Shown here: piece after piece, positions 1 to 36,104 of the stretch
Position numbering within the stretch: position 1 is the first letter of the stretch
Layout: each line of letters starts with the position of its first letter
Virus record (IMG/VR): IMGVR_UViG_3300045988_159500
Coordinates: 1 to 36,104 of that record
Length of the DNA: 36,104 bases
Direction: 5' to 3' (one strand)
Origin: a virus
Translations under genes and position numbers: made by a program
The notes under the pieces: generated by a model
What the model saw: the letters and a program-made list of their open reading frames with translations, nothing else
Databases searched by the model: none
Told to the model about the DNA's origin: nothing

Positions 1-55
1 TTCCCTTATTCTCCACCATTAGATAATTAACCCTTATTTTATAAGGGTTTTTATT
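1..55. repeat. attL core direct repeat (identical to 36050-36104)
   Basis: Exact 55-nt identity with the right end of the window. Contains a perfect 9-bp inverted repeat, AACCCTTAT ttt ATAAGGGTT, followed by a T-run, i.e. a terminator-like hairpin. Confidence 0.85.
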
Positions 56-58
56 TTT

Positions 59-82
59 CACATCTAGTTTCACATCTAGTTT
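59..82 (+). repeat. Tandem 12-mer CACATCTAGTTT x2 between attL core and the int 3' end; candidate integrase arm-type sites
   Basis: Two perfect tandem copies at 59-70 and 71-82. A third CACATCTAG occurs at 35936-35944 in the same orientation near attR. Confidence 0.45.
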
Positions 83-83
83 A

Positions 84-1196
84 TTATAAATTATCTAGTA
101 AATTAACTATTTCATTTTGAACAGTTGGAAATAGATGCATATATGTTTTTTGCATAACATCTATTGTATGTCCCATACGGTCCGATAGCATTAAAAAGAA
201 TTTAGCAGTATCGGTTTGCCCAGATTTAATATATTCATTAATGAGTAAAGAAACGTGACTATGTCTAAACTCATGCATTGTTATTTCATTTACTCCTGCT
301 AATTTAAAATATGTTTCTTTATGTCTATCTATAGTTGTTGGCGCCAAATAAACTGGTCCACCAAAAACAAACCAATTATTTGAGTAATCTTTATATTTAA
401 TTTGATTTAATTTATATGAGTATAAACATTCTTTTAAAGTTTTACTCATTTTTATTTTTCTATTTTTATTGGTTTTTGTCGAAGTAATTATTGCTTTACC
501 TTTATTTTTAGTACATAAGGTTTTATTTATTTTGATTTCATTGTTATTAAAATCTACATCTTCCCATGTTAATGCAAGTAATTCTCCTTTTCTACAACCA
601 GTATAATATGCAGTAAGAAAAAATGCTTTCCATAATTCATCATCAATGGTTGATATAAACTGGTTAAATTCAATTAATGTAATATATCTTAATCTTTTAT
701 CATCATCGATTATATCGTTATTTTTTCTTTTAAATCTACCAAATAGACTAATTGGATTTATTTCTAAACCATAATTTTTAATTGAATAATCAAATATGTT
801 CTTCAATATATTTGAAATTTTATTCATATAATCTACAGTTAAATTTAATGATTCAAGATTTTGTGCCCATTCTCTAATATTTGATATATTTATTTTGTTA
901 ATATATTTTTTTTCAAAATGAGGTAATATATGTTTTTCATAATCCTGCCTATATGTATATACAGTAGATGGTTTACTATATTTTTTTAAGTTTTCAAAAT
1001 ATTCCTCTGCTACCAAATCAAATCTTATATTTATAGGATTATCATTTTTTAAAACAAACATTGACAATGCTTTTTCACACTCTTCACGAGTTTTATATTT
1101 TTTAGATGTGTATTGTTTATTATGTTTAGATTTCCTAAAATAATAACATCTTCCATCTTTTGTGGGCGTGCCTTTGTATATTTTATTCATACTCAT
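84..1196 (-). CDS. int: Tyrosine-type site-specific integrase
   Basis: 370-aa ORF next to attL. C-terminal catalytic region carries HEFRHSHVSLL ... GHT ... TYMH, matching the R...HxxR...Y tyrosine recombinase signature. Confidence 0.9.
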   Translation of the reverse strand: MSMNKIYKGTPTKDGRCYYFRKSKHNKQYTSKKYKTREECEKALSMFVLKNDNPINIRFDLVAEEYFENLKKYSKPSTVYTYRQDYEKHILPHFEKKYINKINISNIREWAQNLESLNLTVDYMNKISNILKNIFDYSIKNYGLEINPISLFGRFKRKNNDIIDDDKRLRYITLIEFNQFISTIDDELWKAFFLTAYYTGCRKGELLALTWEDVDFNNNEIKINKTLCTKNKGKAIITSTKTNKNRKIKMSKTLKECLYSYKLNQIKYKDYSNNWFVFGGPVYLAPTTIDRHKETYFKLAGVNEITMHEFRHSHVSLLINEYIKSGQTDTAKFFLMLSDRMGHTIDVMQKTYMHLFPTVQNEIVNLLDNL

Positions 1197-1308
1197 TTTT
1201 TATAATCTCCTTTACAAATATTAATTATTTTGTTATAATATAATAGAAAAACTGATATGAATATATTTCATATTTAATTGTTTCTCGACAATAGTTTTTC
1301 ATTTCAAC

Positions 1309-1345
1309 ACTTGTTCCTTTTGCAGAAGGAGCAAGTCCTTTTTTT
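1309..1345 (+). terminator. Stable hairpin (11-bp stem ACTTGTTCCTT/AAGGAGCAAGT) followed by T7; terminator-like on the + strand
   Basis: Read directly from the sequence. On the - strand the same stem sequesters the SD-like AAGGAACAAG of a 23-mer motif copy that sits upstream of a 25-codon ORF and int. Confidence 0.4.
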
Positions 1346-1351
1346 ATTTAA

Positions 1352-1675
1352 TTATTGTATATCTGATTTTATTGAATTTTCAATAAATTTTATGTATTTG
1401 CTTGCTTCATCTTCGTATTTATCTACATAGAAAGCAAACATATCTTTATTTATTTGATTTAAGTGACATAATTCTATATGTGCAAGTTCATGCAATATAG
1501 TTTTTTTCTTTTTGTAATATGATAAGTTAGAATTAATGATTATATTATATACATCTCTATAAGCAAATACAAAGCCATTAATTCCGCTACCTAAACTAAC
1601 ATAGGTAATGTTAGCGTTATAATAATTTAACAAATCTTGTTGTGTTAAATTACCTTTTAATAAATCTGTGATCAT
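1352..1675 (-). CDS. ImmA/IrrE-family zinc metallopeptidase (anti-repressor protease)
   Basis: 107 aa with an HELAHIELCH HEXXH motif. Immediately downstream of and co-oriented with the HTH repressor, the same arrangement as ImmR-ImmA of ICEBs1. Confidence 0.7.
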   Translation of the reverse strand: MITDLLKGNLTQQDLLNYYNANITYVSLGSGINGFVFAYRDVYNIIINSNLSYYKKKKTILHELAHIELCHLNQINKDMFAFYVDKYEDEASKYIKFIENSIKSDIQ

Positions 1676-1734
1676 ACTTAATACCTCTATTTATTCTTTA
1701 ATTTATATATATTAAGTATCTGTACTAGCATACT

Positions 1735-2433
1735 TTAATTATTTTGTTCTCCATCGAGTTCTTTATCTATTTCTTTTTTTCTTTGCTCAATAATAGTTTT
1801 AATTATTGCTTTATCTGATTCGGTTAGTACATCTTTATGTTTATCAAAAAGTATTTCCAAATCATCTTTTTTAATGGTTTCATTCGATTTAATATTAAAT
1901 GCACTATTAAACATTTTTGTAAATGTGTCTTTATCTATACAATTAGAATCATCTATGTTATTTTTTATCAATTCTATAATATCATCTATTGAAAGATTTT
2001 TATATAATAATAACATCAAGTCGTTTTTTCCTATTTTTTTCAATTCACTATCAATCTCTTTTTTTATTTCGTTCCATTCTGTTTCAGTTTTTTTTGAATC
2101 AAATGTTATTTTATTATCATTTTTATCAAAATGATATTTTTTGTAAAAATCTTTGTATTGTGTCTGAAATTGTGTTAATGTATTAAAATAATTCGGAGAT
2201 TCTTTGTAATCTATTTTAGCTAGATAAATTAGTAATAAGTCTTCAACATCTAATACTTTAGCAAGCTTGTTTAAAACTTCTAGACTAAGATTAACAGGTT
2301 TGCCAGTTTTAGGATCGATGCCTTTTTCGATGCTATCCAAATGTGAATGACTTATACCAATTAAATTAGCAAATTCTCTAAGAGACATATTGCCTCTTTT
2401 TTGCTTTATGAAACTTCCTAAATAATTTGTCAT
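1735..2433 (-). CDS. XRE-family HTH repressor (cI/ImmR-like)
   Basis: N-terminal HTH (SLREFANLIGISHSHLDSIEKG). Divergent from the cro-like gene. Its own -35/-10 (TTGATT-17-TACAAT) and a GGGAGGGG RBS can be read on the - strand. Confidence 0.75.
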   Translation of the reverse strand: MTNYLGSFIKQKRGNMSLREFANLIGISHSHLDSIEKGIDPKTGKPVNLSLEVLNKLAKVLDVEDLLLIYLAKIDYKESPNYFNTLTQFQTQYKDFYKKYHFDKNDNKITFDSKKTETEWNEIKKEIDSELKKIGKNDLMLLLYKNLSIDDIIELIKNNIDDSNCIDKDTFTKMFNSAFNIKSNETIKKDDLEILFDKHKDVLTESDKAIIKTIIEQRKKEIDKELDGEQNN

Positions 2434-2547
2434 TTTTCCCCTCCCATTTACATTGTAAAGTATTTTTTATAAAAAATCAAGTTTTTTGTAAATTATTCTT
2501 GACAAACATTTAATGTGTATGGTATTCTTGACATATAAGGAGGAGAT
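2434..2547. promoter_or_regulatory. Divergent lysogeny/lytic switch region with operator-like repeats
   Basis: 13-bp palindrome TTTACAtTGTAAA at 2447-2459 and a further TTGTAAA. Two direct ATTCTTGACA boxes (TTGACA -35-like) 26 bp apart. The - strand promoter TTGATT-17-TACAAT serves the repressor. Confidence 0.55.
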
Positions 2548-2736
2548 ATGAAAGAAAGCTTAAATGTTAAAAGAATTAGAAAAAAACTTAAAATGAACCA
2601 GTCTGATTTTGCTAAAATTTGTGGATTATCGCGAGTATACATATCTATATTAGAAAATGGTAAAGTAAATAATCCAGGGGTAAAAACAATTGAAAAAATT
2701 AAAAAATCAGTTATCAACTATATTTTTTTAGATTGA
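2548..2736 (+). CDS. Cro-like XRE HTH regulator
   Basis: 62 aa with HTH QSDFAKICGLSRVYISILENGK. GGAGGAG RBS. First gene of the rightward early operon. Confidence 0.7.
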   Translation: MKESLNVKRIRKKLKMNQSDFAKICGLSRVYISILENGKVNNPGVKTIEKIKKSVINYIFLD

Positions 2737-2778
2737 ATGTTTGGTATCCGAACACAAAATTAAGGAAAGGAACAAGTA

Positions 2779-2901
2779 ATGAATTTATTAGAAATGTTTA
2801 AAAAATTAACTGAAGAAGAAAAACAAGAATTTATAAGACTAATTATTCAAGAGATAAGAAAAAAAGAAAAAGAAGTTGGCGAACTTCCTATTCAGTTTTA
2901 G
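2779..2901 (+). CDS. Small hypothetical protein (40 aa)
   Basis: ATG preceded by AAAGGAACAAGT, which is a copy of the recurrent motif. Lysine/glutamate-rich and absent from the ORF track because of its size. Confidence 0.3.
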   Translation: MNLLEMFKKLTEEEKQEFIRLIIQEIRKKEKEVGELPIQF

Positions 2902-3063
2902 TTGGTAAAGTTAATAGCCCTAATTCTTCAAGAACTTGCAAAGTGGCATATACAGCAATTTGTGCTGTAAGTTGGGAAATAATGCCTTCTTGCTTTTCGT
3001 TCTTAAGACATAGTTCATTTACTTTATCAGCAATTAATAGTCTTAAATCTTCATTAGACATAG
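2888..3063 (-). CDS. Small hypothetical protein (58 aa; internal start MSNEDLRLL)
   Basis: AGGAGA RBS 6 nt upstream of the ATG on the - strand. The longer 89-aa version in the ORF track has no RBS. Confidence 0.35.
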
Positions 3064-3141
3064 GTTTATAACATCTCCTTTCAAAAATATTGTAAGGGAG
3101 CAAGAAAAAAATATCAAGAAAAATTAAAGAAAGGAAATTAT

Positions 3142-3276
3142 ATGAAAGAAAAATCAAAAATTGAAAAATTAAAAGAAGTGGTAATTGATAGATTAATTGA
3201 AAATAAGTTAACAGATATTGAGTTACAAATTAATGTATTATTACTAAAAATAATTTTAGATAATGAATTTAAATAA
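3142..3276 (+). CDS. Small hypothetical protein (44 aa)
   Basis: GAAAGGAAA RBS at good spacing before the ATG. Not in the ORF track because of its size. Confidence 0.3.
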   Translation: MKEKSKIEKLKEVVIDRLIENKLTDIELQINVLLLKIILDNEFK

Positions 3277-3365
3277 GAAAAAGACTAGATATCATTAAAA
3301 AAAAGATGCTGCAACATCTAAAACAAAAGGAACAAAGTGTTGAAATGAAATAAAGGAGGAACAAA

Positions 3366-3569
3366 ATGGAAAAGGAAAGATCAACAAAAGACAAAGAATA
3401 TATGAGTGCATTAGACTTAATGAACATAATTCCAAATCTTACTTATGACAATGCAATTAAATACATAAATGAAATTAGAAAAGAAATGGAAGAAAAAGGT
3501 TATTGTGTACCAACTACAAGACCAAAATTAGCATTAACAAAATTAATAAAAAAGAAGTTTGGTTGGTAA
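3366..3569 (+). CDS. Hypothetical small protein (possibly DNA-binding)
   Basis: 67 aa with an AAAGGAGGA RBS. Directly preceded by a motif copy containing a mini-ORF (ATG AAA TAA). Confidence 0.5.
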   Translation: MEKERSTKDKEYMSALDLMNIIPNLTYDNAIKYINEIRKEMEEKGYCVPTTRPKLALTKLIKKKFGW

Positions 3570-3582
3570 GAAGGTGAGTTTT

Positions 3583-3795
3583 ATGAAAAAAATTAAATGG
3601 AAAAATGTATTTATAGCAATGTTGTTTTTGATAAGTGGTGGGTTAATAGTACATGATCTATTTATGTTAACAATATATTCAATAATCACAAGTTATACAA
3701 CAACATTATCGGTGTTTGGATGCTTAACATTAGGATTAGCAATCTATGTATTTAGTAATTGTTATGAATATTTTAATGCATTAATGGAGATGTAA
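3583..3795 (+). CDS. Small membrane protein (two predicted TM helices)
   Basis: Hydrophobic stretches FIAMLFLISGGLIV and TTTLSVFGCLTLGLAIYVF. The ATG at 3583 has an AAGAAGGTGAG RBS, so the track start at 3559 is less likely. Confidence 0.5.
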   Translation: MKKIKWKNVFIAMLFLISGGLIVHDLFMLTIYSIITSYTTTLSVFGCLTLGLAIYVFSNCYEYFNALMEM

Positions 3796-3796
3796 A

Positions 3797-4459
3797 ATGA
3801 AAGATAGTTTTGTACTATACACATCACAATATGTTGCGATTAAAGAACTTGAAGATGAACAATTGGGTAGGTTGTTTAGAGCACTTTTTGAAAAACAACT
3901 AGGAAATGAGGTTGTTTTGACAAATGATATAAAAATTGCATTTAACTTCATAAACAACCAAATGGTTGTAGATAATCAAAAGTATAAAAAGAAGTGTGAA
4001 ACCCTTAAAAATAACGCGAAAAAGGGTGGTGCACCCAAAGGAAATCAAAATGCAAAAAAACAAAAACAACCAAATCGAGAAAAAAACAACCTTAATGATA
4101 ATGATAATGATAATGAAATTATCATAAATGATAATTTAAAAGAAAAAAATAAAAAAGAAAAAATTTCTTTTGGCGAATTTAAAAATGTGTTGTTGAGTGA
4201 AGAAGAATTGGAAAAACTAAAACAGCGATTTTCAGATTACGAATTGCGAATTGAAAAATTATCGAACTACATTGCAAGTAAGGGAGATAGATACAAAAGC
4301 CATTATGCCACAATTTTGAATTGGGCAAGAAACGAAAAGAAGGAAAGTGATGTAGCCGAAATAAAACCTAAGTGGTATGGAAAGGAAGTTAAAAAGAAAG
4401 AAATGTCCCAGGAAGAAGTAGAAGAACTTGAAAATATACTGAGTGAATTTAAAAATTAA
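3797..4459 (+). CDS. Hypothetical early protein; possible DnaD-like replisome organizer
   Basis: Position in the early operon. C-terminal YATILNWAR resembles the DnaD DDBH2 motif (YxxxIxxxW). The middle is low-complexity and Lys/Asn-rich. Confidence 0.3.
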   Translation: MKDSFVLYTSQYVAIKELEDEQLGRLFRALFEKQLGNEVVLTNDIKIAFNFINNQMVVDNQKYKKKCETLKNNAKKGGAPKGNQNAKKQKQPNREKNNLNDNDNDNEIIINDNLKEKNKKEKISFGEFKNVLLSEEELEKLKQRFSDYELRIEKLSNYIASKGDRYKSHYATILNWARNEKKESDVAEIKPKWYGKEVKKKEMSQEEVEELENILSEFKN

Positions 4460-4474
4460 AAAATAGGAGGAACA

Positions 4475-4690
4475 ATGAAATTATTAAGTAGTGTGAAACT
4501 AGCAATGGAAAATAGAACATTGCGATTAGAAAATGAAGCATTAAAGAAAACATTAAAAGAACAAAGTTTCAAAATTTTAATGGATAAGGTAAATGAACCG
4601 TATGAAATAGAAAAGCTTAGAACTGAAAATAAGAATATGAGAGTAACGATAAAAAATCTAAGAAAGGTTTTGAAAGAGGAAAAGCAATGA
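4475..4690 (+). CDS. Hypothetical coiled-coil protein
   Basis: 71 aa with a GGAGGAAC RBS and heptad-like composition. Confidence 0.45.
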   Translation: MKLLSSVKLAMENRTLRLENEALKKTLKEQSFKILMDKVNEPYEIEKLRTENKNMRVTIKNLRKVLKEEKQ

Positions 4691-5004
4691 TAGAAGAAAG
4701 AATGCCTGGAACAAATCCGTTATTTGAAACAAGAAAAGAAGCCGAATTACAAGTTGATAGGCAAAAGAGATATAAACAAATAACGGAAATATTAAAAGAC
4801 AATCCTGATGGATTAACTGCAAAAGAAATAAGTGTTGAAATGAAAAGGAGGGGTTATACACCAACCGATGAAAGAAACTTCTCAAGCCCAAGAATAACTG
4901 AAATGTTGATAAGTGGATCAGTTGAGTGTATTGGTAAGAAAAAATGTATTTATACGAATAGAAATGTAGGAGTTTTCAAATTAAGAGTTAAACAATCGAC
5001 ATAA
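4687..5004 (+). CDS. Hypothetical protein (possible winged-helix DNA-binding)
   Basis: 105 aa, start overlaps the previous stop (ATGA). Contains a partial copy of the 16-mer AAGTGTTGAAATGAAA within its coding sequence. Confidence 0.45.
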   Translation: MIEERMPGTNPLFETRKEAELQVDRQKRYKQITEILKDNPDGLTAKEISVEMKRRGYTPTDERNFSSPRITEMLISGSVECIGKKKCIYTNRNVGVFKLRVKQST

Positions 5005-5128
5005 TTCTATCTAATTCGATACAAAAATCTCACAAGAGCAATGTTTTGATAAAAATAGTATAAATATACCAAAATGGCACAAAAGTGCCTTAAAAAAAAT
5101 AAAGAGAAAAATTAGAAAGGAATACAAT

Positions 5129-5971
5129 ATGGCAAAAAAATATACATTTAATGAACAAGAAGAAGAATACGATAGCGAAGTAAAAGATATGCTTCCAGTT
5201 TGGCAAAGCTCAAAGTATCAACAATCAAAGAAAAAAGTAGTTGAAATGTTAGATAGTGGAAAATACAAAGGGTTAGATGAAACTGATTTTTGGATTTTAA
5301 AAGGTAAAACATCAAAGAAAGATAAAATCGCATACAACGGGTTGATTATTTCACATAATGGTTGTTTAAAAATAAATGATTCGTTAGATGATAAATTAAA
5401 ATTCAAACCTAGTTGTGTAAAAGAAAATAAAGAAGGATATGAGAATAGTCTTGTATTTACTTATTGCAATGATGAGCAAGGAATTTATGAAGTTGGAGAA
5501 ATAAGTTCTAGTAATTATAGGCAATTGCAAGGAAGATATCCGTACGCGATGGCTTATAAAAGATTATTTGATAGAGTAGTACTTAAAAATAGCAAGCTAG
5601 CATATGCAGGTGTCTACTCTGATAGTGAAGCGGAGGAATTTGCCGAAAGAGTAGTGCAAGAAGATAAACCTCAAAAATCAAATGAAAAAAATAAAACTGA
5701 GGTTAACACTTCATCGAAAACAATAAAAAATGGCAGTATGTTTAGTGATGGTGAATTAGACATGATGCAGTACATGGATTCACAAAACGAAATGATAAAT
5801 CAAAATCAAATATTCGAAATTAAAACAATAGTTGAAAAGAATCCAAAATTATTAGATCAATTTAAAAAAACTAATCTAAACGATTTAACATGGAGTGAAG
5901 CATTTACAATTGAAAAACAAATAAGAATTGCTAGAAAGAAAAAAGAAAAAGAGATGGAGGAAGTATTTTAA
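5129..5971 (+). CDS. Hypothetical protein; candidate ssDNA-annealing/recombination protein by position
   Basis: 280 aa, first gene of a co-oriented trio ending in SSB. Function inferred only from the typical phage recombination-module context. Confidence 0.25.
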   Translation: MAKKYTFNEQEEEYDSEVKDMLPVWQSSKYQQSKKKVVEMLDSGKYKGLDETDFWILKGKTSKKDKIAYNGLIISHNGCLKINDSLDDKLKFKPSCVKENKEGYENSLVFTYCNDEQGIYEVGEISSSNYRQLQGRYPYAMAYKRLFDRVVLKNSKLAYAGVYSDSEAEEFAERVVQEDKPQKSNEKNKTEVNTSSKTIKNGSMFSDGELDMMQYMDSQNEMINQNQIFEIKTIVEKNPKLLDQFKKTNLNDLTWSEAFTIEKQIRIARKKKEKEMEEVF

Positions 5972-6813
5972 TGAACGAAGTACAAAACAATGAATTTGAA
6001 TTAATAATAACTGAAAAAAATCTAGGAAGTTTAACAACTAATGCAAAGGCAATAAGAGATAAAATAAAGGAAATTCTACCAAAATACAGTGCTGAAAACT
6101 ATAGTGAAAATAATATAGAAAATGCAAAATCAGATAAAGCAATGTTAAATAACACTGCAAAGAAATTAAATGATAAGAGAATAGAGTTGGAAAAAGAATT
6201 TTTAAAACCATTTGATGAATTTAAAGCAACTGTTAAAGAAACAACTGACATGATAAAAGAAGCAAGTTCACAAATAGATTTAATAGTAAAAGAAGTTGAT
6301 TTAAAAGCAAAGCAAGAAAGAAGAAATTATATAGAAAACCTATTTAATTCAATTGTAGGTGAATTAAAAGAATTAGTAACACTAGACATGATATTTGATG
6401 AAAAATGGCTAAATAAAGGCAGTTTTAATGACAAAGGCGAATTTAAATTATCAAGTGAACTAGAAAATAAATTAAACAAGATAAGAAACGATTTAGAAAC
6501 TATAAAGACATTAAAAAGTAATTATGAAGTATCTCTAACAAATCAATATTTAAGAACATTTGATTTAGGAAGTGTTATTCAAGAAAACAATAGATTAATG
6601 GAACTTGCAGAAAAAACAAAACAAGTTGAGGCAGTAAAAGAAGAAATTGTTAAAGAAAAAGTAGAAGAAATGGTAACTAAACCAGTTGAGGTGGAGGAGT
6701 TTGATCCAATTAAAACAGAAAAAATAGCAATTACTGGAACATTAAGTCAGCGAAGAAAATTAAAAGAATTTTTAGATTTAAATAAAATGAAATACGAAAG
6801 AATAGAGGATTAG
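5971..6813 (+). CDS. Hypothetical protein of recombination module (coiled-coil; DUF1351-like placement)
   Basis: 280 aa, translationally coupled (ATGA) to the upstream gene and upstream of SSB. Confidence 0.35.
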   Translation: MNEVQNNEFELIITEKNLGSLTTNAKAIRDKIKEILPKYSAENYSENNIENAKSDKAMLNNTAKKLNDKRIELEKEFLKPFDEFKATVKETTDMIKEASSQIDLIVKEVDLKAKQERRNYIENLFNSIVGELKELVTLDMIFDEKWLNKGSFNDKGEFKLSSELENKLNKIRNDLETIKTLKSNYEVSLTNQYLRTFDLGSVIQENNRLMELAEKTKQVEAVKEEIVKEKVEEMVTKPVEVEEFDPIKTEKIAITGTLSQRRKLKEFLDLNKMKYERIED

Positions 6814-6815
6814 TT

Positions 6816-6938
6816 ATGGAAAGATGTGATATTTGTGGAGAATCAGAGGAGGAATTAATTGATACAACAGGCATGATAAATGGTGATGTTGGTTACGTAT
6901 GTTATCAATGCTTGGAAGATAACGATATAGGAAAATAG
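6816..6938 (+). CDS. Small zinc-ribbon protein (40 aa)
   Basis: CDICGE ... CYQC, i.e. two CxxC pairs, with an AGAGGAT RBS. Confidence 0.4.
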   Translation: MERCDICGESEEELIDTTGMINGDVGYVCYQCLEDNDIGK

Positions 6939-6946
6939 GAGAATAT

Positions 6947-7108
6947 ATGAAAAGTAAACTATTAGATGAATTATTTAAAAAGTTTGAGAAAGATAAAAAA
7001 GTAATAAAAGAAAACGTGTTAGTTGTTATGGATAATGTAGTTTTAGAAACAAGTGATAAATATGGAAAAGTAACTATGACAATTACTTATGAGAGGAGTG
7101 ATAAATAG
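6947..7108 (+). CDS. Small hypothetical protein (53 aa)
   Basis: ATAGGAGAA RBS. Its stop abuts the ssb start. Confidence 0.4.
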   Translation: MKSKLLDELFKKFEKDKKVIKENVLVVMDNVVLETSDKYGKVTMTITYERSDK

Positions 7109-7528
7109 ATGAATACAATCATATTAAGTGGAAGATTAACAAATAAACCTGAATTAAGAAGTACAAAAAGTTTAAAGTCTGTATGTAATTTTACGATAGC
7201 AGTAAATAGACAATACACAAGTAATGGAGAAAGAGAAACTGATTTTATTAATTGCCAGGTATGGAATAAAACAGCCGAAAACTTATGTAAGTATCAAGAC
7301 AAAGGAAATTTAATATTAGTATCTGGAAACATAAGAACTGATAGTTATGATGATGAAAAAGGAAATAAAAGATACAAGACTTATGTTGCAGTAGATAACA
7401 TTGAATATTTATCAAGTAAAAAACAAGAAAATAGTCAATCAGTAGAAGCAGAAGAACCTAATTCGGATCAAGTGTATATGGATTTCGGAAATGAAATTGA
7501 GTTAACTGATGAAGACCTTGGCTGGTAA
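7109..7528 (+). CDS. ssb: Single-stranded DNA-binding protein
   Basis: 139 aa. OB-fold-like N-terminus (MNTIILSGRLTNKPELR ... FTIAVNR ... INCQVW). Acidic C-terminal tail ending DEDLGW, comparable to the SSB DDDIPF tail. Confidence 0.7.
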   Translation: MNTIILSGRLTNKPELRSTKSLKSVCNFTIAVNRQYTSNGERETDFINCQVWNKTAENLCKYQDKGNLILVSGNIRTDSYDDEKGNKRYKTYVAVDNIEYLSSKKQENSQSVEAEEPNSDQVYMDFGNEIELTDEDLGW

Positions 7529-7537
7529 AGGTGAATT

Positions 7538-7870
7538 ATGGATTTAGTAAATGATATACAAGATTTGAATAGACTATTATCTAACAGTATTAACTTGCTT
7601 GCAAAGTACGGAAGAGAATATGCAGAAGCCGAAATGAATTATAAAATAGCACTAAATCAAGAGTGCTTGAAATTAAGAGATGGAGGTATGGCAGTCACAT
7701 TAATAGACAAGGTAGTTTATGGTGTAAGAGAAGTTGCTAAAAAAAGATTCAAAAGAGATAGTGCCGAAATAATGTGGAAAACAGCACAAGAAAACGTTAA
7801 TGTTTTAAAAATAAGAATTAAGATACTAGAAAATCAACTAAATAGAGAGTGGTCCAATGAGAATAGATGA
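7538..7870 (+). CDS. Hypothetical protein
   Basis: 110-aa ORF with a GGTGA RBS. Confidence 0.45.
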   Translation: MDLVNDIQDLNRLLSNSINLLAKYGREYAEAEMNYKIALNQECLKLRDGGMAVTLIDKVVYGVREVAKKRFKRDSAEIMWKTAQENVNVLKIRIKILENQLNREWSNENR

Positions 7871-8025
7871 GGATACAAGAGATTTTATAGTAAACAAATT
7901 AACTGAACTATTAATAAAAAATGACTTTTATGAAAAGAAGAAACAGGTCAATGTATATATCAAAAAAAGTAGTGCATACAAAGACTTAATTAAATTAGTA
8001 AAAAATCTAAGATAAAGGAGGAACT

Positions 8026-8499
8026 ATGAAGATACTTACTAATGCAAATTATGAAGAAATAATAAATAAATTGAATGATCAACTTGGGGAAATAGTTGAA
8101 TTACAAAGCAAATATGGATTATTAAAAGCGAATTATGATGCAAATATTAATGTGATCAAGGAATTAAACGGCAGAATTGGAGGATTAACAAAAGAAATTA
8201 ACAGAACAAAAGAACAAAATGATGTACTAATTACGAGTGCAAAAATAAAAGATAAATCGAATGCTGAACTTACTAAAGCACTAGCAAATTATAGTGAGGT
8301 GATAAAAGAAAGAGATTGCCTTAAATTAGAACTTGAAAGAGCTAAAAAAGCATTAGAAGAAAGTATGTCAGATAAATTTTATAGAGTATCAGTTCCAGCG
8401 GGTAAACTTCCAAAAGGACAAGTTATGCACATGAAAAGTCATGCTGCAAGAGATAAATTAATTAAGAAAATTTATGATGATTTAGAAAAGGATAAATAA
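8026..8499 (+). CDS. Hypothetical coiled-coil protein
   Basis: 157 aa with an AAAGGAGGAAC RBS. Confidence 0.5.
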   Translation: MKILTNANYEEIINKLNDQLGEIVELQSKYGLLKANYDANINVIKELNGRIGGLTKEINRTKEQNDVLITSAKIKDKSNAELTKALANYSEVIKERDCLKLELERAKKALEESMSDKFYRVSVPAGKLPKGQVMHMKSHAARDKLIKKIYDDLEKDK

Positions 8500-8501
8500 C
8501 T

Positions 8502-8675
8502 ATGTTTACAATCGAATATAAAGGATACGAAATATCACAGTCGAGTAATAATCACGTTTCTATATTTAAAGATGGAAAAATGGTTTTTCATGCGAGTTGC
8601 TTAGTAAAATACAAAGAAGAAAACTTAAAAGAAATATTGGAATTTTATTTAAAGTTACTTGATGATGAAGAATAA
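8502..8675 (+). CDS. Small hypothetical protein (57 aa)
   Basis: Fills the gap between neighbouring genes. Weak RBS. Confidence 0.3.
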   Translation: MFTIEYKGYEISQSSNNHVSIFKDGKMVFHASCLVKYKEENLKEILEFYLKLLDDEE

Positions 8676-8690
8676 GGAACAAGTGTTGAA

Positions 8691-8945
8691 ATGAAAAAAA
8701 TTTATAAATTAATAGATAAAGAATTAAAAATAATGAACAAAGCAAGTGATATAACACGAACTGATTACAAAATATATGATAATCAGATAGAAGTATACTT
8801 ATTTGTTGTTGCTGTAGAAGAATTGATTAACACAGTAGAACATTATAAACAGGAGATAAAAGAATTAAAACAAGATCTAGATGATAATTATATTCACAGA
8901 CCAATGAGTGATTATACAGTAGATAGTTATGATGATAGATATTAA
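8691..8945 (+). CDS. Hypothetical protein
   Basis: 84 aa. Its start is embedded in an exact copy of the 23-mer motif (8674-8696). Confidence 0.45.
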   Translation: MKKIYKLIDKELKIMNKASDITRTDYKIYDNQIEVYLFVVAVEELINTVEHYKQEIKELKQDLDDNYIHRPMSDYTVDSYDDRY

Positions 8946-8960
8946 AGGAGATAAGGAAAA

Positions 8961-9512
8961 ATGACAAAGTTTAAAACAAACGAAGAATACATTTTAAATG
9001 AATTATATAAAACACAAGAAGAATTACAATTAGCAAATAAGAAAATAGAAGAATTACAAGAAAAATCAAATAAAGACAATACTAACGAAGAAAATATGAA
9101 TTGTATATATTTAAGTGATAAACCAAATTATTGGTATTCTTATAGTATTCAAGGCACTTATAATTGGAACAAAATATTAAAAGATAATAAGAAAACACCA
9201 GACTTTGTTGAAAAAGCATTAAGTGATGATAAATTGCTAAAACAATTATGTAAGTTAAAAGAAAATGATAGTTGGAGAAGTGAATTAGGTTGTATTAATG
9301 AGAGAGTGTATAACTATCTATTTAAAGGTAGAAATGGTTTATATTCAGTAATAGAAACTAATAAAGATAGTACTTACATGTATAGCATATCATCAAATGA
9401 TAAACACTTTTTAACTAAAGAAGAGTGTGAAAATGCTTTTAAAGAAGAAATGATTAAAGAAATTAACTATTACTTAAAAAACTATAAAGATAAATTTGAA
9501 GAGGAAAAATAA
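8961..9512 (+). CDS. Hypothetical protein
   Basis: 183 aa with an AAGGAGATAAGG RBS. Confidence 0.5.
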   Translation: MTKFKTNEEYILNELYKTQEELQLANKKIEELQEKSNKDNTNEENMNCIYLSDKPNYWYSYSIQGTYNWNKILKDNKKTPDFVEKALSDDKLLKQLCKLKENDSWRSELGCINERVYNYLFKGRNGLYSVIETNKDSTYMYSISSNDKHFLTKEECENAFKEEMIKEINYYLKNYKDKFEEEK

Positions 9513-9514
9513 TC

Positions 9515-9760
9515 ATGGAATATCCTTATAAAAAAGGTTGGTGGGAAACTAAAGACCATAGAAAAATAAAAATAAGTGATATGAAAACATCACATATTAA
9601 AAATACAATTAAATATTTGCAAAGACATAGAGATTTTTATGATGAATATTTTGAATTTGGTGGTGACTGGGACACTTATGATTATGAAGATAACTCACAT
9701 TTAGTTGATAAAAAAATAGAAGAATTACAATATGAATTAGATATAAGGAAGGAGAAATAA
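9515..9760 (+). CDS. Hypothetical protein
   Basis: 81 aa, tightly packed in the operon. Confidence 0.45.
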   Translation: MEYPYKKGWWETKDHRKIKISDMKTSHIKNTIKYLQRHRDFYDEYFEFGGDWDTYDYEDNSHLVDKKIEELQYELDIRKEK

Positions 9761-9762
9761 GA

Positions 9763-10023
9763 ATGACAAGGAAACAAGCGTTGAATGAAATAGCAAATTT
9801 ATATAATGTTGATATTAATTTATGTACTAGTATTGGAGAACAATATTTAGCAAGAAAACAAAACTCAATAATTGATAAAGTATTTCTTACATATTACTTA
9901 TTATTAGGAGTTTTGTATAAAAATAATGCAAGATTAAAAGATGTTATAAAAATACATTTAATCAATAATACGATATATTTTGATTTAGAAAATATGAAAA
10001 ATTATGAATTATGTGATTTATAA
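9763..10023 (+). CDS. Hypothetical protein
   Basis: 86 aa with a GGAAGGAGAAA RBS. Confidence 0.45.
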   Translation: MTRKQALNEIANLYNVDINLCTSIGEQYLARKQNSIIDKVFLTYYLLLGVLYKNNARLKDVIKIHLINNTIYFDLENMKNYELCDL

Positions 10024-10037
10024 AAGGAGAAATAATT

Positions 10038-10172
10038 ATGAATAAAAGATTAGTATTAAAACTTATAAAAGATATTATTAAACAATATGCTTATGTTAAA
10101 GATTTTAAAAGAGAAGAAAATACTATAACAATTATATTAGAACCTTATGGTCATTATGAAGATACTCTTTAG
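10038..10172 (+). CDS. Small hypothetical protein (44 aa)
   Basis: Strong AAAGGAGAAA RBS 7 nt before the ATG. Not in the ORF track. Confidence 0.4.
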   Translation: MNKRLVLKLIKDIIKQYAYVKDFKREENTITIILEPYGHYEDTL

Positions 10173-10189
10173 AAAGGAGAAATAAGAAT

Positions 10190-10468
10190 ATGAATAAAAC
10201 AAGAACAATAATAATAGATGGAATAGAGATACAAACAAGTTTAACAGGAGTTGAAATAGCAGATTTAGAACAAAAAAATAAAGAATTAATACAACAAATA
10301 AAAACGCAAAAAGAAGTTATTGATAAAGTAACAAATGATTTACAGCAAATTATAGATAATGTAAAAGATAGAACCATTATTTCATTAGGGCAATTTATTC
10401 CTAAACTAGAAATTATACAAGATGAATTAAATGGTTCAAATGATATATTAAAAGAGGTGTCAGAATGA
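10190..10468 (+). CDS. Hypothetical coiled-coil protein
   Basis: 92 aa with an AAGGAGAAA RBS. Confidence 0.5.
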   Translation: MNKTRTIIIDGIEIQTSLTGVEIADLEQKNKELIQQIKTQKEVIDKVTNDLQQIIDNVKDRTIISLGQFIPKLEIIQDELNGSNDILKEVSE

Positions 10469-10794
10469 AATATGAACAAATAAAAAACATTTTAGTAACA
10501 ACTGGTTATACACAACAAGGTTATAAAGACCAAATACTTGAATATATAAATAAATTACAACAAGAAAACAAACAACTAAAAGATAATTGGAATAAGTTAA
10601 AAGAATATGCTAATAAGATGCACGAATATTTTCTATATACAGATGTGAATGAAATTTATAAGCAAAATATGAAAGAAGGTAATCCATTTCCCAATTTATT
10701 TAATTTATCAGAATTAAATGCGAGTGATAAAGTATTAAATTCAATTTGTAAGAAAATTCAAGAACTAGAACAAGGAAGTGATAGTGATGAATAA
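10465..10794 (+). CDS. Hypothetical protein
   Basis: 109 aa, ATGA-coupled to the upstream gene. Confidence 0.5.
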   Translation: MKYEQIKNILVTTGYTQQGYKDQILEYINKLQQENKQLKDNWNKLKEYANKMHEYFLYTDVNEIYKQNMKEGNPFPNLFNLSELNASDKVLNSICKKIQELEQGSDSDE

Positions 10795-11212
10795 AGAAAT
10801 AGTTATTAAGCAAGTAAATCTACAACAAGACAAAATAGATAGACTTATTAATACAATTGAAATGCGTGATAGCACTATTAAATATCAACAAGACCAATAT
10901 TTAAAACTTTTAAGAAAATTAGATAATAAAGAACCTTTTGGGCTTAATTGTTTATTATTTACATATGATGAAATTATTAAAATACTAAAAAGTAATTATC
11001 ATCCTTTAAAAGATTATATTGAAAGATGGTTTGGTACTTATCAGGACTTTGAAGAAAATGAAGGATTATTTTTTGCAGAAGATGGTATTGAAGTAGAAAA
11101 AGATGATTATTGGTTAGTTAATATCAAAACAGATTATGCTTGTAACTTTAAAGATGTTGAAATGTTAAATAGAAAAGTTTATGAGTTAGAGAAAGTAGAG
11201 AGTGATGAGTAA
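10778..11212 (+). CDS. Hypothetical protein
   Basis: 144 aa. Its 3' end (EKVESDE stop) lies in a 29-bp sequence repeated at 12384-12412. Confidence 0.5.
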   Translation: MIVMNKEIVIKQVNLQQDKIDRLINTIEMRDSTIKYQQDQYLKLLRKLDNKEPFGLNCLLFTYDEIIKILKSNYHPLKDYIERWFGTYQDFEENEGLFFAEDGIEVEKDDYWLVNIKTDYACNFKDVEMLNRKVYELEKVESDE

Positions 11213-11524
11213 ATGCTAACATTACCAATTAAAAAGAAATGGTTTGATATGATTTTATCAGGCGAAAAGAAAGAAGAATATAGAGAGATTAAACCTTATT
11301 ATAATTCTCGTTTAGGTGTTAAATTAATATTACAAGAATTGATTAATAGTTCTAACGCCAAATTTATATCAAATATTATGTTTAGAAATGGATATGGTAA
11401 AGATAGACCTACTATTTTATGTGAATGTGAAATTAGTAAAGGATATGGCAAACCTGAATGGGGAGCAGAACCTAACAAGATGTATTATGTATTAAAAATA
11501 TTAAGTGTGGAGGAGATTAATTAA
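11213..11524 (+). CDS. ASCH/PUA-like domain protein
   Basis: N-terminus LPIKKKWFDMILSGEKKEEYRE resembles the ASCH-domain N-terminal strand (L.IKP.YA..ILSGEK..E.R). Confidence 0.45.
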   Translation: MLTLPIKKKWFDMILSGEKKEEYREIKPYYNSRLGVKLILQELINSSNAKFISNIMFRNGYGKDRPTILCECEISKGYGKPEWGAEPNKMYYVLKILSVEEIN

Positions 11525-11917
11525 ATGAGTAAAATGTTATCTAAAATGAATTTAATATCAGTAGTTCAACAATTGCCTAAAGAAGATATAGAAATTATAC
11601 AAGGTTATGTTGAAATGATTGAAAAAGAAAATGAACAACTAAAAGAACAATTGTTAGTATCTCAAACAAATGAAGAAACATTTAGACTAGAAACGGAAAA
11701 TATAACAAAAACACTAGGACTAGATGAGGACACAATATTTGATGATGTTAAAATATATGCAAGAAGTTTAAAAGATAATTGGGATAAGCTAAAAGAAATA
11801 GCAAAAAGTCAAAGTGGGTTTAAGAAACGAGCAGATTTAAAAGGTGGATTATGGTTTGAAGTTGATGAACTATTGGATAAAATGCAAGAATTAGAACAAG
11901 AAAGTGATAACAAATGA
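11525..11917 (+). CDS. Hypothetical coiled-coil protein
   Basis: 130-aa ORF. Confidence 0.5.
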   Translation: MSKMLSKMNLISVVQQLPKEDIEIIQGYVEMIEKENEQLKEQLLVSQTNEETFRLETENITKTLGLDEDTIFDDVKIYARSLKDNWDKLKEIAKSQSGFKKRADLKGGLWFEVDELLDKMQELEQESDNK

Positions 11918-12183
11918 TACAAATAAATTATAAATTACAAGATATTGTTATATGTGCTTTAAGATATGCAATGGGTCGAAAAACATATGTAACCGAAGAA
12001 GTGTGTAGTTACATAAAAGAACATCCAGAATTGATTAATAAAAGAGTTAAAATGGTTATGTTAAGAGACTTAAAAGATATAGATATGTATTATAAGATGA
12101 CGGATATTGATTATAAAATATTTAAAGATTTTCAAAAGTGGTTAGAAGAACTTGAGGAAAGTGATAGTAATGTTAAAGATTAA
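11914..12183 (+). CDS. Hypothetical protein
   Basis: 89 aa, ATGA-coupled. Confidence 0.5.
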   Translation: MIQINYKLQDIVICALRYAMGRKTYVTEEVCSYIKEHPELINKRVKMVMLRDLKDIDMYYKMTDIDYKIFKDFQKWLEELEESDSNVKD

Positions 12184-12411
12184 AGATAACGTAGATTTAA
12201 AAGAAATAGTAAAAAAATATAATTTAGATTATGAAATTATAGATGGTGATTATGAAAGTGTGTTCCAGGAGACATAGAATATTTTGATAAAAGTGAAGTA
12301 TTTATAAGTGAAAATACAAAAAGAATATATGGAATTGATTGCAGTAGTTTAGATTTATTATATGACTTAATAAAAGCCAATCTAGTAGAGAAAGTAGAGA
12401 GTGATGAGTAA
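12170..12411 (+). pseudogene. Frameshifted small gene remnant (two overlapping partial frames)
   Basis: The ATG at 12170 opens a 35-codon frame that stops at 12277. A second frame, open 12256-12411, has no start codon and ends in the same 29-bp junction repeat (..LVEKVESDE stop) as gene 10778-11212. A 1-nt indel near 12255-12275 would fuse the two frames. Confidence 0.35.
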
Positions 12412-12783
12412 ATGACTAGAGAAGATTATATAAACACATTAGAATTAGATAATGCAGAATTAAGAAAAGAAAATCGAGAATTAAAGAAACGACTTGAAGA
12501 AATAAATAAAATGATAGAAAAATGTGGCTTTGTAAATATAGAACAAGTAGCACTTAATTATTGTGGTTTTTTAGTTCAACAAAAAGAGTTTATAAAGTAT
12601 TTAGAAGATAAAATATATAGCATTGAACCTAAAGGAACAGGTATTAATTACAATTGTGAATACGATAGTGAAGAAGATTATGTAAGTGCTATGAAAGAAT
12701 GCTCAAAGTTAAATACTTTAAAAGAAATTTTACAAAAATATAGAGAAATAATAGGAGTATCAGATGAAAATAATATCAAATAA
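12412..12783 (+). CDS. Hypothetical protein
   Basis: 123 aa. Its start immediately follows the second copy of the 29-bp junction repeat. Confidence 0.5.
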   Translation: MTREDYINTLELDNAELRKENRELKKRLEEINKMIEKCGFVNIEQVALNYCGFLVQQKEFIKYLEDKIYSIEPKGTGINYNCEYDSEEDYVSAMKECSKLNTLKEILQKYREIIGVSDENNIK

Positions 12784-12970
12784 AAGATATAAGAAATTAC
12801 TTGATTATGAAAATAAATATCGTTTACTTACTGGGCAAACCGTTACTTTTTGTACAGGAGAGAGAAGTAAATATAAAGCATTATTGAGTATGGAAAAGGA
12901 AGAAATAGTACGTAGATATTTTGATTTATATAGTGCTTATGTAAAATTATTAAGAAATAATAGGAGATGA
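12764..12970 (+). CDS. Hypothetical protein
   Basis: 68 aa with an ATAGGAGTA RBS. Confidence 0.4.
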   Translation: MKIISNKRYKKLLDYENKYRLLTGQTVTFCTGERSKYKALLSMEKEEIVRRYFDLYSAYVKLLRNNRR

Positions 12971-12976
12971 TAAACA

Positions 12977-13600
12977 ATGATAAAAAAAGAAATTTATCCA
13001 AAAACAAAAAGAGTTAGTTGTAAAGGTGATAGAGTTTATCTTACTGAAAAGATAGATGGTAGTAATTTAGTATTTTTTAAGAAAGATGACAAATTATACT
13101 TTGCACAAAGGAACAATATTATTTGCATTGATGAAATTGAAGAACAAAAAGGAATGCTATATAAAGGATTGTATCAATGGCTATTAGACAATAAAGATAT
13201 ATTAGAAACTGAGTTACATAATAATAGTGCAATTTGTGGTGAATGGATAGGAATGGGTTGTCTAAAATATAATGTTGATGAGTTTGATAAAAGATGGTAT
13301 ATGTTTGCAAAAGCAAATATAGATGATAATTATAATTTATATAATTTGATTTATGATCACGAATTATTTATATATCCATTTGTAAGTCAAGAAATACCTA
13401 ATTTTATTGGAATAGTGCCAGAAGTTGCTGAATTAGTTAATTTGCCGAACAAAGAGCAACTAGATGGTATTTATGAAAAGTATACAAACAAAGTAAATAG
13501 AAATGTTGAAGGATTTGTAATTAATTATAAAAATATAATAAGTAAATATGTAAGAATGAAAAATGGTCAATTAAGAGAACATTTTGATAGAGAAAAATAA
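12977..13600 (+). CDS. Minimal ATP-dependent RNA ligase-like nucleotidyltransferase (RNA_ligase/Rnl family)
   Basis: 207 aa. Motif I K-x-D-G-x-N is present as TEKIDGSN. Motif III-like ICGEWIG, motif IV EGFVIN and motif V KYVRMK are all in the canonical order of covalent nucleotidyltransferases. Confidence 0.6.
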   Translation: MIKKEIYPKTKRVSCKGDRVYLTEKIDGSNLVFFKKDDKLYFAQRNNIICIDEIEEQKGMLYKGLYQWLLDNKDILETELHNNSAICGEWIGMGCLKYNVDEFDKRWYMFAKANIDDNYNLYNLIYDHELFIYPFVSQEIPNFIGIVPEVAELVNLPNKEQLDGIYEKYTNKVNRNVEGFVINYKNIISKYVRMKNGQLREHFDREK

Positions 13601-13614
13601 TAGGAGATAAATAA

Positions 13615-14022
13615 ATGAAAGGAATAGAAAGAATAAAAATATTATCATCTGATATAAAAGATGAACAATTAAAATCAATTATTGATTATTTATTATCAAG
13701 AACTGATATGAACGATAAGTACTTAAATGAAGAAAAGAGTTTATCTCAAATGATAAAATTCATAATGAGAGAAGCAAATGAAAAACTAAAAAAAGTATCT
13801 ATAAGTGGTGGTAGTGTAGCATATGCAACTGATGAGATGGTATTTAGTTGGGCAATACATTATTGGGATGAATCTAATTCTAATTTGAACTTAGATAATA
13901 AAAAAGTAGAGAAAGAAGAAAAAGAAACTAATAGTCCGGTTATAAGTGGATCAAATAAACAAAAAACGGACAAAAAAGAAAAGTGGGTATCAGAAGGGCA
14001 ATTAACTTTGTTTGATATGTAA
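13615..14022 (+). CDS. Hypothetical protein with C-terminal QLTLF (beta-clamp-binding-like) motif
   Basis: 135 aa. The C-terminus ...EGQLTLFDM matches the QL[SDT]LF sliding-clamp-binding consensus. Confidence 0.45.
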   Translation: MKGIERIKILSSDIKDEQLKSIIDYLLSRTDMNDKYLNEEKSLSQMIKFIMREANEKLKKVSISGGSVAYATDEMVFSWAIHYWDESNSNLNLDNKKVEKEEKETNSPVISGSNKQKTDKKEKWVSEGQLTLFDM

Positions 14023-15448
14023 TATGTATATTAAAGTAAAAGATAGAAAATTATTTAAAGAATTAGATGAAAATCTTACAATACCTGAAAAATGGCGAGA
14101 ATTTGTAAAAGAAAAAAGTAAAAATCACAATTTAATTTTAAAATCAAAGAACGAGTATTATTGTACATGTTGTAAAACTACATTTAAAGCCGATTATAGC
14201 ATTAATTCGTATTGTAAGTGTAATTATTGTAAAAGAGAATTTTTAGTTAAATCGGCAAGAATTAAGACTTATGCATTTAAAGATTACTTATGTATATTTG
14301 ATAGATATAAAAACTATTATATTGAAAGAGTATTTCAATTAAAAACCGAGTATAACAGTGGTAATTTGAATAGTGAAATATGCGAATTTGGAAGAACAAT
14401 TTATGATGATGCATTTATGCAGGTAGAAAGAATTGTAAATGAAAATTGTGTAAGTACTCCATCTGGGACATGGATAAGAAAGAATAATACAACTTTTGAT
14501 TATAAATGGAGGTATCCATCTTATTACAATCCACTACATTATATAGATGAGTTTATATATTATCCATATAACATAAAGAGTATAATTGGAACAATAGAAA
14601 AATACAAATATAGTCAAATATGGACATTATTAGAACATGTTGACTATTGTGATTTGATTTATTTGTTAAAATGTTATAACCCAAGTGTAGAATTACTAAC
14701 AAAGATGAAAATGTATAATCTAGCATTAAACCCTAAAACTTTTCAAAAAAAGAGGACATTTCGGGACAGGTTTTATGGATTATCAAAAGATTATTTCCCG
14801 TTTATTGTTGAAAACAATTTAACATTAGATGAATTAGAGATATTATCAGTAATTAAAGATAGAAATATCGAAGATATAAGTAAAATAGTAAAATTATATA
14901 ATTATAAAGATTTATCTAAATACATTGATTTACAAAAAGCAATTAAAATAAAAAACTTAAATGCAAATAATACAAGCGAATATTATGATTATTTGAAAAT
15001 GGCTAAAACTTTAGGTTTAGATTTGAAAGATAAGCAAATTGCATATCCAAAAAATATAAAAGAGGCACATGATAAAATATTAGAACAATATAACATAAGT
15101 AAAAATAAAATAATATCTAAGAAAATATTTAAAATCGCTAAAAACATAAAAACAAGTGAATATCAAGATAATAAATATGTAATATTTCCGGCAAAATCGT
15201 ACGAAGATTTAGTTGAAGAATCGAAACAACAAAATAATTGTGTAAGAACTTATGCCGAAAGAATAGTTGAAGGCGAGTGTTATATATACTTTATGAGAAA
15301 ACTATCAGATCTAAATAAATCATTAGTTACAGTAGAAGTTAGAGATAATACAGTAGTTCAAAAAAGAACAAAGAACAATGAGATAACGACTAAAGAACAA
15401 GATAAATTCTTGAAAAAGTGGGAGTTATTAAAACTTAAAAATGGTTAG
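14012..15448 (+). CDS. Large Cys-rich hypothetical protein (possible PcfJ-like)
   Basis: 478 aa. N-terminal zinc-finger-like cluster YYCTCCK...CKCNYCK. The rest is alpha-rich. The ATG at 14024 is an alternative start to the TTG at 14012. Confidence 0.5.
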   Translation: MICNMYIKVKDRKLFKELDENLTIPEKWREFVKEKSKNHNLILKSKNEYYCTCCKTTFKADYSINSYCKCNYCKREFLVKSARIKTYAFKDYLCIFDRYKNYYIERVFQLKTEYNSGNLNSEICEFGRTIYDDAFMQVERIVNENCVSTPSGTWIRKNNTTFDYKWRYPSYYNPLHYIDEFIYYPYNIKSIIGTIEKYKYSQIWTLLEHVDYCDLIYLLKCYNPSVELLTKMKMYNLALNPKTFQKKRTFRDRFYGLSKDYFPFIVENNLTLDELEILSVIKDRNIEDISKIVKLYNYKDLSKYIDLQKAIKIKNLNANNTSEYYDYLKMAKTLGLDLKDKQIAYPKNIKEAHDKILEQYNISKNKIISKKIFKIAKNIKTSEYQDNKYVIFPAKSYEDLVEESKQQNNCVRTYAERIVEGECYIYFMRKLSDLNKSLVTVEVRDNTVVQKRTKNNEITTKEQDKFLKKWELLKLKNG

Positions 15449-15459
15449 GAGGGATTTAG

Positions 15460-15693
15460 TTGAAATCAAAAGATAAAATAATTTTAGAGATGATACACTT
15501 CTTTATAACTGAAATGTGTGAAAATGGAATAAGTACAACCGAAGAAATAAGAGAAAGTTTTTCACATAATGAAGTAAAAGACTTTAAGAATATGATAAAA
15601 AAATATAAAAAGATGCAATCATTAACAAGAAGCAAAGCGGTGAAAAGAGTAGCAGAAATGAAAAGATGTTCACAAATAAAAGTGATATCATGA
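15460..15693 (+). CDS. Hypothetical protein
   Basis: 77 aa with a GGAGGGA RBS. Confidence 0.4.
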   Translation: MKSKDKIILEMIHFFITEMCENGISTTEEIRESFSHNEVKDFKNMIKKYKKMQSLTRSKAVKRVAEMKRCSQIKVIS

Positions 15694-15738
15694 TATCAAA
15701 AGTAAATAAACTAATTTACTTACTAGGAGGATAAAAAA

Positions 15739-16143
15739 GTGGAAGATAAAGAACTAATTACTATAAAAGAATTAAAATATAAAATTAAAGAAATAGAAGA
15801 TGATTTAGAATTATATTTAAAATTAAAACAAATAGAATTTACAAAAACACAGCCACAAGGGACAAGTTATGAAAACGAACGTGTAAATGGGAAGTTTGTT
15901 TTTGATAAATTTACGCACTATGTGATTAAGTCTGAAAAATATGATAGTAAAATTACTGAATTAGTAGATTCACTATTAGCATACGAAAAAAGATTAAACA
16001 AAAAGATAAAGAATATATGTAATGCCGATTTAAAAGCATTTATAACATATTTAAGAGAAGAAGAAAAATATGATTGGGAGAAAATAGCAAGAACAACAAA
16101 CTATTCGTTAAGGCAAGTCAAACGAATTTATGGTGGTAAATAG
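15739..16143 (+). CDS. ArpU/RinA-family phage late transcriptional activator
   Basis: 134 aa. C-terminal sigma-region-4-like HTH (DWEKIARTTNYSLRQVKRIY). Canonical position immediately upstream of the packaging module. Confidence 0.55.
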   Translation: MEDKELITIKELKYKIKEIEDDLELYLKLKQIEFTKTQPQGTSYENERVNGKFVFDKFTHYVIKSEKYDSKITELVDSLLAYEKRLNKKIKNICNADLKAFITYLREEEKYDWEKIARTTNYSLRQVKRIYGGK

Positions 16144-16147
16144 CAAG

Positions 16148-16167
16148 ATGGCACGAAATGGCACGAA
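16148..16167 (+). promoter_or_regulatory. Perfect tandem 10-mer ATGGCACGAA x2, candidate binding site for the late activator
   Basis: Read directly from the sequence. Lies 5 bp upstream of an extended -10 (TGtTATAAT, 16173-16181). Confidence 0.45.
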
Positions 16168-16172
16168 TTAGA

Positions 16173-16181
16173 TGTTATAAT
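16173..16181 (+). promoter_or_regulatory. Extended -10 promoter element (TGtTATAAT), putative late promoter
   Basis: TGnTATAAT match with no good -35. This fits an activator-dependent promoter. Confidence 0.4.
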
Positions 16182-16189
16182 ATGTATAA

Positions 16190-16560
16190 TAAGATAACTA
16201 TATAGAAATCTCATTAACTCACCTTTATAAAATTTTTAAAAGCACTACTTTAATAGTAGTGTACTGATGATATAAAGTCTTAAAGAACCGATGCCTGGTG
16301 TGGTTTAGGGTGCTGGTAAGTATCATTAGTACAGTGCTATTGAAGCACTTGTTTTTGCCATAGGTTTCGCTATGCTTTGTAGGTAGCATATTGAGTAAAT
16401 ATGTAATAAGCGGAGTTCGATTCTCCAAACGACAAGACCGTCCTTGGTGGTTGTATTTACTTGATATGGTGCTTATTATAGGCACAACACTGTAACGTTT
16501 GATTTTAATTGCGTTACTTCCTTTCTAGATATAAGAAGACAATCTAAGCAGGTTGTCTTT
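16190..16560 (+). ncRNA. ORF-free structured leader / candidate non-coding RNA
   Basis: No ORF of 30 codons or more. Hairpins at 16242-16262, 16488-16520 and others. Hairpin 16333-16349 (AGTGCT/AGCACT) followed by TTGTTTTTG. Tight terminator 16532-16560 (AAGACAA/TTGTCTT plus T5). T-arm-like GGAGTTCGATTCTCC at 16412-16426. Confidence 0.3.
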
Positions 16561-16639
16561 TTAATATATAAAAAGTTTTAGTTTTGTGTCATTTTAAATG
16601 GTGAAAAATACAGTGCCTTACAAGGAGTAGTGATATTGA

Positions 16640-16714
16640 TGAAAGTAATTATTTTTATATTAGTAGTAGCATGGGCAATAGCTTCTTTTATTATTGCTAA
16701 CGAGAAAAGATAAA
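16640..16714 (+). CDS. 24-codon hydrophobic peptide (MKVIIFILVVAWAIASFIIANEKR), type-I-toxin-like or small membrane peptide
   Basis: AGGAG lies 11 nt upstream of the ATG, or 8 nt upstream of a TTG at 16637. The peptide has a single TM helix and a charged C-terminal tail. Confidence 0.3.
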
Positions 16715-16727
16715 TTTGATAAATAAA

Positions 16728-16801
16728 AGTGGGATAGTGTAATGGTAACATATTGGTTTCAGATGCCAAAGTAAAAGGTTCAATTCCTTTTCCCACAACC
16801 A
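16728..16801 (+). tRNA. tRNA-like gene, anticodon CAG (Leu codon CUG) with a short variable loop; atypical
   Basis: Manual fold: 6-bp acceptor stem plus an A1-A72 mismatch. D-arm GTGT/ACAT with loop AATGGTA (G18 G19). Anticodon stem TTGGT/GCCAA with loop TTCAGAT. 4-nt variable loop. T-arm AAAGG/CCTTT with loop TTCAATT. Discriminator A, then an encoded CCA. Confidence 0.45.
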
Positions 16802-16823
16802 AATATATGAAAGGAGTGAAAAT

Positions 16824-16988
16824 ATGGTAGAAGTAGAAGTATTAATTCCAAACTTTAAAGATAAAGAAAACAAACAATTAGGATTATTACAACCAGGTTA
16901 TAAATACTCTATATCTAAAGAAAGATATGTTGAATTATCAAAAAAAGGAATAGTGAAGATGTTCAAAAAAGAAAAAGATGAGAAATAG
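16824..16988 (+). CDS. Small hypothetical protein (54 aa)
   Basis: Strong AAAGGAGTGAAA RBS. Not in the ORF track. Confidence 0.45.
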   Translation: MVEVEVLIPNFKDKENKQLGLLQPGYKYSISKERYVELSKKGIVKMFKKEKDEK

Positions 16989-17002
16989 GAAGGTGATAGA
17001 TT

Positions 17003-17215
17003 ATGAATTTAAATAAATTTATAAATATATCACTTTTAAAATTATCAAAAAAATATAAAATTACAATAGTTGAGATAACGGTTGCAAAAGAAGAAAAAAT
17101 AAGTAGAACATATTCAGTTAGTTATTATGAGTTGGAAGACGCTGAGCAAGAAACAATAAAAGAAACATTTTATAACAAAAGAAGTTTGGCAAGGTGGTTA
17201 ATGTGTCTAAAGTAA
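17003..17215 (+). CDS. Hypothetical protein
   Basis: 70 aa with a GGAAGGTGA RBS. Confidence 0.4.
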   Translation: MNLNKFINISLLKLSKKYKITIVEITVAKEEKISRTYSVSYYELEDAEQETIKETFYNKRSLARWLMCLK

Positions 17216-17628
17216 GAAAGATAAAATTAACTGATAAACAAAAGAAACAAATAATTGCTGATTATGTAGACTGTAATAATTATTCGGAAGTTGCAAGAAA
17301 ACACAAGATATCTGATACAACAGTTAGAAAATTAGTTAAGTCAGATGAGGACTGTTTGAAAAAACTTGAACAAAAAAAAGAAGAAAATACTCAAGATGTA
17401 CTTGAATATATGGATTCACTCAAAGAAAGAAAAAAGTTAATTGTTGATAAATTATTAAAAGCAATAGAAGAAAAAGCAGAAAATTTGGATAGTTTTACTA
17501 ACATTAAGGATGTTGCTAGTGCATATGGAATAATCATAGATAAAGAATTAAAAATAAAAGAATTAAGAAAACAAAATAGTTCTGATGATACTGGAGTAAC
17601 AATTATAAATGATTTGCCAAAAGAATAA
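17194..17628 (+). CDS. terS: Terminase small subunit
   Basis: 144 aa. N-terminal HTH (NYSEVARKHKISDTTVRKLV). Directly upstream of and overlapping terL. Confidence 0.55.
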   Translation: MVNVSKVRKIKLTDKQKKQIIADYVDCNNYSEVARKHKISDTTVRKLVKSDEDCLKKLEQKKEENTQDVLEYMDSLKERKKLIVDKLLKAIEEKAENLDSFTNIKDVASAYGIIIDKELKIKELRKQNSSDDTGVTIINDLPKE

Positions 17629-18964
17629 CATTGTTAAGATAAGAGATTTGATAATTCCAAAGTATTGGCAAAATTTCAACGATATAAAACATACTCATCA
17701 AATATATACCAGTGGTCGTGCTGGAACGAAGTCATCTCGTGGTGGCATAAGAGAAATATACAGAATAATACAAAATAAACCCGGCTCTGTAGTTGTTATG
17801 CGTAAATTTCATAATAAGTTGAAGAAAACAGTATTTAACGAGTGTAAAAGAGCAATCAAGAGATTAAAATTGCCTTTAAAGAATTTCAAAATAACAGTAA
17901 GCCCTATGCAAATCACATACTTGCCAACTGGTAATACTATTTATTTTACAGGTAATGATAGTATAGATGATACAAAAGGTATGATAGATGAAGACAAACC
18001 TATTGTTTTAGTTGTACTGGATGAATTAACTGAGTTTTTTGATAAAGGTGATGGTGAGGATGAACTGCAAAATATAGAAGCAACATTTATTCGTGGTAAT
18101 GATGAAGAGTTTGTGATGGAATATTATTTTAATCCCCCTAAAAATCCAAAAGCGCCTATTATGGAGTGGCTCAACAAGATGAAGTTAAGGGAAGATTGTA
18201 TACATGTACACACTGATTATAGAGATGTCCCAGAAGAATGGCTAGGAAAAAAATTAATTGAATCTGCAAGAATATTAGAAAAACTAGATCCTAAAATGTA
18301 TAAATGGTTATGGTTAGGTTTATGCATTGGAATAGATGAATTAATTTATTATATGTTTAGTGAGGAAAAACATATTAAAGAGTGTACTGAAGATAATTTC
18401 AAAAATATGAAAAATTTGTTTATTGGTGTTGACTATGGACAAATGAATGCAACAACATATCAGGCATTTGGTATTGATTATAAGGACAAATGCATACGAG
18501 GTGTTGATGAATATTATTATTCAGGTAGAGATACAGGAAAACAAAGGTCACCAAGCGAATATGCACAAGATTTTAAATCGTTTAAAGAGAAAATTGAAAA
18601 AGAGAGTGGTTTAAAAGTCTTATATGTATTCATAGACCCATCTGCAAAAGGACTACAAGAGGAAATAAGAAGAATATGTCCTGATGTGATTATTAAGGAT
18701 GCAAAAAACGATGTTGCTCTTGGAATATCAAGGGTACAAAAAATGCTCTCTTATATGAGAGTTTTTATTTCGCCTAAACAAGAACATTTAACACAAGAAA
18801 TGTTTATGTATAGTTATGATAAAGATTTGCTAGATAAAGGAAAAGAAGTACCTGTAAAACAAAATGACCATTGTGAAGATGCATTTAGATATTTAATAAT
18901 GGGAATTTGGAAATTTATTAAAATTATACTTCCAATGATTGAAGGTGATAAAGATGATGAATAA
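17609..18964 (+). CDS. terL: Terminase large subunit
   Basis: 451 aa. Walker A-like GRAGTKSS and Walker B LVVLDELTEF. C-terminal nuclease-region acidic residues (GVDYGQ ... DHCEDAFRY). Confidence 0.85.
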   Translation: MICQKNNIVKIRDLIIPKYWQNFNDIKHTHQIYTSGRAGTKSSRGGIREIYRIIQNKPGSVVVMRKFHNKLKKTVFNECKRAIKRLKLPLKNFKITVSPMQITYLPTGNTIYFTGNDSIDDTKGMIDEDKPIVLVVLDELTEFFDKGDGEDELQNIEATFIRGNDEEFVMEYYFNPPKNPKAPIMEWLNKMKLREDCIHVHTDYRDVPEEWLGKKLIESARILEKLDPKMYKWLWLGLCIGIDELIYYMFSEEKHIKECTEDNFKNMKNLFIGVDYGQMNATTYQAFGIDYKDKCIRGVDEYYYSGRDTGKQRSPSEYAQDFKSFKEKIEKESGLKVLYVFIDPSAKGLQEEIRRICPDVIIKDAKNDVALGISRVQKMLSYMRVFISPKQEHLTQEMFMYSYDKDLLDKGKEVPVKQNDHCEDAFRYLIMGIWKFIKIILPMIEGDKDDE

Positions 18965-20363
18965 AATAATAGATAAAATAAAAGGATGGTGGAATAAAAT
19001 GTTTGATTATAACAAAATTGCTAAAGATTTTGATTTAGATATAGATACATCAAGAGATATATTAGATGCATTTCAAAAGTTTTCTAATATATATAACGGG
19101 CATGAACCTTGGATAGATGATAATACTAAATCATTACATGTTGCCAAAACAGCTTGCGAAAAGGTTGCAAAAGCAGTTACTATCGAATATAAAAGTTTAT
19201 GTAGCGAACCATACATAAATAAAATATATCAAAAATTTCTGAGAAATAAGAGAAGAAATACTGAGTATATGGTAGGAAAGTCATGTATATTTTTTAAACC
19301 TTACTATTCTAACGGAAATATAAAAATAAGTGTTATTCAAGCAGATAAGTTTATTCCGATCAAATTTGATGATGATGGAAACTTATTAGGATTAATAACA
19401 ATTGATCAACTAACGAGAGGTAATGACATTTACACAAGATTAGAGTATCAAGAGATAAAAGATAATAAAGTAATCATAAAAAACATTGGTTATGTTGGTA
19501 GAAAAGATGGCGTTGTTTTACAAAAAAGAATTGAATTGAGCGCCGTTGATAAGTGGAAAGATATTGAACCGGTTGTAAATATAGAGGGCGTAGATAGAAT
19601 TATTGGAGGATTTGCTAGTATGAAGAATACTAACACAATAGATAATTCTTTTCCTTGCGGTGTTCCGCTTTGGTATGGTGCTATTGAAACACTTGAAGAA
19701 ATTGATAAACAATTTTCTAGAACATTGTGGGAATATGAAGGTACTGAATTAGCAATTGATGTAGATGTGTCATTATTAGCTAGTGTAGACAATGGTAATG
19801 CCAAAATGCCTGAACGTAAGAAAAGATTGTTTAGAAAATTAAACTTTGATGAAACAAAAGATAAAACGTACAATATATTTAGCCCAGAAATAAGAGAAAG
19901 TTCACTATTTAATGGATTAAATGAATATTTGAGGCAAGCAGAAAGCCAAATGAATATTGCCTTTGGTACATTATCAAAATTAAATGACATTGCTAAGACT
20001 GCTACTGAAATAAAGTCTTCTAAACAAGAATACTATGTTACAGTATCAGATATACAAGATTCAATGCAACAGGCATTTGATGATTTAATTTATGGTATTT
20101 ATGTTTTATGTAAATTATATGGTATTCCTGTAAAAAATGATTATTTTGTTGAACATGACTGGGATGATAGTATTTTAGTAGATAAGGAAAGTGCTAGAAA
20201 TCAGGCATTAATCGAGAGAAATAATGATATTACAAGTGATGTTCAATACGTGATGGATACAAAGAATATGAAAGAAAAAGAAGCTATTGAGTATGTAAAA
20301 AGGCAACAAAAATATAGAGAACTTACTAAAGTAGAAGAAAAGAAGGATCCTGAAGAAGAATAA
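18954..20363 (+). CDS. Portal protein
   Basis: About 470 aa immediately after terL. The ATGATG start at 18954 has a GAAGGTGA RBS. Size and position are typical of SPP1-type portals. Confidence 0.65.
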   Translation: MMNKIIDKIKGWWNKMFDYNKIAKDFDLDIDTSRDILDAFQKFSNIYNGHEPWIDDNTKSLHVAKTACEKVAKAVTIEYKSLCSEPYINKIYQKFLRNKRRNTEYMVGKSCIFFKPYYSNGNIKISVIQADKFIPIKFDDDGNLLGLITIDQLTRGNDIYTRLEYQEIKDNKVIIKNIGYVGRKDGVVLQKRIELSAVDKWKDIEPVVNIEGVDRIIGGFASMKNTNTIDNSFPCGVPLWYGAIETLEEIDKQFSRTLWEYEGTELAIDVDVSLLASVDNGNAKMPERKKRLFRKLNFDETKDKTYNIFSPEIRESSLFNGLNEYLRQAESQMNIAFGTLSKLNDIAKTATEIKSSKQEYYVTVSDIQDSMQQAFDDLIYGIYVLCKLYGIPVKNDYFVEHDWDDSILVDKESARNQALIERNNDITSDVQYVMDTKNMKEKEAIEYVKRQQKYRELTKVEEKKDPEEE

Positions 20364-21952
20364 TGAAGAAATATGATTTTGATAAATTATTAAAACCATT
20401 AATTCAAATATACGATGAAATAGAACTTGATATCATAAAAAACATTTTAAATAAACTTGGTAAATATAGTAAAGTACAAGGTTCTTTAGAGTGGTATTTA
20501 GAAAAACTTACTGAATTAAAAGCACTTGAGAAAGAAAATTTAAAAGTAATATTGAAAGATAAAGATGCTATTCAGAAAGAACTTGAAAAGATTATAGAAA
20601 ATGTTGAATTTAAAATTGATAATCTTGATAAGTTAAAATCTTATTATGATAAAGGTTTAATTGAAGTAAACCCAATGGATTTGTATAATAGTTCTTCAAT
20701 CAAATCATTAATGTCAGAAGCATTAAATGATTGTACAACTATTATGGATTTAATTAATACAAAAGCAATAGAGGGTTCTAATATGGCATATAGAAACATC
20801 ATTAATAAAGCATATGTCGAAACTGCAAGTGGTATATATACATATAGTGAAAGTATAAGAAATGCCTTAAAAGAGTTTGCTGTACAAGGGATAAAGACAG
20901 TTAATTATGAAAATGGTTTGACCTTATCAATAGAATCAGCAATAAGAAGAGATGTTGTTACAAGAGTTAATAAATTAGTTGGAGATAAAGAAATTCAAGT
21001 GGCAAAAGAACTTAAAACAAATTTAATGTATGTTGACCAACACTTGGGTGCGAGAGTAAGAACAAAATACATGAAAAATGACTATGAAGCGCATGCAGAG
21101 TGGCAAGGAAAAAAATATATGATAGAAGGTTCTAGCAAAGAATACCCGAATTTATATGAAAAAACGGGCTATGGCGAGATGTTAGGACTTAAAGGTATAA
21201 ATTGTTATCACCATATGCAACCAACCTGGGAGTGGGAAAAAATCCCCAATAGAATAGATGAAATAGAAAATAAAGAAAAATATGAGTTGTTGCAAAAGCA
21301 AAGAAGTTATGAAAGAAAAATGAGAACATTAAAAAGAGAAAGATTAATTGCAAAAGAAACTGATGACAAAGAAAATGTAACAAAGATAAATAAAAAAATA
21401 AAATCTACTAGTGAGGATTTTAATAAATGGTTAGAAGATAATAATCTTACAAGAGATTATAATCGGGAGTATATTGAGAAAAATTATAATTGGATTAATA
21501 ATATAACAAAAGATGAAAAGTACGCATTAAATACATATATCAGTTCTGATTCATACATGATAAATGATGCCTTAAGAAACGATTATCCACTAGATAATAG
21601 ATTAAGCAGTATTGTTAAAAATATAGATAGTGTATTAGATAAAATTCCAAATACTAAAGGTATATTTAATCGTTCTTTGTTTTTTGATAATGAAGATAAT
21701 TATAATGAATTTATTAAATCCTTATCTAGCCCTAATGGAAAGGTTAAATTCAAATCTTTTATTTCTATGTCTAAGGATATTTATGATGAAAAGGATAACG
21801 TTAGACTTATAATGAGGTGTAAAACTGCTAAGGATATAAGTATGATAAATAAAAATGAGCAAGAATTATTACTTAAAAGAAATACAGGTTTTAAAATATT
21901 GAAAAAATATTATGTGAATGGTAAACTATTCGTAGATATGGAGGAATTATAA
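20363..21952 (+). CDS. Head morphogenesis protein (Mu F / SPP1 gp7-like) fused to a C-terminal C3-like mono-ADP-ribosyltransferase domain
   Basis: Position after the portal. The C-terminus aligns motif by motif with the C3 exoenzyme: EKYALNTYISSDSYMINDALR matches EKEAIVSYTKSASEINGKLR. NRS gives the catalytic Arg. FISMSKD is the STS motif. EQELLL is the Q/ExE ARTT motif. Confidence 0.7.
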   Translation: MKKYDFDKLLKPLIQIYDEIELDIIKNILNKLGKYSKVQGSLEWYLEKLTELKALEKENLKVILKDKDAIQKELEKIIENVEFKIDNLDKLKSYYDKGLIEVNPMDLYNSSSIKSLMSEALNDCTTIMDLINTKAIEGSNMAYRNIINKAYVETASGIYTYSESIRNALKEFAVQGIKTVNYENGLTLSIESAIRRDVVTRVNKLVGDKEIQVAKELKTNLMYVDQHLGARVRTKYMKNDYEAHAEWQGKKYMIEGSSKEYPNLYEKTGYGEMLGLKGINCYHHMQPTWEWEKIPNRIDEIENKEKYELLQKQRSYERKMRTLKRERLIAKETDDKENVTKINKKIKSTSEDFNKWLEDNNLTRDYNREYIEKNYNWINNITKDEKYALNTYISSDSYMINDALRNDYPLDNRLSSIVKNIDSVLDKIPNTKGIFNRSLFFDNEDNYNEFIKSLSSPNGKVKFKSFISMSKDIYDEKDNVRLIMRCKTAKDISMINKNEQELLLKRNTGFKILKKYYVNGKLFVDMEEL

Positions 21953-22152
21953 TGAAATTTAATGGTATTCCGAAAGGAAAAGAAAAAAACAGATTATATG
22001 AACCTGTTGTTATGGAAATGATGGAACCTCTTACAGGAGTATTAAAAGAACTTGTAGAAGAAGCAGAAGAACAATTTGCAAAAGGTGAAATAAATTCAAT
22101 AGATTATGAAGAATTAAGAAAAAAAGCAAAAGAAATAGAAAGTAGCACTTAG
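21952..22152 (+). CDS. Hypothetical small acidic protein
   Basis: 66 aa, ATGA-coupled. Followed by two terminators. Confidence 0.4.
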   Translation: MKFNGIPKGKEKNRLYEPVVMEMMEPLTGVLKELVEEAEEQFAKGEINSIDYEELRKKAKEIESST

Positions 22153-22168
22153 AAATAGAGTGCTTTTT
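22144..22168 (+). terminator. Rho-independent terminator (AGCACT/AGTGCT stem + T4)
   Basis: Read directly from the sequence. Confidence 0.45.
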
Positions 22169-22215
22169 ATATGCCTTAATAGTTTAAGTAGGTGCAATTC
22201 CTACAAAGGCACTTT

Positions 22216-22238
22216 AAGTCGACTATGTCGGCTTTTTT
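22216..22238 (+). terminator. Rho-independent terminator (8-bp stem AAGTCGAC/GTCGGCTT, loop TAT, T6)
   Basis: Read directly from the sequence. Confidence 0.55.
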
Positions 22239-22323
22239 CGTGTGTCATAGCAACGATAAGACTAGAAAATATTTTAATTCACACATGGACGTGACCATGT
22301 AAAAAATACGAAGGAGGAAAAAT

Positions 22324-22863
22324 ATGAAACGTGAATTTTTAGAAGGATTAGAACTTGATAAGGAAACCATTGATACTATAATGGCTGAGTATGGTAAAAC
22401 CACTCAAGGACTTAGAGAGGAAAGAGATAATCTAAAAACACAAGTTGAAGATGCTAACAAAGAAATTCAATCTTATAAAGATATGGATATTGATAGTATC
22501 AAAAAATCTGCAGATGATTGGAAAACAAAATATGAAGAAATGGAAGCCAATCAAAAAGCAGAAAAAGAAAAGAGTATTAGAAATGAAAGAACTAATGCTT
22601 TTTTTAATGACATTAAATTTGCAAGTGAAAGTGCAAAGGCAGGAGTAATAGCACAATTTAATGAAAAAGACTTTAAGTACGATGAAGAAACTAAGAAATT
22701 TTTAGGTGCTAATGAGTGGCTTAAAGACTTAAAAGAAAAGGATAGTGGTGCTTTCCTTAGCGATGTTGCAAATCCTAAATTTACAACTAGCCCAACAGCG
22801 CCAACAAATGATAGTTCTCTAGACAAAATTTTACATGCTATGGGACTAGATGAAAAAAAATAA
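22324..22863 (+). CDS. Scaffolding protein
   Basis: 179 aa, charged and coiled-coil. Immediately upstream of the major capsid gene. GAAGGAGGAAAAA RBS. Confidence 0.5.
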   Translation: MKREFLEGLELDKETIDTIMAEYGKTTQGLREERDNLKTQVEDANKEIQSYKDMDIDSIKKSADDWKTKYEEMEANQKAEKEKSIRNERTNAFFNDIKFASESAKAGVIAQFNEKDFKYDEETKKFLGANEWLKDLKEKDSGAFLSDVANPKFTTSPTAPTNDSSLDKILHAMGLDEKK

Positions 22864-22881
22864 AAATTGGAGGAATAAAAA

Positions 22882-23895
22882 ATGAATAGTATTGAATTAT
22901 TTAAAAAAAATGCCCCAGAACTTTTAGATAAAGTTTATAAGGCAGCAAGCACAACATCAGATTTTGATATAAATGGTGATTTAGTCAAAGCTGGTGCAAA
23001 TGCTAATGAAATTATTGTACCTAAATTAGAAATGGATGGTTTAGGTGATTACGACCGCAATAGTGGTTATTTAGATGGAGATGTTACTCTAACTAATGAA
23101 ACAGTTAAATATAATTATGAACGTGGTAGAAAGTTAAAAACTGACACTATTGATAATGAGGAAACAGGCGGAGTTATCATGGCTAATATGTCAAGCGAGT
23201 TCTTAAGAACAAAAGTTGTTCCTGAGGTGGATGCAGTTAGATATGCAACATATGCTGCATTAGATGACATTACAGATGTTGCTGTAAATGGTGTTGAATA
23301 TAAAACAGGTGATGAGGTTTTAAAGGCACTAGAAGATGCAATGACACAATTAGATAATGATGAGGTTCCTGAAGAAGGAAGATATCTAAGAATTAGTCCA
23401 ACATTATTATCTATGGCAGAGTTTGTATCAAGAACAACAAATAATGATATTTTAAAGAAGTTCGCTCAAGTAAAGAAAGTACCACAAAGTAGATTTTTAA
23501 CAAAAATTGAGTTAAGAAGTGGTAAGGATTTAGATGGCGAAAGAATTGGTGGTTACAAGAAAGTTGCTGATACTTTTGAAAAAACTGCTGATACATCACT
23601 TACAACTGGTAAAACTTACTATACAAAATCTGGTGATACTTATACAAAAGTTGAAACTCCTAATGTTTCTAACATAGGAAATTACTATGAAATGACTAAA
23701 ATTGGAAGCAGAGATATTAACTTTATGATTATTCACAAGCCAGCAATGTTACAATACACAAAACATGCTAAAATGAAAATCTTTACTCCAGAATCTGATG
23801 ATAATGGAGATTTCTATAGAATGTTATATAGAATTTATGGATTAAATGATGCATATGAAAACAAACGTGCTGGAATAGCAGTATCTCATAAGTAG
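22882..23895 (+). CDS. Major capsid protein
   Basis: 337 aa. Position after the scaffold. Strong GGAGGAATAAAAA RBS. Size typical of siphovirus MCPs. Confidence 0.65.
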   Translation: MNSIELFKKNAPELLDKVYKAASTTSDFDINGDLVKAGANANEIIVPKLEMDGLGDYDRNSGYLDGDVTLTNETVKYNYERGRKLKTDTIDNEETGGVIMANMSSEFLRTKVVPEVDAVRYATYAALDDITDVAVNGVEYKTGDEVLKALEDAMTQLDNDEVPEEGRYLRISPTLLSMAEFVSRTTNNDILKKFAQVKKVPQSRFLTKIELRSGKDLDGERIGGYKKVADTFEKTADTSLTTGKTYYTKSGDTYTKVETPNVSNIGNYYEMTKIGSRDINFMIIHKPAMLQYTKHAKMKIFTPESDDNGDFYRMLYRIYGLNDAYENKRAGIAVSHK

Positions 23896-23903
23896 GTGAA
23901 AAT

Positions 23904-24143
23904 ATGGGAAAAATCATAGGAAACAAAAAAATGCCTGTAATTTCATATTCACAAGAAGAGGTGAAGGAAATTACAAACGAATTAAATGCAAAGATAGTTG
24001 AACTAACTGAAACAAATGTTAAATTATCTGAGGAAAGAGATATATTAACTGAAACAAATGTTGAATTAAATGCAAAGATAGTTGAACTAACTGAAGCACT
24101 TGAAAAGAAAAATAAAAAAGATTCTGATAAAGAATCTAAGTAG
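23904..24143 (+). CDS. Hypothetical coiled-coil protein with internal sequence repeat
   Basis: 79 aa. ELNAKIVELTE and TETNV are duplicated within the peptide. Confidence 0.45.
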   Translation: MGKIIGNKKMPVISYSQEEVKEITNELNAKIVELTETNVKLSEERDILTETNVELNAKIVELTEALEKKNKKDSDKESK

Positions 24144-24155
24144 GAGGTGTAAGGT

Positions 24156-24551
24156 ATGCTAACTAAATTAATAGATTATAATTATTATTCTAAAGTATAT
24201 GGAGGTTCTAGCATACCTGAATCTTCATTTGATAAATATTCTACAAAATCAAGTTCACAAATCAATTTATTCACTTCTAATAGAATTACTGATGATAATA
24301 TAACTGAAAGTATTAAAAATGCAGTATGTGAAGTTGCCGAGTTGATATATAATCAAGAAATGCTTGTTAATAAAATAGAAGATGATTCCAAAGAAGTAGC
24401 AAGTGAAACTGTAGGACCTCATTCTAAATCATATGTTAACAAATCAAATCTTAAATCTCAAAGAATATTAACAAAAGAAGAGTTAAACAAAGAGTGTTAT
24501 CGTATATGTTATACATATATATCGAATACTGGCTTAATGTTTAGAGGTTAA
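24156..24551 (+). CDS. Head-tail connector/adaptor protein (by position)
   Basis: 131 aa, in the first slot after the capsid. GGAGGTGTAAGG RBS. Confidence 0.4.
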   Translation: MLTKLIDYNYYSKVYGGSSIPESSFDKYSTKSSSQINLFTSNRITDDNITESIKNAVCEVAELIYNQEMLVNKIEDDSKEVASETVGPHSKSYVNKSNLKSQRILTKEELNKECYRICYTYISNTGLMFRG

Positions 24552-24552
24552 T

Positions 24553-24930
24553 ATGTTTCCACATACAATTACTATATTTAATCTTGTAAACGATATATAT
24601 AATAGAAAAGTTGTACATAATGTATTTTCACATACTGATAAAATAATTTCACAAGAGGGAAAAGGTGAAAAATATACTTCTGCACATAGAGTTATTTTTT
24701 CGGAAAATGCATTAAATGATTACTTAACTATTGACGAGTATAATAAATTAAGCGATAAAACTAATAATTTTACTCTAAAAAACAATGATTTAATTGTCAT
24801 AGGTGAATTTAAAGAAATAAAAGAATTAGTAGATGTAACCAAAACAAATGTTGATTATTTTTTAATTAAAACTATTTCAGACAACCGATATGGGTCTTTA
24901 GATTTACAAAACATAGAGGTAACAGATTGA
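24553..24930 (+). CDS. Head-tail joining protein (by position)
   Basis: 125 aa in a tightly packed operon. Confidence 0.4.
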   Translation: MFPHTITIFNLVNDIYNRKVVHNVFSHTDKIISQEGKGEKYTSAHRVIFSENALNDYLTIDEYNKLSDKTNNFTLKNNDLIVIGEFKEIKELVDVTKTNVDYFLIKTISDNRYGSLDLQNIEVTD

Positions 24931-25376
24931 TTATTAAGGCGAAATTGGATTTGCCAATTGATGATTTAATAAAGTCATTAGGATTAAACGAAAGAGGAAG
25001 AGTACAAAAGTATATTGATAGTTTTGTATTAAATCACTCAAAGCCATATGAACCTGGAAAACATATTCATGATTCCGGTAAAATTGCCACTGACATAGGA
25101 AGCGGTAAAGTTATATGGAACAGTCCTGATGCAAATTATCTTTATGAAGGCAAATTAATGGTTGACCCAAAAACACAAAAAGGTGCTTTTTTTTCGCCTG
25201 ATTATGGTTACTGGAGTAGACCTAATACTGCCAAGATAATGGACCCAAATGATAGAGATTTAATCTATCATGGAGGCGGATTAAAAGGTTCACATTGGTT
25301 TGATAGGATGATAAATGCAGAAATGGAAGATTTATTAAAAGGTATTTCAAAAACAATAGGTGGTGATAAGTTGTGA
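24927..25376 (+). CDS. Head-tail joining / tail completion protein (by position)
   Basis: 149 aa, overlap-coupled. Confidence 0.4.
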   Translation: MIIKAKLDLPIDDLIKSLGLNERGRVQKYIDSFVLNHSKPYEPGKHIHDSGKIATDIGSGKVIWNSPDANYLYEGKLMVDPKTQKGAFFSPDYGYWSRPNTAKIMDPNDRDLIYHGGGLKGSHWFDRMINAEMEDLLKGISKTIGGDKL

Positions 25377-25831
25377 GTAAGAATAAAGCAATAATTGATT
25401 GTATAAAAGAATATTTTAAAACATGCCCACATTTAAGTGAACTCGCAAAAATTAATGTTGATTACTTAAATATTGAATCTAAAGACTGTGAGTATTGGTC
25501 AATAGAACAAGAAGAGGCACCTATAATACTAGGAAAAAATGTACTAGGTACGAAAACGCATAGACAATGTCAATTTTTGATTGCAAGTCGTGCTTTTTTT
25601 AACCCTTTGAAAGATACTCAAAATATTGAAAATTTGCATTTGTTTGAAAAAATTGCTGAGTGGGTATATCAAAACAATAAAAAAAAAATATATCCTGAAT
25701 TGAACGATAATGAGATACCAACATCATTAGAAGTAATTACAGGAGGTTTTTTATATGGAACTGATAGAACTAACACAATAGCAAGATATCAAATGAATTG
25801 TAAATTATTATATGACAAGGAGGAAAGATAG
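25373..25831 (+). CDS. Tail completion protein (by position)
   Basis: 152 aa, overlap-coupled. Confidence 0.4.
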   Translation: MSKNKAIIDCIKEYFKTCPHLSELAKINVDYLNIESKDCEYWSIEQEEAPIILGKNVLGTKTHRQCQFLIASRAFFNPLKDTQNIENLHLFEKIAEWVYQNNKKKIYPELNDNEIPTSLEVITGGFLYGTDRTNTIARYQMNCKLLYDKEER

Positions 25832-25834
25832 TAT

Positions 25835-26374
25835 ATGTCATTAAGTTTATTAGATGGTAATAATCAATTTAATCGTGAGGACCATATAACAATGTTCAAT
25901 GCAAATATCACTTCATGTGATGAGAGTGGTATTGTTTATGGTGAAACACCTTCATGGGTCCCATTTGGCGAGGATAATGATGAAATTACTCGTGAAATGA
26001 ACAACGAAATAGAATCGAAGAAAAATGTACTTGGTAAGAATAAAATCGACCATACAAAAGGCGCTGATACAACAGAAATAGATCCTATTGCAATCCGTGG
26101 TAATGATACTTTATCAAAAATACTATATATGATGTTTAAATATGGTTTAGTTGGAGATAAAGCAAAATTACAATGTATGGAAGTTACTTTAGGTGATAAA
26201 CAAACTGATGGTTCTTATGGTGCATTTACTGAAGATGCAGTAGTTGATTTGAAGAGTTGGGGTGGAGATACAACAAAAATCAATGCACCTATAACTTTAA
26301 ACTGGAAAGGTAACAAAACACACGGAACATTTAATGCCACAACAAAAACATTTACAAAAACAACAGAAGCATAG
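25835..26374 (+). CDS. Major tail protein (by position)
   Basis: 179 aa. Last gene before the chaperone pair and tape measure. Followed by a terminator, as is common after highly expressed tail tube genes. Confidence 0.5.
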   Translation: MSLSLLDGNNQFNREDHITMFNANITSCDESGIVYGETPSWVPFGEDNDEITREMNNEIESKKNVLGKNKIDHTKGADTTEIDPIAIRGNDTLSKILYMMFKYGLVGDKAKLQCMEVTLGDKQTDGSYGAFTEDAVVDLKSWGGDTTKINAPITLNWKGNKTHGTFNATTKTFTKTTEA

Positions 26375-26405
26375 AAGGGGGCATTTAAGCCCTCTTTATT
26401 TTTAA
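26374..26405 (+). terminator. Rho-independent terminator (GGGGGC/GCCCTC stem + T-run)
   Basis: Read directly from the sequence. Confidence 0.45.
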
Positions 26406-26424
26406 TTTTTATAGGAGGAAAATT

Positions 26425-26898
26425 ATGAGTTTAATAGTAAAAAATAAGTTTGTAGTTGAAGATATCATAGATGAAAAAGGTATGAAAATCGGGGAATTAA
26501 AGTTTAATCCAAGTGATAGTAGAATAATGAATAAATTATCACAAATTATCACAGATGCCACAAGCTCTATGAATAAAATAAAAAATATTGGAAATGTAGC
26601 AGATCTATCTAATAAAAAATTAGAAACAATAGAAGATTTTGAAAATGTGCAATCCGATATAGAAAAAATTTGCAAGGGTATTGATATTGAATCTGAGTTG
26701 ATAGACAGAATATTTGCAAATTTAAATGAGGTATTTGGTAAAGAAACAATAGAAATATTTACTGGTGGTACACAAGATATTGATTTGTTAATACCACTTT
26801 TGGAATTTGTTATGCCATATGTTAAAGAAGCAAGACAAAAAGGTGTAAACAAGTATATAAAAAATAATAAATTAGAAGAATTTGATGTGTTAGAATGA
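26425..26898 (+). CDS. Tail assembly chaperone (by position)
   Basis: 157 aa, acidic, upstream of the tape measure. Confidence 0.45.
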   Translation: MSLIVKNKFVVEDIIDEKGMKIGELKFNPSDSRIMNKLSQIITDATSSMNKIKNIGNVADLSNKKLETIEDFENVQSDIEKICKGIDIESELIDRIFANLNEVFGKETIEIFTGGTQDIDLLIPLLEFVMPYVKEARQKGVNKYIKNNKLEEFDVLE

Positions 26899-27467
26899 GC
26901 AACATATTAACAACTAATTTACCAAAAAAAATAAGAATAAATGGTAATTTGTATGATATTAATTATGATTATAGAACAGTAATTAATATTTTAATAGCAT
27001 TTGAAGATGAAAATCTAACTCAATATGAAAAACTTTATATAATGGTTAAAAATTTATATAAAGATGATATTTCTGATGACGAATTTGCAGAAGCATGTGA
27101 AAAGGCGATAAGGTTCATAGATTGTGATAAGAAATATACAACAAAAACATCAGATAAGCGAATTTATTCTTTTGAAAAAGATGGTGGATACATTTTTAGT
27201 GGAATTAATTCTACACACCATATTGATATAGAAGAAAAAAGAGATTTGCATTGGTGGAAATTTATGGATTTCTTTATGGATATGAATCCAGATTGCATGT
27301 TTGGAGAGATAACTTATTATAGAACAAGAAAAAATGAAGGTAAGTTAACAGATGAAGAAAAAAAGCAATACAGAAAGATAAAAGATATTATTGATTTAGA
27401 AGATTCAAAACCTCGTGAACAATCGGAAGCAAGAAAACAATTCTTTGAAGAATTTTATAAAAAATAA
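26895..27467 (+). CDS. Tail assembly protein (by position)
   Basis: 190 aa, ATGA-coupled to the upstream gene. Its frame is the same as the tape-measure frame. Confidence 0.45.
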   Translation: MSNILTTNLPKKIRINGNLYDINYDYRTVINILIAFEDENLTQYEKLYIMVKNLYKDDISDDEFAEACEKAIRFIDCDKKYTTKTSDKRIYSFEKDGGYIFSGINSTHHIDIEEKRDLHWWKFMDFFMDMNPDCMFGEITYYRTRKNEGKLTDEEKKQYRKIKDIIDLEDSKPREQSEARKQFFEEFYKK

Positions 27468-27740
27468 AAATAAGGAGGTGTTATATGTCTGGCTATTAAA
27501 AGAGAAGTAGTTGTAGATACAAAATTAAAATACGAAAAAATACAAAAAGACTTTAAAAATCTTGAAAAAGATACTGAAAGTTTAATTAATAAATATAACA
27601 AGTCGGTTGATTCGATAAAAAAACAAGAAAATGCACTTGATAAAGTAAAAGCAAAATATGAAGAATTAAAAGTCTATGCTGATGCGGGCGTCTTAAAAAC
27701 AAGTGGAAAACAAAAAGAATATATAGATACTATTCATCAA

Positions 27741-29432
27741 ATGGATTCTATGAAAGGGAAATTAAAAGATACTAAGGCAGAAGCAAATCATTTAAAAGAT
27801 GAGATACAAAAATCTTTGAAAGCAAAATTAATAAAAAAATATGGTGAAGGATTTGCCGATCTATGTGAGAAAACAGATTCATTTAAATCGAAAATGACTA
27901 AACTCATATTAACTGTAGCAGTGTTAAATCTTATCAGAAATAAATTATCTGATATGCGAAACGGGTTTGTTAATTTGCTTAAATCTAATACTGAATTTAG
28001 TAACAGTTTAGGTAGAATAAAAGCAAATTTAATGACTGTCTTTGCACCAATATACAACGCTTGCTTGCCTGCGATTAATACATTAATGACAGCACTTTCT
28101 AAGTTGACTGGTACAATTGCAATATTTGTATCGGGTTTATTTGGAAAAAGTATTGAAGACACACAAAAAGATGCGAAAAAGTTATCTAAACAATTAGATA
28201 ATGTAGGCAAAAGCGGAAAGAAAGCAAGTGGTTCTCTTGCAAGTTTTGATAAACTAGAAGTTTTATCGGATAACTCTTCAAGTGAAAGCACATCGGGTAG
28301 CAATGCTGTTGTGCCTAATTATAATAGCGAAATTCAATTTAGTGAAAAACTATTAACCGTATTAAATAAAATCAAAGATTTTATTGTTGAAAACAAGGAA
28401 CCGCTGGTAGCATTTTTAATAACTGTCATAGGTTTGATAGGTTTGATAAAATTAATAAGAATTATAAATGAGATAAATACAGTTACTGGTGTTTTAAAAC
28501 CACTTATGACATTCTTATCAGCACATGCTACTACAATAGGTGGAATACTTGCGATTGTGGGTGGTTTAATAATATTTATTGATGGTATTATTAGATATTT
28601 ACAAGATCCTACATGGGAGAACTTTGGAAAGATACTTTTAGGTGTAGGGGTTATTGCAGCAGGGGTATTTTTAATATTTGGTGGTTTCCCAGCACTGATT
28701 ACAGCTATTATAGGAATAATAATTGCTTTGGGATTAGCGATATACAAAAATTGGGAAAATATAACAGAAACTCTTGGAAAAGTTGGTGATTGGATATATG
28801 AACATATAATTAAACCAATCGCTGACTTTTTTGTTGGGCTATGGAATGGAATAATCGGAGGGGTCAAATCAACAGTGAACTGGATAAAAAGTGCTTTTTC
28901 CTCTATAGTAAGTTTCTTTTCGAATATTGTTTCTAAAATAGTAACGTTGTTTAGAAATATAGGTACAAAAGTTGGAAATGCCATTTCTGGAGCATTTAGA
29001 GTTGTAATAAATGGAATATTAGGTGCTATAGAAAGTATACTTAATTTTCCAATTAAATCAGTAAATAGATTAATTGGAGTTATTAATAAAGTTCCAGGAA
29101 TTAACATTGGTACATTACCAACATTTAATTTACCACGATTAGCAAAAGGTACTGTTATACCACCAAGACAAGAATTTGCTGCAATACTTGGAGACCAAAA
29201 ACACGGAACAAATATTGAAGCACCACTTGAAACTATCAAACAAGCAAATAGAGAGGTTATGCAAGAATTTTTAGGAACATTATCTAATTTAAATAATGGT
29301 GAAAGAGAGATTGTATTAAGAAACTTAACATTTGTATTACAATTTGGAACTGGTAATAATTTCCAAAAATTGGTAATAGACAGCATTAGATTATCGGAGA
29401 AAGAATTAGGAAGGCAATTGTTGCTTGCTTAG
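27741..29432 (+). CDS. Tail tape measure protein (true N-terminus probably near 27485)
   Basis: 563 aa from the first in-frame ATG. Coiled-coil N-part and hydrophobic central segments typical of TMPs. The frame is open from 27474 with a TMP-like coiled-coil translation but no ATG/GTG/TTG before 27741. Confidence 0.75.
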   Translation: MDSMKGKLKDTKAEANHLKDEIQKSLKAKLIKKYGEGFADLCEKTDSFKSKMTKLILTVAVLNLIRNKLSDMRNGFVNLLKSNTEFSNSLGRIKANLMTVFAPIYNACLPAINTLMTALSKLTGTIAIFVSGLFGKSIEDTQKDAKKLSKQLDNVGKSGKKASGSLASFDKLEVLSDNSSSESTSGSNAVVPNYNSEIQFSEKLLTVLNKIKDFIVENKEPLVAFLITVIGLIGLIKLIRIINEINTVTGVLKPLMTFLSAHATTIGGILAIVGGLIIFIDGIIRYLQDPTWENFGKILLGVGVIAAGVFLIFGGFPALITAIIGIIIALGLAIYKNWENITETLGKVGDWIYEHIIKPIADFFVGLWNGIIGGVKSTVNWIKSAFSSIVSFFSNIVSKIVTLFRNIGTKVGNAISGAFRVVINGILGAIESILNFPIKSVNRLIGVINKVPGINIGTLPTFNLPRLAKGTVIPPRQEFAAILGDQKHGTNIEAPLETIKQANREVMQEFLGTLSNLNNGEREIVLRNLTFVLQFGTGNNFQKLVIDSIRLSEKELGRQLLLA

Positions 29433-29443
29433 GGAGGAAAAAT

Positions 29444-29860
29444 ATGGACAAAATAAAAATAATAAATCCAAAAGATAGTACTGATTATTTTGAAATTCCT
29501 TGGGAGTGGTTGCCACAAGGGACACAAGGACCAACTTTAAATGATTTAGAAGCAACAGCGGAAAGAGGTAAATCGAGTGGTTATTTAAGCCGTGTTCGAT
29601 GTGCAGAAATACCTGCTGCAACACTAGATATTGATGAAAGATTAACTCAACAACAAATATATCCTATGTTAAAATTATTAAAATTAGTTAAAGTTAAAAT
29701 TTACTACTTTGAAAAATATTTAAATAAATTTGTTACAAGAGAATTTTATGCTAAAAAACCTAATCCTAAATATTGGGAAATTCCTGAAAATAACAATACA
29801 GATAATATAGTATATGACAAATTCACAATTGAATTTTCTGGTTACGGAGATGTTAATTAA
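29444..29860 (+). CDS. Distal tail protein-like (by position)
   Basis: 138 aa with a GGGAGGAAAAA RBS, between the TMP and the large tail-tip protein. Confidence 0.4.
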   Translation: MDKIKIINPKDSTDYFEIPWEWLPQGTQGPTLNDLEATAERGKSSGYLSRVRCAEIPAATLDIDERLTQQQIYPMLKLLKLVKVKIYYFEKYLNKFVTREFYAKKPNPKYWEIPENNNTDNIVYDKFTIEFSGYGDVN

Positions 29861-32355
29861 TGGAATATTCTAGTATAGAAACTAAAATGCTTCAATCTTT
29901 TGAGTATGAAACAACAGTAAATAATGATGGAAATATTTTAGGAATATGTGAATTAGGTAAAGCAAAAATTCAGTTAATAAATGAAAATAATAGTTATAGT
30001 ACATATAAGGATTCATGGATAAGTACACCTCATGGGTCCTTTTATATTTATGATGTGAAACCAGTACAAGAAAATGTAACTATAGAATTAAGTTGTTATG
30101 ATATCAAATATAAACTTGATACACCTTATGACAGCGCAAAACATACATTTCCATGCACGTTAAAAGAGTGGAGAAACTCTATATTTAATGATTGTGGTGT
30201 TACTTATGACAATACTGATTTTCCAAACAGTGATTTAACTTTGTCGGAAGAACCATATCTTGATGATGGAATTACTAATAGAAATGTAGTTGCTTTAATT
30301 GCACAAGCAGGAGCAAGCATTGTTATAACTGATAACCAAGATAAATTTTACTTTTCTTGGTTTAACGATACAATTCATAATGTTATAGATTGGCTAGAAT
30401 TAACTACCGAAAAAAATCCAACAAAATCTGTAAATTTTCTTGTTTTAAGTCGTGGTGATGCAGGTGATGATTACTATTATCCATTGACTATACCTGAAAA
30501 TAAAGTTGAATTTAAAATAGATAGTAATTATATACTTGATCCGCAAGATACTACGAGTGAAACTGATTTGAGAGCAACAACAATAATTCCATTATACAAT
30601 CGTATAAATGGTTTTTCTTATATTATTTATTCTATGAGAACCCAATTTATCGAAAATAAACTAACTTTAAAATTAGGCGATAAAATTAAATATAAAGATG
30701 TTTATGGAAATGAATTTACTTCTTATGTAATGAGTAAAAAAATCACCTGGCTAGGTGGTGATTTAACTGACTCAGATAATTACGAATTGATGATCTCAGC
30801 AAGCAAAATAAATGAAACATCAACTGAAGTGTCATATAAGAAAAAAGATGTTAACAAATCAGTTATAGAGTTATCAAGGAAAACTGATAAAGCAATGGGA
30901 ATAATAAAAGATGCAGTTAAAAAAGTTGATGATCTAACAGATTACATTAAGACAAAGCAAGAAACATCAAGCATAGAATTGCTTAAAACACCTGATAGTA
31001 CGGGCGCAATAAATAAATTATCAATTAAAAACTTCAATTTACAAACGTTGTATCCAGACATGGCATATCCATCTGATTATACTTATCCGGGCGTATTAAA
31101 CTTTTACACATTAATAATATCAAACGAAAAAGTTGTTTATAGTCCATCACTTCCAACAGCCAACAACCAAACTGAATTGTATAATGTCGGTGGAATTAGT
31201 GGTAAATTTTATCGATGTATTGATAATGTATGGACAGAAGAAACAAATTTAGACAATATAAAATTTATATATATTAATTCACCATTCCCGTTGCAAACAT
31301 TAACGACAACAACAGGTGATACTGTTTATGATGAGTTAATTTTTGAAGATAATCAAGTATCTATAATACAAAGATTAGATTATGATGAAGAAAATAATCT
31401 CGAAGTATTAGAAACACCAGTAACTTACAATTTGGGTGAAATGCTAGTACCAACTTTTGAAACTAATACTTATATTACGATGAAGTATTGGACTAATCTA
31501 AATTATGAATGTACATATATTGAAAAAAATGAGTTTACTTCTTCATTTACAACCAAAAATGAAACAAATGCTTTAATGAGTATTACGAATGAAATAAATT
31601 TAAAAGTTGAAAACAAATGTGGGAAAGATGAAGTAGTAAATCAGTTAAACATTAGTAAAGATTTAATTGAAATAAAAGGTAATAGATTTGTACTTGATGC
31701 TGACAATATCAAAATTGACAAATTTGGAAATATTTTATTGTCTAATGGAGCTAAGGTATTAGGTGAATATGGTTTACTTTCTTCAATAATAGTAGAGAGC
31801 AATATAATGTCGAGAAGCTTTATAGGTGGTAATATGATACTTCCTATGGGATATTCACAATATGAAGAAACTAGCAGTGGTTCAATAACGACGATAAAAG
31901 ATTCATTACAGTTACAATTTACAATTCCAAAAGGTTTTAAAATAATGAGTGCATTTATATTGTTAGAGCATATGCCAACAAAATATAAAGATGGTACAAC
32001 ATTAAAGTACACTGGTACATCAAAAAATCTAAAACTATATAGAGCAACTAATTATTCAGCCGGTACTTTTGTAATGGATATAACACGTTATGTAACTAAT
32101 AATAGTGAAATAAATTATTCAGAAGTTCCTAACGCTTTTGGAGTAAATGGATTTAGCGGTTCAAGTTCAGGTTATACAAGTAAACAATCAATAAATATAA
32201 AAGATTTTATAACAACTTCAGATACTGAAGATTCATTTAATATGTTCAAAATAGAAACTTCTAATTCATTAGTTACAAGTTTAGCCGCAATGTATCAAAA
32301 CACAGGAGCATGCAAAGCAACACTGATGATAATGGGATATTCTAGTTTTGAATAA
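29860..32355 (+). CDS. Tail tip / tail-associated (Tal-like) large structural protein
   Basis: 831 aa, immediately after the TMP and Dit-like genes. Size and position are typical of siphovirus Tal. Confidence 0.55.
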   Translation: MEYSSIETKMLQSFEYETTVNNDGNILGICELGKAKIQLINENNSYSTYKDSWISTPHGSFYIYDVKPVQENVTIELSCYDIKYKLDTPYDSAKHTFPCTLKEWRNSIFNDCGVTYDNTDFPNSDLTLSEEPYLDDGITNRNVVALIAQAGASIVITDNQDKFYFSWFNDTIHNVIDWLELTTEKNPTKSVNFLVLSRGDAGDDYYYPLTIPENKVEFKIDSNYILDPQDTTSETDLRATTIIPLYNRINGFSYIIYSMRTQFIENKLTLKLGDKIKYKDVYGNEFTSYVMSKKITWLGGDLTDSDNYELMISASKINETSTEVSYKKKDVNKSVIELSRKTDKAMGIIKDAVKKVDDLTDYIKTKQETSSIELLKTPDSTGAINKLSIKNFNLQTLYPDMAYPSDYTYPGVLNFYTLIISNEKVVYSPSLPTANNQTELYNVGGISGKFYRCIDNVWTEETNLDNIKFIYINSPFPLQTLTTTTGDTVYDELIFEDNQVSIIQRLDYDEENNLEVLETPVTYNLGEMLVPTFETNTYITMKYWTNLNYECTYIEKNEFTSSFTTKNETNALMSITNEINLKVENKCGKDEVVNQLNISKDLIEIKGNRFVLDADNIKIDKFGNILLSNGAKVLGEYGLLSSIIVESNIMSRSFIGGNMILPMGYSQYEETSSGSITTIKDSLQLQFTIPKGFKIMSAFILLEHMPTKYKDGTTLKYTGTSKNLKLYRATNYSAGTFVMDITRYVTNNSEINYSEVPNAFGVNGFSGSSSGYTSKQSINIKDFITTSDTEDSFNMFKIETSNSLVTSLAAMYQNTGACKATLMIMGYSSFE

Positions 32356-32382
32356 AAAATAAATTAAATAGGAGGAAAAAAT

Positions 32383-32537
<155 letters not shown>

Positions 32538-32541
<4 letters not shown>

Positions 32542-32915
32542 GTTTGAAAAATTACCCAGATATGACAACACCACTAAATGCAGAAAACTTAAAATTACAA
32601 CCAAAAACAGCAAAAACAATAAGTGATAACGATGTTTATAGTTGTAATTATATAAATGCTAATACAATTCCAATGATAAACTTTAGTGGAGATTTTAACG
32701 ATTATAAAGAAACCGCTATAGGTCAATGTCAAATGTCTGCTAATAAGCCACCAACGGATGCAAATTATTTTTATGGAACAGTAATAGCGATAAAGTTTGG
32801 AAGTGCTTATTGCAGTCAACTTGCAACCGATATTAACACTGGAAAAATGTATAATAGAGTATTAATAAATGGCAGTTGGACAGCATGGAAAGAAGTTCAG
32901 CTAAATGCTTTATAA
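32538..32915 (+). CDS. Tail fibre / receptor-binding protein paralog 1
   Basis: Conserved N-terminus NYPDMTTPLNAENLKLQ is shared with the two downstream paralogs. AAGAGG RBS 9 nt upstream of the ATG at 32538. Divergent C-terminus. Confidence 0.55.
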
Positions 32916-32948
32916 AAAAAATAGAGGGCAAGATTAAATGCCGAAAAT

Positions 32949-33476
32949 GTGGAAAAAATCAATTTTACAGATTATCCAAATACGGATAAACCTATCAATG
33001 CGGAAAATTTAAATCAAATGCAAAACAATATAGAAAACGAAATAAAAGAAAGCAGATTAAAAAGTGCTATATTAGTTGCATTAAGTGAAAATAAAAGTTT
33101 AACTGTTTCGACTGCGTGGAGTGATATTACAATACCATTTAACAAGGTTTTAAGAAAAATCGGAGATGGTTTTTCACTTAATACTTCAACAGGTACCATC
33201 ACAGCATCCGAAAATGTAAAAAATGTAAAAGTTACAATTGGAGTAAGGGTTAATAACAATATTTCGGGTAATGTATATCCAAGAATTTATAGCCAATCAG
33301 GAATTTCTAACTTTACAGGAAGTGGAGATAAAAATTCTGGTCAAATAAAAAATGAAACAATTGATAAATGTGATACTTCAAAAACTATTCAAGGTGGCTT
33401 TAGATGTAGTGCTACTGGCGAAGTGATAATTACTGGTTCAGAACAATATACTTATATGCTAGTAGAAGAATTATAA
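32949..33476 (+). CDS. Tail fibre / receptor-binding protein paralog 2 (GTG start)
   Basis: N-terminus INFTDYPNTDKPINAENLNQMQ. No in-frame ATG, so a GTG at 32949 is inferred. Confidence 0.5.
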   Translation: MEKINFTDYPNTDKPINAENLNQMQNNIENEIKESRLKSAILVALSENKSLTVSTAWSDITIPFNKVLRKIGDGFSLNTSTGTITASENVKNVKVTIGVRVNNNISGNVYPRIYSQSGISNFTGSGDKNSGQIKNETIDKCDTSKTIQGGFRCSATGEVIITGSEQYTYMLVEEL

Positions 33477-33507
33477 CTCATAGATTTAATTTAAATAACA
33501 AAATAAT

Positions 33508-33909
33508 ATGAAAGATTTTATAAATTATCCAAATAAAACAACACCATTAAATAGCGATAATTTAAAATTACAAGAAAGTGGTTCAAATGAAAATGGCAAT
33601 TGGATTAAGTATAGTGACGGTACTATGAAAACATACCAAAATGTGGATATTACATTATCTGTTACTGAAGCGTGGGGTGGAATATTTGTAGGAAATTATG
33701 CAACACCAATTAATTTTCCTCAAACTTTTAAAGAGCCACCAGAAGTGCTAATTGATTTAAAGTTTACTCAAGGTGCTGGTTGGCGAGTTGACTGGGATTT
33801 TCCTGTTATAACTAATTCCAGTATTAAAAATATTGGGGTTGGAAGAGGGACTTCTACTGATACGTCAAAATTTAAGGCCACAATTTTTGCAATAGGAAAA
33901 TGGAAATAA
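33508..33909 (+). CDS. Tail fibre / receptor-binding protein paralog 3
   Basis: N-terminus FINYPNKTTPLNSDNLKLQ. Divergent C-terminus. Confidence 0.5.
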   Translation: MKDFINYPNKTTPLNSDNLKLQESGSNENGNWIKYSDGTMKTYQNVDITLSVTEAWGGIFVGNYATPINFPQTFKEPPEVLIDLKFTQGAGWRVDWDFPVITNSSIKNIGVGRGTSTDTSKFKATIFAIGKWK

Positions 33910-33928
33910 TAAAGAAAGGATAAAGAAA

Positions 33929-34204
33929 ATGGAAAAAATAAAGAAGTATAAAGAAATATATGCATTTATTACAATAATCATTGGAATTTTATCTGGTGCA
34001 TTTGTGATTTTACATAATATTTTAAATAAATATGATGAAATACTAGATAATTTAAAAACAACACAACAAATGAGTTTAAAATCGGTTATATGGAATGATA
34101 ATATTCCACTAGCTGAAAGGTCATCTGCTTGTGACGTATATTTAAGTAATAGTTATAATAGTTTAACAAAAAAACATTGTGAAATGATTCTGAAGGAGGA
34201 ATAA
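33929..34204 (+). CDS. XhlA-like single-TM lysis-associated membrane protein
   Basis: 91 aa with one TM helix (AFITIIIGILSGAFVIL). Directly upstream of the holin, as in the PBSX xhlA-xhlB-xlyA lysis cassette. Confidence 0.35.
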   Translation: MEKIKKYKEIYAFITIIIGILSGAFVILHNILNKYDEILDNLKTTQQMSLKSVIWNDNIPLAERSSACDVYLSNSYNSLTKKHCEMILKEE

Positions 34205-34206
34205 TT

Positions 34207-34551
34207 ATGATTAAAATAATAATTGGTTTAGTAAGTGTTATGTTAGCAAATGTTTTACTAGGAGTAACACTTGCTAAGTTAAAACAAGAATTTAAAAAAG
34301 AAAAACTATTGAGTGGCTTAGTAAAATATTTGGGAATAATCTTAGGTGTATCACTTATGTATTTAACAGGTTATTTAAATCCGGATATTGTAGTTGCAAA
34401 TATAAATAACGTAGAAGTTAATTTAATGACTGGTATAGAAGTTTTATTTATTTCAGGTATAATTTACTATGGTATGCAAGATTTAATTAAATTGAAGAAT
34501 TTATTAGGATTATCAAACGATATTACTCCCACCGATGAAGGGAGAGGATAA
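34207..34551 (+). CDS. Holin
   Basis: 114 aa with three hydrophobic segments. Immediately upstream of the endolysin. Confidence 0.5.
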   Translation: MIKIIIGLVSVMLANVLLGVTLAKLKQEFKKEKLLSGLVKYLGIILGVSLMYLTGYLNPDIVVANINNVEVNLMTGIEVLFISGIIYYGMQDLIKLKNLLGLSNDITPTDEGRG

Positions 34552-34552
34552 A

Positions 34553-35431
34553 ATGCAAAGAGCGATATTTCCGATACTAAAAACTTGGGAAAGTCAATCT
34601 ATGTATACTGGTTCTCATACAGATACAAAGGCAATAGATTTTGGAGTTTTAAATCCATACAATGACAAAGAACTAAAAGCACCTTTCGATGGTAAAGTGG
34701 TACATGTGGATCCACAAAATCTGGGAGGAGGAATAGCATTCGAAAGTTTAAATAAAGTTAAGTATGTGAATGGTACAGAAGATCATATGACTTTGTGGAC
34801 AGGTCATGATAATAACCCGCCAAAAGTAGGTACTATATTTAGACAAGGAGAAGTATATTCCCACATGGGTACGGCTGGTGGTGTAGCAATACATTGTCAT
34901 TTAGAAGTACAAAAAGGTAAATTTAAAATGCCTACAAAGATTACTTCGCAAGGAGCATATTTATTAGATAATGCAGTAGAACCATTTAATGCTTTATTCT
35001 TAAATAAAGATGGTTTGATTAAATATAGTAAATACAAATGGACATCATTACCGAAAATAGAAGTAACGACAGTTGTAGAAAGAAATGAGAATATATCTCA
35101 AATAAGAGTAATAGTCGATAATTTGAGAGTTAGAGCAGAACATAGTACAAATAATAGTAGTGTAATCGGTTTTGTTCAAAATAAAGGTATTTATAATGAT
35201 TTAGAAACTTATAATGATGGAACTTATATATGGCATAGAATAGATAAAGAACAATGGATTGCTGATAATGGAGAGTGGTTAGAGGTACTACCAGTTACTG
35301 ACTACAAGAAATTATATGAAAGTAAGCTTAGTATGATTGAAAGTTTAAACAAACAAATTTCGACACAAAATGACACGATAAATAATTTAAATGAAAAATT
35401 AAGTAAAATTAATGAATTATCAAGAATATGA
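34553..35431 (+). CDS. Endolysin: M23 (lysostaphin-like) endopeptidase with C-terminal SH3b-like cell-wall-binding domain
   Basis: Motifs HTD...AIDF, GKVVHVD and G..G..G...AIHCHLE (HxH) follow the lysostaphin/LytM order. The ATG at 34553 has a GGGAGAGGA RBS, so the track start at 34535 is less likely. Confidence 0.65.
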   Translation: MQRAIFPILKTWESQSMYTGSHTDTKAIDFGVLNPYNDKELKAPFDGKVVHVDPQNLGGGIAFESLNKVKYVNGTEDHMTLWTGHDNNPPKVGTIFRQGEVYSHMGTAGGVAIHCHLEVQKGKFKMPTKITSQGAYLLDNAVEPFNALFLNKDGLIKYSKYKWTSLPKIEVTTVVERNENISQIRVIVDNLRVRAEHSTNNSSVIGFVQNKGIYNDLETYNDGTYIWHRIDKEQWIADNGEWLEVLPVTDYKKLYESKLSMIESLNKQISTQNDTINNLNEKLSKINELSRI

Positions 35432-35467
35432 AAACAAGTAGGGAATTAACTCTACTTGTTTTTTTTA
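35431..35467. terminator. Bidirectional rho-independent terminator between the convergent endolysin and HNH genes
   Basis: Stem AAAACAAGTAG/CTACTTGTTTT, loop GGAATTAACT, followed by T8. Confidence 0.6.
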
Positions 35468-35919
35468 TGCATATAAATATAATTCATGCCGAACACTCTT
35501 ATAAACTCTTCTTTAGTGCCTATATTCTTTTCAAAATAAGTTTGTGCTTTTACTTTCCAAAAATTTATATACTCATAGTTGTTAGTTATATCTCTATGAC
35601 ATTTTTCACACAAAGGTATTACAAAACCATATTTAATAGAATTGGATCTATTTCTTCCTGGAAAAAGTTCATGCTTGTCTATATGACCATAAATCGAGCC
35701 ACATTTGATACATTTAGATAGATTAGGTGTAAATATACTAAATCTATCTTTTTCTTTTCTAGAACGAGTTTTTGTTATTTTAGAAATAGATTTATAAGTT
35801 TTATATTCTTTACTATTACACTCTCGATAACATGTAAGAGATACATTTTGCTTTTTTAATGAACAATAGAAATAATAATGTCCTTTTTTGGATTTTTTTC
35901 TTAAGTATTTACAATTCAT
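35452..35919 (-). CDS. HNH-like endonuclease / zinc-finger protein
   Basis: 155 aa. CIKCGS...HIDKHELFPGRNRSN...CEKCH gives a CxxC...H...N...CxxCH HNH-type arrangement, plus an N-terminal Cys cluster. It is the only gene of the right arm on the - strand. Confidence 0.45.
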   Translation of the reverse strand: MNCKYLRKKSKKGHYYFYCSLKKQNVSLTCYRECNSKEYKTYKSISKITKTRSRKEKDRFSIFTPNLSKCIKCGSIYGHIDKHELFPGRNRSNSIKYGFVIPLCEKCHRDITNNYEYINFWKVKAQTYFEKNIGTKEEFIRVFGMNYIYMHKKNK

Positions 35920-36003
35920 ACTATCACCTCGATTTCACATCTAGATGACGACTAAAATGAATAATAAATATTACTAATGAGAGAGAATTACAAAGGTATA
36001 ATT

Positions 36004-36022
36004 CCTTATTTTATAAGGGTTT
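36004..36022. repeat. Third, partial copy of the att core (CTTATTTTATAAGGGTTT) 27 bp inside attR
   Basis: 18-19-nt identity with the internal palindromic part of the att repeat. Confidence 0.4.
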
Positions 36023-36049
36023 GTAAAATTTCAAGGGTGTATCTAACTT

Positions 36050-36104
36050 TTCCCTTATTCTCCACCATTAGATAATTAACCCTTATTTTATAAGGGTTTT
36101 TATT
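36050..36104. repeat. attR core direct repeat (identical to 1-55)
   Basis: Exact identity to positions 1-55. The repeat runs to the window edge, so its true length is unknown. Confidence 0.85.

Follow-up and report, generated by a model that had tools for sequence, protein, structure and literature searches.

We found that positions 16144-16823 of a gut phage genome probably comprise the switch region of the late operon together with its 5' leader; for the full committed model, as laid out below, we rate the odds only slightly in its favor. The window, by which we mean the whole stretch of DNA that was analyzed (36,104 nucleotides, IMG/VR record IMGVR_UViG_3300045988_159500), is predicted to open its late operon with a non-coding leader of ~375 nt (~16188-16562). 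Judging from comparison with related phages, the leader RNA holds two copies of a widespread RNA 'adaptor' stem, and each copy carries a different small folded RNA. The adaptor module is apparently undescribed. The promoter and operator are an ordinary part of the region and fit as another example of the known Ltr-type layout. Taken whole, 16180-16565 folds better than every shuffle (z = -4.75). An earlier sequence-only reading of this DNA had described about 680 nt with no ORF longer than 25 codons, which is not literally so, since ORFs of 34 aa on the + strand and of 86, 74 and 58 aa on the - strand are present; the corresponding region of the relative L002 has no ORF longer than 37 aa.

The following elements belong to the predicted switch region and leader.

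15739-16143, + strand: late regulator gene, Ltr-like, 134 aa; an ORF with a long N-terminal helix and a C-terminal three-helix HTH
16148-16167, no strand assigned: tandem 10-mer ATGGCACGAA x2, putative regulator binding site; position conserved, sequence co-varying
16173-16181, + strand: extended -10 TGtTATAAT with no -35 hexamer; conserved
16185-16190, + strand: second -10-like TATAAT, 3 nt after the first and overlapping the predicted +1 (~16188)
16188-16215, + strand: P1, the 5'-terminal leader hairpin; compensatory changes in relatives
16492-16517, + strand: hairpin GUAACG-14 nt-CGUUAC, then UUCCUUUCU; -6.9 kcal/mol, z = -3.5
16532-16562, + strand: intrinsic terminator; 14-bp hairpin that continues on its 3' side into U5; -14.7 kcal/mol, z = -5.6

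The sequence-only reading had picked out the perfect tandem 10-mer and the extended -10 lacking a -35, and both are where it placed them. It overlooked the second TATAAT, P1 and the module architecture.

The regulator is the last gene before the packaging module, and the order of regulator, leader, terS-like gene (17194-17628) and terL (17609-18964) is kept in relatives. The regulator had been called 'ArpU-like', a label that HMM searches do not bear out apart from a weak match to phrog_36 (E = 0.008): among 13 homologues, no ArpU, DUF1492 or Sigma70_r4 model rose above threshold in Pfam or NCBIfam, while 3 members matched HTH_19 (5.7e-5) and 2 matched an ECF-sigma model (0.0066). An AlphaFold2 model of the protein (pLDDT 78) gave weak fold matches, mostly to sigma region 4 or ECF sigma factors and none of them significant. 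Foldseek against the PDB returned no Q protein (best E = 0.47), and a sequence profile search of the PDB returned nothing relevant. Homologues fall into only 16 clusters among 5.8 billion proteins; a protein-based search of species genomes found nothing, and an alignment-based scan of viral contigs gave no additional relatives.

The tandem repeats start 4 nt past the regulator's stop codon (16141-16143), an arrangement kept in all relatives. In the window the tandem ATGGCACGAA is unique, there is no further perfect half-site, and 0 of 100 shuffles match. Across the family, the repeat changes together with the motif S-x-RQ-x-(K/R) in the regulator's C-terminal helix, giving four specificity classes (SLRQ(V/A)K with TGGCACG, SERQAR with TGTCCG, SIRQAR with TGTCCC, and SDRQAR with TG(G/A)CCG) that do not track overall protein identity. 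Because repeat and helix co-vary, the regulator very probably binds the tandem repeat. The idea that the upstream protein sits on the repeat had been put forward earlier, and this four-class co-variation supports it in the manner proven for Ltr, RinA and ArpU proteins, where binding to repeats and the setting of specificity by C-terminal residues were shown experimentally (PMC3753634).

All relatives keep the -10 as TGnTATAAT, TGnTATTAT or TGnTTAAAAT, and in the window the repeats abut it. With an extended -10 of this quality, an activator may not be required at the promoter. The second hexamer is invariant, as TAT(A/C)AT, in all leaders behind this regulator family and by its spacing straddles +1 (~-3 to +3); it might serve as a sigma-dependent pause element or as an alternative -10. 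A regular expression for a double -10 over 141 upstream regions found 41 against 34 expected, which is not above chance, and we therefore keep the double -10 claim to leaders in which the regulator stop and the repeats are seen.

P1 is weak in the window (-2 kcal/mol), with an A.C mismatch in this phage. In relatives its stem is maintained by compensatory changes (GAGAT/ATCTC, GAGTA/TACTC, GAGCAA/TTGCTC, GGAATAA/TTATTCC), and wobble-compatible changes preserve pairing of the hairpin at 16492-16517 in L001 and L005. All 16 unique leaders of the family that bear modules contain the terminator core, ..CAAYC..GGUUG followed by a U-run, and the L046-type minimal leader has its own hairpin with U7. 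A simple pattern scan omits the terminator at 16532-16562 and lists 16333-16357 instead. Two hairpins with T-runs had been proposed as terminators. The one at 16532-16562 is a strong terminator, whereas the one at 16333-16349, followed by UGUUUUU, is a weak module hairpin (-7.2 kcal/mol, z = -1.7) whose T-run is TTT in L003-L006 and missing from most other module copies; being weak and without a retained T-run, it is not a conserved terminator.

Downstream of the strong terminator, the window has no sigma-70-type promoter-like site on the + strand between 16562 and 17186. A conserved terminator with no promoter behind it as far as 17186 makes read-through or antitermination plausible. Of the earlier suggestion of a Q-type antitermination leader, then, the read-through logic is plausible; the pair of terminators fell away, and the regulator resembles no solved Q protein.

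P1 and the terminator occur in every unique leader variant behind this regulator family, the module-free one included; L052, behind a C-terminally divergent homologue (P0015), does not have this layout. In L046-L051, operator, -10, P1 and terminator all lie within ~100 nt and there are no modules. As these phages manage with ~100 nt, the promoter and terminator logic can do without most of the leader. Between rinA and terS, the staphylococcal phage 80alpha has repeats, two -10-like hexamers, a hairpin and an intrinsic terminator, an order of elements equal to that of the minimal leaders found here.

In the model that we favor, the 134-aa Ltr-type regulator would bind the two 10-bp repeats, which would occupy the -35 position of the extended -10 promoter. 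Transcription from the predicted start at ~16188 would give a non-coding leader of ~375 nt ending at the terminator, and polymerase started under regulator control would read through that terminator into the peptide gene, tRNA, terS and terL. Such read-through might be of a Q-like kind, or the terminator might be leaky in part. The same terminator could also halt early transcription arriving through the regulator gene. P1 and the terminator alone would constitute the core switch, between which the two adaptors with their cargos would be carried.

The window resembles the Ltr switch (RinA, ArpU, LtrA-C; 80alpha, phi11, phiFL2A) in having a small regulator last before the packaging module and, right behind the regulator's stop, direct repeats that are the binding site in the known systems and the putative one here. 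In those systems, too, C-terminal residues set repeat specificity (PMC3753634) and the spacer has a terminator before terS (PMC3152322). The window differs in that its protein matches no family HMM and its leader is 375 nt long (up to 854 nt in relatives) and contains RNA modules, which 80alpha lacks. It also differs in that the published model puts the promoter after the terminator. In phi11 and 80alpha, the 5' end that depends on RinA was mapped by 5' RACE to a point 23 bp ahead of the terS ATG, past the terminator, and the authors argued that this mapped end is a true start (PMC3152322). The mapped end fits a promoter after the terminator better than it fits read-through.

Between P1 and the terminator, the leader is taken up by two modules of one plan: a short hairpin, a 12-14-bp G.U-rich stem enclosing a cargo of ~50 nt, and a second short hairpin.

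16218-16228, + strand: C-rich motif CUCACCUUUAU, single-stranded; similar motifs in relatives
16243-16261, + strand: module 1 left hairpin, CACUACU / AGUAGUG; conserved across copies
16262-16331, + strand: module 1 long stem, type A arms plus cargo 1; fold -40.1 kcal/mol, z = -4.3
16262-16273 and 16320-16331, + strand: module 1 arms UACUGAUGAUAU and GUAUCAUUAGUA, enclosing cargo 1 at 16274-16319
16333-16349, + strand: module 1 right hairpin, AGUGCU / AGCACU; the 'first terminator' of the sequence-only reading
16369-16387, + strand: module 2 left hairpin, GCUAU ... AGGUAGC
16388-16467, + strand: module 2 long stem, type B arms plus cargo 2; fold -37.3 kcal/mol, z = -3.3
16388-16401 and 16454-16467, + strand: module 2 arms AUAUUGAGUAAAUA and UAUUUACUUGAUAU with tandem U.G/G.U, enclosing cargo 2 at 16402-16453
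16412-16426, + strand: T-arm-like hairpin GGAG-UUCGAUU-CUCC, GGAGTTCGATTCTCC, inside cargo 2
16469-16485, + strand: module 2 right hairpin, GUGCUU / AGGCAC

An (A/C)CCCUUU-like motif lies ahead of the first module in L003, L068, L071, L112, L116, L125 and L155. The long stem can be extended to ~25 bp by pairing across both flanking hairpins; the left arm is near-invariant, and every variant is as compatible with this extended helix as with three separate hairpins. A 'processed structured RNA' had been offered as one interpretation of the region, and it comes close to the comparative picture. We also considered a hammerhead ribozyme on account of a CUGAUGA in the type A arm and rejected it: the element is fully paired with AUCAUUAG, there is no GAAA, and no Rfam match appears at E up to 10.

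Modules of this plan occur in more than 150 IMG/VR stretches, in more than 120 metagenome contigs and in gut prophages, at least 270 stretches in total. Type A arms are found in 114 IMG/VR stretches and in more than 120 metagenome contigs, type B arms in 38 IMG/VR stretches. A degenerate 17-mer searched in genome contigs gave matches of which ~100 of 120 are by chance. At the gathering threshold of Rfam 15, the whole window yields the tRNA alone and nothing in the leader (16180-16565), and over 15900-17100 at E up to 10 the top non-tRNA score was 20 bits against a gathering score of 60. On 26 related loci, Rfam returned tRNAs and one ROOL RNA only, none at the modules. The covariance-model search that the sequence-only reading had proposed thus matched the leader to no Rfam 15 family. 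Neither the region nor the consensus module has a copy among GenBank phages, and a full-text literature search found no match to the module design.

Comparison of the copies indicates that the adaptor works as a sense-strand RNA. In 95% of the 114 module copies, the left hairpin retains 7 or all 8 of its pairs. The two sides of the right hairpin co-vary, with 6.10 of 7 pairs observed against 5.69 when permuted, a value that 0 of 500 permutations reach. In the right arm, 37 of 39 changes retain the pair as U.G or G-C and 0 create A.C; this substitution test is less biased than the overall count for the 114 copies, 147 G.U against 0 A.C, in which copies had been selected for pairing. Modules are also strictly oriented: 108 of 111 are co-oriented with the flanking genes and 0 are opposed, and 103 of 111 are intergenic. 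The pair-keeping changes together with this co-orientation lead us to conclude that the module acts as sense-strand RNA.

The interior of the module is as variable as the adaptor is constant. Cargos number at least 173 distinct sequences in ~100 families, with one tRNA and a small ORF family among them. Type A arms enclose 173 distinct cargos in 100 sequence families (28 families coming from the metagenome scan alone), and type B arms enclose 34 distinct cargos. Arms of type A and of type B share cargo families, which also occupy differing positions, a comparison which indicates that cargos are exchanged among adaptors and among phages. Empty adaptors were not found; the shortest cargo is 16 nt where arms were defined by a regular expression and 26-34 nt in a search for short inserts. 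Candidate cargos longer than 300 nt all proved to be chance pattern matches in unrelated genomes.

Both cargos of the window have homologues elsewhere with compensatory changes. The cargo 1 family is also enclosed by other arm types, and its covarying stem reads CUGGU/GCUGG, CUAGU/GCUAG, CUGAC/GUCAG or UCUUGC/GCAAGA. For six cargo 1 homologues RNAalifold gave an indel-shifted alignment and no compensatory pair, and the stem was read directly from the sequences. The L183 homologue of cargo 2, which sits in type A arms, has the compensatory GAAG/CUUC followed by the conserved AACGACAAGACCGUCC(U/G)UGGUGG. The T-arm-like hairpin noticed earlier is thus real, at 16412-16426, and belongs to a swappable cargo and not to a device specific to the leader. 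Similarly, the direct repeat noticed earlier exists at 16287-16300 and 16437-16449, but its two halves lie in unrelated cargos and do not give evidence of a repeated element. Within the phage, the longest antisense complementarity of either cargo to a possible target is 9 nt, which is chance level.

The leader might instead be purely cis-acting, a Q-type antitermination leader whose modules load or modify polymerase and have no trans function. The late genes are in every case separated from the regulated promoter by a terminator, the regulator gene is directly upstream of its own site, and a second -10-like hexamer sits near the start, as at lambdoid pR'. The window shares several features with the lambdoid pR'/Q unit: a regulator gene directly upstream, a protein site (putative in the window) abutting a strong -10 promoter, a -10-like hexamer near +1, and a short non-coding transcript (6S RNA in the lambdoid unit, a predicted leader here) that ends at a terminator before the late genes. 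Lambdoid pR' pause sites have a -10-like hexamer near the start site. In Stx phages, the short terminated RNA (StxS sRNA) acts in trans (PMC7547250). The window nonetheless departs from the lambdoid unit, as its regulator has no sequence or fold similarity to Q families, its second hexamer lies at ~-3 to +3 and not inside the transcript, and its leader is long, modular and variable. Against a purely cis role, the same regulator family also operates with a ~100-nt module-free leader, the number of modules varies between 0 and 5, and phages whose regulators are near-identical carry different cargo. Modules also sit away from late promoters, beside tRNAs and ROOL and far from terminase genes. We consider this alternative unlikely, though it fares best of those that we weighed. 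A boxA-type antitermination signal, searched for separately, was dropped as a candidate, with 29 sense against 47 antisense occurrences in 1.2 Mb and only 4 near modules.

Slightly less probable again is a simple activator-dependent promoter joined by selfish DNA, in which the modules would be miniature inverted-repeat insertions and their RNA folds functionless by-products. Imperfect inverted repeats of ~35 nt do flank variable inserts, copy number and module positions vary, and no cargo has an assignable function. Yet insertions of this kind would have to account for an orientation of 108 to 0 with transcription, for arm changes that preserve sense-strand pairs, and for compensatory changes within the cargos. 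MITE copies share their interior, whereas the module interior is hypervariable; no target-site duplication was seen by eye, and no transposase family is enriched near the modules. Among protein families near modules there is likewise no enrichment of RNA-processing or RNA-binding functions, and regulator, terminase and portal alone recur. Among known systems, the PeSL cassettes of T4-type phages, which are mobile and regulatory, are comparable to the modules: short conserved repeats flank variable inserts in a hyperplastic region and would favor shuffling by recombination. PeSLs are promoter plus stem-loop units around protein genes; unlike them, the modules lie within one predicted transcript, pair together and mostly enclose non-coding RNA.

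The remaining elements of the region lie between the terminator and terS.

16639-16713, + strand: 24-codon gene for a single-helix membrane peptide, MKVIIFILVVAWAIASFIIANEKR; ATG at 16639, SD AAGGAG at 16622
16728-16801, + strand: tRNA gene, anticodon CAG, 74 nt; ARAGORN, and Rfam RF00005 at 59.1 bits

Both had been noted before, the hydrophobic 24-codon ORF correctly so and the 'tRNA-like gene' too cautiously, as ARAGORN and Rfam identify a genuine tRNA. The peptide has no PHROG match; most relatives have a small transmembrane peptide gene at this place, with a product of 50 aa in L004-L006 and of 39 aa in L007 and L023; it is missing in L010 and L034-L036. The tRNA has an A1.A72 mismatch, an encoded CCA and no long variable arm, its variable region being 4 nt. 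Ten sequence variants of it occur in related phages, together with a sibling of anticodon CAA. Bacterial tRNA-Leu is class II, with a long variable arm. The tRNA(CAG) does not have this shape, while the tRNA-Leu(UAA) genes of the same phages are 82-87 nt long.

With tRNA genes as frequent neighbors (within 400 nt of 20 of the 111 modules), the leader could be a decayed tRNA array, a row of tRNA pseudogenes or tRNA-like decoys. T-arm-like hairpins are enriched, since 7 of the 121 type A cargos have one and shuffles predict 0.135, a complete tRNA-Trp is enclosed as cargo by type A arms in L249, and a tRNA-Gln lies within the leader of L023 and L024. We think this improbable, clearly more so than the two preceding alternatives: a T-arm-like hairpin is in only ~6% of cargos, cargo 1 has no tRNA-like feature, the adaptor hairpins have no D-loop or T-loop sequences, and neither ARAGORN nor Rfam (E up to 10) finds a tRNA or tmRNA in 16180-16565. 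Least probable of all, and hardly credible, is a DNA-level site for packaging (pac/cos-type) or a recombinase substrate, since, although modules lie immediately upstream of terS and terL and the regulator of L023-L032 and L043-L045 is directly preceded by a 288-aa tyrosine recombinase, an adjoining recombinase is missing from the window and from many other loci, the same modules precede unrelated terminase types or sit beside tRNAs and ROOL far from terminase, and the G.U-only pattern and strict co-orientation indicate a transcript and not duplex DNA.

Returning to the favored model, in which the adaptors act as RNA, known RNAs of comparable kind are ROOL and GOLLD. Like the modules, these are phage-borne, highly structured and non-coding, and cluster with tRNAs; one ROOL copy shares a single co-oriented array with modules (L156). 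There a perfect stem of 28 bp encloses the ROOL copy, which is also flanked by a close match to the boxA of Firmicute rrn operons. Neither ROOL (RF03087) nor GOLLD (RF01998) has a match in the window. ROOL and GOLLD are single large conserved folds, whereas a module is a small constant adaptor around a hypervariable interior. The long stem brings to mind processing stalks, such as the leader-trailer helices of rRNA operons, phage T7 RNase III sites and the hairpins of Neisseria Correia elements, in which the flanks of a functional RNA pair in a long helix and RNase III cutting defines stable ends. Known stalks serve one cargo; here two or three near-invariant putative stalks would serve ~100 unrelated cargos. 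By this analogy, the long stem would be a double-strand-specific processing and stabilizing stalk, with RNase III the likely enzyme, as for rRNA precursors, and processing would free the cargos as stable small RNAs acting in trans. It counts against this view that no RNA-processing enzyme is enriched near the modules; and since small ORFs make up a few of the cargos, 'trans-acting small RNA' cannot cover all of them.

A constant adaptor around a hypervariable folded RNA has, as far as we found, no counterpart in Rfam or the literature. We put forward only tentatively, and with appreciably less confidence than the model of the region itself, the wider proposal that gut Firmicutes phages possess a 'plug-in' RNA adaptor system and that Ltr, RinA and ArpU regulators act via passage of a leader terminator. 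If the first part is true, two or three stalks would, from late leaders and from tRNA and ROOL islands, present and process an open-ended and rapidly exchanged set of RNAs, a repertoire to which a small protein gene and a tRNA would also belong. In that case the cargos might be, for instance, decoys or regulators in conflict between phage and host or between phages. There would be ~100 candidate functional RNA families, for which the adaptor sequence would offer a handle for finding more, and the adaptor itself would be a natural scaffold for expressing RNAs in Firmicutes. If the second part is true, passage of the terminator would explain why, in phi11 and 80alpha, the late 5' end maps more than 155 bp away from the RinA site. 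The puzzle there is how a regulator that sits so far upstream, on the other side of a terminator, activates the late operon, by read-through or from a second promoter; the order of repeats, -10, 5' hairpin, terminator and late genes that every leader variant behind this regulator family shares with 80alpha makes it testable. If the modules are real as read, they would form a large class of RNA elements among the phages of human and animal gut viromes.

The interval 16144-16823, in a window of 27% G+C, starts 1 nt past the stop codon that closes a 134-aa ORF and extends to 1 nt short of a 54-aa ORF, which is followed by a 70-aa ORF and the terminase genes. A sequence-only reading had described it as a structured late leader, and most of the elements it named are present: a tandem 10-mer that is perfect, occurs once in the window and is reproduced by no shuffle; an extended -10 (TGtTATAAT); a T-arm-like GGAGTTCGATTCTCC; a hydrophobic mini ORF of 24 codons with a good Shine-Dalgarno sequence; and a tRNA-like gene that is a real tRNA. 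The claim that no ORF exceeds 25 codons did not hold, mechanical ORFs being found of 34 aa on the + strand and up to 86 aa on the - strand; the corresponding region of a relative (L002; L numbers denote fetched related loci) has no ORF above 37 aa. The folding of 16180-16565 is far more stable than that of shuffles (z = -4.75). A covariance search of Rfam 15 returned the tRNA alone, even at E up to 10, and nothing similar to the region was found in GenBank phages.

Features of the interval and its neighbours (window coordinates)
15739-16143 (+), 134-aa regulator gene, stop codon 16141-16143
16148-16167, tandem 10-mer, ATGGCACGAA x2
16173-16181, extended -10
16243-16261, module 1 left hairpin
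16262-16273, module 1 5' arm, type A, UACUGAUGAUAU
16274-16319, module 1 cargo
16320-16331, module 1 3' arm, type A, GUAUCAUUAGUA
16333-16349, module 1 right hairpin
16369-16387, module 2 left hairpin
16388-16401, module 2 5' arm, type B, AUAUUGAGUAAAUA
16402-16453, module 2 cargo
16412-16426, T-arm-like sequence
16454-16467, module 2 3' arm, type B, UAUUUACUUGAUAU
16469-16485, module 2 right hairpin
16532-16562, terminator hairpin and U5
16639-16713, hydrophobic mini ORF
16728-16801, tRNA
17194-17628, small terminase, HTH-type, downstream of the 54-aa and 70-aa ORFs
17609-18964, large terminase subunit, Terminase_3

The family of the 134-aa regulator is rare, with 16 clusters in a set of 5.8 billion proteins, and has no Pfam domain. 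The protein had been called ArpU-like, which is apt for function and layout, those of the late regulators (Ltr) of Gram-positive phages, but not for sequence: models of ArpU, LtrB and sigma region 4 gave no match at threshold, and the hints are weak (phrog_36 'transcriptional regulator', E = 0.008; scattered weak HTH and ECF-sigma matches). Its AlphaFold2 model (pLDDT 78) opens with a long helix, continues with a small beta element and another long helix, and closes with three short ones at the C-terminus. Foldseek returned nothing significant for this model; the weak list is mostly sigma region 4 and ECF sigma factors, with no Q protein even there.

We fetched 40 loci encoding regulator homologues. 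All except the divergent L052 carry a tandem repeat of ~10 nt at or just past the regulator stop codon, directly at the stop in most and ~25 nt past it in L046-L051. The repeat varies in step with residues of the regulator's last helix, in four classes.

Last-helix residues of the regulator and operator repeat cores
S-L-RQ-(V/A)-K, TGGCACG: window; L023-L032, L044-L045 (overall identity just 63-64%)
S-E-RQAR, TGTCCG: L002-L006 (overall identity 92%); L046-L051
S-I-RQAR, TGTCCC: L033-L042
S-D-RQAR, TG(G/A)CCG: L007-L010

Because these classes cut across identity, repeat specificity tracks the last helix and not overall relatedness. Comparison with relatives establishes the repeat as the predicted regulator site, and, judged from sequence, the window's operator and promoter are a new example of the known Ltr kind in function and layout.

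In one branch (L023-L032 and L043-L045) a tyrosine recombinase of 285-288 aa (PF00589) lies directly upstream of the regulator, its gene stopping 1-2 nt short of the regulator's or, in L043-L045, overlapping the start of the latter by 13 nt; at the corresponding place (14012-15448) the window has a 478-aa PcfJ-like protein with a 77-aa ORF. In L002, L007, L008, L033 and L037, regulator-leader units that are nearly identical precede at least four unrelated terminase modules and, once, a glycosyltransferase gene; given such diverse downstream genes, the unit evidently travels between phage backbones as a cassette. The 54-aa and 70-aa ORFs between tRNA and terS (16824-17215) match no family and are kept in several otherwise different phages (L004-L006, L034-L039, L155).

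We compared the unique leader variants behind this regulator family wherever the contig reaches far enough. Their core runs in the order repeats, 4-6 nt spacer, extended -10, 2-3 nt spacer, hexamer TAT(A/C)AT, the 5'-terminal hairpin P1, a variable middle, an intrinsic terminator, and then a Shine-Dalgarno sequence and the first late gene. P1 starts inside the second hexamer, and its stem is kept by compensatory changes (GAGAT/ATCTC, GAGTA/TACTC, GAGCAA/TTGCTC, GGAATAA/TTATTCC); the window's own P1 is weakened by a G-to-A change. Module-bearing leaders have the terminator core ..CAAYC..GGUUG with a U-run, and the minimal L046-type leader has AGAGAA..UUCUCU with U7. Of the two terminators proposed earlier, that at 16532-16562 stands (-14.7 kcal/mol, z = -5.6), whereas 16333-16349 is a weak hairpin that we rejected: it forms the right-hand hairpin in module 1, and its U-run is not conserved. 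Comparison shows the putative promoter-P1-terminator core to be conserved. From predicted start to terminator, leaders measure ~100 to 854 nt (375 nt in the window). In the shortest (L046-L051) nothing but the operator, -10, P1 and terminator precedes an HNH gene, so the switch can do without the middle part. The same element order recurs in MAG prophages with unrelated regulators (L089, L099, L112, L116, L142). No promoter-like site was found on the + strand of the window between the terminator and 17186.

Two further features accompany some leaders. A second conserved inverted repeat, AUUCCGA-N(18-24)-UCGGAAU, lies 5-45 nt past the leader terminator, between it and the peptide gene, in L007-L010, L023-L025 and L033, and is missing from the window's branch. 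C-rich, U-rich single-stranded motifs (CUCACCUUU, CCCCUUU, UUCCUUUCU) resembling the 16S rRNA 3' end occur upstream of the first module and of the terminator in the window (16218-16228 and 16518-16526), and upstream of the first module in L003, L068, L071, L112, L116, L125 and L155.

Copies of a single module make up the middle part. Each opens with a short hairpin on the left (consensus CACUAYCU-loop-AGGUAGUG), followed after 0-1 nt by the 5' arm of a long stem that encloses a variable cargo; the 3' arm completes this stem, and a short right hairpin (consensus AGURYYU-loop-AGRYACU) comes last. Both window copies fold far better than shuffles (z = -4.3 for module 1, z = -3.3 for module 2), and relatives add a third arm type, CAUAGAGYRGAUA / UAUCYRUUCUAUG. 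The left-hairpin 3' strand is also complementary to the right-hairpin 5' strand, giving a stem of ~25 bp that minimum-energy folding prefers; all natural variants are compatible with both this extended stem and the three-hairpin form.

Modules are widespread. We found the type A left arm, as a 19-mer with one degenerate position, in 114 IMG/VR stretches and the type B arm in 38; the exact type A 20-mer was found in more than 120 metagenome contigs among the matches listed, some labelled human gut. A blastn search with the leaders turned up ~20 genuine copies in MAGs, which carry the labels uncultured Bacilli, Tenericutes, Erysipelotrichaceae, Clostridia and Ruminococcaceae; none was found in GenBank phages, and a full-text literature search for module sequences had no match. 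Among the neighbouring proteins, the families seen repeatedly are the Ltr-like regulator on the upstream side and terS, terL and portal on the downstream side; nuclease and RNA-binding families do not recur.

With the left arm fixed, we compared 114 distinct copies with the right-arm consensus. Among 39 departures the pair was kept in 37, always via U.G or G-C, and broken in two; none gave A.C, though a single transition could do so at 5 of 11 positions. Where the left arm changed from G to A, the right-arm base opposite was U in all 16 cases. Covariation in the right hairpin (6.10 pairs observed vs 5.69 with permuted partners) was reached by 0/500 permutations, and the left hairpin is almost invariant, paired in 95% of copies. 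Modules are intergenic in 103/111 cases and co-oriented with flanking ORFs in 108/111, with none opposed. Such comparison shows selection on the module as a predicted sense-strand RNA structure.

Type A arms enclose at least 173 distinct interiors (16-297 nt, median 88), which group into 100 sequence families (68 singletons), and type B arms a further 34. Since 28 type A families, among the matches listed, appeared only when metagenome loci were added, the cargo pool is far from sampled. One family can sit in different arm types and positions: that of window cargo 1 lies in type A arms (window, L001), type B arms (L031, L295, L306) and other stems (L125, L145), and a 93-nt cargo is found in module 2 of L001, in module 1 of L003-L006 and, in L302 and L303, between type B arms. 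This comparison shows that cargos reassort freely. Read directly from the sequences, cargo 1 has a 5-6-bp stem kept by compensatory changes (CUGGU/GCUGG, CUAGU/GCUAG, CUAGU/ACUAG, CUGAC/GUCAG, UCUUGC/GCAAGA) around a conserved loop, GUUUAGGGU; RNAalifold missed this stem because of alignment shifts. In cargo 2 and its L183 homologue, a T-arm-like stem changes from GGAG/CUCC to GAAG/CUUC, followed by conserved AACGACAAGACCGUCC(U/G)UGGUGG. No cargo matched a family in an Rfam scan of 26 loci (11 + 15). A recurrent cargo within type A arms (L119, L158, L207, L250, L355, L369, L370, L374) encodes, in six variants, an ~80-aa protein (MI(V/L)K...LMN(D/N)(E/K)GKTIE(R/K)L(V/I); weak phrog_9473, without a Pfam domain), so adaptors can flank coding sequence too.

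Known stable RNAs occupy equivalent places. L249 carries a complete tRNA-Trp(CCA) with encoded CCA between type A arms (6226-6390), a position in which no other of the 64 distinct tRNA sequences was found, and L023 and L024 have tRNA-Gln inside the leader, just upstream of the terminator. In L156 1263-3316 (MAG contig UQZY01000030, - strand), a ROOL RNA (RF03087, 151 bits) lies between tRNA-Gln and two modules (type C, type A), in a co-oriented array with two more tRNAs. A perfect inverted repeat of 28 nt, TTAATGTTCTTTGACAATTTGTTAAATA, surrounds the ROOL RNA, and the 5' copy of this repeat resembles Firmicute rrn boxA. T-arm-like hairpins occur in 7/121 type A cargos vs 0.135 expected, and a decayed tRNA array would fit only ~6% of cargos.

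The window tRNA has anticodon CAG (Leu codon CUG), yet a class I shape. Such CAG tRNAs (also in L004-L006, L014, L034-L036, L173, L232, L254) are 74-75 nt without a long variable arm, and their ten sequence variants conserve an N1.A72 mismatch, A73 and encoded CCA. Their body resembles the phages' tRNA-Gln(UUG); L015 has a sibling with the same body and anticodon CAA. CTG accounts for 8/731 Leu codons in the window's long ORFs.

Against a purely cis-acting antitermination leader stand the minimal leaders without modules and the occurrence of modules in other places. Strict co-orientation, arm substitutions that yield G.U and never A.C, covariation inside cargos and the hypervariable interior all contradict selfish MITE-like DNA. 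A packaging or recombination site does not fit the same strand evidence or the unrelated terminases downstream.

We propose instead that the regulator acts at the promoter adjoining its site and that transcripts would start near 16188, some stopping at 16562 to give a 375-nt RNA and others reading through, dependent on the regulator, into the peptide gene, tRNA and terminase genes. The terminator may also end early transcription arriving through the regulator gene. Taken together, the anatomy and logic of this model, with the RNA platform described below, seem to us somewhat better than an even bet; regulator-dependent read-through is a tentative element, with the odds against it.

The Staphylococcus phage 80alpha rinA-terS spacer (L314 1422-1607) has the element order of minimal module-free leaders: TGGCAGT repeats, hexamers TAAAAT and TATTAT, a hairpin GATAGT..ACTATC, a C-rich stretch, and a 10-bp G+C-rich hairpin (1536-1559) with T6, the terS start codon lying 48 nt further. 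The main counter-evidence to the leader model is the published phi11/80alpha 5' end: RinA-dependent, 23 bp before terS, taken by its authors as a true start, with the >155 bp gap to the RinA site called unexplained (PMC3152322). This end falls downstream of the terminator, which in 80alpha is the hairpin at 1536-1559.

In rRNA precursors, the sequences flanking a folded RNA pair into a long helix. The adaptor stems, long G.U-containing helices formed from both sides of a folded RNA, may likewise be processing and stabilising stalks. With stalk-like stems and with stable RNAs in equivalent places, we favour a model in which the leader would also serve to express small RNAs that act in trans and are excised at the stalks; RNase III is the likeliest candidate enzyme in this model, a more doubtful point than the read-through. 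No counterpart of the adaptor-with-cargo RNA was found in Rfam 15, GenBank phages or 8 million full texts. Conceptually it comes closest to rRNA processing stalks, T7 RNase III sites, Correia hairpins and ROOL/GOLLD islands, but unlike any of these it combines a stalk that stays constant with interiors whose range is open-ended. On sequence evidence, the adaptor-with-cargo RNA would be categorically a new kind.

Follow-up and report, generated by a model that had tools for sequence, protein, structure and literature searches.

The window, by which we mean the whole stretch of 36,104 nucleotides that was analysed, carries a tRNA gene whose product is probably a phage-encoded tRNA of the initiator type, with an anticodon, CAG, that pairs with the CUG start codon of the phage's own tape-measure gene. 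At the level of sequence, comparison with related phages establishes that the tape-measure gene starts at a non-AUG codon (CUG in the window), that the tRNA and a non-AUG start strictly co-occur, and that anticodon and start codon vary together. With somewhat less assurance, we favour the view that this is a temperate gut phage lineage with natural orthogonal initiation, in which a private initiator tRNA has been re-targeted to CUG, UUG, GAA or GAG and the start codon of the tape-measure gene, sometimes also those of further late genes, has co-evolved with it.

The tRNA and its anticodon are located as follows.

16728 to 16801, + strand: class-I tRNA, 74 nt (ARAGORN, Rfam, family covariance model R1, covariation in 20 homologues)
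16760 to 16762, + strand: anticodon CAG (tRNA positions 34-36), complementary to CUG (sequence, ARAGORN, Rfam)

A preliminary description of this DNA, made from its letters alone, had folded a tRNA-like gene here by hand and suggested ARAGORN scoring. The gene is real: ARAGORN called a single tRNA in the window, at exactly 16728-16801(+), typed Leu with anticodon CAG, and Rfam RF00005 matched the same positions with 59.1 bits against a gathering score of 29 (E=1.8e-10). The family covariance model R1 gave it 93.1 bits. Its acceptor stem, AGUGGGA/UCCCACA, has an A1·A72 mismatch over six good pairs; the D-loop, AAUGGUA, includes GG; the anticodon loop, UUCAGAU, supplies U33, the CAG and A37; the variable loop, AGUA, is 4 nt long; the T-loop is UUCAAUU, and the 3' end consists of A73 and an encoded CCA. 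The cloverleaf is also the minimum-free-energy fold, with positions 1 and 72 unpaired. The sequence and the Rfam alignment thus bear out every detail of the hand folding (GG in the D-loop, TTCAATT T-loop, U33, purine 37, A73, CCA, class-I build with the Leu anticodon CAG, 4-nt variable loop, A1·A72 mismatch), and its author was right to suspect that this was no ordinary tRNA-Leu.

To collect homologues, viral and metagenome contigs were searched by TerL, by capsid and by pattern, and contigs encoding close capsid homologues were looked up as well; loci are given L numbers below. The family tRNAs recovered in this way share one site, which lies a few hundred bases ahead of the gene for the small terminase. 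ARAGORN overlooks some of them, for example that of L285 (2652-2725), so that tRNA finders may under-report the family; the covariance model R1 was therefore built and run on all loci. Among 20 distinct homologues, the stem pairs other than 1:72 are 95-100% paired, and compensatory changes occur at 16/21 pairs, in all four stems, with a covariation score that none of 500 shuffles reached. The cloverleaf is therefore not a product of chance. The tertiary pair 19:56 co-varies as well, from G-C to A-U in L172 (3964-4037); on reading the sequences of L275 (3847-3920) and L285 (2652-2725) we found the same change, with G18-A19 in the D-loop and U56 in the T-loop.

The features held constant in this family are those of an unusual tRNA. 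Positions 1 and 72 are unpaired in 20/20 distinct sequences (A·A, C·A, G·A or U·C), A73, U11:A24 and an invariant G30-C40 pair are found in all 20, CCA is encoded in 19/20, and the variable loop is 4-5 nt long throughout. The anticodon-stem pairs 29:41, 30:40 and 31:39 are G-C, G-C and U·G in the window, and only 30:40 is an invariant G-C across the family. Position 37 is normally a purine, and a free base there is unusual for an elongator; in the family it is U in most members, A in the group of the window, C in L194 and L294, and G in L173. Such freedom would be more easily tolerated by a tRNA used only in the P site. The family was seen solely in viral and metagenome contigs, and a pattern scan of one genome per species gave two spurious matches, neither of them a tRNA.

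The nearest relatives of the family point in the direction of initiation. Among 622 distinct sampled phage tRNAs with a good acceptor stem, 48 lack the 1:72 pair; 20 of these are tRNA-Met(CAU) and 14 are members of the present family. A blastn search with a 701-nt region against 50,697 GenBank phage records gave no match. With the tRNA alone, an unbiased blastn matched, among GenBank phages, only tRNA-Met genes of crAss-like phages, and these in part; their anticodon loop, UUCAUAG, compares with UUCAGAG in the family member of L130. Among the loci collected here, too, the nearest tRNAs outside the family are initiator-type tRNA-Met. Bacterial tRNAfMet resembles the window tRNA in its unpaired 1:72 with A72, in A73, in G30-C40 and in its class-I size, and it resembles the family in serving a start codon that is positioned by a Shine-Dalgarno sequence, a role that we infer for the family. 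The two also differ. The anticodon of tRNAfMet is CAU and that of the family CAG, CAA, UUC or CUC; tRNAfMet has three G-C pairs (29:41, 30:40 and 31:39) where only 30:40 is invariant in the family, and A11:U24 where the family has U11:A24; and position 37 is not conserved in the family. Given the single invariant G-C pair and the U-A at 11:24, we therefore describe the tRNA as one that works like an initiator, and not as a tRNAfMet.

Two tRNAs from other phages were noted in the course of this comparison. L043 has, within a 9-tRNA cluster, a class-I tRNA (2371-2444) with C1·A72, A73, the same D-arm and the anticodon CCU ('Arg'), and L084 has a class-I tRNA typed Leu-CAA with C1·U72 and A73. 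From their sequences, both are candidates for additional non-AUG initiators, in phages that are unrelated.

The second half of the proposed pair is the start of the tape-measure gene.

27472 to 27480, + strand: Shine-Dalgarno sequence AAGGAGGUG of the tape-measure gene
27489 to 27491, + strand: CUG, proposed start codon of the tape-measure gene
27489 to 29432, + strand: tape-measure protein gene, 647 codons from the CUG (phrog_1535 tail length tape measure protein, E=8.8e-66)

The tape-measure frame is open from 27474, but the first ATG, GTG or TTG in it is codon 90 from there, at 27741, and for 84 codons after the CUG at 27489 there is none in frame. Ahead of this CUG, AAGGAGGTG occupies 27472-27480, and the CTG at 27489 is the only one in the window with an AGGAGG-type Shine-Dalgarno sequence upstream; no CUG-start gene other than the tape-measure gene was found in the window. 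Automatic gene callers choose the internal ATG 27741 as the start, which yields a protein of 563 aa and leaves a gap of ~270 nt; among the phages compared here, they cut the tape-measure gene by 24 to 149 codons. Annotation of these phages is affected on both counts, since the tape-measure genes are shortened by gene callers and the family tRNAs are labelled Leu or Glu by ARAGORN, or in some cases overlooked.

This arrangement is conserved. GGAGGTG or GAGGTG stands upstream of the non-AUG tape-measure start in all relatives, and the pattern "GGAGGTG, 5-8 nt, CTG GCN" is kept in relatives whose tape-measure proteins are just 38-89% identical. In eight of them (L174, L175, L177, L195, L275, L285, L290 and L294) the codon immediately before the homologous CTG is an in-frame stop, so that this CTG has to be the first codon of the gene. 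Two further late genes with a CTG start occur in both L174 and L175. One is an ORF of 139 codons without an ATG, GTG or TTG anywhere, which aligns residue for residue with window positions 29444-29860, where the start is ATG; the other aligns with a window gene that starts with TTG, at 24927.

Read-through or fusion from the upstream Gp15-like gene was considered and rejected, as two in-frame stops separate the two frames in the window; the TGA..TAA, or the TAA directly before the tape-measure CUG, in relatives also speaks against it.

The co-occurrence of the tRNA with the unusual start was then a matter of counting. In the first set, each of the nine loci with a class-I tRNA(CAG) had at least one genuine CUG start, against 0/66 control loci without such a tRNA, in which the few matches were of the form "CTG ATG". 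Five loci added later to this set were all positive. Relatives whose tape-measure gene starts with AUG have either no tRNA at the site or a different one: the tape-measure gene of Acutalibacter phage Fontainebleau has an ATG start and no tRNA accompanies it, and the related phage L204, with an AUG start, carries at the same genomic site an A1·A72 tRNA-Met(CAU).

Moreover, the anticodon matches the tape-measure start codon in the 17 related contigs that hold both features.

CAG anticodon with CUG start: 14 contigs
CAA anticodon with UUG start: 1 contig (L194)
UUC anticodon with GAA start: 1 contig (L173)
CUC anticodon with GAG start: 1 contig (L297)

The relevant UUG of L194 is the second of two, with the 5-nt spacing seen for CUG elsewhere, and in L173 an in-frame GTG inside the Shine-Dalgarno sequence is a possible alternative start to GAA. 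The last combination had been anticipated. In the tape-measure genes of L176 and L289, GAG is aligned to the CUG position, 7 nt after GGAGGTG, and an anticodon CUC or UUC was therefore expected before any CUC tRNA had been seen. L288 and L297 have a family tRNA with exactly the anticodon CUC, and with A1·A72, A73 and CCA, at the canonical site; L297 itself has the GAG start, and the capsid proteins of L288 and L176 share 97% identity. Neither GAA nor GAG agrees with AUG at any of its three positions, and they are therefore not near-cognate to the initiator anticodon CAU. Because the carriers are related to one another, the 14 CAG/CUG cases do not count as independent, and the independent support amounts to the three or so anticodon switches.

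One partial tRNA does not fit this scheme. Positions 1-60 of L176 hold the 3' portion of a tRNA that resembles the family (R1 score 44 bits; anticodon loop AUACCUU, 'ACC'; 3' end ...GCAACCA), which lies upstream of the scaffold gene and not at the usual site; a matching GGU start was not found.

Could the gene nevertheless encode an ordinary elongator tRNA-Leu(CAG) for a rare codon, with the CUG start weakly read by the host tRNAfMet and the two features linked by shared ancestry only? ARAGORN does type it as Leu, A73 fits LeuRS identity, CUG is rare in this AT-rich system, and genuine elongator tRNAs lie near by in some relatives (Ile-UAU in L130, a 9-tRNA cluster in L294). Phage tRNAs that compensate for codon usage are likewise phage-encoded, close to late genes and directed at host-rare codons, but CUG is not enriched here. 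The window has ~9 in-frame CUG in ~9,900 codons, and the frequency per 1000 codons is 0-2.4 in carriers of the tRNA against 0.2-2.9 in non-carriers, roughly 1 in both; L285, a carrier, has no internal CUG at all in 6,540 codons. The supplementation of a rare codon, which had been proposed in the preliminary description, is accordingly unsupported. The late ORFs of the window are intact under table 11, and CAG reads a sense codon and not a stop. The body of the molecule is also wrong for this role. Bacterial tRNA-Leu shares with the family the anticodon CAG or CAA and A73, but it is class II, with a long variable arm, whereas the window tRNA is class I, with a 4-nt variable loop and an unpaired 1:72; and, unlike tRNA-Leu, the same body carries the Glu anticodons UUC and CUC in some homologues. 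A 1:72 mismatch in 20/20 sequences combined with a free position 37 fits no EF-Tu-dependent decoder of the A site, and the anticodon becomes UUC, CUC or CAA exactly where the start becomes GAA, GAG or UUG. We regard this explanation as improbable.

A different mechanism has to be weighed for the subgroup of the window only, on account of a short reading frame that overlaps the CUG.

27485 to 27499, + strand: four-codon mini-ORF ATG TCT GGC TAT TAA (MSGY followed by a stop), overlapping the CUG start out of frame

Translation might start at the AUG at 27485 and then undergo a +1 shift (AUG-U-CUG), promoted by the tRNA(CAG) reading the out-of-frame CUG. The AUG stands 6 nt after GGAGG, a better Shine-Dalgarno spacing than that of the CUG, and lies one nucleotide off the tape-measure frame; the subgroup of the window (L154, L155, L157, L162, L163 and L165) retains 'ATGTCTG'. 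This sequence is absent from most relatives; around their CUG there is no ATG, whatever the frame, and the codon is often immediately preceded by a stop. No known shifty motif was seen, and a role in the A site is at odds with the 1:72 mismatch, so that we consider a shift quite improbable as the explanation of the subgroup's start. The AUG of the mini-ORF may compete with or regulate the CUG start, or may itself point to a +1 shift, and, given this better-spaced out-of-frame AUG, the start mechanism in the window subgroup could be more complicated than elsewhere. An assembly error as the origin of the out-of-frame ATG was rejected, the sequence being identical in independent assemblies.

A comparable configuration was observed in another tape-measure family (N-terminus GSLTYDTKIDK). 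In several contigs independent of each other, L180 (~7985-8010), L186 (~14560) and L188 (~17440), a Shine-Dalgarno sequence and an ATG lie one nucleotide out of the long tape-measure frame, and close relatives have the ATG in frame (compare L190 10126, L181 and L184). The out-of-frame ATG may reflect a +1 shift or some other non-standard start.

The window is a prophage rich in AT (GC content 24-31% over 2-kb windows), and the tRNA stands ~0.4 kb upstream of the terminase genes, at the head of the late operon, a layout found in all relatives. Its genes include the following.

84 to 1196, - strand: integrase
1735 to 2433, - strand: cI-like repressor
12977 to 13600: RNA-ligase-like gene (PF09414; phrog_20735)
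14012 to 15448: PcfJ-like gene
16639 to 16713, + strand: small hydrophobic ORF, 24 aa, ending 14 nt upstream of the tRNA
16824 to 16988, + strand: 54-aa ORF directly downstream of the tRNA
17194 to 18964, + strand: terminase small (HTH) and large subunit genes (PF04466, PF17288)
17609 to 18964: terminase large subunit, followed by the head and tail genes

L129, too, has a small hydrophobic ORF of a similar kind ahead of its tRNA. The 54-aa ORF is syntenic with the tRNA, with homologues in 13/17 tRNA-bearing loci and in 0/29 loci without it. It had no Pfam or PHROG match, and its AF2 single-sequence model, of mediocre quality (pLDDT 74.7), gave a non-significant likeness (E about 0.9) to the bL9 N-terminal domain and YqbF. 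Elongator tRNAs were also observed in this neighbourhood: a tRNA-Ile(UAU) lies ~0.7-0.9 kb upstream of the special tRNA in L130 (5329-5403), L143 (7951-8027) and L145 (1434-1508), and the 9-tRNA cluster of L294 (2412-3321), made up of ordinary-looking elongators, adjoins it.

The preliminary description had suggested that the tRNA might be a decoy or substrate for a host or phage anticodon nuclease, and had mentioned the RNA-ligase-like enzyme of the prophage. A decoy or replacement tRNA against a host anticodon nuclease or other tRNA-targeting defence, perhaps with the help of the ligase, would have a precedent in phage tRNAs with altered anticodon loops, for which evasion of such defences is proposed (PMC10264068). 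The ligase-like gene is indeed present (PF09414), but it is not consistently linked with the tRNA: homologues occur in just 4/17 other tRNA-bearing loci (and 0/29 controls), which makes the association at most a loose one, and no nuclease or Pnkp partner was seen. The suggestion finds no support, it would leave both the matching of anticodon and start codon and the 1:72 mismatch unexplained, and we consider it very unlikely.

Equally slim are the chances of a non-decoding tRNA-like element (an RNase P/RNase Z processing signal between the early and late transcripts) or of a degenerating tRNA gene, for which the location between operons and the variability of the anticodon loop at positions 37 and 38 would speak, but against which stand the compensatory changes that maintain the full cloverleaf, tertiary pair 19:56 included, the invariant A73, the CCA encoded in 19/20 and an anticodon constrained to match a start codon. 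The preliminary description had also raised a non-decoding role; its non-standard part holds in spirit, but the anticodon/start-codon evidence points to decoding, namely of a start codon. No ribozyme or other RNA family was found adjacent to the tRNA at E≤1.

We therefore return to the initiator-type tRNA and to how it may work. It would be transcribed at the head of the late operon, cut from the transcript and aminoacylated, with Leu (by LeuRS) or Met (by MetRS) as the candidate amino acids. LeuRS is blind to the anticodon and recognises A73, which is what makes Leu a candidate, and in principle this enzyme could charge the whole family; Met is a candidate because of residual recognition of C34 and A35 by MetRS. 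The YUC members could be charged by GluRS. If MetRS needs CAU, the members with a Glu anticodon cannot be its substrates; for the UUC and CUC members, at any rate, Met is unlikely to be the amino acid. Next, the unpaired 1:72 end would favour formylation and the binding of IF2 and disfavour EF-Tu, and the tRNA would enter the P site of the 30S subunit at the CUG 27489 positioned by the Shine-Dalgarno sequence. In some relatives, further head and tail genes would likewise begin with CUG. To make its tape-measure protein, the phage would in this way depend on its own tRNA, an arrangement that may serve the gating or dosing of tail proteins or, alternatively, a selfish lock-in.

Published work on tRNAfMet shows that such a mechanism is feasible (PMC11744186). 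Anticodon mutants of tRNAfMet initiate at the complementary codons, and the efficiency with which native tRNAfMet reads CUG is just 0.1-1%. It is the 1:72 mismatch that directs formylation and keeps EF-Tu from binding, and targeting to the P site is the work of the G-C pairs in the anticodon stem (PMC11744186). The principle of these engineered mutants (PMC11744186, bioRxiv 10.1101/2021.05.25.445580), an initiator body with a changed anticodon that reads a complementary non-AUG start, would be that of the phage tRNA; they are laboratory constructs, whereas the phage case would be natural, tied to one structural gene, and marked by co-evolution of anticodon and start codon. Phage suppressor tRNAs (PMC10879173) offer a second parallel. 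There, too, a phage tRNA alters the reading of codons in late genes and makes their expression dependent on the tRNA, but suppressor tRNAs act in elongation at stop codons, and the window tRNA would act at initiation on sense codons.

If this explanation is correct, the tape-measure protein, and some other late proteins, would begin with a residue other than methionine and be made solely when the phage tRNA is present. This would be a new layer of translation control in phages, parallel to the recoding of stop codons by suppressor tRNAs, and would offer synthetic biology natural, already optimised parts for orthogonal initiation. It would also be, to our knowledge, the first initiator tRNA in nature to carry an anticodon other than CAU: all natural ones described that we know of have CAU, and we know of initiation at GAA or GAG from engineered tRNAs alone. 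A full-text literature search, with most subscription journals outside its coverage, returned engineered non-AUG initiator tRNAs and no natural or phage-encoded one.

Some further observations concern the prophage and its host. In L151 a host tRNA-Ala(UGC) (11179-11255) adjoins the prophage, near the sporulation genes SpoIIP and GPR, and is probably the attachment site. In the assembly of L152 the integrase end is continuous with the tail end, which is consistent with a circular form. The only conclusion that we draw about the host is that it is a spore-forming, low-GC Firmicute of the human gut; the flanks carry SpoIIP, GPR and a third host gene. Lastly, the minor capsid protein Phage_min_cap2 of the window (20363-21952) contains an ADP-ribosyltransferase toxin domain (PF03496), and the minor capsid protein of relatives has a CdiA_C toxin domain at the same place.
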